Source: Eledone cirrhosa (lineage: Eukaryota). Taken from it: 64,000 nucleotides of DNA. Position 1 is the stretch's first letter. Each line of letters opens with the position of its first letter. The notes under the pieces are model-generated. The model worked only from the letters and a program-made list of their open reading frames with translations. It did not search any database and was not told the DNA's origin. The stretch is taken from contig OZ024740.1 in the NCBI GenBank assembly GCA_964016885.1, positions 258,788,001 through 258,852,000 on the forward strand, read 5' to 3'. This document shows, one piece after another, positions 1-64,000 of the stretch. The position numbers and the translations under genes were made by a program.

Positions 1-1
1 T

Positions 2-1690
2 TACTATTCTTCTATATCACCTATACTCCTGAACAAAGCATTGATATTTGCTAAAAATAGATCTAACTTAACTTTGGATGACATTAATATTATTACACAT
101 GCTAGACTAACACTTATTGAATTTCAGAATGAATACTGGACCAGAAACACATATAGTAATCTATTTGATATTACTATGGGTTCAAGCGATTCCGCCCAAA
201 TTACTGATCTTGTGGGCCTCTTTCTCCTTTTCAACATAAATGCCTCCTTTCCCCACCTTAAAGGTGGTTTATATCGTGATGACTGTCTTCTTCTTTCTAA
301 CAACCTTAGCCTTTCAGAAATAGAAAAAAACAAAAAACATATTAGAACTTTCCTTAAAGACTATTATAATCTTCATATTACTTTTGAAAAAACAAGTAAA
401 GTAGTAAATTTCCTAGATATAACTTTAGATTTAGCTACGGGTATCTACCAACCTTACCATAAACCAAACCAAAACTTACATTACATACACTCACAATCTA
501 ATCACCCTAAATCTATCCTTAAAAACCTTGCATATAATATATCACTTAGAATTTCTAACCTTTCTTCTAACCAAGATGTATTTGATAAAAATGCGACCTT
601 CTATAACGAAGCTCTAGATAGAAGTGGCCACAAAAATAGATTAGAATATATACCTTCTACTAAAAATACTAAAAACATACAACCTAATATTACCAACAAA
701 CACCAAATGAAAAGTACACACCTAAATGCCACCCACACTATACCCCAAAATACCAAATCTTCTAATATAATATATGGTAACTCTCAAAAAACTACTCATC
801 ATACAACTCTAATAAATATTAATAATAAAACTCCTAATAATAAAAAAGATAAAACACCTAAATCTACAAATATAACTAAAAATGGTCGTGGTGAGATCAT
901 TAACATTAATCCTCCTAGTAAACATCACGATACAACCTATAAAAATAATAAAAATAATAAAAATAATAAACAACATAGAAACCGTAATAGACGGGTTACT
1001 TGGTATAATGCTCCATTTAATTTACAAATTAAGGATAATATTGCTAAAAAAATTTTTTATATCCTAGAGAAAAACTTCCCGCCAAACCACAAATACCATC
1101 AAATCTTAAATAGGTCTACAGTTAAATTCTCATACTCAACAACAAATAACATAAAACAAAATATAAGTGCCTATAATGCATATAAATGTAAGAAAACCAT
1201 AAGTATACCACCAATACATCAAACTAACCATAATATCTCCTCAAATACAGAATTAACGAAAGGTTGTAACTGTAGAAACAAAGCAAACTGCCCATTAAAA
1301 GGGAATTGTCTTCTTAACAACATAGTCTATAAATGTAATGTTAAAACTAAAGATTCTATTTGCTCATATATAGGAGCTACTTCTAACAATTTTAAGACAA
1401 GGTTTAATACCCACAAGCATAGTTTTAAAAATGCCGCACTGGCTAATACAACATCTCTAGCAGAAAAAATCAATAGTTATAAAAATAAGAATATAGAATA
1501 TGATTTGACCTGGAGTGTGCTCAAAAGAGCCACCCCTTATCAAAATAATAGAAATGAATGTAGATTATGTTCCCAAGAACTATTTGAAATAATGAAATCT
1601 AAGGATATCCTATTAAATAAACGACAGGAATTAATTATATCGTGTAATCATAAACTAAAAAAAACATTTAAATATTATAAACCTAATTAA
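2..1690 (+). CDS. Penelope-like element ORF (C-terminal RT, N/K/T-rich linker, GIY-YIG endonuclease); runs off the 5' edge of the window
   Basis: Frame open from base 2 (YYSSIS...). RT motifs FDITMGSSDSAQ and GLYRDD, VNFLDITLDL, linker CNCRNKANCPLKGNC, GIY-YIG NIVYKC...SYIGAT..FKTRFNTH, CRLC..E. No stops. Confidence 0.93.
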   Translation, partial: YYSSISPILLNKALIFAKNRSNLTLDDINIITHARLTLIEFQNEYWTRNTYSNLFDITMGSSDSAQITDLVGLFLLFNINASFPHLKGGLYRDDCLLLSNNLSLSEIEKNKKHIRTFLKDYYNLHITFEKTSKVVNFLDITLDLATGIYQPYHKPNQNLHYIHSQSNHPKSILKNLAYNISLRISNLSSNQDVFDKNATFYNEALDRSGHKNRLEYIPSTKNTKNIQPNITNKHQMKSTHLNATHTIPQNTKSSNIIYGNSQKTTHHTTLININNKTPNNKKDKTPKSTNITKNGRGEIININPPSKHHDTTYKNNKNNKNNKQHRNRNRRVTWYNAPFNLQIKDNIAKKIFYILEKNFPPNHKYHQILNRSTVKFSYSTTNNIKQNISAYNAYKCKKTISIPPIHQTNHNISSNTELTKGCNCRNKANCPLKGNCLLNNIVYKCNVKTKDSICSYIGATSNNFKTRFNTHKHSFKNAALANTTSLAEKINSYKNKNIEYDLTWSVLKRATPYQNNRNECRLCSQELFEIMKSKDILLNKRQELIISCNHKLKKTFKYYKPN

Positions 1691-2600
1691 TAACATTATT
1701 TTAGAAATTAATATATAATTTAATTTAAATGTTAATTAACCTATAAATTTAGTTTAATTAAAATTCTACTACAGATGAGAATATAAAATATTGTGTAATC
1801 ATAAATTGTGAAAAACCTTTAAATATTACTAATATATACTTAGTAATTTAATTTATAGATTAATTTTAATTTATTTAACCTTTTATTAAAATTCCTTTAC
1901 AGATAAAATATAACAAAATATCGTGTATTCAATGACAGAGAAATAATTTTTAGTATTATAGACCTAATTAATATACATTTTAGAAATATATTTATAATTT
2001 GGTTTTAAATTTAGTCAACCTAAAAATTTAATTTAATTGGCTTAAAATTAGTATCCTAATACAGACGGATTGCAGAATGTCATGTAATCATAGAATGGGA
2101 TGTGTTTTGGATGTATACCTAGTTAATATATTCTTTGCAATTCTTGAAAAAATATGTATATGTATGTATGTATATGTATGTGTATGTATGTATATATATG
2201 TGTATATATATATATGTATATATATGTATATGTATATGTATTAATTTTGATTTCTGTTTACATATAATTATATTCTGCTATTGATAAAATACAATATCTG
2301 TTTTATTTATTATATACATAATTAACATATACTATAGAAATTAATATATCATTTTTAATTTAGTTAACCTATAATTTATATTCTACTACCGATGTAATAC
2401 TTTATTTGTTTTTTCCCTATTACTAAATTCATTTCCTAATATTGATACCATAACGTTAATAACTTTAATTTAGTTATACTATAATCAATACTCTACTACT
2501 ATTTAACTTCAAAATTCTGCTTCAAATATTATAAACCTAACTAATTTACACCTTAGAAATCAATATGTTAACTATCTTTAGTTTAGTTAACCCATAATTA
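1638..2600 (+). repeat. Degenerate ~140-150 bp tandem repeat starting in the last codons of the PLE ORF
   Basis: Recurring motifs (t)cgtgtaatcata, aaatattataaacctaattaata, tagaaattaatat, ttaacctataa and ttctactacagat near 1640, 1790, 1920, 2080, 2330 and 2525. Confidence 0.6.
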
Positions 2601-2789
2601 ATGGTATACTTATATTGAAATGCATAATTTTGCCTTATCTCTTGCATTTCCTAACACTGAAACTATGTAAAAACATATATTGAGATCCAAATACAGATTA
2701 ATATTCTATGTTTCTTGAAACATATATTTACTATAATCCCCTTCTTCCCCCCCCCTTTCCCCCATACTATTATTATCTGTATTTGTAAG

Positions 2790-5150
<2,361 letters not shown>

Positions 5151-5249
5151 CAAACTGCATAAAATTTTTTGTATTTTCATTGGTCAATTTGAACTCCGTT
5201 CCCAAACGGACCTGAAATTTTGAATTGTTGTTATTATCAATAAATATAT

Positions 5250-5404
5250 TTCATTATTTCTGAAGACGGCATATATGTGTGTTTGGTATGTATATTTAAT
5301 CTTGATAGTTTGTATAATTTTGTATAATTTTGTACATAGATCTGTTGAATATGCATGCCAATTCTAACACATATATATCCTAGAAACGATCGTTAAATAA
5401 TGAA
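5250..5404 (+). ncRNA. Type I hammerhead ribozyme motif with very long stem II (PLE 3' region)
   Basis: Stem I ttcattattt/aaataatgaa (10 bp); CTGAAGA 5260-5266; ~116 nt stem II (atatatgtgtgtt...aacacatatatat); GAAA 5383-5386; palindromic stem III cgatcg; GTT triplet. Confidence 0.75.
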
Positions 5405-5836
5405 CTTTTTTTGTTTAATATAAGGAACTGTTTCATTGTTTTATTCATTATTTTTTTAATATTTTATCTTGACTCTGTATTCCGTTTATCTTTCACCGAA
5501 AGTGATTTTTCATTGCATCTCTTCTTTCCATGATATCCGGACTGCATTGAGTTCTTCATACGGATTGGACACTACCGTAAACTCTTGGTAGATTTATCTA
5601 CATAAATATATATTAACACATTTTTGACAGCGATACATGCCCCAGCTAACAGGACAGACACGCGTGGTAAGTAATACACACAAAAGCACATATACATACG
5701 TACGAAATAGTAAACACATACACACACTCTCACACATAAATATACATATACAAATACATAAACACGTACATACACATACATACACAAACACGTACACGTA
5801 TACAATATAAACACACACATGTATATGTAATTATAT

Positions 5837-5924
<88 letters not shown>

Positions 5925-6307
5925 ACATACAAAAATATAAAAACATACACACATATACATACATAGCTGAACAATTATACACATGCAAATACGTATATAT
6001 CAAAAGAACGCACAACCAAATACAAACACACACACATACACACACACACACCCACACACAAACCCACACATACATACACATACATATACACATATACATA
6101 TATACATATACATACATATATATACACATATATATATATAAATATATATATATATACACACATACACGTACACATACACACATGCATACACATACACACA
6201 CACATATACATGTGTGTATGTGTAAAGCTCAGTATTAGATAAGACAAATAAACCTTACATAAGCGTATATATAGTAGTAAAGTAATAAAGCCATACAAGG
6301 CAATTAA

Positions 6308-6366
6308 TCCATTCACCAGAGGTTTCTTAAAAGCAAGAAAAGTTTCCTTCAATCTTCAGAATGAAA
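6308..6366 (-). ncRNA. Hammerhead motif, probably inactive (GTG at the cleavage triplet)
   Basis: Reverse complement reads ttcatt-CTGAAGA-ttgaag...cttttaa-GAAA-cctctgg-TG-aatgg. Homologous to 7398-7455. Confidence 0.6.
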
Positions 6367-6997
6367 AAAGGCCTGGTTTATCCACATATACATACATATA
6401 CACACACAAAAATATACAAATATATACACACATACAGACACGCACACACACATATATATATATATATACACATACACATATATACAGACATATATACATA
6501 TATATACATATACATATACATATATATACATACACAGATATATATATATATACATACACAAACATATACGTAAACATATACATACGTACACATATACGTA
6601 TATACACACAAAAATACATACACATAGGTATGTGAAGGGCAAAACAAAAAGAATATATGGGGGGGGGGCCTAAGAGGAGGTAAAAATATAAGGGGAGGTA
6701 AGGGAGAAAAAAATTTTAAATATACAAGAGTACAGAAGGTAGAAGCAGCAAAATAAAAACCGTAGCAAAAGTAAAGAGCAGAGAAGGAGGGGCATGTATC
6801 GCTGTCAAAAATTTGTTAATATATATTTATATATTTTTTTCTTATATTTATTTGCGTGTGTTAATATGTAGTGGAGTGCATTCATGTATGTGTATGTATG
6901 TACGTTGTATGTTTGTGTGAATGTATGTATGTGTGTGTATATATATATGTGTGTGTGTATGTGTATGCTTGTACACACACATGTGTGTATATGTGTA

Positions 6998-7044
<47 letters not shown>

Positions 7045-7397
7045 GTATATGTGGATATGTATATGTGTATATATATGTGTGTGTGTGTATGTGTGTGTGT
7101 GTGTGTGTGTATGTATGAATATATGTATGTGTATGTGTGTGTATATATGTGTATGTGTGTGTAGGTGTACGCTCTTTATATATATATATATATGTGTATT
7201 TGTATGTGTGTATGCGTGCATTTATATATATGTGTATATATGTATGTGTGTGTAAGTATGCTTTTGTGTTTTTTTGTGTGTGTTTGCATGTGTAGTTTTA
7301 TTTTATTTTTCCTTTCCTTCTCCCTTTTCCAGCCTCACTTTCATATAGATTGCATTTTTGTTTTTAGAATCCATATTCAATAAACAAACCAGGATTT

Positions 7398-7455
7398 TTC
7401 ATTCTGAGGATTGAAAGCAAAACCTTTTGCTTTTAAGAAACCACTGGTAAATGGA
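7398..7455 (+). ncRNA. Type I hammerhead ribozyme, canonical core
   Basis: ttcatt-CTGAGGA-ttgaaagcaaaa cc ttttgcttttaa-GAAA-cca c tgg-TA-aatgga; all three stems pair. Confidence 0.85.
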
Positions 7456-7558
7456 ATAATTGCCTTATGTTGTTTATTACATAATAATAATAATTAAGCT
7501 CTGTTGCATACATAGAGCACTCTTTTTTCCTGGACTTTTCCGATGGAATTACTTCATT

Positions 7559-7611
<53 letters not shown>

Positions 7612-7985
7612 ACAATAATAAATTTGAAGACTGAAATCCAAAGCGGTCTCGATAAGTTTGAATATATATCAAATATATAAGAACCCTATTACCACGCTAA
7701 AAATTCTGATTTAGTCTAGATATAGCCGTCGAAACGGAAGGAAATCTGCCGTCGGGGTTATACATTTTCCTATTGCCCACTCTGCTACCCTAAGTATTGA
7801 GTCCTCTGGTGTGTTATGGTCCATATGGTCCCTTACCACACTTACTTCTTTATATATATGTATCATTTCTGATTTTTGCGTTTCGCTTCGCTTTTCCTGC
7901 CCGCCGAAATGCGATTGTCGCTGAATCTTTATTTGTATATATACATATATATATATACATATATATATATACATATATGTATATA

Positions 7986-8027
<42 letters not shown>

Positions 8028-8168
8028 CATAATACATTATGAAGAGAGAAGAAACATTTAGATATAATTAGTAATAAAATGTATCATACCTAAACTGTTC
8101 CTAAATTCCTCGACTACGTAGTTTCGTGGCATAAACAAAAACAATATATCAAAGATATAGAGTCCTTG

Positions 8169-8247
<79 letters not shown>

Positions 8248-8329
8248 GATAAGCAGAACAAGCAAAATTCAACCAATTTTTTTTTAAATCCAGGGGTACT
8301 TAGTACCCACGGGCATATTAACTTCTATA

Positions 8330-8463
<134 letters not shown>

Positions 8464-8532
8464 TATATACATATATATACATATATATACATATATATAT
8501 ACATATATACATATATATAATAATATATATAC

Positions 8533-8673
<141 letters not shown>

Positions 8674-8700
8674 TATATATTTATATATATATATACACAT

Positions 8701-10598
8701 ATATTGTTATACTTGGGGAGGGTCATATTTGTGTAATATTGCCAGAATTAATAACAGAACACACTCACTGCTTGGTTGGTTTTCGCTTCTGTGTCTTTTA
8801 TATCGGTTAATTTAATTTGAGTGAGCAGCCATTGACGTCAGCATAGCTGGTGACGTTGCCAACCTTTTTATGGTATGGTGGGAAAGGAGAGTTAAAGATC
8901 TCCTTGATGAGAGTTCCATAGACCTCATCATGTACTCTCGTTACGTAGACGATATCAATATAGTAGTAAGAACGTCCCCACAAGAGAGCACTAACAAGTT
9001 TGATTTAGAACGTAGCACAATGGAAAGCATCCAGCAGATAGCTAATTCCATACACCAGAGTATAACTGTAACTATCGACTACCCTTCCAAACACCCTAAC
9101 AATAGACTACCTGTATTAGACACGGAACTCTGGATTAACACTATAGACGAGAGAGCCCAAATTCTCCACTCACACTATGTTAAACCCATGGCTTCCAAAT
9201 ACCTGATACTCAAAAACTCAGCAATGTCCAGTAGTGCTAAGTTTTTGATTCTGATCGCAGACTTGGTACGAGTGATGAAGAACGTGTCCCGCATGTGCGA
9301 CCCAACCAAAATGGAAAGACACATCCAACACTTCATCAACCGCATGCAGTTCTCTGGCTACAACCAAGGAAACAGAATTAGAGTATATGAAGGAGCCACG
9401 GAGAAGTATAAGACCCTCATAGAACTGGACATGAAAGGAATTTGCCCATTATAAAGGAGCAAATCATGGAATAGCTTAGATAGGGCTAGACATATGATAG
9501 GAAAAACCACCTCATGGTACGACAACCAGAGATACCAGAGTGTCATGTTTGTGGACGCTACCCCTGGAGGGAAATTAACTAACCAGTGTAGAAAGGCCCC
9601 GAGGAAGACCCACTTAAAGATTAAGGTGGTAGAAAAGCCTGGAACCACCATAAAATCCCTGATCAGCAAAACATACCTTTTTAAGAAAACCCACTGTTCT
9701 AATAGGAAATGTATCATATGTAAAGTAAACCCCCGGATAAACTGTAAAACTAGAAACGTAGTCTATAGCAGAAGATGTACAGAAAGTACTTGCAGAAACA
9801 TGACAACAACATACATAGACGAGACAGCTCGTAGCATAGGTGAAAAGATAGACCAACACTGGGGGAACTAAAAGGACGAAAAAACGGTTCAGTACTATAC
9901 GAACATGCCAGACAACAACCCCACGGTAACATAGACAACATAGAAATTAGAATAATATCTAAACATAGAAATGACCCAGCAGATAGGCAAATCAGAGAGG
10001 CCAGTGAAATAGAACTTAGAAGGCCAAGGCTAAACAGAAAAAATGAATGGAATAACAACAACACCCAAACAAACAACACTGACCTAAGAGAAGTATAAAT
10101 AAATAAATAGATAAATAAATAAATACATACACAAGCACAATAACAACAAACACACATAAACACACACTAGTAATGATAGAATACATTAACCAATACACAG
10201 TCAATCAATCACGAACACACATCAAACAAAACACTATACACACACACAAACGCATGCTCAAAGAAGACAAAAAAATAAACAAATAAATAAATATATAAAC
10301 AGACTAAATAAAGATGGCGTAGAAACTATAATGCAACGGGAGGAAACAATAGAACCACTGACGATGTTGCAGATGTGCAACGAAAGAACTTTGATAGACT
10401 ATATGTGTTTGTGTCTATACTGTATCTGTATTTTTGACAGTTGGTCAGTCAATGGCAACATTGAGGACCAAATAAATTAAATTAACCGATATAAAAGACA
10501 CAGAAGCGAAAAGCGAAAACCAACCAAACAGTGAGTGTGTTCTGTTATTAATTCTGGCAATATTACACAAATATGACCCTCCCCAAGTATAACAATAT
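8701..10598 (+). mobile_element. 5'-truncated Penelope-like element with an inverted copy of its 3' tail at the 5' end
   Basis: RT YSRYVDD and LPVLDTELW (8870-9454); degenerate GIY-YIG (C..C...C...NVVY...C...YIDETARS, 9494-10050); 8701-8818 is the reverse complement of 10474-10598; left side abuts (TA)n. Confidence 0.88.
10353..10400 (+). ncRNA. Hammerhead-like core in the PLE 3' UTR (stems I and III poorly resolved)
   Basis: CTGACGA-t-gttgca gatg tgcaac-GAAA; perfect stem II, but the downstream pairing is unclear. Confidence 0.45.
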
Positions 10599-10658
10599 TT
10601 GTTTCCACACAGGATTTCTTTAATTTCAAAGAAAAAATAATTTCTTTAATTTCAAAGA

Positions 10659-10986
10659 AATTAAAGAAATTATTTAGCCTGATAGTGGGGTTAAAAACCC
10701 TCGGAGAATATGGAAAAACATGAGTATTGACGTACATGGGAGTCGAACCCACACCTTTGGTTATCCGGACCACTGTGCTACCATTTACTTGACATTACAG
10801 TCGCTAAGTTTATAGCTTCTAATTTGAATGGAAAAAGACGGGTGATGTGTTGGTGTAAATGGTAGCATAGTGGTCCGGATAACCAAAGATGTGGGTTCGA
10901 CTCCCATGTACGTCAATACTCATCTTTTTCCATTTTCTCCGAGGGCTCTTAACCCCACTATCAGGCTAAATAATTTCTTTAATTTT
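10659..10986. repeat. Fold-back (inverted repeat, ~130 bp arms) containing a tRNA-like sequence
   Basis: 10659-10788 is a near reverse complement of 10855-10986. Confidence 0.9.
10844..10915 (+). tRNA. tRNA-like cloverleaf (pseudo-tRNA or SINE head); anticodon ambiguous, GGA if read literally
   Basis: Acceptor gatgtgt/gtacgtc; D arm gtgt aaatggta gcat; anticodon arm gtggt ccggata accaa; T arm gtggg ttcgact cccat; A and B boxes; TTTTT about 10 nt downstream. C at position 33 and a short variable loop do not fit a real Ser tRNA. Confidence 0.55.
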
Positions 10987-11133
10987 TTTTTTCCTTTCTT
11001 TTTTCTCTGTCTCTCTTTTCTGGGTTAGAAAAATGATTAAAATGAAATGTTTTACTTTGTGTAAAGTGTTAAGGTATTAGTTGATTTATTTATTATTTAA
11101 CAATGACATTTATTTATCTATTTATATATTTAA

Positions 11134-11182
11134 TTATCGTCTATTACCGGTTTCAGCATTGATTTGCATTATCAAATGATAG
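11134..11182 (-). ncRNA. Possible hammerhead with U3-A8 core (TTGATAA)
   Basis: Reverse complement reads ctatcat-TTGATAA-t gca aatcaa tgc t-GAAA-ccgg-TA-atagacgata; stem I bulged. Confidence 0.4.
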
Positions 11183-11749
11183 TGAAATGTATTAGTGTGG
11201 TGTCGCACATGTTAAACAGAAGGTGCAGAAAGAATAATGTTATATACAAACAAGGTTTAAGAAGTGAAAAGAAAAAGGAAAAAGGAAAAAAAATATATAT
11301 ATATATATATATATGTATGTAATTATATTTTCTATGTTTTTAAATATACCTACCGTATTCTTATATCCATGATTCAAATATAGAGCAATTATCCAAATTA
11401 TAAATTATTATAAACATTATTTTGAACTATGAATTATCCATGCATTTATTATTGTTTTTCTTATATATATATATATATATATTTAGCTTTAACACGTAGA
11501 ACTTTATTAGATAAAATTATCCCCGTTTTCATTTACCTAAAGTATACTGTATCACTAATACATAATATATATCTATATATAACTCCCTGTATCTTTCTAT
11601 ACATAATTTCCAGTTAACTTCTAAAATTCTTGATTGTTTTTACTTTGAGCTAAGAATAATTAATACATTTACACCCGATTATATATAGGTATATATTTAA
11701 CTTTAACATGCCTCAATCTATTATTTTATTTTTATTTTCGTTATCATTT

Positions 11750-12505
11750 ACCTAAAATATACTGGCTCATTAATTAATATATATCTTTATACATAATCGT
11801 TATTTAAATATTTCTAACAATAAGTACTTCAAAAGCTTTACATACCTAATACGTTGACAATGATTAACTTCATTAAAGATTACATTTAAGAAAATATTCA
11901 ACAGTGTAAACTTTCCTTACTGATAGCCAGCTAAATCCTTTAAATGTTATCCTCAAAAAATTCAGAAGATTAGAAATGTTAACACACTTATAAAATTTAC
12001 AAAACTAATATATAATTAACCACTAATTTAAAAAAAAAACTAAAATCTTGATTATTCACCCTAAGATAACATAAATTAAAAATTTTCAAATTTAACCGTT
12101 TAACTTTCGGGAAAAAAATCTCCTTCTGCATACATTACTCCTCATCTTTCCCTTTCTTTTCCAGTGGCTCTCACTGACTGCTATGATTCATGAAATGCTT
12201 TCCTAGATAAATTGTAGTATCATACATATTAAAATCTCGATAACTGGTACATTAAGCAATGTTTTTCTTACTCACACATTCTCTATTGAATTTATTACGT
12301 TTTCGCATTTTCTCATTATTAGGGTATAAATGTTAAATTTTCTCTTAGGTTAATCACTACCTTGATAAAATCTTAACCATTTAACATCTCAGGGTATGTC
12401 ATGTATCATTATATTTTGTCTGATGAGGACGTACTGTTGTACATCCGAAATATGTATAATAAAATGTAATTGATCAAAAGAACATCTATTTTATTAATAT
12501 TTATA
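11750..12505 (+). mobile_element. Degenerate PLE 3' end, same family as 45990-47215
   Basis: Shares taatcactaccttgat...agggtatgtcatgtatcatt and the HHR with 46660-47210. Confidence 0.65.
12408..12470 (+). ncRNA. Type I hammerhead ribozyme, canonical core
   Basis: attatattttgt-CTGATGA-ggacgtac tgtt gtacatcc-GAAA-tatgta-TA-ataaaatgtaat. Confidence 0.85.
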
Positions 12506-12554
12506 TTCAGCTCTGCTGATGATGAATTCCAACCGTTACCATCTCCGCTGAAAG

Positions 12555-12836
12555 TTTTCATGAAATAGTCTTACGACTATACAGAGCATTTGAAGTTTTT
12601 CCAAATTGAAGGATAGGTATCTTGAACTTTATTTTATCATGAGTTAAGGCTCTATTGATTTTTCCCTGGATTTCACTAAATTCTGTGGATGAATTTATAT
12701 CCTGATTCTCTTTGAGATGAGGTTAAATTATTTTTCCCACATCTTACGTTAACTATTTTTCCCATTTTGACGCTATAGTCACTTATATACTATGGAATGC
12801 TGTTCGCTTTTCGCTGCAGTGTTTTCTATACCTTTC

Positions 12837-12884
<48 letters not shown>

Positions 12885-13160
12885 GAAAATAGAGAAATTA
12901 ATGTAAGCAAGAAGCCGACAGTAATGCAGACATAAATGAAAATAACATCAAGATGAAAAATATTTAACGTAAGATATGGGAAAATAAATCAATCTTAATT
13001 CAAAACAAGTCAAGAAGAAAAATGTTTTCCTCAGACTTTGTGTAATCCGGGGAAAAAACTAATAGAATCTTAACTCAAAATAAAATCAAGATGAGATACT
13101 TATCCGTAAATTTAGGAAAATCTACAAATGCCCTTTATAGTCTTAAAAAGACTATTTCAG
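12555..13160. repeat. Diverged inverted repeat centred on (TA)n at 12840-12880
   Basis: Arms match imperfectly, e.g. tttcccacatcttacgttaa versus ttaacgtaagatatgggaaa, and gaaatagtctt versus aagactatttc. Confidence 0.75.
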
Positions 13161-13235
13161 TGGGGTTAGTCACGTGTGGGATCGTACCTCAGTAGTGCTC
13201 ATTACGTTAACTAAGCTCACTGCTAAAATATACCA

Positions 13236-14122
13236 GAGATGAAATAGAAAATGCAAGCAGAGCCTTTTTTTCTAAAAAATATATATTTATTTGGTTCCTT
13301 TACCCGTTTCGCAATTCTTCTGCTTTTCAAAAGTAGAATTGAGATGGAGGGTTTGTGGATTTTCTCACAGTTGGTTGGTGTTTGAATGTTACTTCTGTTT
13401 TCTATGGAAATAGGTGACTCGAAATGCTAGGTTTTTAGAGAAGTAATTTGGTTGGTTGGTGAATAAGAGTTCGCGTTACAAAGTTCTTATTATATTTGCC
13501 TTCAAAAAGGGGGCTCAGGTTGTTTTTTCATATATGAGTGAAGTTTGTTTGGCACAAAATTCTCTAAATGACTACAAAAAAATTCCAAAATACGGGCGCA
13601 AAATTTAATGTACTTGTTCACGCACGTGACAGTCATAATTTAATTTATAACCAATCAAATTACATTTTTTTAAAAAAGCCTTCGTGAGGCACCTTTTCTT
13701 AAGTAAAAAGGAATTCAAACTCAAACTGGCGCGAAAACTGATGTGCTTATTCACGTGACTACATCAACCAACCAAAATTTACTCATATATGAAAAAACAA
13801 GCTGAGCCCCCCCCCCCCCCCCCCCCCCCCCCTTTTTTTAAAGGAAAATATAATAAGAACTTTGTAACGCGAACTGGCGCGAAATTTATTATACTTATTC
13901 ACCAACCAACCAAATTACTTCTCTAAAAACAGCATTTCGAGCTACTTTTTTACATATAAAACAGAAGTAACATTCAAACACCAACCATATGTGAGAAAAA
14001 CCACAAACCCTCCATCTCAATTCTACTTTTGAAAAGCAGAAGAAGTGCGAAACCGGTAAATGAACCAAATAAATATATATTTTTATAAAAAAAGACTCCA
14101 GTTGCATTTTCGATTTCATCTT
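13236..14122. repeat. Fold-back element, ~320 bp arms
   Basis: 13236-13552 is a near reverse complement of 13767-14122; the spacer has an internal direct repeat (ggcgc.aaa...tcacg..tgac). Confidence 0.9.
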
Positions 14123-14297
14123 TTTTCCCTATACTTTCAAGAGGACACCTCGTTTTTTATCATTTTGTAAAAAAAACCTCACTTTCTAATATATATATAT
14201 ATATATTAGAATAATAATAAATTTGAAAACTGAAATCCAAAGAGGGTTCGATAAGGATAAATATATATCAAATATATAAGAAACCTACAGCAAATAT

Positions 14298-15487
14298 TTA
14301 TTTTAAAAGCAGATTAAAGTTTAAGCAAAGAAGCACTGCTTTCACCCTTAACGGGATCTTCTGAATCTAAAAAAATCGATCTGTGAACGCAGAAGTAAAT
14401 ATTTCGAAAAACGTTGCAACCGAAGAAAAACTTTGGTTCGTGAAGACAATACTTTGGCAATGAACGGAAAAAAGCGAAGATAATACGTCGTTTAGTGGAG
14501 CGTTGAGAACATTTACACGCAAAGACAAAACCACGTTTATGGTATAAATGAAGTCGTAGACTAATATTCGATTTAGGAAACCGAATGATTCTTAGCTTCG
14601 GAGTTAAGAATAATGTAAATAAATTAGTAGAACGAAAATGACAGACGTTATTAAAATCAATAATAATTAAATATATACATATACGCACCGACATACACGT
14701 GCATACGCGAAAATACACGCCATGCATGCGTGTTTGCACGTATGTAAGGTGTGTATATGTGTACAATGTGCTTTGGTTGACGTTCGTTTGGTGAACATAT
14801 GTGTATTTACCTGTAGGTATGTGTGTGCGTGCGTTATATACGTATTTATGTGTATATATATATATATATATATACATTTATATAATTATATGTATATATG
14901 TATATACACACACACACACACACATGTATATTTTTTTAAGTGTATTAGGTGTATACGTTCGTATGTGTGCGGGTACAGGTGTTGCGCGGGTTTATTTATG
15001 TATGTGTGCGCGTGTTTATGTATACGTGCATGTTTATGCATGCATGGCGGGTGTTTTCGCGTATGCACGTGTATGTAGGTATATAGATGCGTGAACGTTT
15101 ATATTTAATTATTATTGATTTTAATAACCTCTGTCATTTTCGTTCTACTAATTTATTTACATTATTCTTAACTCTGAAGCCGAGTATCATTCGGTTTCCT
15201 TAATAGAATATCAGTCTACGACCACATTTATACCATAGACGTGGTTTGACTTTGCGTGTAATTGTTCTCAGCGTTCCACATAACGACGTATTATCTTCGC
15301 TTTTTTCCGTTCATTGCCAGGGAACGTCTTTACGAACCAAAGTATCGTCTTCCTGTTTTGCTTCGGTTGCAACGTTTTTCGAAATATTTACTTCTGCGTT
15401 CACAGATTGATGTTTTCAGTTTTAGAAGATCCCGTTAAGGGTGAAAGGAGTGATTCTTTGCTTAAACTTTAATCTGTTATTTTAATA
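14298..15487. repeat. Fold-back of a PLE 3' tail (same family as 50500-50797), with an HHR-like motif in each arm
   Basis: 14298-14725 is a near reverse complement of 15043-15487; HHR-like motifs at 14318-14368(-) and 15418-15468(+). Confidence 0.88.
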
Positions 15488-15491
15488 AATA

Positions 15492-16328
15492 CTAGCAGAA
15501 TGGCCCGGCGGCGCTGCTCGGGATTCTAAACATAGATTGGCATGTTTATCCCTCCTTTCTGAAACAGTACAGAGAAGTACGGAATACCTCGGCCTGGGGA
15601 TGGTGTCTACATTTTGTGCTTATAAAAGAAAATTGTTGTAGATTACCAGGGGTTTAACTAAATTGGGTGCCTGAGAGTAAAATGTACAACCCACGAAAGC
15701 CAAGACGATAGGGTTAAGTAAAAAGGCCTTCCACAAACCGAACATGTATTTGTGGTGCTATGGTACAATGAAAGCAATAGTTACAGAGCAGTAAGCAGTG
15801 GTGGAGAGCATGAAGGAATTTAGTTGGATAATGTTAAGGTTACAGGCCCTAACGCAACCAAAATGCTAAACAATGCGGTCCCCGGTAAAAAGTTTGAATT
15901 ATTTTTCAGTCAAGAAAATTTGTGAAACATATGTAATGCATATGCTAAGTTTTTAAAAAGTCGGTTGGGTACTTCTCGAGTTACAGGCTCTAACGCAACC
16001 AAAATGCTTTTAAAAATCTGGGGGAAAAAATAAGATAATCTTTTTTGCTCAAAACACTTTAAACTACATAAGCAATGCAAATTTTGAAGAAATCGCCTGG
16101 ATTATTGTTACGTTATGCCTCAAAAAAGCCTTTAAAGCCTAAAATATGCAGTTTTTGACATAATGTGGTCCATAGAGTATTGAAAATTTGAAATATCTTT
16201 TGCTTAAAACACTCACACGACCATAAGTATTACATGTGTAAAGTTTGAAAAGCCCGGTTGGGTGATTCTTGAGTTTTAGGGAGAGAGACAGACAGACATT
16301 CTCTGTTTTATATATATATATATATATA
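15492..16328 (-). mobile_element. Non-autonomous Helitron
   Basis: On the minus strand it ends in a cccgag...ccggg hairpin then CTAG|T. Its 5' end (tatataaaacagagaatgtctgtctgtc) is shared with 25336-26252. Confidence 0.75.
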
Positions 16329-16466
16329 ATACTTAGGTTAATAGGAGTTAGGTATTGTATACCCGTGTCCCATTAAGGTATTGGCAGCATAATAATTAGC
16401 TCTATGCTTTGGAGCAGAGCCGTATATATGAAAAAGAACACAAGAGCGTCTACAACATCAAAAGAT

Positions 16467-16526
16467 TTTTATTGGCTTACAATGTTTCTTCCTTACGTAA
16501 CCGTAGGATTCGTCAGAGCTATAAAA
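16467..16526 (-). ncRNA. Type I hammerhead ribozyme
   Basis: Reverse complement reads tagct-CTGACGA-atcctacg gtta cgtaaggaa-GAAA-cattg-TA-agcc, followed by aataaa. Confidence 0.75.
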
Positions 16527-17366
16527 GGGGTTTGATTGGTGTTATGGACTCTACCAACCAAACATTCAAGAACAAAGAGTAAAGAGAGTAAAGAGCAAAA
16601 GTAGGGGACGATAAGTCTAATTTTGGTGCGGGAGGGTGGGGTGTGGGTCCTTGTTTACTAGCTGCGGTCATATTCATTCCCGGGAGTCGGGTGGTTAGCT
16701 GAACCATAGATAGGGTGGCGTCGATAGTATGGTGCAGAGGGTGCGCAGAGGCTACACAAACACAAAAGGCATACAATATATATATATATATATAGCGGGG
16801 GAGAAAGTACATGAGGTAATTAGAAATGGAAAAAGAGTAATAATAATAATTTATAATTAATAGTGTATAATAAGGCATGGGGAAGATTACACTATAATAA
16901 GGCATAAAAGTAAGAATAAGGTAAAATATAAAGGAGGATAAAAGTGGAAATAATAAAAATAAAAAAATATATAGAGAATATATAAAGAAATATAAGCGAA
17001 TATTTGGAGGGGAAAACACAATGTAAAAAAACCGATGTTTTCAAATAATAATAAAAATATAATAATTATGGGGGGAGAAAACGAGATAGAGAAATATATA
17101 TAAACAGAAAAAATTAAACGAAATTTCATTTCCCACTCTTAGTACGGCTGTTACTTAAATATATGTATGTATACGTACATACATATATGTATACAGACGT
17201 ACAGTAGTATGTATATATATATACATACATGCACACATATATATATGTACGTATGGTTTCACCGAACATTTATTATAATGCTCGGTGTGTTTGTAAACAA
17301 ACATCCCGTATTAAGCCGTAGTGTCCAGCAACCATCGTTGCTCGTTTGTCAATACTGACAAAGGAA

Positions 17367-17407
17367 CGCTGTACTAGTTTCAAGCTTATTAGCTATCGTC
17401 AGCAACG
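17367..17407 (-). ncRNA. Minimal type I hammerhead ribozyme with palindromic stem III (dimer-type)
   Basis: Reverse complement reads cgttg-CTGACGA-t agct aata agct t-GAAA-ctag-TA-cagcg. Confidence 0.85.
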
Positions 17408-17456
17408 AAAACGATAAACGGCAGGAAGGTATACGTTAGGTCCTTAGAGTAATAAC

Positions 17457-18209
17457 ATACGTTTAAATAGCTTGACAAATCGAACATTGTGGTAGGCAAA
17501 ATCTAACACACAATAACGATAGAACTAACAGGTTGAGAAAAATACACCTGGACAAATCAAACGATTATACGTTTAAAGTGTTTCTTTGAATCCGAAATCA
17601 AATATCAGACATACGTGACTGGCAGTCTCGTGGTATTCATGATCAAACAGAGGATTCAGTTTTTCAACAGGTTTTCTTTCTACCCAGAACAGGGCTGATA
17701 GGCTAAATGTTGCTGCTAGATGCAGCATATCGTATCTATAACTGTCACGTGTTAATTCCAGCAAGGGAAATAACCCCCGGTTTTTGGCGGGTCATTCAAA
17801 ATGTCAGACAAAGGAAATATTTTAATTTCCGCTAATCATCATGATAAGCTCTCGACTAGATGTTATAAAACAAACACAAATAATTAACAAATCGAACAGA
17901 ATTGTCTAATTAAATTAATTAGTTAATTACTAAATCTAGGAGAATAATATAATTGGAAATTTAGTAAAAGCAGCAACATTTAGCCTATCACCCCTGTTCT
18001 AGGTAGAACGAAAACCTGTTGAAAAACTGAATCCTCTGTCCGATCATGCGAGTCACGTAAGTCTGATATTTGATTTCGGATTCAAAGAAACACTTTAAAC
18101 GTATAATCGTTTGATTTGTCCAGGTGTATTTTTCTCAACCTGTTAGTTCTATCGTTATTGTGTGTTAGATTTTCCTACCACAATGTTCGATTTGTCAAGC
18201 TATTTAAAC

Positions 18210-18212
<3 letters not shown>
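17457..18212. repeat. Fold-back element, ~250 bp arms, ending at (TA)n
   Basis: 17457-17718 is a near reverse complement of 17968-18212; degenerate HHR-like ctgata-tttga...tcaaa-gaaa. Confidence 0.9.
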
Positions 18213-18244
<32 letters not shown>

Positions 18245-18284
18245 AAGTGTTAAGACGATCAAATTTTAGTTTAGAACATTTATT

Positions 18285-18331
18285 TGCTGACAATTGTTTC
18301 TTCCAGAGGGAAGTCTAGAATCATCGGAGCA
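18285..18331 (-). ncRNA. Hammerhead motif with CCGATGA core (U4C)
   Basis: Reverse complement reads tgct-CCGATGA-ttctaga cttccc tctggaa-GAAA-caattg-TC-agca. Confidence 0.7.
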
Positions 18332-19460
18332 TAGGGAATGTCGAAACATGTAAATAAATCCTAGTCATTTAGAACATTTATGGTACATAATTGTTTTTAG
18401 TGTCAAAGGCATCACATGGAGAGTCAGGAGTTAAAAAGATGTTCTGTTTGAAAGAACACAATTATAGGCAGCACTGGTTGAAAGTGTAAGCTCTATACGC
18501 GAAAAGCACAAGAAAAAAATACAGGCAAAAAAGTTACAAGCAAGGAAAATTGGTGTACAATGCAGGAGTCAATACAGTCAATAAGGCATTATGAGGAAAG
18601 AGTTATAATGCAGTTGAAATATATGTATTTTGTGTGGGTGTTAAAGCATGTTATTATTGTTATAAATGTTTAAGATAGTGTGCAATTTGTTAGAGAGGCA
18701 TGTGGTGATAATGCAGGTATTTGTTATGTAAGGTATAATGCAAAGCACGTGCTAGAGTTGGATATGTGATTTTCATACAAGTGTGTTTGTGTTGTAGTTC
18801 GTATGTATGTGTATATGTTGTTTGTAACTCACAGCCATTAACCATGGGATTATTTTGAGTCGTTTATAGTCAATAGGTGTTTGTTTTTTAAATGTAAATC
18901 CCACCGAATTACTGGCCATGTTGTTATTGTAGATATATTATCTGATGCATTTTTTATCTACAAATTATCTTTTCTAGGGTTTGTATTAACTGTTATTAAG
19001 CTGTTGGTAAACCGTTAGGTTTACCAACAACTTAATAACGGTTAATACAGTTAATAACCTAACGGTGTATGTACTGTTTATTTATTTCGAATTTTGTTAT
19101 TATTTTTCTTTATATAGGTGGAATAAAATTTGTTAATTAAGTTATAGGAAAAGTTCGTAAAAAGCAGTGGCAGGCAATATAATTAGTTAGCGTAATATGT
19201 AAAGAAAATGATATATAAAAATATATATTCAGAAAATATATGTAGCACATACGGAGATTACCGGATTAACTAGTCAGGTTCAAATAATAAAAGAAAATAT
19301 TTCCTTCAAGTAGGGATAACATTCTCCATAGCAAGCTATTTAATAGTCTTCCCTCATTTTAAGCAGGTTAAAAGAATTTGTCTATATGATATGTATTGTG
19401 GCGGTGTATTTTTCAGTATATGCCCCTTGTTAAAAGATTGTCATCATTTACTATGTATAG

Positions 19461-19672
19461 GGATTGGCGCAATCGGTAGAGTGTCGGACAACATGCTTAG
19501 TGGCATAGGGTTTTTGCCCTTTACATTCTGAGTTCAAATCCGACCGAAGTTAGCTTCGTCTTACGAAGTCGATAAAATAAAGTACCTGTCACGCACTGGG
19601 GTCGTTTTAATCGACTTCTCGGCCCCACCCTCTTCAAATTGCTGTTCTTGTGCCTAAAATAGAAACAGTTAT
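19461..19672 (+). mobile_element. tRNA-derived SINE, diverged copy
   Basis: A box, gagttcaaatcc B box, gtcgataaaataaagtacc core, ttgtgcctaaaatagaaac tail. Confidence 0.8.
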
Positions 19673-20088
19673 TTAATTTTATTTCTGTTTCTATCAAGAA
19701 ATATTGTGAGTGTTATTCAATGTTTAAATTGAATCAATGTATATTTGTGCCCATAGATCTATATCTATGCGTGTGCAAATAAAACTCTCTATGCCTGTAT
19801 TTATATATACCTTTAGGTATACATATTTTAAAAATATATATAGATAAATTCTTTCCCATATTATCAAAATATTATAGATGTAACGTTATTATATTCAGAG
19901 CTAATCTAACGTTTAGTAAAAAGAAATGTTTTAAACTTATAATAATAGTTTTTATTGGAGTTTATTAACGGTTCATTCAAAGCTCTTGTCGAGCTATATG
20001 ATATACCAGTATATATATTATTAAATACCTATACATATATAAAAAGTAAAAGAAATGAGAAGGAAAGAAAACGGGAATGCATCTAATC

Positions 20089-20134
<46 letters not shown>

Positions 20135-20619
20135 TCAAGAATTTATATTCATTTTCTTATATAAACCTACGTATACACATACATGCAATCACGTATACAT
20201 ATACACCCATACATAAAAACAGACCTGCATATACTCATATATATACACACATATGTATATATTTTTTCTATGGGTTCATATGCGTGCATGTGCAAGTATC
20301 TATGCAACACAATATTTTTACAATGATTATTCTTAGTTTGCCTGTATATTATTTACAATGAAAAATGTATATCTAAATATTGTATTATTATAACATTATA
20401 CTACACATGTCGTTTTAGACTTTGTTTTTATATAACATAATATTCTTCATCTTTCTAATCTTGAATTTCATATTTAGTATTTGGCCGCAGTCTCAATATG
20501 TAATTTTAATATTAAATACTACTGTTTAAAATTAGACTCAAATATTTGTTAGAGTGTAGGTATATTACGTTTACACTCAGAGTGTATAGGGACCAGGTAT
20601 ATTTACAAGATAGTTAGAA

Positions 20620-21195
20620 GTGATGTTAATCATACTTATGGGTTTACAATCAAGATAGCAGACGTTATTTGGATGAAAACAAGTTAGTAAATGTTAGGAG
20701 GGATATCTTCAGAAATAGACTCACAGATACTGGAATAACTTCTATCAAGCATGCTGTGGAGAATGACATAAATATAAGTCATGAAAGAACTGAAGAATCT
20801 CCTGGAGATAGTAACTAGTCACAAGTCTTTACCGAAAGACCACCATCTGACCAAATCTCAAATAGGTTTGTAGAAATGATAAGTCCTTATGAACCTGCTG
20901 AAAATAGCCAGAAAAAGGCATAGAAACAGAACTTGAAAACCAAACTTTTGCTGAAGAACACAGAGAGTCTATGAAGGAATTGAAACAGAAAATACTGAAT
21001 GAGCTTGCAGTTGTAAGACTAACTAATATAAGTGGTAGAGACCAATTTCAAATACTACCAAATACAAACCAAAATAAAAAAAACAACAAATAATGATTGG
21101 TAACTTTGTAATAAAAGAAATCATAGAAGAATTAGAACCTGATCTTACTGAGTTAAATGAAATCATTTACGCAGCTGCTAGAGTAATTGAAAGAT
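20620..21195 (+). mobile_element. R4/Dong-like non-LTR retrotransposon, N-terminal fragment (degenerate)
   Basis: Translation includes KILNELAVVR and EPDLTELNEIIYAAARVI, resembling the pre-RT region of RLE-type LINEs; colinear with the C-terminal fragment at 27640-28150. Confidence 0.5.
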
Positions 21196-21224
21196 ATTCT
21201 TGGAGAGATATTCTTGGAAAGATA

Positions 21225-24200
21225 TACGTACAAGAGGGACGAGAGGGGGAAACCATGGCGGACCGAGCGCATGATGCTGAAAGGCTGCGGCAGGTAACGA
21301 TTCACCCTCACAATCGATCAGATGTCGCTGTGCATCACAACGATCCAGCCCCTAAAAACGGGCCCGAAGCCGGCCGCCTCGAGGATCGCAGCAAGGTACC
21401 GATGGTCGACCCTATCAATTGCTTTAGATTGATCCAACTTGATCAGGGCCCCATCCGTGCCAGGTTCCTTAACCACCCTCTCTATGATGTATCGCATGAG
21501 ATGGAGGTTGTCGTGGATGGATCTGTCCGGAATGGCGCATATATGCGCCTCTCCCACCAGATCACCAACGACAAGCGCCAATATCTTTGCTAACACCTTG
21601 GCCAAAATCTTGAACTCTGCGTTTAGCAGAGTTATGGGGCTGAAGTTGTCTATAAAGTCCCCCTTGTACGGGTCTTTTCCCAGCAGCGCCACTGCTCCCC
21701 GGCTCACAAAACTGGGAATGCTCCCGTTCTGCTGCCAGTTGCAGTAGACGGCTGCCAAGAGGTCACCGAACAAGTCTGCCATGTACGCATACAGCTAGTA
21801 GGGCAGACCATCCAAACCTGGCAATTTGCCCCTCGTGCAGTCAGACATCGCTTCACATATTTCACCTGCTGTTATCGGCTTTTCGCAGGCAGCACGGTGC
21901 TGCGGTCGTCGAGAGCCGCGGTAGTCCGTTGAGGTATGCACCGAAGTCCATACTCCGATCCGGCCCGCCGCAGCTCCCGAACAATTCAGCAAAGTGCTGT
22001 TTAAAAGCCGCACACATCTGCTTGGCTTCAAGCAACATGCGCCCGTTTTGATCAGGCAAAGACCGAAATGTGGACTTGTTGCCACATCGCGCTTCCACCA
22101 CCCGGGCCCATTGAACGGATTTATTCCCCTCGTGTGTTAGAGCACGCGCTCTAGCTCTGACAACGCAGTCTTCGTGCTTTGCGTTGAAGAATTGGTCGAG
22201 TGCCAATCTCGCCGCAAGCACGTCGGTTGCGATGCCTGTCCTAAACGCCTCTTCTAGCTTTCTAACTAGCTCTCCCTCTACTCTATTTTCCTCTATCACT
22301 ACTCCTTTGCTAAACCATATCGAATCTCCTCTAATAGCCCCTTTCAGGGTAAACTACCACCTGTTGTAGACGATCGCACCCGTCAACGCACGCTTAACTG
22401 ATTCGCTTATCCGGTCTCTAAGCTTTGCTCGCCGGGAACGACGCGTTCAACTTCCAGTAACCGGGCCCTTGCCTATGGAGTCTATCTAAGTCAACTTCAC
22501 AGATCACAAATTTGTAGTCCGTGTAGTCGACTACTTTAAATTGTGGACAAGCTACACAAGCCTTATCTGTTTCCCTACAGAATACCCAATCTAAATATGA
22601 TCTGAATGACTCGATGCGGTTTGCCCATGTCCACATTGGCACATTCGGATAATGCAGTCTATACCTGTCAGACAGCTCAAACCGTCTAAGCAGGTTGTTG
22701 AGGTTTTAACATTTACACCCTCCTCCCCTGTCTACTAGCTCCACATAATCTCAGCGTGCATCTAAGATACCGTTCCAGTCACCCACTAACACTAAAGAGC
22801 GGGACGTTCCAAGAAAGGTCTCTACACGTCTGAAGAAATCTGGCCGTCCTGCCCCTGCTGTGGCCTAGACGGCTACTGGCCTGAAAGCATTGCCTTCGCT
22901 GCCAGTTACGTCCAGCACCACCGCCTTACCTTCTGGGTCCAGGAAGATGGCCCGTATGGCGAGATCCAAGCCTCTGCGAAAAAGCACAGCAACTCCACTC
23001 CCCGATCCAGGGCTGCTGGGAGATGCGTATACAACGTAGCAGCCGAAGATCGGTGCGAAGGCTCGTGCTTCGGAGATTCTGTTCTCGCTGATGGCCACCA
23101 CAACTATGTTTAGTGTCCTGAGGTCGTTGAGCATATGACCCTGCTTCCAAGATGATCCCAGGCCACGTACATTTACACTGCCTATTCTGAGTACGGCCAT
23201 GCTGGGTGAGGAACGGAGTAAATGAGAAAGGATCACTCACCTTGATCCTGTGGGGAAGGAACAGTAGAACCGTCTCTTCGGCTGGTCATGGTTGTCTCCA
23301 AGATGATATCTATGTATATTCTTTTGGAGAGTGACCCTCTGAAATCACCAACTACGTTGGGGAATATTTGTTTTAAGTGCTTATACTCTTCCAGTTTAAT
23401 TTAGACAATGTTTATATTTTTTGGTAATGTTCTCGGTGTTGGTGGGGTGTGGTAATTTATGTCTTTAATGTATGTGTGATGCTTTATATGTTCCTTTAAT
23501 CCTTTGTGTGTGATGTTTATGGCTGTGTAATTCGTTTAGGGGGAGGGGGGTACTGTTTTCTTGTTGTTCCTGTTGGGTGTGTGTGCTTTGTTGTGTTTGC
23601 GATGTTGGTGTTTGTGGTGATGCTGGTGGTGGTGTGGTTGTTGTTGGTGGTGATGATTGTGGTGGTGATGGTGATGGTGGTGGTGGTGTTGCTGCAACTA
23701 TCCTTGCGGCCTTTACCCGTCTTTCTTTGCCCTTGCTTTTTGACGGCGAGGCTGTACGATTTTTGCGTTTGTTTTTTGTTTTTCTCTTGTCAACCGTTTT
23801 CCACTCCTCTGTGGCCTCATACTCCATGTCCGGCTGTGAGAGGTCGGGGAGGGGTATAAGTTCTACCCTCTCATTTGTCTGTGTTATTGTTGTTGTTGGA
23901 GCCTGGTCTGCCGTTCTTGGCACAGGTGCAGCTAGTGCAACTGTTTCTGTTGCTGCAGTTGCCGCCGCTATTTTTGTTGTCCGTGGCTTTGGTGTGGGTG
24001 CCATGGACGTTGTCCTCCAACTCTCTGTAGAAGCTCTCGACTTTTTCGCTGACTGCTCTGTTTCTGATGGCAGCGGTTCCGGCGTTGGAATGAGGGGACC
24101 TTCACCTTTGTTATCTTTTGTGGGCAGAAGGCCCTGAGGTGAGACTTCGATCCACATTTGAAGCACTTGGGTGCCTTCCTTCCACACATATGGGAAGTTG

Positions 24201-25320
24201 GGATCCATTCCCGAGGTCTATTACGTCGGGAAGTGTTGATGCAGTTCTGGTCGGTTTGGATGAACATCTCCATTCCAATACCGGACCAGTCCTCTCTCCC
24301 CAACTTCTGTACCTGCAGAATGGTTGTTCTATCCTCGATGCCCGCTAGAACAGACACAACGAGCCAAGGCACGGGTATGTAGGGAGGAACCTGGGTTACC
24401 CTGACATTTGCAATTTTTTCCCGCAGTAAAACGGGACTAATATTATGTCATCACTGTCTTCAGTGAGGGCGATTTTGCTTCCCGGGTGGGAGCAAAAGAA
24501 CATCCACGGTAGCATACTTCTTGCCTTGGGGGATGTGGGTTTTCCGTTCCCAAGGCCTCTGTGGCTCTCTCCACACGACGCGTTTTCGTAGCAGTTGTGT
24601 TGTATGAAACTATGCATCGCTCTTGTTCCTCCAAGAAGTCGGTTGGTTGTTTTAAGGACACTGAAAATTCAGTTCTGGTTACCATGTGTCTTGTGATTGC
24701 CATCTCCTCCTCTGTGACCAGGACTGTTTCTACGTTGCGAGCCACCTTAGCAAAAGAGTTGGTCCCTTTTTCAATGGCATCATTGTTGCCGCCGCTACTG
24801 CTGCTACTGGTTATGTTGTTATTGCCGTTGCTGTTGCTACTGCCACAAATGGTGTTGTTGGGGTTGTTGCTGTTATCACTGTTGCAGTTGGTTCTTTGTT
24901 GTCATTTTTTTCTGTTGTCTGTATTTTGGTTGTCGCTGTTACTGTTGTGGTTGGTGTGGTTATTTTTTTTTTGAAAGTCAGTGTTCTCAGTGTTGTTGTC
25001 ATTGCTGTCTTTGTTCACGTTGGTTGTGGTGGTGTTTCTTGTATCAATTTCTGTGTTCACCCTAACACCCTCCTCTCAACGTTTACGCCGTTGTCACACG
25101 GCAGCAGACATATCGCAGTTGGCGTATCTCAGCCATGTTTTATTTTATAATTTTTAATGTAAAAGTTCAAATATTTGGGCCAAAAGGCCCAAATATAATA
25201 CTTTCCCCTTCAAAGGGCAAAGTCCAAGAGCTCCCTTACACGACAACAAAAATTTGTAATAAATGATTTATGACAGGTAAATAAAACTTACTGGAGCGAG
25301 CAAAAGACGTCCGATCACAC
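21225..25320 (-). mobile_element. L1-Tx1-like LINE (5' UTR, ORF1, ORF2 APE and partial RT), pseudogenised
   Basis: ORF1 (~25136-23220) has the knuckle CFKCGSKSHLRAFC. ORF2 starts at 23200: SVNVRGL, SYLDWVF, GPGYWKLN, GKLPGLDGLP, PITLLNAEFKILAKVL, LDQSKAIDRVDH. Stops and frameshifts present. Confidence 0.9.
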
Positions 25321-25335
25321 CAATAATAATAATAA

Positions 25336-26251
25336 CTAGCAGAATGGCCCGACGTTGCTCGGGATTCTAAACATAGAGTGGCTTGTTTATCCCTCTTTTC
25401 TGAAACAGTTTCGTCGTATGTTCACCAATTGATGCAGAAGTCCTAATAAAAAGTGAAGTCGCCTTGGGTGAATAGGCAAATAATTTTCCATTGAGATTTT
25501 TCAAAAGCATGTAATTGCGTTCCCTCTCTTTTTGTTGTTGTTGTTTTTGCTGCTGTTGGTGTGATATCAGCCGTTGGTCGTACGACTAACACAGTCCCGC
25601 CTTCTTCAGCCAATCGTGTATATCCCCTTCTGCCTCATCAACAATGAGAACATTATTTCCTCTAGGGTTCTTATATATTTGATATATATTTATCCTTATC
25701 GAGCCTCGTGAAATAAATACGTTTGTTTATATTTTGTTATTGTGTATGCAAAAATATCTGTACACGAATATATAATTATATATATATATATCAAAATAAC
25801 AGATTAAAGTTTAAGCGAAGAATCACTGCTTTCACCCTTAACGGGATCTTCTTAAACTAAAAAAAATCAATCTGTAAACGCAGAAGTAAATATTTCGAAA
25901 AACGTTACACACTGTATATATATATACACGCAATATATATACATATATACACACACACACAGATAGTGTCATAATGTCGTAATGCAAACTGCCAGACATA
26001 CAGACAGATATTATAAGGACGCGACGTTGTAGCTATGTATCTATCTAAAAAGACAGACTAAGAAAGATAGAGAGATCGCTAACCGGCGCCTAATGCAGTC
26101 CCTAGGGCATTGAAAATTCGAAATATTTTTTGCTCAAAACACTCAAATGACCATAAGTATTACAGGTGTAAAGTTTGAAAAAACACCGGTTGGGTGGTTC
26201 TCGAGTTTTAGGGAGACAGACAGACTGACATTCTCTGTTTTAGATATATCG

Positions 26252-26252
<1 letters not shown>
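25336..26252 (-). mobile_element. Non-autonomous Helitron inserted in (AAT)n, carrying PLE tail pieces
   Basis: Minus-strand 5' A|TC at 26252; 3' hairpin cccgagcaacgtcggg then CTAG|T at 25336; no TSD. Confidence 0.8.
25808..25858 (-). ncRNA. HHR-like motif, A4 family (AAGAAGA)
   Basis: Reverse complement reads agttt-AAGAAGA-tcccgttaagggt-GAAA-gcagtgattcttcgc-TT-aaact. Confidence 0.5.
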
Positions 26253-26287
<35 letters not shown>

Positions 26288-26615
26288 GTTTCATTTATTG
26301 GCCACAAGGGCCGACATATAGGGGACGATACACTAGATAGGGAGAGTGGGGGTTACATATAAAACGTGTAAAAATATAAATAACAAAAACCAAATAACAA
26401 GAAAAATACAACAATGAAAAATTCCCCAATAGGGACGATTACCACCCAGAGTTGACTCAGGTACCGCACCAATCTTGAACCACCCGACGCTTCGAGAGCA
26501 CCCGGGAAGGGCACCCCGCTCCTCCTCAAATTCACCAACCTACAGGCGCATGATCAGAGTAGGCCCACTCACACGGGCCATTCTCGCCACATTCACCCAG
26601 CTTTCAGCAAATTTA
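26253..26615 (-). mobile_element. L1-Tx1-like 3' end with (ATT)n tail
   Basis: Encodes KFAESWVNVARMARVSGPTLIMRL*; 3' UTR ends with aataaa then (att)n. Confidence 0.7.
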
Positions 26616-26699
26616 CTGGGGGGGGGGGGCAGCGCTTCTCTCTCCAGCCTCACCTTCCTTTCCAAGTGAAATTTGAAAAAGTTGATGAGGGTTTGGCCG

Positions 26700-27584
26700 A
26701 AAAGAAAAGTGTCTCAGATTTATAATTCTCTGACATTCCTCGGATATTTTCTGTAATGTTAAGTTCTGATTCTGTTCTAATTTTGTCAGAATTCTGGTAC
26801 GAATTTCTGCATCTTTCTTTGCAGTAAACCATTGCACGAAAATTAAGCATTTAAAAATGCCTGAAGTTAGTTCTTTAAGTTTAAATCGTTCGCATTCCTT
26901 GTTAACGATACTAGCATACGTGACAAAATCTTTGTCCACTTTTTTTGCCAGATTGTGTTAAATAAAGAACTTTACTCACTAAAAATTTTTGACAGGATAT
27001 TTACTGTTTCCTCAAAACAGATCCCACCTGGCTTCTTTAGTAGTATGTAGTTGCATTATTTTTCATGTTCGACTGGTGCCAACTTTCTCAACAAAAGTCG
27101 TGTTTTTTTTTTTTTCGTCTTCCCAGCTGCTGCATTCTTATCAGAAAATGACTTCGTGTCTTCTAAAGTAAGCGGAGAAGGCAATGCCCTCATCTGGATT
27201 ATATGCGAATTCTCCTATGGAGTTCGCCACAGTGTCCGGGGTGAACAAACTTGACGTATTTTTCGTTTTCTTCAGTATTAATTCTATTAACTGTTGTTGT
27301 TGTTGTTGTTGTAACTGTACCACTTGGGCTAGTAAATCGTCAATATTAAGAAGGTTTTTGTTTTCTTTTTGTTTTTACAAAAAAAAAAAATCAGTCCAAC
27401 GTAATAATCGAATAATTCATCGCCACTGTTATAATGGGGTGTTACACCTGTTAGTATATTTGTATGAACAAAGGTAAAACCCGCTCATACCCAGACGTAA
27501 TTTCGAACTACCAACGAGACCACTACAATGAGACTCTGCATACACAATCTACTGACAGTTCACTTCAGTTATTATTTATAGACA
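26700..27584 (-). mobile_element. Gypsy-type LTR retrotransposon 5' fragment: LTR (27427-27584), PBS and degenerate gag
   Basis: TGT...ACA LTR termini; gtggcgatg PBS-like sequence right after; gag-like F.YNPDEGIAFSAYFRR.E and FKCLIFVQ...DAEIRTRIL.KLE. Confidence 0.75.
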
Positions 27585-27639
27585 TTTCGCCTAGTCCACT
27601 TTTAGCTAGGCGAGGGTGTTCAGGGTTTTTCCCTGCAAT

Positions 27640-28150
27640 AGAAACTGACCATCAGAATGCCATGTTAAAACGATTACATGGCTAATACTCAATAAACCGA
27701 AATAGAAATGAAATAGACAAAGAAAACACACAAAACTGATTCCGAAGAACTGGACTAAGAGCTGAGGCGGAAGCATTTCTAATTGCAGTACAAGACTAAC
27801 GCCTACCCACCAGAGACTACCAGAAGTACATAATGAAACAAACCACATTAAGTCACTCTAGAATATGTGGAGATAGGAAAGGAACAATCAACCACATTGT
27901 TTCTGGATGCCCAGCTCTATTCAAAAAGGAATATATCCACAATCATGATAGAGTTGGGACTCTATATATATACACTAGAAGATATGAAGCATTATGAAAT
28001 ACCAACAGAAAAAAGGATGGTATAAACGCACAACAGAAAAAGCGCCAGAGAATGACAAAGCAACCGTTCTCTGGGATATGCCAATATATACAGGCAGCGA
28101 GATCAAAGCCAACCGACCAGATATTATAGTCAAAGACCACAAATAAAAAA
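27640..28150 (+). mobile_element. R4/Dong-like LINE C-terminal fragment (CCHC knuckle plus restriction-like endonuclease)
   Basis: GLRAEAEAFLIAVQD, RICG...TINHIVSGCP.L.KKEY..HD, VLWDMPI, KANRPDIIVKD. Confidence 0.8.
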
Positions 28151-28689
28151 AAAACATGCCTTCTAACAACTGTAAAGTTCAAATAAATATATAAAACAAA
28201 CATTTAATCCAAACACCGATTATGGCAGAAGAACATCGAGTTAAATATGGAATAAATAAGAAGTGCCATATAACCCATACCTTTTGATTAAATGTTTGTT
28301 TTATATATTTATTTGAACTTTACACGTCACAACTATAAATATTAACATTTTCTACATAAATTTTTTATATAACCTCTTGCATAAAGATCTTTGCCTGTAA
28401 CTAATTCAGCATATAATGCTTACATAACACATATATGCATGCTATCACTACACATCTGTCTTAACTTAATGCATGCTATTATTAACATTCTTTGTATAAT
28501 ATGCTTCATATATTGACTTTAAGTAACGCTCTCTTTATAATACTTTTCAATATTTTAATATCTTTTCATTGTAATATTATTTTGTTCTTCTTGCTCTTCA
28601 ATATAATGTTACTGACACTATTAATTATAATGTATCTTAATGAATGTTCTAAAGATTAAGAATTTAATTACTTGTTTTAACATTGTATA

Positions 28690-28736
28690 TGCTCCGATAT
28701 ATCCAGACATTTGTCTGGAAGAAACGATCGTCAGCA
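28690..28736 (+). ncRNA. Degenerate hammerhead, CCGA family
   Basis: tgct-CCGATA-tatccagac attt gtctggaa-GAAA-cgatcg-TC-agca. Confidence 0.55.
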
Positions 28737-28897
28737 ATTAAACGCATTAAACAAAAATTTGAATATTTTCTAAGTTGTATTTCTACTCTGTAATATATCT
28801 GATATTTTACATTGAGCTAATTTTTTTACTGGTAATTGTGTAATATGAAATATTACCCTTGTCTTATTTATAATTGTTTATAGATTATATATATATA

Positions 28898-30790
28898 TAA
28901 ATAATGGAAACTTGGCGTATATTAACTATCAATCTAACTATTCTAAATCTATAATTAACTCTATAGTTAATAACGCATTACTTAGAATATCCCGCCAATC
29001 ATCCTCTCTGGAAATATTTAATGAACATGCTGAGTACTATAACAATGCATTACGAAAGGCAGGGTATATGAGTGAGCTAAAATACATGGATGGAAGTGAG
29101 CGAGGTAGATATATTAAACACCACCATACTAGAGGCAAGCCGTATTCTAAAATTAATTATAAATACTCTCCTCACAGGCAGAATACCAATAATAGAGAAC
29201 AACAAGAAGGTAAGATTACTCTTAATCCCCTGGAAAAACCCATAAATAATAACCCAGTGTTCAACATTGCAATTAAGTCTAGACTACCCTTCATGTTCTT
29301 GATCAACAAGAATCTCCTGCAGTCACACAAATACCATAACATATTAAACAGAAATACTATTAGGTTATCTTACTCAACCTCGATGAATCTGGATTGTTAC
29401 ATAAAGGCATTGAATAAGAAACGCTTAAGCACCTTTGATACTGAACAAATTCCACTATTAAAGCAATCCCATTGGATGTTCTGAACCAGAGCGGGAATAT
29501 AGACGTAAGGCATTAAAAACTAGAAGTTGGAAATTTAATATACCACAACCTATTCTCATACCTACCACATCTAATAGCAACAAAAATAATAATAGGAACC
29601 ATCACATAGGAAAGATATAAGATGGCCACGACACGAAAGCTGCCCCATACAGAATATGTGTATGTGCAGTAACATGGAATACCGGTGTGTAATCAGTAGA
29701 AACAAACAAAAAGTAAAATATATAGGAGCTACTTCAACTATATTTAAGAAACGGCGATATGTTCACACGCATTCCTGCAAAAATTCAGTATATATATACA
29801 CTGATTTTAATGCATTATTTTAATCCTTGGCGGTGGATTGGCAGTATCGGTAGAGGGTCGGACGCCATGCTTTCCAGCATAGTTACGTCCCTTTACGATC
29901 TGAGTTCAAATCCCGCCGAGGTTGACTTTGCCTTTCATCCTTACGGGGTCGATAAAATAAAGTACCAGTAATGCACTGGGTAATTGCTGGCCTTGTGCCT
30001 AAAGTAGAAACAATTATTTTAATCCTTTTGATTATCTTAACCCTTTCGGTCATTGAGTAAAACTGTTGAAGGCGGGCATCACACACACATATACATAGGT
30101 ATGTGCGTGTCATTAAATATTTCCAGAGAGGATGATTGGCGGGATATTCTAAGTAATACGTTATTAACTATAGAGTTAGGATGGTTAGATTGATAGTTAA
30201 TATACGTCAAGTTTCCATTATTTTTATGGTAGGGTTCGACTAGACCTGAGTTGAGATTCAGACTCACATCCAAGAAGTTAGCTATCTTAAAATTATGTTC
30301 GAACATTATTTTTAGGCCTATTCTATCGAAAAAGATCTAATTTGTTTACATATTCTCTCTAATTTCTGACCATTGGTGTTTTTAATTAACAGAAGAGCAT
30401 CATCTCTATAAATTCCTTCTAGAAGGTTACTAAATTCCTTATGGAGGATATGGGCTATGTACATACCTATTACATCTGTTACCTGTCACTAGAGCCCATA
30501 GTGATACCAAAGCCATCTACTCTATCCCTACATACACAGTATTCATACTCGAACGCAATAACTGGTCGTCTAGCTGTTATTATTATACTAATTTCTTCTC
30601 TAATTAGATCTGAGTTCTTTTTAGCGAAAGCGAGAGTTTTGTTATTACATGGCACCTCAATTTCTGTTGAATGTTTGCAGGGACTCCACTTGAATTCCGA
30701 TTACGAAGTGAACACTTCAAAACATCATGCTTCACTTGCTTTTTCTCAAAGACATAACATCCATATTTGATTACCTTTCTCCATGATGTA
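28898..30790. mobile_element. Rearranged PLE: plus-strand thumb/GIY-YIG piece (28898-29790) and minus-strand RT piece (30110-30790) that share ~120 bp in inverted orientation
   Basis: YINYQSN...LRISRQSS on both strands; ANFLDVSLNL; FGITMGSSD on minus; YIGATST on plus. Confidence 0.75.
29829..30012 (+). mobile_element. tRNA-derived SINE with TSD attattttaatcctt
   Basis: Pol III boxes; core gactttgcctttcatccttacggggtcgataaaataaagtacc (Deu/Nin-type central domain); TSD at 29814-29828 and 30013-30027. Confidence 0.9.
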
Positions 30791-30888
30791 TGAAAATTAA
30801 GAGAAAGACATACATACATACATACATACATACATACATAGATACATACATACATACATACATACATACATACATACATACATACATA

Positions 30889-31424
30889 CATGGTGGCTGC
30901 CACTACTTTATATCCATGTAGGAGAACCCCTACCGATGCGTGTGACTTTTTAATCCAGCCAGCGACTTGAAAACTCTGGTACAAACACTACACTTGTGAC
31001 AATTATTGACACATAGTGCTGGGCCCATGGTACCATGTGACAAGTGCAGAGAGATCTCCAGATATAAAGCAATGCCTGTGCCGTGAAGCTTTTATAGTGA
31101 GCAAAGGCACTGCACAAAGCCAGTCCCACTCTCTTAACCAAGATGATATTTACCAAAAAGAAGAACAAGTCAACATCATTGGATACCATCAGGGTTGCAG
31201 GTGTTATATCAGAGTCTTCTTTCTCCTAGAATTCTGCCTTGACAAAGGCTAAGGGGTCATCTCTCTCGGTGATTTTGGATGGCCATTGACTCTTAAGAGC
31301 TCCTTTGCCCTTTGACAGGTTTTGTTTTTAGTCCTGCAAGATGTCCAAAGTCACACTCCTCACCAAGAAACCTTGGTGGGGTTGCCAGTTTAGTCGCCAA
31401 CGACCCGACCATGAGACAGGTTGT
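30889..31424 (-). mobile_element. RTE-like LINE derivative, apparently 5' UTR joined to 3' end, flanked by (CATA)n
   Basis: 3' part encodes the zinc-finger-like [17 protein letters not shown]; this 3' part is also found at 38867-39118. Confidence 0.55.
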
Positions 31425-31479
31425 ACATACATACATACATACATACATACATACATACATACATACATACATACATACA

Positions 31480-31510
<31 letters not shown>

Positions 31511-31699
31511 GTAAAGTATATTTAATCGAACCCTCACGGGTCCGATTAAATATACTTCCAATAAAGTCAAACTTGATCTATGCGGGATTTGAAACCAGAA
31601 CGTAGAAGTCCATAACGAAATACTGCAATGTATTTCGTCTGATTATATATACATAAAAAATAAATATCTCCCTCTCTCTATATATATATATGTAAAAGA

Positions 31700-31705
31700 G
31701 TAAAA

Positions 31706-31758
<53 letters not shown>

Positions 31759-31843
31759 ATTTCGTTGTGTATAATACACTCACGCACATGTAGTAAATAA
31801 ATAATTTTTCTATTTTATCTTGTTTACTTTTCCCACATATAAT

Positions 31844-31879
<36 letters not shown>

Positions 31880-31918
31880 ATTTATTATATATTATATTAT
31901 ATTATATATATATTATAT

Positions 31919-31970
<52 letters not shown>

Positions 31971-31985
31971 TATATTATATTATAT

Positions 31986-32080
<95 letters not shown>

Positions 32081-32415
32081 TATATATATATATATAGACA
32101 TATACATATATATATAATATATATATATATATATAATATAATATATATATATGTGTATATATATATAATATAATATATATATACACACATATATATATTA
32201 TTATATATATATGTGTATATATATTATATTATTTTTATATATATATATACACACATATATATATATTATTATTATATATATATATATATAAATATATATA
32301 TATATGTATATGTCTATATATATATATGTCTATATATATATATAATATAATATAATATATATATATATGTCTATATATATATATATATATAGACATATAT
32401 TATATTATATTATAT

Positions 32416-32446
<31 letters not shown>

Positions 32447-32465
32447 GACATATATGTATATAGAC

Positions 32466-32515
<50 letters not shown>

Positions 32516-32791
32516 TATATAATATAATATATATATAATATAATATAATATATATATAATATAATATATATATATATATATATTATTATATATATATATT
32601 ATATATTATATTATATTGTATATATATATTACATATATATTATATATATATTATATTATATATATGTATATATATATACACATATATATATTATATATTA
32701 TATTATATTGTATATATATATTATATATTATATTATATTGTATATATATATAATATATATATATTATATTATATATATGTTTATATTATAT

Positions 32792-32884
<93 letters not shown>

Positions 32885-32898
32885 CTATATATATATAC
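31700..32898. repeat. Long interrupted (TA)n array
   Basis: Direct inspection. Confidence 0.95.
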
Positions 32899-33294
32899 GC
32901 TTGTGACAAAATATGTCCTTTGTTTCAACAAATAACGGATAATGACGGAGAGGATGTAGAAATTAAAAGAAACTTTCTCTGTAAGTTTATCTATTCCGAC
33001 ATTGTTCCATTCCAACTCAACAAATGTTTACCATTTTTACTACGGCTTCGTTAATTAATCATATTCCTGTTGACATTTTACACAAACTTTCTTATCAACT
33101 CTTTATTTCCCTCGTAACATTTTCAACCAACGTATGTTCTTGTTGTTACTGTTATTATCATTATTGTTACTATTATTATTATTGTTATTGTTATTTTTGT
33201 TATATCACTAAATATTGTTGACAGTGTGTGTATATATGTTGGCGTTATGTAGATGTACGTGGGCTGTACATGAACGTATATGTATGCACCTACG

Positions 33295-33340
<46 letters not shown>

Positions 33341-33409
33341 TGTGTGTATGTATATATGCACACACACACAAACACACGCATAGACACACACCAACACACA
33401 CACATATAT

Positions 33410-33495
<86 letters not shown>

Positions 33496-33898
33496 GTAGA
33501 TACACACATGTGAGTGTAAATCTGTGCCTCTTGTAAGTGTTTCTGTATGTATTTTTCATTAGTCTCTATATATATGTGTGTTTATGTGTGTGTATATGTG
33601 TTTGTTATTTTTCTATTCGTCTTCGTGTATTGTTTGACTATATTTTGTTGTTGTTATTGTCATTTCTTTAATTAATGTAATTTAATTAATTTTCATTTCT
33701 ATTTGTATTTATGTTGTTTAGATTATCATTGGTAAAGCTTCTACTGCCTTTGGTGTTGTTGTTATTAATCTTGCTGTTGTTACTGTTATTACTGTTGTTG
33801 TTGTCGTTGTTGTTATTGCTGTTGTTATTCTATCTGTGGTCACTGTTACTGCTCTTATTACTCTTTTTATTTCCATTGTTGCGGACGTTGTTATTAGT

Positions 33899-34280
33899 AT
33901 GGCGAATTAGCAGTATCGGTAGACCGTCAGACTACATGCTTTGCAGCATATAGTTACGACCCTTTATGTTCTGAGTTCAAATCCCGCCGAGGTTAACTTT
34001 GACTTTCATCCTTACGAGGTCGAATCAGTCGACGTTGGCCCTCCTCAAATCCTTTAGCCTGAATCAGGAACAATTGTTATTAGAGCGGTGAGTTGGCAGT
34101 ATCGGTAGAGCATCGGACAACATGCCTCGCGACATATAGTTACGCACAAATCCCACCTTGGTTGACTTTGCTGTTCCTCTTTCTGAGGTCGATTAGTGCC
34201 AGTAATGCACTCGGGTCGATATAATTAATTTTCTCTTCTCACCAAAATTGATGGCCTTATGCAAAAATTAAAAACAGATA
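33899..34280 (+). mobile_element. Two tandem, diverged SINE copies
   Basis: Two gcagtatcggtaga heads and two gactttg...gaggtcga cores. Confidence 0.75.
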
Positions 34281-35821
34281 TTGTTTTCTCAGTTGTTATT
34301 GTCGTTGTTTTTGTCGTTATTTTTGCTGTTACTGTTGTTGTTGTTTTTATTATCTCTGTTTATGTTGTTGCTATTAGCATTGTTGTTGTTGTTATCACAG
34401 TTGTTATTGTCATTCTTCTTGTTAGTATTATTGTCATTGTTTGGATGTTGTTGCTGTTGTTATTGTCAATATTATTAATTTTATTATTATTGTTTTTGTT
34501 GTTGTTGTTATTATTGCGACTCTTGTTAATGTTGTTGTTGTTGTTACTAACACGTCATTTCTCTAAACATTTCTAAAGCTTTGTTTCAAGAACAAAATAA
34601 GAAAAAGGAAAAAAAGAAAAGGTGATGGTGAGGAGGTGAGGTGAAGATCGTAAGAGAGTGAGAAGAGAAGGAGGAGGAGCGTAGAAAGCGGAGAAGGGGT
34701 GGAGTATGAATAAACGGAGGAGGAGCATGTTACCCAATGCTTCTGCCAATCTACGGCCGCTGATAACAATACAAAACTATTACTAATTACGACTAAGAAC
34801 AGTTCCCCAATAGCAGAATACTGTGGTTTAATGCAATTCCAGAGAAAAGCCCACGCAAAACCCCGAATTAGTCGATCGGAGCCATCGAGGAATTGAATTG
34901 TGCCCTCTTCGATTTCTAGTCTGAGTGGACCCATTCAGCCATAGCACTCTCCCGGCTCTCACACTTCTTTCATAAAGCACACTGGAATGCAGCACCTCTC
35001 TCTAAACCCTCACCTTCCTCTTTATGTGGTACTTGAAGATCTTGATGTGTTACCTGTCCTCAAACCTTTTAGAGGTATCCACCAGTTAGCTTCTTTCGCC
35101 ATGACCATCATGCCGAGGAAAACTTGTCGCGCTTTCTTCTTTCGAAAGGAATGTATCGGTTTGATTTTAACTTCGTAACCACGCCGCAGCCAACCATGAT
35201 TGCTTCATATAATATCAACGACTATAATCGATACGAAGATGATTGACTTGATGCCTGATACGGCTGAACCCTTCACATGAGACATTGAAGTACAGTGTTA
35301 AGGTTTGTATGCCAAGACAAAGAATTAAAATTCAAGACAAGATGGCGCTAATCATTAGTCATAGAAGCAAGCATGGGAGATAACTCCTAGAGCCTTGGAT
35401 TAAGAGGAAAGTTGTAGATAAAAGAGCAATCGGCTGTTTACGTGATGGCAGCGATGCCAAGTTAACACGTGGTTAATTATCTTCAGATTAACGGGATATT
35501 CTGATAGGAACAAGAAAGACTTTTTCTAACAAGTAGATACAGTAGATACATAGAAAGATATTTTGGTGTGCAGGAGTAGGTGGTAGAGTGTTGAGATATA
35601 TGTGTGTATCTGTGCGTATGCAAGAGTGTGTCTGGATGCATGTAGATGTGAGTGTGTGATATGTATATGTGTGGCTGATATGTATATGTATGTGAGTGTC
35701 TGATATGTGAATGTGTATAATGTGTCTGTAATGGGCTTGATATTAGTGTTTGTACTTTATGTTGGGGAGGGTATGAGTGTATGTGTTTGTGGGTGGGGGG
35801 GGGGGTATGTGGGTATGAGTG

Positions 35822-35852
<31 letters not shown>

Positions 35853-36725
35853 AATGTATGTGATATAAAGATGTGTAGGTATGTCTCCGTGTGTGATCTA
35901 TTTGTGTGAGTGTTTTGTATGAATATGCAAGTAAGTGTGTGTGTTGTAATTGTATGTGTATGTGTGGGAGTTATAATGAAGGAGTGACATACTTTTTGTG
36001 GTGCGCAATGTATCTGTTGATTATATGGGTGCATCGGTATATGCAACTAATATATATTTATATATATGTGTGTGTGTGTGAGAGAGAGAGGGGGGGGGAA
36101 GCAAAAGATATGTACGCATATATAGCTACACAGACGGATAGGCCTGAAATTTGGTTTTGCTTGTGAGGTGTTCGGGAAATGGAACGAACGAGTTGTTAGC
36201 TTGAGAAAGAATAGGTTAAGCGGGTTGGGCACGTTGACGCAGGAACTGTCTATAATTAATGGGACCGAGGCGAAGCAATTTTTGAATGGGTTTTGCAAAA
36301 GGTATATCACAGAGCCTACGGATATATTATAACTTTAGTGGTAACGGAACATATAAGCTGAGTCCGAGGAATATTAATCAGTTGATAGTAAAGCTTAGGT
36401 GTGTAGTAGAGGATCTGAGTGGTTGCCAATACGAAGAGAAGAATATATCTGTAGCGAGAGTCTTTGGATACCCAAGACACACAAAACACCATTTGGGTGT
36501 AGATGTATAACAAGAGCTGGTAGGTGCACAAATAGACAAGTAGTTATTTTAATTAACGGAGCTTTAGCAGTAGTTAAAGAGGCTTTTGATAGATATTGTG
36601 GCGCACTTCTTGCAAATAGTGGAATAAATATGAGCTGGAGTATAGGGTCTACTGATGATTTTTAAATTAGATTGAATAGATTGAAGACGATAAAATCAAT
36701 GCACATGTATTATTTTCCCACCCTT

Positions 36726-36930
36726 TGGTGGATTGGCAGTAATGGGCGGTGGATTGGCAGTATCGATAGAGGGTCGGACGCCATGCTTTCCAGCATAGTT
36801 ACGTCCCTTTACGATCTGAGTTCAAATCCCGCCGAGGTTGACTTTGCCTTTCATCCTTGCGGGGTCGATAAAATAAAGTACCAGTAATGCACTGGGTAAT
36901 TGCTGGCCTTGTGCCTAAAGTAGAAACAAT
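36726..36930 (+). mobile_element. tRNA-derived SINE with TSD tattttcccacccttt
   Basis: Near-identical to 29829-30012; 16 bp TSD on both sides. Confidence 0.9.
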
Positions 36931-37489
36931 TATTTTCCCACCCTTTACATTAGATTGGAACTGGATTTAGTTAAAGAAAAGGGTGGGTGCTATAATAGAC
37001 CTGGATTTTTGTAATAAATTCAAGTACGTTTCTTTCGAGAACGACAAGAGAATTCATCTCTAGAGTAAGGTACAACGGATACGCTAATTGGACGAAGGTG
37101 AGGCTCATACAGGTGGTCCGGTTTATACATTACATTGGCGAGTAATGTTTTCAGGCAGGTAAGAGGCATAACAATGGCGGGAACAGTAGCTAGCTCCTGA
37201 TGTATTTATATTCATTCCCCCGTGAGTTTGACTAACTAGAGAGTTTTAAAGAGTTAAAAAGAATAGGCCTAATGAGGCAGTTGGGTGGATGTTGTAGTTA
37301 TATATTTGTTCCTAATTATAGGCATTTCGAGTGTTTGCTACAGAAGGTATACCCGAAGAGTTTAGAGGTGAATAGGAATGGAACGTTAGCAAGGTTAATT
37401 ATTTAGAACTCCCTATCGAGATAGAAGGCGGGATGGTAGTTACAAAGGTCTACAGTAAGCGTGGAGGAGCGTTGCCTAGAGGTAATTGT

Positions 37490-37728
37490 GTTGGACTTAC
37501 GATCAAAATGTCGTAGGTCCGATTCCTGGACTGGGTTGCGTGTTGTATTCTTGTACAAAACACTTCATTTCACGTTACTCCAGTATACTCAGCTGAAAAA
37601 GCTTACCATCAATAGCTAGGGAGTTAGCGTCCAGTCCAGGGGGAAGTATTGTACTCTCAGTCGCTTCACCAGGATAAGCACCAGCCTAAAGAGCCTTTGG
37701 CTTGAAACAGACTTTAGACTTTAGACAA
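37490..37728 (+). mobile_element. Second SINE family (CORE/V-SINE-like body)
   Basis: Degenerate B box, cttgtacaaaacactt, cgtccagtccaggggg, (agacttt)n tail. Confidence 0.55.
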
Positions 37729-38552
37729 TAAGACTAAGGATTTTAGCTCAAGGTGGCTTCAATTCCCTTAGCATCTAGCTGTGCACCAATATCTTTAGGC
37801 TACAACATGTTCTGCAGCCAAGTTATACGCTATGGTAGAATAGATGAATGTTTTTACGGAGGTAGTGAATTAACTTTTAAAAAACATGGTAGGACAGGAA
37901 TACAAAGAGAAATTTCTAATACGACGTTTTCCTCTGTGCCTTGGCGCTAATAGGGAGATTTTGGGAAAATTCGTTGTTATTTCTAGTTTGCAGATGAAAG
38001 ACATAGGACTTTGAAATTTAACTTATTAAGGCAGTGGAAGCTTAGCGCATTTAAGAAAGATTCCCCAATTAGGTTTTGGAAAGGTGGGATGGCTTCGGTT
38101 TGGTTAGGAAAGCGTTTGGTTTGAATTTATTTTAACTTATTCTTTTATTTATTTGCTTGAGATCTAAGTAAATTTTGATATATTTGCCATGATGTAGTAC
38201 TTTTGGTAAAACTAAGCGGGTGTAATTTTACATTGAAACTGTAGAACCTTTATCTGTAGGCTATGATGAACTATTTAGAATTTAGCTTTGTTTAGAGGTA
38301 ATAAAATTCTGTAAACCCTTTGTTGGTATTTCATTGACCCTTACTTGACTGAAGACGTCAGAGAATAGTGCTAAAGTATTGACTCCCTTGCTTGCTCGGC
38401 GACCACCAGACAAAACAAATGGGTAAGTCTTGTTTCGTTAAATTTTTTGGTTATTCTCTGACTACGTGATTGCATATTTTATGCTTGTATATTTTATTTA
38501 ATCTTAATCGTGGTTTACATTCAAGTGTATATTTTATATTTATTTTATATTA

Positions 38553-38718
38553 ATAATTGTTTCTACGTTTGGCACAAGGCCAGCAATTATCCCAGTGCAT
38601 TACTGGTACTTTATTTTATCGACCTTGTAAGGATGAAAGGCAAAGTTAACCTCGGCGGGATTTGAACTCTACCAATACTGCCAATACACCAATCAAGAAA
38701 GACGGTTTCATTTTGCAT

Positions 38719-38722
<4 letters not shown>
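38553..38722 (-). mobile_element. Internally deleted SINE with 5' extension, shared with 53455-53619
   Basis: Same deletion junction (gggatttgaa-ctctaccaatactgcc) and same flank aagaaagacggttt.attttgcatccc. Confidence 0.8.
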
Positions 38723-38755
<33 letters not shown>

Positions 38756-38800
38756 ATCAGAAAATTCTATAACCAAAAGGCGACGTAAAATGTGTGTGTA

Positions 38801-38866
<66 letters not shown>

Positions 38867-38868
<2 letters not shown>

Positions 38869-39115
38869 TGGTGGCTGCCAACTCGTTTTCGAGTACGGCC
38901 ACTACTTTATATCCATGTAGGAGAACTCCTACCGATGCGCTGAACGAGTGTGACTTTTTAGTCCAGCCAGCGACTTGAAAACTCTAGTACAAACACTACA
39001 CTTGTGACAATTATTGACACATAGTGCTGGGCCCATGTGATGACAAGTGCAGAGAGATCTCCAGATATAAAGCAATGCCTGTGCCGTGAAGCTTTTATAG
39101 TGAGCAAAGGCACTG

Positions 39116-39118
<3 letters not shown>
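38867..39118 (-). mobile_element. RTE-like LINE 3' end inserted in (TA)n
   Basis: [26 protein letters not shown]; matches 30889-31118. Confidence 0.65.
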
Positions 39119-39167
<49 letters not shown>

Positions 39168-39709
39168 TTTTGCGTCGCCTTTTGGTTATAGTATTTTCTG
39201 ATATCATATTTATATTTTCATCATGGATTCATTTCGCTTATTTCTGAATAAATTTGGGCTTTTCTTTATTCATATTTTGGTTTTTTGGTTATGCAATAGG
39301 AACTACACTTCTTTTATTCTTCGTCTTATAATCATTTTGTTCTTTTTTCTTTAATAGCTTAGTTTTTTATTTAATCCTAATTGTGTTTTACATTCGAGTG
39401 CATTCGATGCGTGACATCACGTCATCTTGGGGGATGGTTTGAGGGTTTCAGGTTAATGGTATATGGGAGAAGGTGGATCAAAGCCTATTACTTAATGGGG
39501 TTGTAGTCGCCGCTGCTAATAATGGATATTATTTAATGTCTATACTTATATAGAAACTACATAATTTGAGGACTGCAGCTTGAACATCCGTCTCCCACAT
39601 ACTCGTATTTAGTGCGGGTTAGGGTTTGGAGTATATGGATGATGTCAGAGGTGGGGATTTTAGAGGATTTCTTAGCTCTAATAGATAGATAGATAGACAG
39701 ATAGATAGA

Positions 39710-40010
39710 TATGTTTCTTTTATTTGCCACCAGGGCATCAAAAGTGGGACAAGTACAAAGGGGGGAGTTTACAAAACAAGGCGTCCTCAATAAGGAGGAG
39801 GCAATAACAAAATATAAAAATAAAATAAAATATAACAAAAAATAAAATTTATAACAAAATCCTCAATAGAAAAGAGGCGCCTTGGGGGGTCGCACCCCCC
39901 CCCCCCCCCGAAAAAAATGTGCAACCCTTCTCCTCAGGAGCACAGAAAGGGGGTGCTCCCTCGTTCCTTCCTCTTTTCCACCTACAGGCTTATGTAAAGA
40001 GAAGGCCCAA
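39710..40010 (-). mobile_element. L1-Tx1-like 3' end inserted in (GATA)n
   Basis: GPSLYISL* and a 3' UTR resembling 26285-26580; (GATA)n on both sides. Confidence 0.65.
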
Positions 40011-40955
40011 GATAGATAGATAAGATAGATAGATGAAGATATTGTAGACTAAGTCTATTGTAGTGTCGTTACAACCCCTGTAAAAATGTTACCCAAATAT
40101 AATGTTCTATGTGGGCCACAAACTCTTGATTAAGCCATAGAGAAACTCCGTATTGATATGCAGCGTGTCTTGGGGACCTAATCTTTGAGGCCACATGAAG
40201 TCAACACGAGCTGCGACTAATGAACCCGTGACTAACGAACCTGCAGAACCGGCGACACGTCTTTCCAAAACTCGTCTCCTGGACCGAGTTACAGTTCTGA
40301 ATGAGAAGCTGACTAAAATTGAACGTCTGGTATCTAGAATGATGGCAAGCGCTCAGCTGGACAACGCGATGGACGTCCACAAAATAACGGTTGATTATTA
40401 TAGAGGGTTAATGGATGGTATGAGCGATAATAGTATGGGAGCAGCTTAGTGCATCGACGAAGACAGTCTGAGCAGATTCTTGTAGAGGGCCTATAGATCA
40501 GAGATTATGGACAATTTTCGAAACACCATTGACAAGGAAGTGCTACAGAGATGTGTTACCAGAAAGAGTCAGATTCTATCTGCACTGCAGCGCCAGCAGT
40601 GGAACCTTTCGCAGATGCAAACAGTGCTTGAGGGCTTGTGTCGATCAAACGCTATCACGTGTAGGACAGTTAACCCTCAGTCGGGTTTACAATGAAAAGT
40701 GAATCCGTTCCAGTCATTCAAAAACACAAGCTGTCATATTCAAACTACTTTTGTCATGTATTTTCATTGAGGTTATAACTGTCTCTGACCATGTCAATGA
40801 GATAGATGCGCTGTCTTAATTAAGTCTCCAGCCAATAAGTGCTATTAGCTTCAAAATTCGATCTCAGATCATGGTACTTGCCAGACAAGTACAAGTCACT
40901 GAAATTTAAGTTTAAGTTTATCATTAACAAAATATCATAAATATATATATATATT

Positions 40956-40987
<32 letters not shown>

Positions 40988-41378
40988 GTGTGTGCGTGTG
41001 TGTGCGTCTGTGTGTGTATGTGTGTGTGTACGTATATATATATGCATATATTTCTAGGTAGAACATATCCTGAAGGTAAACGTTTGTATATATTTATGTT
41101 GTATCTTATCTATATATATCCATCTATTACTGATATATATTTCGATATGCTTGGATGTTGTGTATATGGGACGGTATGTATAGCTGCGTATATAAGTGTG
41201 TGGATGGGTGTGTAAATATGAGGTTTCTATAGAGAATTCCTCATATATTTGTTTTTTACCAACGAACCACGCTGAATAAACAATCTTTCTGCTACCAATA
41301 TATGTGTGTATATGTATATATATATATAGAAAGAGAGAGAGGGGGAGTGGGGGAGAGAGAGAGAGAGATAGAGAGAGA

Positions 41379-41453
<75 letters not shown>

Positions 41454-41859
41454 GTATATATATTTATAAGTGTGTCTCTGTCTGTGTGTACGTGCAGTAT
41501 ATATATATCAGCAAAAGTGCACACAGAAAAATAGTTACATGAGACAAACAGAAAAATCTACCACTTCCTCATAAGCCACTCTGTAACGTACAATTTCGTA
41601 CATTGAGGTACAGTTGTACTTGTAACATCAGTTCACTCAACAGATTGGAGAATTGCTGCGTTGGTAAGAAATATGTGAGAATATTTCACACCAAAGAGTG
41701 GATAGAAATAACTTAATTCATTTATCAACAATAAAATAGTTTATTTTAAATAATTAAATAAGTGTTGATGTTCTCTCCCATTCACTCACTGGCTCCATCC
41801 CTCTCGCTCTTCCCATCTCTCACTATGCTAAGCAAATGGGGGTCCCAGCACTGGCCGCT

Positions 41860-42290
41860 TCACGGCCTCGGTGGACAGAATAGAGAACGCATTCTCCCAG
41901 AGGATGGTGAGGGAGGGAGATGCGTTGTAAGAGCTATTCCAGCACGCGAGGCTCAAATCTTGCGAGTAGCCAACTTCGTGTTGAAGGGCTGTAGGGCCAA
42001 GGACACCAGAAGTCTCCATTGCTACGGGCTCGACCGCAAACCTGTCTAAGAGCGACCGGTATTATAGAGTTTACCCTCTTCAGTCCGAAATGTAGCAGAA
42101 CCTGGATTAGTCACAGACTGCACCAGGTCTGGAGAAAGTGTCGCTGTATGTGGCATCACAAATGAGGGGTTTGCTCCCGCGGAAGTGGAAGATGGTCACG
42201 CCGTCTGGCCATTTGCCATCTCCTCGGTCCACCCCCACCGGCTTAAGCTGAGAGGGGACGCCATGCTTTATGATCTCGTTGAGCGACAGG
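41860..42290 (-). mobile_element. CRE-clade non-LTR retrotransposon, restriction-like endonuclease fragment
   Basis: LKPVGVDRGDGKWPDGVT.F.F..SKPLICDATYSDT, METSGVLGP, NAFSIL. Confidence 0.75.
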
Positions 42291-42575
42291 ACACCAAACA
42301 CCAGACACCAGGACACTGTAGCGACAGGACACCATATTTTGGTTATGACACCAGAGTATATGTTGTATATAGATGCTTCTATGTGGACATTTTCATGTCC
42401 ATGTTTAAATGTGTGTGTATATATATATATATATAATTCAGGGGAAAAAAAGAAAAAAATATTGTAAGTGTATTATTTATAGAAATAACGATGAATGTCT
42501 TTTGACAAAAAAGTGGTAAATACATAAAAACGTTATGACTAGAAAGGTATTAACAGCAGACTTTTGACTGAATTA

Positions 42576-42625
<50 letters not shown>

Positions 42626-42644
42626 TGTGTGTGTGTGTGTGTGT

Positions 42645-42705
<61 letters not shown>

Positions 42706-42724
42706 TGTGTGTGTGTGTGTGTGT

Positions 42725-42774
<50 letters not shown>

Positions 42775-42984
42775 ATATGTGTATGTATATATGTATATAT
42801 GCGTGTGTGTGTGTGTATAATATATTTGTATATTTGTAAGAGTATGTCTATGTATTTGATTATATATATGTATATGATATATATGTGTGTGGGTGTGTTT
42901 CAGTGTTTGTACATATATTTATGTAAATGTAGCATTTTGGAGACCACATTTTCAGGTTAAATTTCTATAGTCGACTATTACTTA

Positions 42985-43200
42985 GATACCACTTTTTACA
43001 GCCTGTGGAAATGGTGACTTTCAGCGTTTTGGGTCCCTGGATCACATCCCTACTCACAGCTATTAGAGCGGAACTGGCTAACCCCAAATGTGAGCCCTGG
43101 GAGATTAAGTGGCTGTTCCAGTTGGTCTCCTTCACCGTTCTGCAGGACAATGTCTTCTCCATCCTGTCGCCGGAACCATTTTCGAGGCAGTTTGGTCTGT
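42985..43200 (+). mobile_element. CRE-clade C-terminal fragment
   Basis: PVEMVTFSVLGP...EPWEIKWLFQLVSFTVLQDNVFSILS, resembling the ET.G..GP...WL.QRLS.AV..GNA.SIL motif. Confidence 0.65.
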
Positions 43201-43814
43201 CCCTGATATTTCACAATAGTTTCATATGAATTACACACTACTGACTGTGACATGAGTTTCATTTGAACAAATACCCGACGCTCTTACGATTCTGTCAGTC
43301 CCCCACCCTGAACTGATACTTCTTTTATCGGCCCTGGAAGAATGTAAGGCGAAATTTATCTCGGCAGAATTTGAAAGTATACCGTATGGGTCGGGAGACA
43401 TTTTGTTCAAAGCTCTAACAATTTGCCATTTTAACATTGAGACCATGTTGAGCTAGTGGAACATATTGCATCTGCTTTCTTTATTCACCAATTTTCCCAA
43501 GCACTCACCCATGGCCGCCAGAGGTGGGAGCAGTTAGTGCAGCGTTCGGCACTATAGTATCCCATTCACCCCGAAAGGGGATAGGGGACCATGTTAATGA
43601 TGATGATAATAATGAGATGTATTAAAGCTAGTTGGATATATTGCAACTTCTTTCTGAATTCCCGAAGGGGAAGTAAGATAGGATCGATTCGTGGCATCAT
43701 AGTTAAGAAACATATTAAGTACATTTAGTAATATAATATTTTGTATGTGTTGAAACCCTCGAGGAGATAAAACTCCCGTGGATAACTGTACTCTAGATAT
43801 ATGGATACATTAGT

Positions 43815-44052
43815 GGGTGGTGTGCTGTGGTGTGGTGTTGTGTGCTCCGATGCACAGCAATACTGTATGGTATGATGCGGTCGGGCACGGAGTAGTGCGG
43901 CGTGGTGTAGCGTGGTGTGTCGTGGCGTAGTGTAGTGTGGCATGGCGTGATGGGGTGTGGTGTGGTGGGGAGGGGTGGGTGGGATGTTGTGTGGTGTGGT
44001 GTGATGTGGTAAGGTGGGGTGTGCTGTGGTGCCGTGTGGTGTGGTGTGGTGA
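43815..44052. repeat. Degenerate (GTGTG)n pentamer repeat
   Basis: Direct inspection. Confidence 0.85.
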
Positions 44053-44690
44053 GGTAATAGTGAGAAAGACAATAATAATTATGAAGAACCTTAAAGCGGG
44101 ACATTGTCTCTGTTTCTCTGTCCATTACACAGAAATATCGGGTGGGCAGGTGTGTGTGGATTGTTGAGTAGATATGAAGGAAGAGATAAGAGGAGATGCC
44201 AGCAGTCTAGCCCACGTCGTGAGAAGGTAGTTGGTAGAAGGAGGAGAAGAAGAATAGGGAGAGGGAGGGGGATGGGGGTCGGGGGGGGGAGAAGAAGAAG
44301 AAGAAGAAGAAGAAGAAGAAGAAGAAGAAATGGGAGGAGGTGGAGATGAAAAGGAAGTAGTGAGGGGGTAGGTAGAGGAGGATGAGGAGGTAGGAGGGCC
44401 GCCTGTGACGGTGAAACTGTGTACAACTTGTTTACCTAGCCACGTTGCTTCTATTACTAGACTAAAGCTCTGTTTACATGCTAACACATCTTATCAACTG
44501 TCTTCATCAATATGCCGGCTCTGTTTTGGCTTGATTCAGTTTCTTGATCTTAAACGGTGATAGCTTTCACAAAGATAAATAGACACACAATCACACACAC
44601 AAATATATATATATATATATACATAATATATTCGTTTATATATAGACATATATATATATATACATACACACACATATATACACGCACAAT

Positions 44691-44790
<100 letters not shown>

Positions 44791-44798
44791 CATATAAC

Positions 44799-44921
44799 AT
44801 TTATTTCAGATAGCAATTCTTTCTACAGGACTAAAACTGTTACATTTGGTTGAAATCATCAGGACTCGAAGCGAATGAAACATTTCTAGTCCTGTTAAAG
44901 TAATTTCTATCTGAAATAAAT
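44799..44921. repeat. Short fold-back with a degenerate HHR on the minus strand (same family as 55133-55259)
   Basis: Arms atttatttcagatag/ctatctgaaataaat; minus strand reads tcctgatgatttc...gtaacagttttagtcctgta. Confidence 0.75.
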
Positions 44922-45001
44922 CATGTACTATTTCTACTAAAAATATTGAGTACTTTATTTAACCCTGATCCCTTTTCATTCCTCCTCAATATATCATAAA
45001 C

Positions 45002-45075
<74 letters not shown>

Positions 45076-45096
45076 ATATATATGTATATATATATG

Positions 45097-45127
<31 letters not shown>

Positions 45128-45142
45128 GTATATATATATATG

Positions 45143-45239
<97 letters not shown>

Positions 45240-45242
45240 GTA

Positions 45243-45328
<86 letters not shown>

Positions 45329-45331
<3 letters not shown>

Positions 45332-45383
45332 CATTGAGTTCTTCATACGGATTGGACACTACCGTATGAAGAACTCAATGTAA
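45329..45383. repeat. 55 bp perfect hairpin embedded in (TA)n
   Basis: ttacattgagttcttcatacgg-attggacacta-ccgtatgaagaactcaatgtaa. Confidence 0.95.
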
Positions 45384-45463
45384 TATATGTATATATATAT
45401 ATGTGTATATATATATGTATATATATATATGTGTATATATATATGTATATATATGTGTATATT

Positions 45464-45565
<102 letters not shown>

Positions 45566-45989
45566 TGTGTATAATGGTAGCTATGGTGCTTCCATAGGCG
45601 GTATGCCAAAATTAGCACTCAATATTCATATGTGAATATGTGAATAGTATAAAAAAAACGAAAAATCAGTGATGCATCTGGACTCAGTTTATTGCGTGTT
45701 ACAATTGTCTCGCCGGCAGGTAACTCGAGACATGATCACTGTATGGATCTGGCTGATTCTACGGCTGCAGGTTCCTTCGGACACATGCATGATTCAGATC
45801 TTTATTTTTCTGTCTTTGTTTTAAATATATAGTTTAGATATCTAACTTGTAAATTTACTGATGATAATTTGAACTGTGGATCATTCATGCGTTTGCATAT
45901 TTTATATATATATATATTTTTTTTTTTTTTACTCATTTTGAAATGATCTTTGGGGACTCAGAAAGTTGGATTTGCACTTTGTTTTTTTT

Positions 45990-47215
45990 TAAGTATATTT
46001 AACAAACCATAATAGCTCACAAATATTGGTCTATCTCTCCACTGAACTGGAGGTAAAACTACAATTATAGCATTACTAACAATGATTATAATTATTACTC
46101 TTCATTAAATGTATACCGTTTCATTAATACCTATAATTATATCTATATATAGTTTGTACAAATATCTTTATCTAGTGTAATAACATAATCGTAGTTATAT
46201 TTATAAATAATCTAAACACTCAAATGACATTATGTATTATTATAAATGTTGGGTTTTCCCTGGAAGGTCGAACTTATATAATCATTTACTTAATACAATA
46301 TATGGACAAATAATAAACTATAATCTTGGTATATTATGATCAATACATATATATAGTTGAAAATTCTGACTTCTTTAAGTTTAATTATATGGTCGGTTGA
46401 TACTTTAGGCACTCAAACTATTTAACAATAAATTCTTTAATAGTTATAACTATAAATATCTTATAAATTATATTATAGAAACTATTGTCAATATTATAAG
46501 TAATTTTGGTAAAAATTTACCTTCGTGGGGATATAAAACATTATATATATATTTTCTTTCTTTCTCGGGTTTCGTAAATCATTTAAATTTGTTTTCATTA
46601 AATTTGAATTTTAGAAATTTAACATAATTATAATATTAATACAAATACCTATTAAATTTTAAAACCTAAAATTTGATTCTTTACCCTGAAATAACATAAA
46701 TTAAATATTTTGAAAATTAACCGCTAACTATATTATATAAGAATCTGTGTGTGTAGAAACTTGAACATAAATTACTCCCCTTTGTCCCTCTCTCTCTCTT
46801 TAATCATCTTTCATCTGTCTTCTCAAGCTAAATACTAAATAAGTTATCACATCAGCTATTTCTTCCTCTATGCTTTCCTTTCCCTCCTCTTTCTCTAGTA
46901 GTTTTTTTTAATTAAAAATTCTATAACTGTTACATTGATGCCATGTATTTCTTAAAATATATTACTCACACTCTCTCTATTGTTTGTATTACGTTTTCTC
47001 ATGTTCTCAATATTAGGGTATACATATTGAGTTTTGTCATAAATTAATCACTACCTTGATTAAATCTTAACCATCTACCATGTCAGGGTATGTCATGTAT
47101 CATTTTATTTTATCTGATGAGGAGGTACTGTTGAACTTAATTCCGTACCTCTGAAATATGTATAATAAAATATAATTGATCACAAGAATATCTATTTTGT
47201 TAATATTTTGAATTA
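45990..47215 (+). mobile_element. Degenerate PLE 3' portion ending at (TA)n
   Basis: Remnant KLNYSITNN and IYKC motifs; 3' UTR homologous to 11900-12505; HHR present. Confidence 0.6.
47102..47176 (+). ncRNA. Type I hammerhead ribozyme, canonical core
   Basis: attttattttat-CTGATGA-ggaggtac...gtacctct-GAAA-tatgta-TA-ataaaatataat. Confidence 0.85.
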
Positions 47216-47310
47216 ATATATATATATATATATTATATATATAAATAATTATGTATATATAAAATAAGAAAATGCAAGGTAGTTGTAGATGTTAAAGTCC
47301 TTTATTCTTA

Positions 47311-47389
47311 AGGCTGTGATACATATTTCAATGACGACAGTGGTCACGTGTTTCAACGCAACCAGGGCCATGATCTCATCAGACAGCTT
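47311..47389 (-). ncRNA. Hammerhead motif (same family as 59667-59740 and 60237-60309)
   Basis: Reverse complement reads gctgt-CTGATGA-...-GAAA-tatgta-TC-acagc; stem II imperfect. Confidence 0.6.
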
Positions 47390-48134
47390 TATTACATAAT
47401 AAGGTTACGTTCTCAAGGCAATCCAAGCTACAACGACAAGGGAACGGGCAAAGATGATGTTTTTGAAGCCTTCGTCTGTTCCCTTGTGGGCCCTAATTCC
47501 CCTCCACAGCTTTGCAGAGGCGCTAATGTGAAGGAAGTTGACCATCCTACTACTACCCATAACACAGCAGAACTAGCCTGGGCAAGCCTCTCCCCCATCC
47601 CAGCCAGTATCTGCTATTAACTAAATGTGTGCACTCTGAACAGCTGATTGCAGCTGCATTACTACAATTCAGCGAATGCATTGAGTGAGCTAGACGTTGG
47701 CCGGAGAACATTACCAACGATCTTCGATTCTTTTATATAATATATATATAAGATATTTATGTATGTATATATATATATGTGTGTGTATGTGTGTGTATAT
47801 TGTAAATGTAGCTGCAATCAGCTGTTCAGAGTGCACACATTTAGTTAATAACAGATACGGTGGCTGTGTCTTGGGTTGAGAGAAAGGTAATACGTAATAT
47901 CAGCAGATATTTACATAACCGGGCTGTTACACGTCATCAGCATTTGGCCCAAATCATAAGATAGGTCTATACAGTGTGTGTTAGCCATTACTACTGGACA
48001 AGTTATGTAGCAGTTCTTGCGATTCTCTAATGAAAAAGAGAAAGAATCGTATCGTAGACTAAAACATGTGTTTGGTGGTTAAATTCAAAGGAATTCGCGC
48101 CAAACAAAAGACCTAACTAACTACCCGTATATAC

Positions 48135-48172
<38 letters not shown>

Positions 48173-48595
48173 AACACATAAACAAGAAATATTGAAAAGT
48201 CTAACCTTATACAAGAGATTCAAATCAGCGCAGCTGGGAATATGATATAATATGAAAGTAACTAAGATCGCTGGTATTAAGTTAACGTTCTCCGACAACG
48301 TCTAGCTCATTCAATGAATTGCAGTAATATAGTTGCAAACAGCTGTTCAGAGTGAGTGCACACATTTAGTTAATAGCAGATACGGTGGCTATGTTTTGGT
48401 AGAGAGAAAGGTAAAAACCTCAACCCCTAGACGATGTCGTTTCTGTGCTACAAATGCAGATATTACATCCGTAATGTTCAGAAAGTCACGTAATGTCAGC
48501 AGATATTTACGTAATCGGGCTGTGAACGTCATCAGCAGATTGCCCAAATCATAACATAGGTCTATACAGTGTGTGTTAACCATTACTACTGGACA

Positions 48596-48634
<39 letters not shown>

Positions 48635-48639
48635 GTTAC

Positions 48640-50792
48640 AGTGTAGTACTTCACTATTTTCATTTGAAAGATGAGACCAGCTTGATACACTTTACTGTTC
48701 TCTGGATGATTAAGATATCTTGTTATTAAGGCCGGTTTAGGTAGCAGAGCATTTAATAAGCTTAAAGTCACCTTTCCTTCCTTTAAAGGGGGATTATATC
48801 ACGATGATGCCTTCTTCACCATCAATAGAAATACGTGAAACCTCGAACTAACCAAAAAAAAATGCCTTAATAAGTTCTTTAACGAATACAACCTAACAAT
48901 TATGATTGCTACTAATAAGAATATAGTGAACTTTCTAGACGTTAGTTTAAACTTAGAATCTGGTCTTTAAGGTGAACACTTATTCTACGTAAATAGACAA
49001 TCCGACCATCCTAAATCAATAATTAACTCTTTAGTCAATAACATACCCAACTGTATCTCTAAGCTGACCTCTAACCAAGATATATTTAACTAGAGTGCTC
49101 AATACTATAATGAAGCTAAGCAGATCAGGATATAGTGATAAATAACTTTTACTGAAAACCCCTATAAGAACAAAACACGTAACATAGACGTAACTTAAAC
49201 ACTAATAAGAATAACATTTATAAACCTAACAATCATTCAACACCGCAAGGGAATAATTATGGAGATAATTAATGGGGAAACAAACACCCACCTACTGAAT
49301 ATGATAGCTAAAATACAAATTAAACACACAGAAAAGTAAAAACTACGAAAGTAATAAGAATAGACGAAAAGGGAATAATACCGACCTTAGCAATAATATA
49401 ATAAACACCAAAATCCAAAATAGACTTACATACAACCATAAATATAAACCTGGTACTAATAAAAGTCCTAACTACTTTAATGATAACTAGAATAAACCTA
49501 AAACAAATTATGCACCACTAAGCACTCGTAAATCAAATCGTAGAAAATCTACTGCATGGTTTAACCCTTATCCACCAATATACCAACATTATGTTTAGTG
49601 ACATAGAGAAATATTTCTCTCCAACCACCGCTATCACTCAATATTTAATAAGAATTCCATAAAAATATCATACTCTGTTACTCATAATATAGCTAACTAC
49701 TTGCTTTCAAGTAATAATAGGAAATTAGAAAAATATAATAATCCCTGAACTACTACTGCAAATAATCTAAAAATAAGAGAAAATACAGTAATTAACACCC
49801 TAAACACACAAACTGAAATAAATATACACAATTATAAGTTAAAAACGACATAATATCTAACAATAATAATAAATATAACTGTAGAAACTCTGACACCTGC
49901 CCTTTTAATGGCAAATGCCTAACTAAGGATATTATTTACCAATGCACTGTATCCAGTAGTAATAGCAGTAAGGTCTATATAGAGGCTACTTCTAATGGTT
50001 TTAAATCTAAATACTATGTACACCACCACTCTTTCAGATAAAAGAACTCAGTAGTTGAACGTCATCAACTAGACATATATGGAACCTCAATGATTGAATA
50101 CTCAATCAAGTGAAAGAGATTAAAAATAGCCCATTCTTACAAGCCGGGAAGAAAAAAATGTGTCTCATGGAAGGTTTATATATGTGAAAATCAAATCTAA
50201 TAATTCTCAACAGAAAATTAGACATTCTCTCTACATGCCGACATAAATGTTCTTCTTTTATAGCAAATTTTAGACAACTTAACAAAATCTTCACCAGTTT
50301 TTAAAATGTAACACATATGCAAAACTAAAATTAATAATACTCCAATAACCCTAAATTTTATGAATTAAAATTAACAAAAAAAAATCTTAATTCTCATTTA
50401 TTTATACTTGAAGTTAAGCATACATATAAGTCTATGTGTATGTATATATTTATGTGTACGTGCGTGTGTGTATATATATGCATATTTATGATGTGTGTAC
50501 ACATACCACCTAATAGAATATTAATCTACGACTTCTTTTATACCATAAACGTGGTTTTGTCTTTGTGCGTAATTGTTTATCACCGCTCCAAATAATGACG
50601 TATTATATTCGTTTTTTTCCCGTTCTTTGCCAGGGAATGTTACCATGAACCAAAGTATCGTCTTCCTGTCTTCCTCCGGTTGCAAAGTTTTTTGAAATAT
50701 TCACTTCTGCGTTCACAGATTGACTTTGTTAGTTTCAGAAGATCCCGTTAAGGGTGAAAGCAGCGATTCTTTGCTTAAACTTTAATCTGTTA

Positions 50793-50797
<5 letters not shown>
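48640..50797 (+). mobile_element. Degenerate PLE related to 2-1690, with 3' UTR and A4-type HHR, ending at (TA)n
   Basis: GGLYHDD, VNFLDVSLNL, YNCRNSDTCPFNGKC, IIYQC, with many stops; UTR homologous to 14298-15487. Confidence 0.8.
50731..50781 (+). ncRNA. Hammerhead-like motif with CAGAAGA core (U4A)
   Basis: agttt-CAGAAGA-tccc gttaa gggt-GAAA-gcag...ttgc-TT-aaact; stems I-III all pair. Confidence 0.65.
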
Positions 50798-50837
<40 letters not shown>

Positions 50838-50913
50838 CGAAGGAAATGTGGTAAGGAACCAGATGGACCATAACGCACCAAAGTACTCAATACTTAGGGT
50901 AGTAGAGTGGGTG

Positions 50914-51026
50914 ATAGGAACGAGTATGACCCCGACGGCTGAGCTCAAGCCGTTTCGACGGCTAATTCTGGACTCAGAATTAGCCGTCGAAACGGCTTGA
51001 GCTCAGCCATCGGGGTCCTACTCGTT

Positions 51027-51031
<5 letters not shown>
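50914..51031. repeat. Near-perfect fold-back of the 3' half of an HHR
   Basis: Loop gact at 50971-50974; arm reads gccgtc-GAAA-cggct tgagctc agcc.-TC-ggggtc; tail homologous to 7718-7850. Confidence 0.9.
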
Positions 51032-51067
<36 letters not shown>

Positions 51068-51190
51068 AGGACCGAGTAAGTTAGATCGCAGATATATATA
51101 TATAAAAGACAGCGAGAAGCGAAAACCAACCAAACAGTGAGTGTGTTCTGTTATTAATTCTGGCAATATTACGCAAATATGACCCTCCCC

Positions 51191-51215
<25 letters not shown>

Positions 51216-51222
<7 letters not shown>

Positions 51223-53349
51223 CGTAGTTTAGAAAGCCACAACAATGCAGAGGGAAATCTCGAGGTAGGAAGTGAATGATAGATAGGAGAAATAGAATAA
51301 AGTGAAAATTGAGAGAGAGACAAAGATGAAAACAAAACAAAGGTAGAAGGGTTACCGTAGTGGAGATTTAATCCCAATATTTCGGGCTCACGCCCATCAA
51401 CGGGGGAAAGTTCCAGAAGGGGGGGAACAGGCTAAGCGGAGAAAGTTGTGATGTCGTTAAAACAGGAATGCCGTTATGGGGAGAAAATTATTTAAAATTT
51501 AAAAGAGGGAAAGAATGCGCGTGCGCGTGATAGGCTGTGGCAAAAGCTACTGACCAAATGCGTTAAATCAAGAGGGTGCGCTAGCGTGTGAAAGCCGTAA
51601 AATATGTGTGTGTAAATATATATGTGTGTGTAACTGTGTGTGTATATGTGTATATGTGTGAGTGTGTGTGTGTGTGAAAGATAGTGGGCTGTAGAAGCTG
51701 GAAATCAAAGGGTGTGAAAGGTGGTAGGTTGTAAAACATGTGTGCGTGTATAAATATAGATGTGTGTGTGTAAGCGTATGGGTATACATGTGTGTGTAAC
51801 TGTGTGTGTATATGTGTGAGTGCGTGTGTGTGTGAAAGATAGTGGGCTGTAGAAGCTGGAAATCAAAGGGTGTGAAAGGTGGTAGGTTGTAAAATCATGT
51901 GTGCGTGTATAAATATAGATGTGTGTGTGTGTATGCGTATGGGTATGCATATACGTGCGTGTGTGTGAAAATAGCAGGCCGTAAGGGCTGTGAATGGTCA
52001 CTATGGTTAAGTTAGCCATGTCAGCTCATTTCTCTCAGCCCAGTTGTTAAGTGGGGGTCTGAGGTTCTTAATAATAAGTGCTTCCTTTATCCTTACGGAT
52101 CCGATGCTGCGTTCAGTCGCTAGGACTGTGACCAAGGGTCTACCCTGTGGGTTTCCGCATTTAAGGATGTGTTTACGGAAGGAAGATGCGTTGGTGTTGA
52201 TATGTTCCTTGATACGAACATGTAAAACTTGTTACATTTATCGCATTGAATCTTATATACGACATAGGTGCGTAGGCAATCTGCCCCCCGTATCGGGCAG
52301 TTGCTGAGGGAACACGTCCCATCTGACTCGTCAGGTTTGTTGGAGAGGCATCTTCGCAGCGAAGGTCCTGTGTGGGCCAAATGTATGTCAAGTCCCTCCC
52401 TCCGTATGCGGATGGCGTTCGTGGTATATTCACTCAGGTGGGGGATTTTAAAGAAGCACCTGCTTTTAATTAAGTTTCTAGTGGGAGTCTGTCTATTGGG
52501 TCTGGGGTCTCTAATTCCGTTAATCAGTCGCTTGGGATATCCATTAGACCTGAGTAGATTACGGAATTGCGTGGTATGGGTGAGACCACCCATCGGGTCG
52601 CTGCATCTGTTAGTTATCCGTGTCAGTTCATTTAGGACATAGCCTCTCTTAGCGTTGTTGGGGAGGGCTGAGTTGTAATGCACAAACAAGTCCTTGCACG
52701 CTGCTTTGCGGTAGAAGGTGGTGTTTATGTCTCCTTCTTCCGAGATGTTGATACGGAAGTCGAGGAGGGCGAGTGACCCGTCTTCTCCTGGGTGTTCGAT
52801 GGTGAAATCGACGTGATGGTCAGTATCGTTGAAGATTTGGTGAATTTCATTCGCCATCTCCCGGGAAGAAGTAAGTATCAGGATGTCATCAACGTATCTG
52901 GAGTAGAAGGCGACGGCGTTGGGTTGGCAGGTATTGAGTGCCTTGCGTTCCAGGTGGTCCATGTACGAGATCGCAAGTATGCCGGATAGACTAGAGCCCA
53001 TAGGTAGCCCAGAGATTTGTTTGTACGTGTGGCCGAGGAAATTGAAGAGTGCATTATCCACATTTTAAATAATTTTCTCCCCATAACGGCATTCCTGTTT
53101 TAACGACATCACAACTTTCTCCGCTTAGCCTGTTCCCCCCCCCCTCCCCTTTGGAACTTTCCCCCGTTGATGGACGTGAGCCCGAAATATTGGGATTAAA
53201 TCTCCACTATGGTAACCCTTCTACCTTTGTTTTGTTTTCATCTTTGTCTCTCTCAATTTTCACTTTATCCTATTTCTCCTATCTATCATTCACTTCCTAC
53301 CTCGAGATTTCCCTCTGCATTGTTGTGGCTTTCTAAACTACGTATTTTA
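51216..53349 (-). mobile_element. 5'-truncated Penelope-like element with inverted tail copy
   Basis: ORF 52120-53061: YKQISGLPMGSSLS, YSRYVDDIL, LLDFRI, C...C...VVYKIQCDKC. 51216-51498 is the reverse complement of 53062-53349. ~160 bp tandem duplication in the UTR. Confidence 0.92.
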
Positions 53350-53386
53350 CACATTTCACAATGCTTCAAGCAAACTTTAACACCCT

Positions 53387-53432
<46 letters not shown>

Positions 53433-53454
53433 AGGGTGTTAAAGTTAAAGAGGG

Positions 53455-53614
53455 TGTTTCTACTTTTGGCACAAGGCCAGCAATTACTCAGTACATTACT
53501 GGTACTTTATTTTATCGACCCCGTAAGGATGAAAGGCAAGGATAACCTCGGCGGGATTTGAATTCTACCAATACTGCCAATCCACCAACCAAGAAAGACG
53601 GTTTTATTTTGCAT

Positions 53615-53619
<5 letters not shown>
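53455..53619 (-). mobile_element. Internally deleted SINE with 5' extension
   Basis: See 38553-38722. Confidence 0.8.
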
Positions 53620-53671
<52 letters not shown>

Positions 53672-53937
53672 CATACACACATACTATATATTTTCTACCT
53701 TTCAACGGACTGGCCGAGGTATACAGTCCTGATGAAGGTAATGACCCACAAGCATGTTGATTGTTCCTCAAAGCCAGAGTTGAACAAACAGGTGACGATC
53801 GGTCAACGGCATGGCACAGCTTCCAATCAGCCTTTTGTTTATGAACGAAACGAACATTATTATTAATGTTCGATATAACCCATACGTACATAAGTACTTG
53901 TATATATGTGTGTGTATGTATGCATATATGTGTGAGT

Positions 53938-53976
<39 letters not shown>

Positions 53977-54072
53977 TGTGCATATTTACATTTATGTATC
54001 AGCTGTGCTAGGGCAAGAAATACGTTTCTAATTTTATTTTTTTATTTATTATATACATATATATATGTGTGT

Positions 54073-54140
<68 letters not shown>

Positions 54141-54960
54141 GCGTGTGTGCGTATGTGTGTGTGCGTGTGTGTGTGTGCGTACATAGATAACGTATATATA
54201 TATGTATGGAGGTGCGAGTGTATCTATGTGTGTTTATGTGCGTGAGTGTATGTGAGCGAGTGGGTACAAGTATTCCTGCTGGTATAGATATATGCACTGG
54301 ACATCCGTCAGATTCGACGATGAGTGTTCCAACTAACGGACCAGAATACCGATGGAAATAACTTGCAAATGGCTGAGCAAGGAGAAAATGACGGTATTGG
54401 TCAATTCTTTGCTGGCACTATCTCTGACCGCCATTGCTGACAAAAGGAACAACGTAAAATAAAATGTATTGCTCAACAACACAATGCTCAGAATAGAACC
54501 CACGGCTTTGTGATCGGGAATCCAATACCCTAGTTTTTACCCTAACCACAAAACTACATGTCCCACACATACACTAACACTCACACACAGACACGCACAC
54601 ACATACACACAGACACACACGCTCACTCAGACACAGACACACATAGACACCTGAACACACACACACGAGCAGATACACACAAACACACACGAGCAGATAC
54701 ACACAAACACACACGAGCAGATACACACAAACACACACACACACGAGTAGACACACATACACAGACACAGGCACAACACACGAGCACACACATACGAGCA
54801 CACACGCATACGCACACACACACACACACACACTAGTGTCCGAAGCGTTAAGACACTTTTTTCTATAGTATCAAGCGTTAGAATAATATATTTCTTCATG
54901 GTACTGTGTCGTTTGCTTTATTTTTGCTTACTATTTGCAAGTATACATACACACACGCAT

Positions 54961-55066
<106 letters not shown>

Positions 55067-55132
55067 GTTATTCCGGGTTGAATCGGAGGTAACCACAGTA
55101 AGTAAGGTACTCAATACATAGCAGAGTATAAC

Positions 55133-55259
55133 AGTTTTAATATAGATGAGATTCTACAGGACTAGAACTGTTTCATTCTTTAGAAATCATCCCACATCCT
55201 GATGATTTCTAAAGAATGAAACAGTTCTAGTCCTGTAGAATCTCATCTATATTAAAACT
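55133..55259. repeat. Perfect fold-back (59 bp arms) with an HHR core at the turn
   Basis: Loop 55192-55200; right side reads CTGATGA-tttct aa agaat-GAAA-cag...ctg-TA. Confidence 0.92.
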
Positions 55260-55523
55260 TATATATATATATATATATATAAAAGGGGTAGAGTCTTCGA
55301 AGTTTTAGTGAGGCATACATGCATACACACATACATACATACTTACATACATACATACAATCATACATACAATCAATCATACATACATACATACATACAT
55401 ACATACATACATACATACATACATACATGCATACATACAATCATACATACATACATACATACATACAAACATACATACATACATACATACATACATACAT
55501 ACATACATACATACATACATACA

Positions 55524-55556
<33 letters not shown>

Positions 55557-55864
55557 GACCATATGAATATATATTTTTATTTGTGAGTGCACATTGCCGT
55601 TTACATGCCTATATCGTGTTTCAGGTGGCAGATCTAATCGCAGTGAAATTTCAGACAACAAAACGACGAACCAAGATGGCGACAGTATTGTATGTAAAAC
55701 AACGCCACAGGCAGTGATATATGGTGTTGGATAATCGGTGAGAATATCAGTGGATGTTAGGGAGATAGAGTGGGCGAATATATATTAAATATGTATGTAT
55801 ATATATACATATACATATATATTTTATATATATATATATGAGAATGGTGTACCTCGTATATATA

Positions 55865-56769
55865 TGAGGTGTGTCAGAAAAGTTCCAGGACTGATGTCAC
55901 AGAGGATATATTTCAAACCCAAACTTCACACTAAGAGTTTTCTCCTTCAAAGTAAACCCCCTGGAGTCTAATGCACTTTTCCATCCTTTTCTGCCACGCT
56001 TGCATGCACTCCTGGAAAGATTCTTCCGGGATCCTCCGCAGTTCCGTCGTCACGGCCTTTTTGATGTCGTCCACGTCTTCAAAACGGGTCCCCTCCGGGT
56101 CGTACTCGAAGATCCATGGCTCGTCACCGGTGATGACTGTCCCTAGCAAGTCTGGTTCGGTTTCAAGACGCTCGAGGATGTCCTGGCACACTTGCATGCG
56201 TCGAACCTCTGGTCATCGTTCAGCAGTTTTGGCACCATCTTCGCGCAAACTTTCCGCATGTCCAAATCATCAGTGACAATCTTCCAGAAGCTGTCCCGAT
56301 TCATGCCCAGCTCATTTGCCATCAGTCGAACAGTCAGCCGACGATCGCTACACACCATCTGCCTGACGCGCTCAACGTTGACCTCAGTCCTGGTTGTTGA
56401 GGGCCTTCCGCTCCTGGGGTCGTCTTCCGCGTCCTCGCGTCCTTCTTTAAACCTCTTGCACCACTCAAAAACACGTGAACGTGTCTCCATACACTTGCTG
56501 CAGCAATTCAAATGCTTCTGACGGAGTTTTCCCCAACCGTACCAGAAACTTCAAGTTTGTTCGCTGCTCTGTGCTCATTGCTTGACGACCTGAAACAGAG
56601 GACATGTATATAAAATTATGAAGAAAAAAGTTTGATCGCTGCAGAGAGCTAAGATTACAGTTACATACTCCAGGGGGATTACTTTGAAGGAGAAAACTCT
56701 TAGTGTGAAGTTTGAGTTTGAAATAAATCTTTTGTGACGTCAGTCCTGGAACTTTTCTGACACACCTCG
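55865..56769 (-). mobile_element. Internally deleted mariner (Tc1/mariner) with ~100 bp TIRs and TA TSD
   Basis: VFEWCKRFKEGR, DDPRSGRPST, VCAKMVPKLL, VITGDEPWIFEYDPE, G.YFEG; TIRs 55865-55967 and 56667-56769. Confidence 0.92.
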
Positions 56770-56790
56770 TATATATATATACACACACAC

Positions 56791-57730
56791 ACGAGGTACA
56801 CTCAGGATGTTTTGAGACTTTTATCAGAAAGATATCTATTTAACTCAGATCAACACAAAACTCAAGTCTCCATCAAAGTAAAATCCTCCAACTTCAATGC
56901 ACTTGTAGCGCTCCAGCCACTGGAAGGTCCCCTAGTAGTCCTCCCAAGTGAATGTGTACAGGGCGCTTGTCACAGCCTATTTCATCTCCATATCCTCAAA
57001 CCAAATACCCCAGAACTTCTCCTTCAGCTTTTGTAACATCCACAACTCGCATGGGGCTAAGTCTGGACAGTAGGGAGGATGAGGGACAGTCTTGATCCCT
57101 ATAGGATCATCATGAACTACCCAGTAGACCTACTTTGCCAGGCCTTCTTGGTTCTTGGGGAGTCAGAATGTTTTACTGGGCACTCTGTCACTTGGTCTCT
57201 GGAGCATAACAGTAGACCCAGCTCTCGTCACGGGTCAGCAGAGAATCAAGAACACTTGGATTCGAAGCGATCCATTCTACCATCTCCCTGCTGTCATCAA
57301 CATGCCTTTGATCTTTATTGAATACCTTGGGACCAAACTTTACAAAAGCTTTGTGTGTGTTCAGATCGTCATCAATGACTCTACACAGTGCCCTCAGAAA
57401 TTTGCCAATTCTATTGACCAACTTTCTCATCCTAATATCCCTCTCCAGGCCGCACTTCTCGTCATCCCTCACCTGCTCCCCGCTTTCCTGGAACCTCTTT
57501 GCCAGTGCAAAACAATCGCTCGGCTCATGAAAGTTAGTCCATAAGCAGTGTTGACCATTTCATAGGTTTCTGCAGCGTTTTTGTCGAGTTTGACACAAAA
57601 CCGTTTCGCATATCACACCTAGAAGTTGTCCTCGCGTCCCGACTGCGTTGTGGAACCCGTCTGCTGTGACAAGGTGTGGGTGGCAAGTAGTGTGTATAGT
57701 GGTGTAGCGGCCCGAACCTCCAGCCTGGAA
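56791..57730 (-). mobile_element. Second, degenerate mariner
   Basis: KFGPK, TRDESWVYCYAPETK; HPPYCPDLAP-like motif near 57050-57080. Confidence 0.75.
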
Positions 57731-57962
57731 AAAAAAAAACGATTAGCTAATTATAACGATATCAATGATGAATTTGACTGACAGTTACATAGGTCAATTA
57801 AAAGTGCCTGAAAAAAAAGAGTGTCAAAATGTCTTGCACGTATCTCGTACATATATATGTGTGTGTGTGTGTGCGCGTGTGTGTGTGTGCGCGCGCGGGC
57901 GAGTGTGTGTATGTGTATATATAAAGAGAGAAGTATATGTATATATATATATCTGTGTGTGT

Positions 57963-58008
<46 letters not shown>

Positions 58009-58242
58009 ATAATAATAAAATTGAAGACTAAAATCCAAAGAGGGCTCGATAAGGAAAATATATATCAAATATATAAGAACCGTGGTATGTTTTCAAACAG
58101 TGAGCAAGTTTGAAAGTAGAAAATAGAAGCTTTCACCGTATTTTTTTACTAAAGAAATTTTAGCCTGAGAGTGGGGTTTATATATATATATATATATATG
58201 TATGTATATATCTGTGTGTATATATATATATGTATGTATATA

Positions 58243-58292
<50 letters not shown>

Positions 58293-58568
58293 TGTAAATT
58301 CCTGAAAACTGTAGAGTGCTCAACTAATCGGGATGGAAAGTGCCAATCGTATATGTAATATAGAATATGCTTCAATCAATCCCGGTTGGAGCTGTATAAA
58401 TGGCCCGACTATGTTGATTCCAGAGTCGGGCCAGATCGAAGCAGATTGAACCTTGGCCTGGTCAATCACGAAACGTGCGTTACACCTCAATAAACATAAC
58501 TATTAAGCTCTGTTACCTACATAGAGCACTCTTTTTTCCTGGACTTTTCCGACGGAATTACTTCATTT

Positions 58569-58602
<34 letters not shown>

Positions 58603-58605
58603 GTG

Positions 58606-58640
<35 letters not shown>

Positions 58641-58708
58641 ATATATGCATATGCCACACTTCGGAACTGGGCATATCAACAAAATAACTGAGGTAAACTT
58701 TATTCCAG

Positions 58709-58892
58709 CATTGGCAGAATCGTTAGAGGGTCTGACGCCATGCTGTGCAGCATAGAGTTACGGGCCTTTCCATTCTGAGTTCAAATCCCGCCGAGGTTAA
58801 CTTTGCCTTTCATCCTTACGGGGTCGATAAAATAAAGTACCAGTAATACACTGGGTTAATTGCTGGCCTTGTGCCAAAAGTAGAAACAATTA
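58709..58892 (+). mobile_element. tRNA-derived SINE
   Basis: Same family as 29829-30012. Confidence 0.85.
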
Positions 58893-58922
58893 TGTTTTCC
58901 TGTTTTTTCTGTTCAAGTTCTA

Positions 58923-58981
58923 GCTGCCTGATAAGGTCATTGTTGTTGAATAAGGGTTATTACTGAAATATATATTGTAGC
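58923..58981 (+). ncRNA. Degenerate hammerhead (CTGATAA)
   Basis: gctgc-CTGATAA-...-GAAA-tatata-TT-gtagc. Confidence 0.45.
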
Positions 58982-59028
58982 GAATATGAATAAATGAGTT
59001 TAATTTTAACTTGTTGACTTACACCTTA

Positions 59029-59109
<81 letters not shown>

Positions 59110-59126
59110 ATATATATATATGTGTA

Positions 59127-59363
59127 TACTAATAATAAAAAGGACAAAGTGTCAGGTCCCCATTACGTTTATTGAAGTGTGACCCGCGTTTCACGATTGA
59201 TAGGCACATGGTTCGATCTGTATCGGTCTGGCCCGACTATTTTGATTCCAGAGTCGGGCCAGATCGATGCAGATTGTACCTTGGCCTGGTCAATCACGAA
59301 ACGTGCGTTACACCTCAATAAACATAACGGGGATCTAACACTTCGTCCTTTTTATTATTAGTA
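59127..59363. repeat. Fold-back of a PLE tail containing the 3' half of an HHR
   Basis: Arms ~110 bp around the hairpin tggcccgact...agtcgggcca; GAAA-cgtgcg-TT then aataaa. Confidence 0.9.
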
Positions 59364-59614
59364 ATAGACCCTACTTAGTACAACACCAATATACTTACTG
59401 GAAACTACGCACTCTGGTGAACCTACAGTAACAAAACGTTACAATCCCTAAATATATATATATTTAGGAATTGTATATACATACATATATATATATATGT
59501 ATACATATATATATGTATACACACATATATATATATATACTTAGGGTAAATATTGATGCAATCAATTCAAGCACTCAACGTACTTATTCCACATTGGAGT
59601 GACGGAGTAAATAT

Positions 59615-60541
59615 CGAATAAGGAAAAGCGAAGTAGTTTCAGATGTTAAAGTCCTTTAATAATAATGCTGTGATATTTATTTCAATGGCGACAGTGGCCA
59701 CACTGTTCCGTGCGCCAGTGCCGCGACATCGTCAGACAGCTTGTTACATAATAAGGTTATGTTTCCGAGGCAATCCAAATTGAATCGACATGGGAACGGA
59801 CGAAGTGTGTGCTCTTGGGTTCTTCATCCGTTCCCTTGTGAGTACCAATTCACCCCCACCGGTCTGCGCAGACGCAGGTCCGAAGGAAGTTGACCATTAG
59901 CTACCGCAGATTTCAACGTAATTCGCCTAGTCAGTTCCCCCTCTCAACCAAACAATGACCCATTCAGGCCTGTTATATATAGCTTACTGCTAGCCAGCCC
60001 GTCTGAATGGGTCATTGTTTGGTTGAGAGGGGGAACTGACTAGGCGAATTACGTTGAAATCTGCGGTAGCTAATGGTCAACTACCTTCGGACCTGCTCCT
60101 GCGCAGACCGGGGAAGGGGGGGGGTGAATTGGTACTCACAAGGGAACGGATGAAGAACCCAAGAGCACACACTTCGTCCGTTCCCATGTCGATTCAATTT
60201 GGATTGCCTCGGAAACATAACATTATTATGTAACAAGCTGTCTGACGATGTCGCGGCACTGGCGCACGGAACTGTGTGGCCATGTCGCCATTGAAATATA
60301 TATCACAGCATCATTGAGTTGGCAGTATCGGTAGAGTGTCGGACATGCTTTCCAGCATAGTTATGTCCCTTTACGATCTGAGTTCAAATCCCGCCGAGGT
60401 TAACTTTGCCTTTCATCCTTACGGGTCGATAAAATAAAGTACCAGTAATATACTGGAATAATTGCTGGCCTTGTGCCAAAAGTAGAAACAATTATTATTA
60501 AAGGACTTGAACATCTGAAACTACTTCGCTTTTCCTTATTC
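59615..60541. repeat. Large fold-back (~350 bp arms) with an HHR in each arm and a SINE (60316-60498) inserted in the right arm
   Basis: 59667-59966 is the reverse complement of 60003-60309, and the arm resumes after the SINE; HHRs read gctgt-CTGACGA...GAAA-tatata-TC-acagc. Confidence 0.9.
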
Positions 60542-60557
60542 TATATATATATATATA

Positions 60558-61033
60558 TCATCATCATCATCATCATCATCACCACCATTTTACGTCCGCT
60601 ATTCCCTGCTTGCAAGGTTGGACGGGTCCTATTTAGCACAGCATCTCTCCACTTGTCATGGTCCTTCGTCATCTTCTCCGTGAGTTTCAGCGATCTGAGC
60701 TCTGCTCTCAACAGCTCCGCCCATGTTTTTCGTGGTTTTCATTCTACTGGGATTTCTTGGCACTTCTTTATCCAGCGGTCATCCTCCATGCGCATCACAT
60801 GTCCATACCATCTCAGCCTTCTCTCCTGCACACCACAACTTATACCTCTTAAACCCAGTTTCTTTCTCAACTCGTCTGTGCTTGGTCGTTCACGCACATT
60901 GACATTGCACATCCAACGGAGCATTCTTGCTTCATTTATCTCCAGCCGTCGCATATCTTCTGCAGTTGATGCCCATGTCTCACTACCATGCAGCATCGCG
61001 CACCTTGCACAGGCATTATATAACTGGCCTTTC
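60558..61033 (-). mobile_element. RTE-clade LINE 3' end with (GAT)n tail
   Basis: MLHGSETW...E.RMLRWMC...RRLRWYGHVMRM. Confidence 0.88.
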
Positions 61034-61059
61034 GTACTAATTTCAGAAGGAGCAATATA

Positions 61060-61240
61060 GCTAAATGTTTAAGGGGTTCGCTTCAGAAAATGTCACTTAT
61101 CATAACTTCTGGTGGACCCATGCTTTGAGATTGAAACACCCTTTAACACGCAGATTTCACGCTGAGAATTCGTTATGGGTACACGTGTCTGTGCAAGGCT
61201 CAGCCATTTATACATTAATTCCATGAGCAGACATTTCCGT
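61060..61240 (-). mobile_element. Cephalopod-type SINE fragment (related piece at ~54295-54380)
   Basis: Reverse complement reads ggaattaatgtataaatggctgagc...cagacacgtgtaccc, which resembles an abundant octopus SINE body (recognised from memory, not searched). Confidence 0.45.
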
Positions 61241-61552
61241 TGAAGAAACAACTAAAACACACCGTTTTCTGGTTTTATTCATTAGACTGCGGAAATTCTG
61301 GAGCAATTCTTTCGTTATCACTTGATAGAGAAAGAATTGTAGACAGGGAAAGATAGAAGGGGAGTAAGAGTGAAAGAGACGAAGACAGCATCTGAGAGTG
61401 AGAGGTTGAAAGTATGTTTGTGTGTGTGAGAGAGAGAGAGGGGGAGAGAGGGAGAGAGAGAGGGGGGAGATGGAGAATGAGCGAGAGATAGAGAGAGAGT
61501 GAGTGTGTGTTCTAAAGGTGAAAGCAAAGGAAGAGAAGGATAAATAAATAAT

Positions 61553-61732
61553 TGTTTCTACTTTAGGCACAAGGCCAGCAATTCACCAGTGCATTACTGG
61601 TACTTTATTTTATCGACCCCGTAAGGATGAAAGGCAAAGTCAACCTCGGCGGGATTTGAACTCAGATCGTAAAGGGACGTAACTATGCTGGAAAGCATGG
61701 CGTCCGACCCTCTACCGATACTGCCAATCCAC
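61553..61732 (-). mobile_element. tRNA-derived SINE with TSD gaaggataaataaataat
   Basis: Near-identical to 29829-30012; TSD on both sides. Confidence 0.9.
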
Positions 61733-61783
61733 CGAAGGATAAATAAATAATGAATGCGAGATCTATTTGGAGAGAGAATGGCT

Positions 61784-61853
<70 letters not shown>

Positions 61854-62539
61854 GATAATGAGAGTGGGAAGGAATAATATTAAAAGTGAGAGTAAGAAAG
61901 ACAAGGAAAAGAGAGTGATCTGGAGGTGAGAACAGATAGAAGTGAGGAATGGTGGGAGGAATATACGACACATAAGTACGGGAGAAGCAGTGTGATATGT
62001 AGAGAGAGAGAGAAAGAGGGAGAGGTGAGGAAGGGGTTAAAGCAAACAGAAGACAACGATGACTACTACGACGATGATGATGATGATGATGATGATGATG
62101 AGGAGGAGGAGGAGGAGGAGGAGGAGGAGGAGGAGATCTGGTCAACTTTATGGGGCTGAAGTAAAGTGATTTAACAAGTCAATGGGGAAGAAAGAAATGT
62201 TTTGTATTTTCGGTTGTCTTTGCTTTTCATTTGTTGTGTATTGTTTATTTCTCGACTCCTTTTACTGGAAAGTTGTTCTTGCATATTTAAAACATGTTAT
62301 TTGTGGGCTTTCGTACCTACACACACATATACATATATGTGTGTAGTTGAGACAATCAGAGAGAGAACATGTGTGTGTGTGTGTGTGTCTACTAATGCTG
62401 AACTAGTTAGCTAGATTGATAGATAAATAGATAGAAATGAATGAATGGATTCATTCATACGTAGATACATGCATTCACATATACAAACATACACACACGC
62501 ACGCGCGCACACACACACACACTCACACACACACACACC

Positions 62540-62601
<62 letters not shown>

Positions 62602-62682
62602 GCAGTATTAGTTGTAGATGTTATCGAGATGCAAGTGACATAATAACAGCAGAAACTAGAGATGAAATATACGTTTATTTTT

Positions 62683-62903
62683 TGTTGTAGCACAAACAAT
62701 GGTGTTGTACAGAGGCTGGTTTCTGGCGTGTGATCCGTCGGCTTTCCAGTGGCTGTCTGTCTTTTTTTTCTGTCGTTCTCAACCGGCGTTGTTCTATCAA
62801 AGAGCGTGAGGCGTCTTACTACAGTACCTCGAGCCAGATTTTCAAACTATTGAAAATCGATGTCATTACTCACATGTGGAGTAAGATGGCGAACAATGCA
62901 ACA
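62683..62903 (-). mobile_element. Probable 3' LTR of the Gypsy element
   Basis: TGTTG...CAACA termini just downstream of the integrase ORF; PPT not clean. Confidence 0.55.
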
Positions 62904-63049
62904 AGGGGGAGCTATCCGCTCTAGCAAAAATTGAATCCAGAATAAGGATTTGAAAAATGTTAAAAAAAAAACGACATGCATGCATAAAAAAGACAAGGCA
63001 AAGGAAAAGCAGAAACACAGAGGCAAAAAAAAGGTGCAGCTAACATAGT

Positions 63050-64000
63050 CTAAATATAGACGGTGCTGCAAAGTTTTTTGGGCCAGTGGACCCTACGACC
63101 TGAACGGGTCGTGGTCTTGTAACGTGGCGATGGTGGTGGTGTAGGGACAGGCGATGATGGTGGATCAGGAACAGTCGTTCGCTCAACAGGCAAATACGAA
63201 GGGGTTCGTGGATCAGGAACCACAGCGTCCGTATCAAGGTGCGCCTGCTTAAGCCTGTCTAATGTAACTGTCACCCTGGACCCCTTAATGTCTAACGTGA
63301 AATGCTTAGCCGAGCGCGCTAAGACACGGTAAGGTCCAGTGTAAGGCTGTGTGAGCGGGGGCTTCACCGTATCATTCCTTACAAAGACATGCGTCCACGA
63401 GGCAATATCCCTCGGGACAGCAGTCTTGACAGTTTGTTTCCTAGTGTCCATTGGCGGCAAATCCTGGAAATAGGAGCGCAAACGGGACACGTAGGAAGCG
63501 TGATCTTGGGCATCAAGATCGATAGGGGCAAGCATTTGCCCGGGCAACGTCAGAGGGGCACCGTACAGTACTTCGGCCGGTGAAAATCCAAAGTCGACCT
63601 TCACCGTTGACCGAATCCCTAGTAGCACAATAGGGAGGTACTCGCTCCAATGCGCCGAGTCCATTGAGGCCATTAAGGAGGCCTTCAGTTGGCGGTGAAA
63701 ACGCTCCACCATACCATTCGAAGCGGGATGGTATGCCGTAGTTCGAATGCGTTTAGCACCAATTATTTTTGACAGCTCGAGGAAAAGGCTCGACTCGAAC
63801 TGTCGTCCACGGTCGGTAGTTATTGTGGATGGAACTCCATAACGAGAGATCCATCCAGACACAAGAGCACGTGCTGTTGTCTCCGCGGTGATGTTTTTCA
63901 AGGGGATGGCCTCAGGCCATCTCGAAAAACGGTCAATGACGGTAAGTAGATAAGAAAAACCATCGCTGACAGGCCAAGGTCCCACTATGTCAATATGAAT
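63050..64000 (-). CDS. Gypsy LTR retrotransposon integrase (open to the window edge)
   Basis: [51 protein letters not shown] module (PYTGPYRV). Confidence 0.95.

What the first reader, a model, noticed from the sequence alone, without database searches (positions are those of the whole stretch)
45329..45383. Smallest fold-back: a 5 bp native hairpin extended to a 22 bp stem
5545-5579 contains cattgagttcttcatacgg-attggacacta-ccgta and then continues differently. Here the same sequence continues as the exact reverse complement of its own start and is embedded in (TA)n. This is the footprint expected from self-priming on the tacgg/ccgta hairpin.
Basis: partly seen in the sequence, partly recalled or inferred. 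Interest (0 to 1): 0.7.

Follow-up and report, generated by a model that had tools for sequence, protein, structure and literature searches.

The report
Snap-back hairpin from retroelement scrap
A 55-base perfect hairpin inside a (TA)n run consists of 38 bases of a repeated, Penelope-type sequence plus a mirror copy of its own start, likely left when a new DNA strand folded back on a tiny native stem; such scars are a known kind, and nothing here shows that the element's own enzyme made it.

Summary
The hairpin is real: 45329-45383, 22 bp perfect stem, 11 nt loop, inside one (TA)n tract. The look-alike at 5542-5579 lies in a multi-copy repeat (about 5160-5613) with a hammerhead-type motif and 3' ends that abut (AT)n, so it looks Penelope-like; no link to an RT gene was found. 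Contigs from three public runs carry the short form, and their majority letters at 5542 and 5544 match the hairpin's first bases. The long hairpin is therefore derived: 38 templated bases plus 17 copied back from a 5 bp micro-stem. Two corrections. The native site is a bulged 5+5 bp quasi-palindrome, not just 5 bp. The fold is tail-to-tail and lacks the element's 3' end, opposite to the usual Penelope fold-backs here. Both junctions are mirror images, which points to one junction copied by snap-back DNA synthesis. Host break repair or replication template switching gives this footprint as well as the element's RT; I favour host snap-back at a fragile TA tract (0.5) over RT second-strand snap-back (0.25) and RNA self-priming (0.12). 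The hairpin locus itself was not checked in reads. Known kind of scar; low interest.

The parts
45329..45350 (+). Left arm, 22 nt; equals family positions 5542-5563 in sense orientation. Its last 5 nt (45346-45350) are the native micro-stem's 5' half
   Evidence: family letters at 5542 and 5544
45351..45361 (+). 11 nt loop, identical to 5564-5574
45362..45366 (+). Native 3' half of the 5 bp micro-stem (= 5575-5579); the inferred snap-back primer
45367..45383 (+). 17 nt reverse-complement copy of 45329-45345, not present after 5579 in the window copy or the listed family contigs; the inferred snap-back product, including a mirror of the left junction
44996..45328 (.). Left part of the host (TA)n tract; 2 nt AT microhomology with family positions 5541-5542 at the junction (45328-45329)
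   Evidence: for the family letter at 5542
45384..45562 (.). Right part of the same tract, same strand bias of interruptions (not an inversion of the left part)
5542..5591 (+). Native, unfolded counterpart: bulged quasi-palindrome (5549-5553 with 5580-5584; 5559-5563 with 5575-5579; outer 4 bp 5542-5545 with 5588-5591)
5160..5613 (+). Multi-copy Penelope-type repeat holding the native counterpart; copies end at 5467 or about 5601-5613, followed by (AT)n or (CA)n; left boundary approximate
5250..5404 (+). Type I hammerhead-like motif: 10 bp stem I, core at 5260-5266, 116 nt stem II region, GAAA at 5383, palindromic stem III; sets the sense strand as +
   Evidence: no Rfam match

Best explanation
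The hairpin is 38 sense-strand bases of a Penelope-type repeat joined to a (TA)n tract and followed by a mirror copy of their first 17 bases, likely made when a free 3' DNA end folded back on the native 5 bp stem and was extended by a host repair or replication polymerase. Inferred steps: (1) a very short piece of the repeat became joined to the tract at a 2 nt AT microhomology, either as an ordinary 5'-truncated insertion of about 72 bp (5542-5613) or as a templated capture at a break; (2) the top strand ended after 5579, for example after a break in the fragile TA tract to its right and trimming; (3) it paired with 5559-5563 and was extended along itself through the left junction into the AT run; (4) the new AT end annealed to the rest of the tract, which dropped the element's last 34 bases. 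It is a one-off scar with no evident function.
For: Shown: stem, loop and 35 of 35 identity. Family majority letters at 5542 (T: 39 contigs and 155500 of 193170 summed depth in X4; 43.4 of 43.4 in X1; 138.9 of 222.4 in X8) and 5544 (A: all depth in the three) equal the hairpin's first bases, so the arm is templated from 5542. The family runs on past 5579 without the long arm: X1 record 6 spans 5438-5604 with 2 other letters and no gap, X8 record 23 spans 5545-5613 with 1 other letter and no gap. Only 16 of 424 possible top-strand ends in the repeat can snap back with 5 bp or more (loop 3-20), and 5579 is one; its stem is the second most stable of 15. The break in AT phase at the left junction is mirrored at the right, as expected if one junction was copied. 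Polarity is tail-to-tail, whereas 3 of the 5 other long perfect stems that I examined are head-to-head, 1 is tail-to-tail and 1 unassigned. That other tail-to-tail case (53373-53458) turns in a (TA)n run and re-primes once more, a pattern like iterative repair synthesis. Literature: snap-back synthesis-dependent end joining (PMC5728401, passages); yeast distant inverted insertions with median 50 bp overlap, 2-20 bp between junctions, median 6 bp inner and 2 bp outer microhomology (PMC11724301, section 19), against 11, 5 and 2 here; Pol theta stem-loop extension (PMC11292364, abstract); TA repeats break and are mended by microhomology joining (PMC13645644, abstract).
Against: One sequence cannot name the polymerase; second-strand synthesis during the element's own insertion gives the same product. 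The window is full of Penelope fold-backs, so the element's RT is an obvious candidate. The yeast and human data come from other organisms, partly from mutants. Target-site duplication cannot be read in (TA)n.
Confidence: 0.5

Rival explanations
1. Made in one step during the element's own insertion: first-strand cDNA ran 72 nt from the 3' end to 5542, the other target end primed the second (sense) strand at the AT microhomology, and that strand snapped back at 5579 under the element's RT, displacing the first strand. Priming on an antisense RNA would give the same product.
For: Family copies end in (AT)n in three runs, so the target fits. A Poseidon-type protein cuts and extends both strands of AT-rich DNA in vitro (PMC11167929, parts 1-2 of 4). 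The mirrored junction is explained equally well.
Against: The fixed 3' end where reverse transcription would start is absent. The hairpin form is not among the listed loose ends or joints of the family (113 loose-end rows hidden), so it is not a routine product. Usual fold-backs of this family (loose end before 5253 in X1 and X8) are head-to-head.
Confidence: 0.25
2. One reading: a sense RNA ending at 5579 folds on the micro-stem and primes the element's RT, and the RNA-DNA hairpin is then inserted into (TA)n.
For: [quoted passage not shown] The RNA can form the stem.
Against: Needs two independent junctions at the same base, although a longer AT match lies a few bases upstream (5534-5537), or a 38 nt RNA with exactly these ends. 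No sign of molecules ending at 5579 (table 6 empty; contigs cannot show RNA ends). In the folded RNA the micro-stem is part of a longer stem, so 5579 is not a natural end.
Confidence: 0.12
3. Assembly or library artefact: a fold-back chimera at a native quasi-palindrome, mis-joined through (TA)n flanks.
For: The locus was not checked in reads; long TA tracts are hard to assemble.
Against: The hairpin carries family letters that differ from the window's own copy at 5542 and 5544; the flanks keep one strand bias across it; the window has no N and holds decayed, imperfect fold-backs of other families, so such structures exist in this genome.
Confidence: 0.08
4. The long hairpin is the ancestral or an independent unit: a 55 bp miniature inverted-repeat transposon with TA target duplication, and 5545-5584 is a decayed copy that lost 5 nt of one arm.
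For: It is flanked by TA on both sides. 5580-5584 matches the long arm after a 5 nt gap; 8 of 449 five-mers of the repeat would do so at some gap of 1-10.
Against: The short form is the family form in three runs; in X1 the depth over 5490-5569 (43.4) equals record 6 alone, so no hairpin-form contig was laid there. The arm starts inside a longer element, not at its end. No likeness to the inverted ends of the mariner-like element at 55867-56767. One copy in the window.
Confidence: 0.05

Closest known systems
[quoted passage not shown] 2017, PMC5728401, passages) and Pol theta stem-loop extension (PMC11292364, abstract)
   Same: A 3' end pairs with a short inverted repeat on its own strand, is extended, and the new end anneals by microhomology across the break, leaving a longer inverted repeat.
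   Different: There the break and enzyme are known; here both are inferred, and the folded piece is retroelement sequence sitting in a TA tract.
Distant inverted insertions at yeast double-strand breaks (Yu et al. 2024, PMC11724301, abstract and section 19)
   Same: Two overlapping pieces of one distant locus in inverted orientation; 2-20 bp between junctions, median 6 bp inner and 2 bp outer microhomology; here 11, 5 and 2.
   Different: Seen mostly in rad27 and RPA mutants of yeast; there the outer junctions are made by end joining and need not mirror each other.
Short template switches that perfect quasi-palindromes (Loytynoja and Goldman 2017, PMC5453318, abstract and opening)
   Same: An imperfect inverted repeat becomes a perfect hairpin by copying the nascent strand.
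   Different: Needs a pre-existing copy at the site, which I could not look for.
Inverted insertions of endonuclease-bearing Penelope-like elements (Arkhipova et al. 2013, PMC3846280; Craig et al. 2021, PMC8557442; passages)
   Same: Palindromes at inverted junctions, already read as self-priming; AT-rich or microsatellite targets; alternative 3' ends.
   Different: Those are mostly head-to-head with the element's 3' ends outside; this one is tail-to-tail and has lost the 3' end.
Type I hammerheads of metazoan Penelope-like elements (Cervera and de la Pena 2014, PMC4209133, passages)
   Same: Core, stem I, small palindromic helix III in the source repeat at 5250-5404.
   Different: Stem II region is 116 nt instead of 7-8 bp and has two extra bases before GAAA; activity untested.

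Membership tests
Penelope-like element (source repeat 5160-5613) | Interspersed multi-copy repeat with variable 5' and fixed 3' ends | tested here: met
   2114, 38 and 26 contigs laid in X4, X1, X8; loose ends behind 5467 (all listed as AT runs, X4 and X1) and behind 5613 (X1, X8); varied loose ends before 5153-5472. Raw run X10 gave only 10 poor reads, none over 5542-5579.
Penelope-like element (source repeat 5160-5613) | Type I hammerhead motif in the terminal repeat | tested here: met
   Descriptor hit at 5260 with 10 bp stem I and 4 bp stem III; 0 of 2000 shuffles of the repeat and 0 of 40 of the window gave a hit. Stem II junction is irregular and Rfam gave no match, so motif only, not activity.
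Penelope-like element (source repeat 5160-5613) | Joined to an ORF with Penelope-type RT and GIY-YIG endonuclease | tested here: inconclusive
   The 43 aa frame 5460-5588 found no relative; the single hit is a repetitive sequence without element features. No genome held.
Penelope-like element (source repeat 5160-5613) | Head-to-head palindrome at the 5' truncation | tested here: met
   Loose end before 5253 in one contig each of X1 and X8 is the reverse complement of 5255-5268.
Canonical Penelope inverted insertion (the hairpin itself) | Head-to-head polarity with the element's 3' end at the outer ends | tested here: not met
   Outer ends are position 5542, loop lies on the 3' side, 5580-5613 is missing.
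Canonical Penelope inverted insertion (the hairpin itself) | Target-site duplication or one-sided tail | tested here: inconclusive
   Flanks are (TA)n, so a duplication cannot be read.
Snap-back repair or template-switch scar | Pre-existing short inverted primer repeat at the turn | tested here: met
   5 bp at 5559-5563 and 5575-5579, present in the unfolded family form.
Snap-back repair or template-switch scar | New end joined by microhomology to the far side | tested here: met
   Stem runs 5 bp into AT on both sides; trivially available in (TA)n, so weak.
Snap-back repair or template-switch scar | Dependence on a host polymerase; a precursor allele | not testable with these tools
   Needs population data or experiments.
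MITE (Tc1/mariner type) | Many copies of the same terminal-inverted unit, ends shared with an autonomous transposon | tested here: not met
   One copy in the window, no hairpin-form contig in X1 and none among listed rows of X4 and X8 (113 rows hidden), no likeness to the window's mariner-like ends.

The most novel reading that the evidence does not exclude
Penelope-type RT itself makes tail-to-tail products, by self-priming on a sense RNA end or by snapping back its second strand on the stem-loop near the element's 3' end. This 55 bp scar would then be a minimal natural record of the polarity that Arkhipova et al. predicted for sense-template self-priming, and a ready 38 nt substrate for the in vitro assay.
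Probability: 0.3. Interest if true: 0.5.

Novelty: new member of a known kind. Interest (0 to 1): 0.2.

Why it matters
As it stands it is one small scar of a known process. Its use is as a caution and a test case: not every hairpin made of Penelope sequence was made by Penelope RT, and polarity relative to the hammerhead strand separates the routine head-to-head products from rarer tail-to-tail ones. If a genome-wide count showed tail-to-tail folds recurring at this stem-loop in fresh insertions, it would bear on the open question of how these elements prime their second strand.

Tried and rejected
No whole genome is held, so no copy count or empty-site search. Rfam on the whole window gave only microRNA-model matches to simple repeats and one tRNA among the 150 of 303 rows shown; on 5200-5640 it gave 0 matches. 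A 24 nt core found 0 exact matches in metagenome contigs. Protein searches with the 43 aa frame 5460-5588 found nothing usable. Earlier notes of this scan: nothing by sequence or place, 0 for the long word list, 23 for the short one, 8 shown, all other genomes. Raw Hi-C run X10 laid 10 reads, all under 90% alike and none over 5542-5579, which I cannot explain for a multi-copy family. Rejected: inversion of the whole TA tract (same strand bias both sides); a mariner-derived end; a microRNA (a 38-bit match to mir-5014 against a cut-off of 101 reflects any long stem). A paper search for Penelope with 'tail-to-tail' gave 5 papers; of these I read only PMC3846280, so I make no claim that tail-to-tail cases are unreported. 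The supplement of PMC13282606 was listed but not read; a repeat library there or elsewhere may already name the family.

Full report
Observation. Window 45329-45383 is a perfect hairpin with a 22 bp stem and an 11 nt loop; the stem extends 5 bp further into the self-complementary AT flanks. Positions 45332-45366 equal 5545-5579 at 35 of 35. The 22 nt arm has 3 matches in the window at up to 3 mismatches, both arms and 5542-5563, and none in 100 shuffles. The window holds 9 perfect stems of 17 bp or more; 30 block-wise shuffles gave 1 in total. The hairpin sits in a single tract, 44996-45562: G interruptions lie on the + strand on both sides, so the tract was not inverted. One detail of the finding is wrong: after 5579 the native copy goes on with five bases that pair with 5549-5553, so the native site is a 5+5 bp stem with a 5 nt bulge and an outer 4 bp helix. 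The fold is only modestly better than chance (z -1.88; 8 of 200 shuffles).

What the source is. No genome is held. A search of public runs with 5150-5720 listed 15 runs, 9 of which hold the stretch or part of it. I laid 4 of the 15. In X4, X1 and X8, three different organism labels, 2114, 38 and 26 contigs lay on the stretch, so about 5160-5613 is a repeat. Listed loose ends behind 5467 and 5613 are AT runs, one variant group ends in a CA run, and loose ends on the left vary. One contig each in X1 and X8 folds back before 5253, head-to-head. The raw run X10 gave 10 poor reads and none over the segment of interest. On the + strand, 5250-5404 fits a type I hammerhead descriptor: 10 bp stem I, core at 5260, GAAA at 5383 and a palindromic stem III; 0 of 2000 shuffles of the repeat gave a hit. 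In many family contigs position 5394 is A (57 in X4), giving a GUA triplet, and the changes at 5399 and 5400 keep G-U pairing in stem I; the change at 5250 breaks its end pair. The stem II region is 116 nt and has two extra bases before GAAA, and Rfam does not match it, so it is a motif, not a shown ribozyme. Such motifs mark Penelope-like terminal repeats (PMC4209133, passages); alternative 3' ends downstream of the hammerhead and AT-rich targets are also typical (PMC11167929, parts 1-2 of 4; PMC8557442, passages). I could not join the repeat to an RT gene. So: Penelope-type, sense on +, membership not fully shown. The window also holds RT-like fragments (Pfam RVT_1 in 2 of 6 frames scanned). 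The host looks like an octopus from its SINEs; that is recalled and was not tested.

Direction of derivation. At 5544 all summed contig depth in the three runs has A, and at 5542 most has T; these are the letters at 45331 and 45329. The hairpin's arm therefore equals family positions 5542-5563 exactly, the break in AT phase at the left junction is templated, and the join to the tract uses a 2 nt AT microhomology. After 5579 the family continues as in the window: X1 record 6 covers 5438-5604 with 2 other letters and no gap, X8 record 23 covers 5545-5613 with 1 other letter and no gap. No 5 nt insertion and no strand-changing joint is listed; the one loose end shown behind 5579 (7 contigs, X4) is a different short-form variant. 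In X1 the depth over 5490-5569 equals record 6 alone. 113 loose-end rows were hidden and contigs drop rare variants, so this shows that the hairpin is not the family form, not that it is unique. None of the three runs shows the window's G at 5544, so none appears to be the source individual, and the hairpin locus itself was not checked in reads.

How it likely formed. The product is: tract, 38 sense bases (5542-5579), 17 bases copied back, tract. The turn is at a pre-existing 5 bp stem; 16 of 424 top-strand ends in the repeat offer such a stem, and this one is the second most stable of 15. The right junction mirrors the left one to the base, which is simplest if a single junction was copied by a strand that folded on itself and ran through into the AT run, then annealed to the rest of the tract. 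The polarity matters. Outer ends are on the element's 5' side, the loop is on its 3' side, and the last 34 bases, where copies normally end, are gone. Of the 9 long stems, 3 in the TA-rich stretch 32322-32455 were not examined and 1 is the finding; of the other 5, three are head-to-head (55133-55259 and 59888-60082 by hammerhead cores; 50937-51008 by alignment to 7702-7843 and its TA-abutting end, with no core hit), one is unassigned (10635-10675), and one is tail-to-tail (53373-53446). That last one lies beyond the one-sided 40-odd nt tail of an element with inverted terminal repeats, turns inside (TA)21 and re-primes once more before a SINE, which resembles iterative repair synthesis.

Which enzyme. 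But an RNA-primed hairpin needs two separate junctions at the same base. Host processes give the footprint directly: snap-back end joining (PMC5728401, passages), Pol theta stem-loop extension from two base pairs (PMC11292364, abstract), template switches that create hairpins (PMC5453318, abstract and opening), and yeast distant inverted insertions whose spacing and microhomologies (2-20 bp, median 6 and 2 bp) bracket the 11, 5 and 2 seen here (PMC11724301, abstract and section 19). TA repeats are break hotspots mended by microhomology joining in human cells (PMC13645644, abstract). I put host snap-back at 0.5, snap-back of the element's second strand during insertion at 0.25, RNA self-priming at 0.12, artefact at 0.08 and MITE or ancestral long form at 0.05. 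The first two differ only in timing and enzyme; an allele with the plain 72 bp copy would decide between them.

Novelty. Earlier notes of this scan on other genomes describe head-to-head Penelope fold-backs as routine (unchecked AI notes, leads only). I also saw passages of bioRxiv 10.64898/2026.07.22.740005 and PMC13282606 (supplement listed, not read); neither bears on the mechanism. This is a clean, tiny example of a known kind of scar, notable only for its reversed polarity. Interest 0.2.

Noticed in passing
window 5250-5404 (+): Hammerhead-type motif whose stem II region is 116 nt long and folds as one long hairpin, in a repeat shared by at least three organism labels; much longer than the 7-8 bp described for Penelope hammerheads. 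A GT...AG stretch inside it might be a small intron (by eye, untested).
   Followed up: partly
window 7404, 12420, 12516, 47114 (+): Four more type I hammerhead descriptor hits; 12420 and 12516 lie 96 nt apart; 0 hits in 40 shuffles.
   Followed up: partly
window 51225-53458: Penelope-type element with RT on the minus strand, inverted terminal repeats and a one-sided tail; beyond the tail a tail-to-tail fold through (TA)21 with a second re-priming, joined to a SINE.
   Followed up: partly
window 10662-10981: 320 bp imperfect inverted repeat (84% between arms) whose right arm holds a tRNA-Ser(GGA) call at 10843-10916; a 19 bp hairpin with re-primed repeats sits at its left junction (10635-10675).
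   Followed up: no
window 58401-58500 and 59130-59360: Two insertions of one family turn at the same short palindrome, one with a 10 bp and one with a roughly 100 bp second arm.
   Followed up: partly
window 44799-44961 and 55099-55259: Two fold-back copies of one hammerhead-bearing family; the older one directly precedes the TA tract that holds the finding.
   Followed up: partly
window 8706-10593: Degenerate Penelope-type RT region (8825-9871) between inverted terminal repeats 8706-8818 and 10474-10593; no Pfam match for the two frames scanned.
   Followed up: no
window 55867-56767 and 57128-57559: Mariner-like transposase remnants, the first with about 100 bp inverted ends.
   Followed up: partly
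window 18982-19066 and 31514-31557: Further short hairpins (12 and 15 bp perfect stems), the first with nested re-primed repeats, the second next to a (TACA)n run.
   Followed up: no
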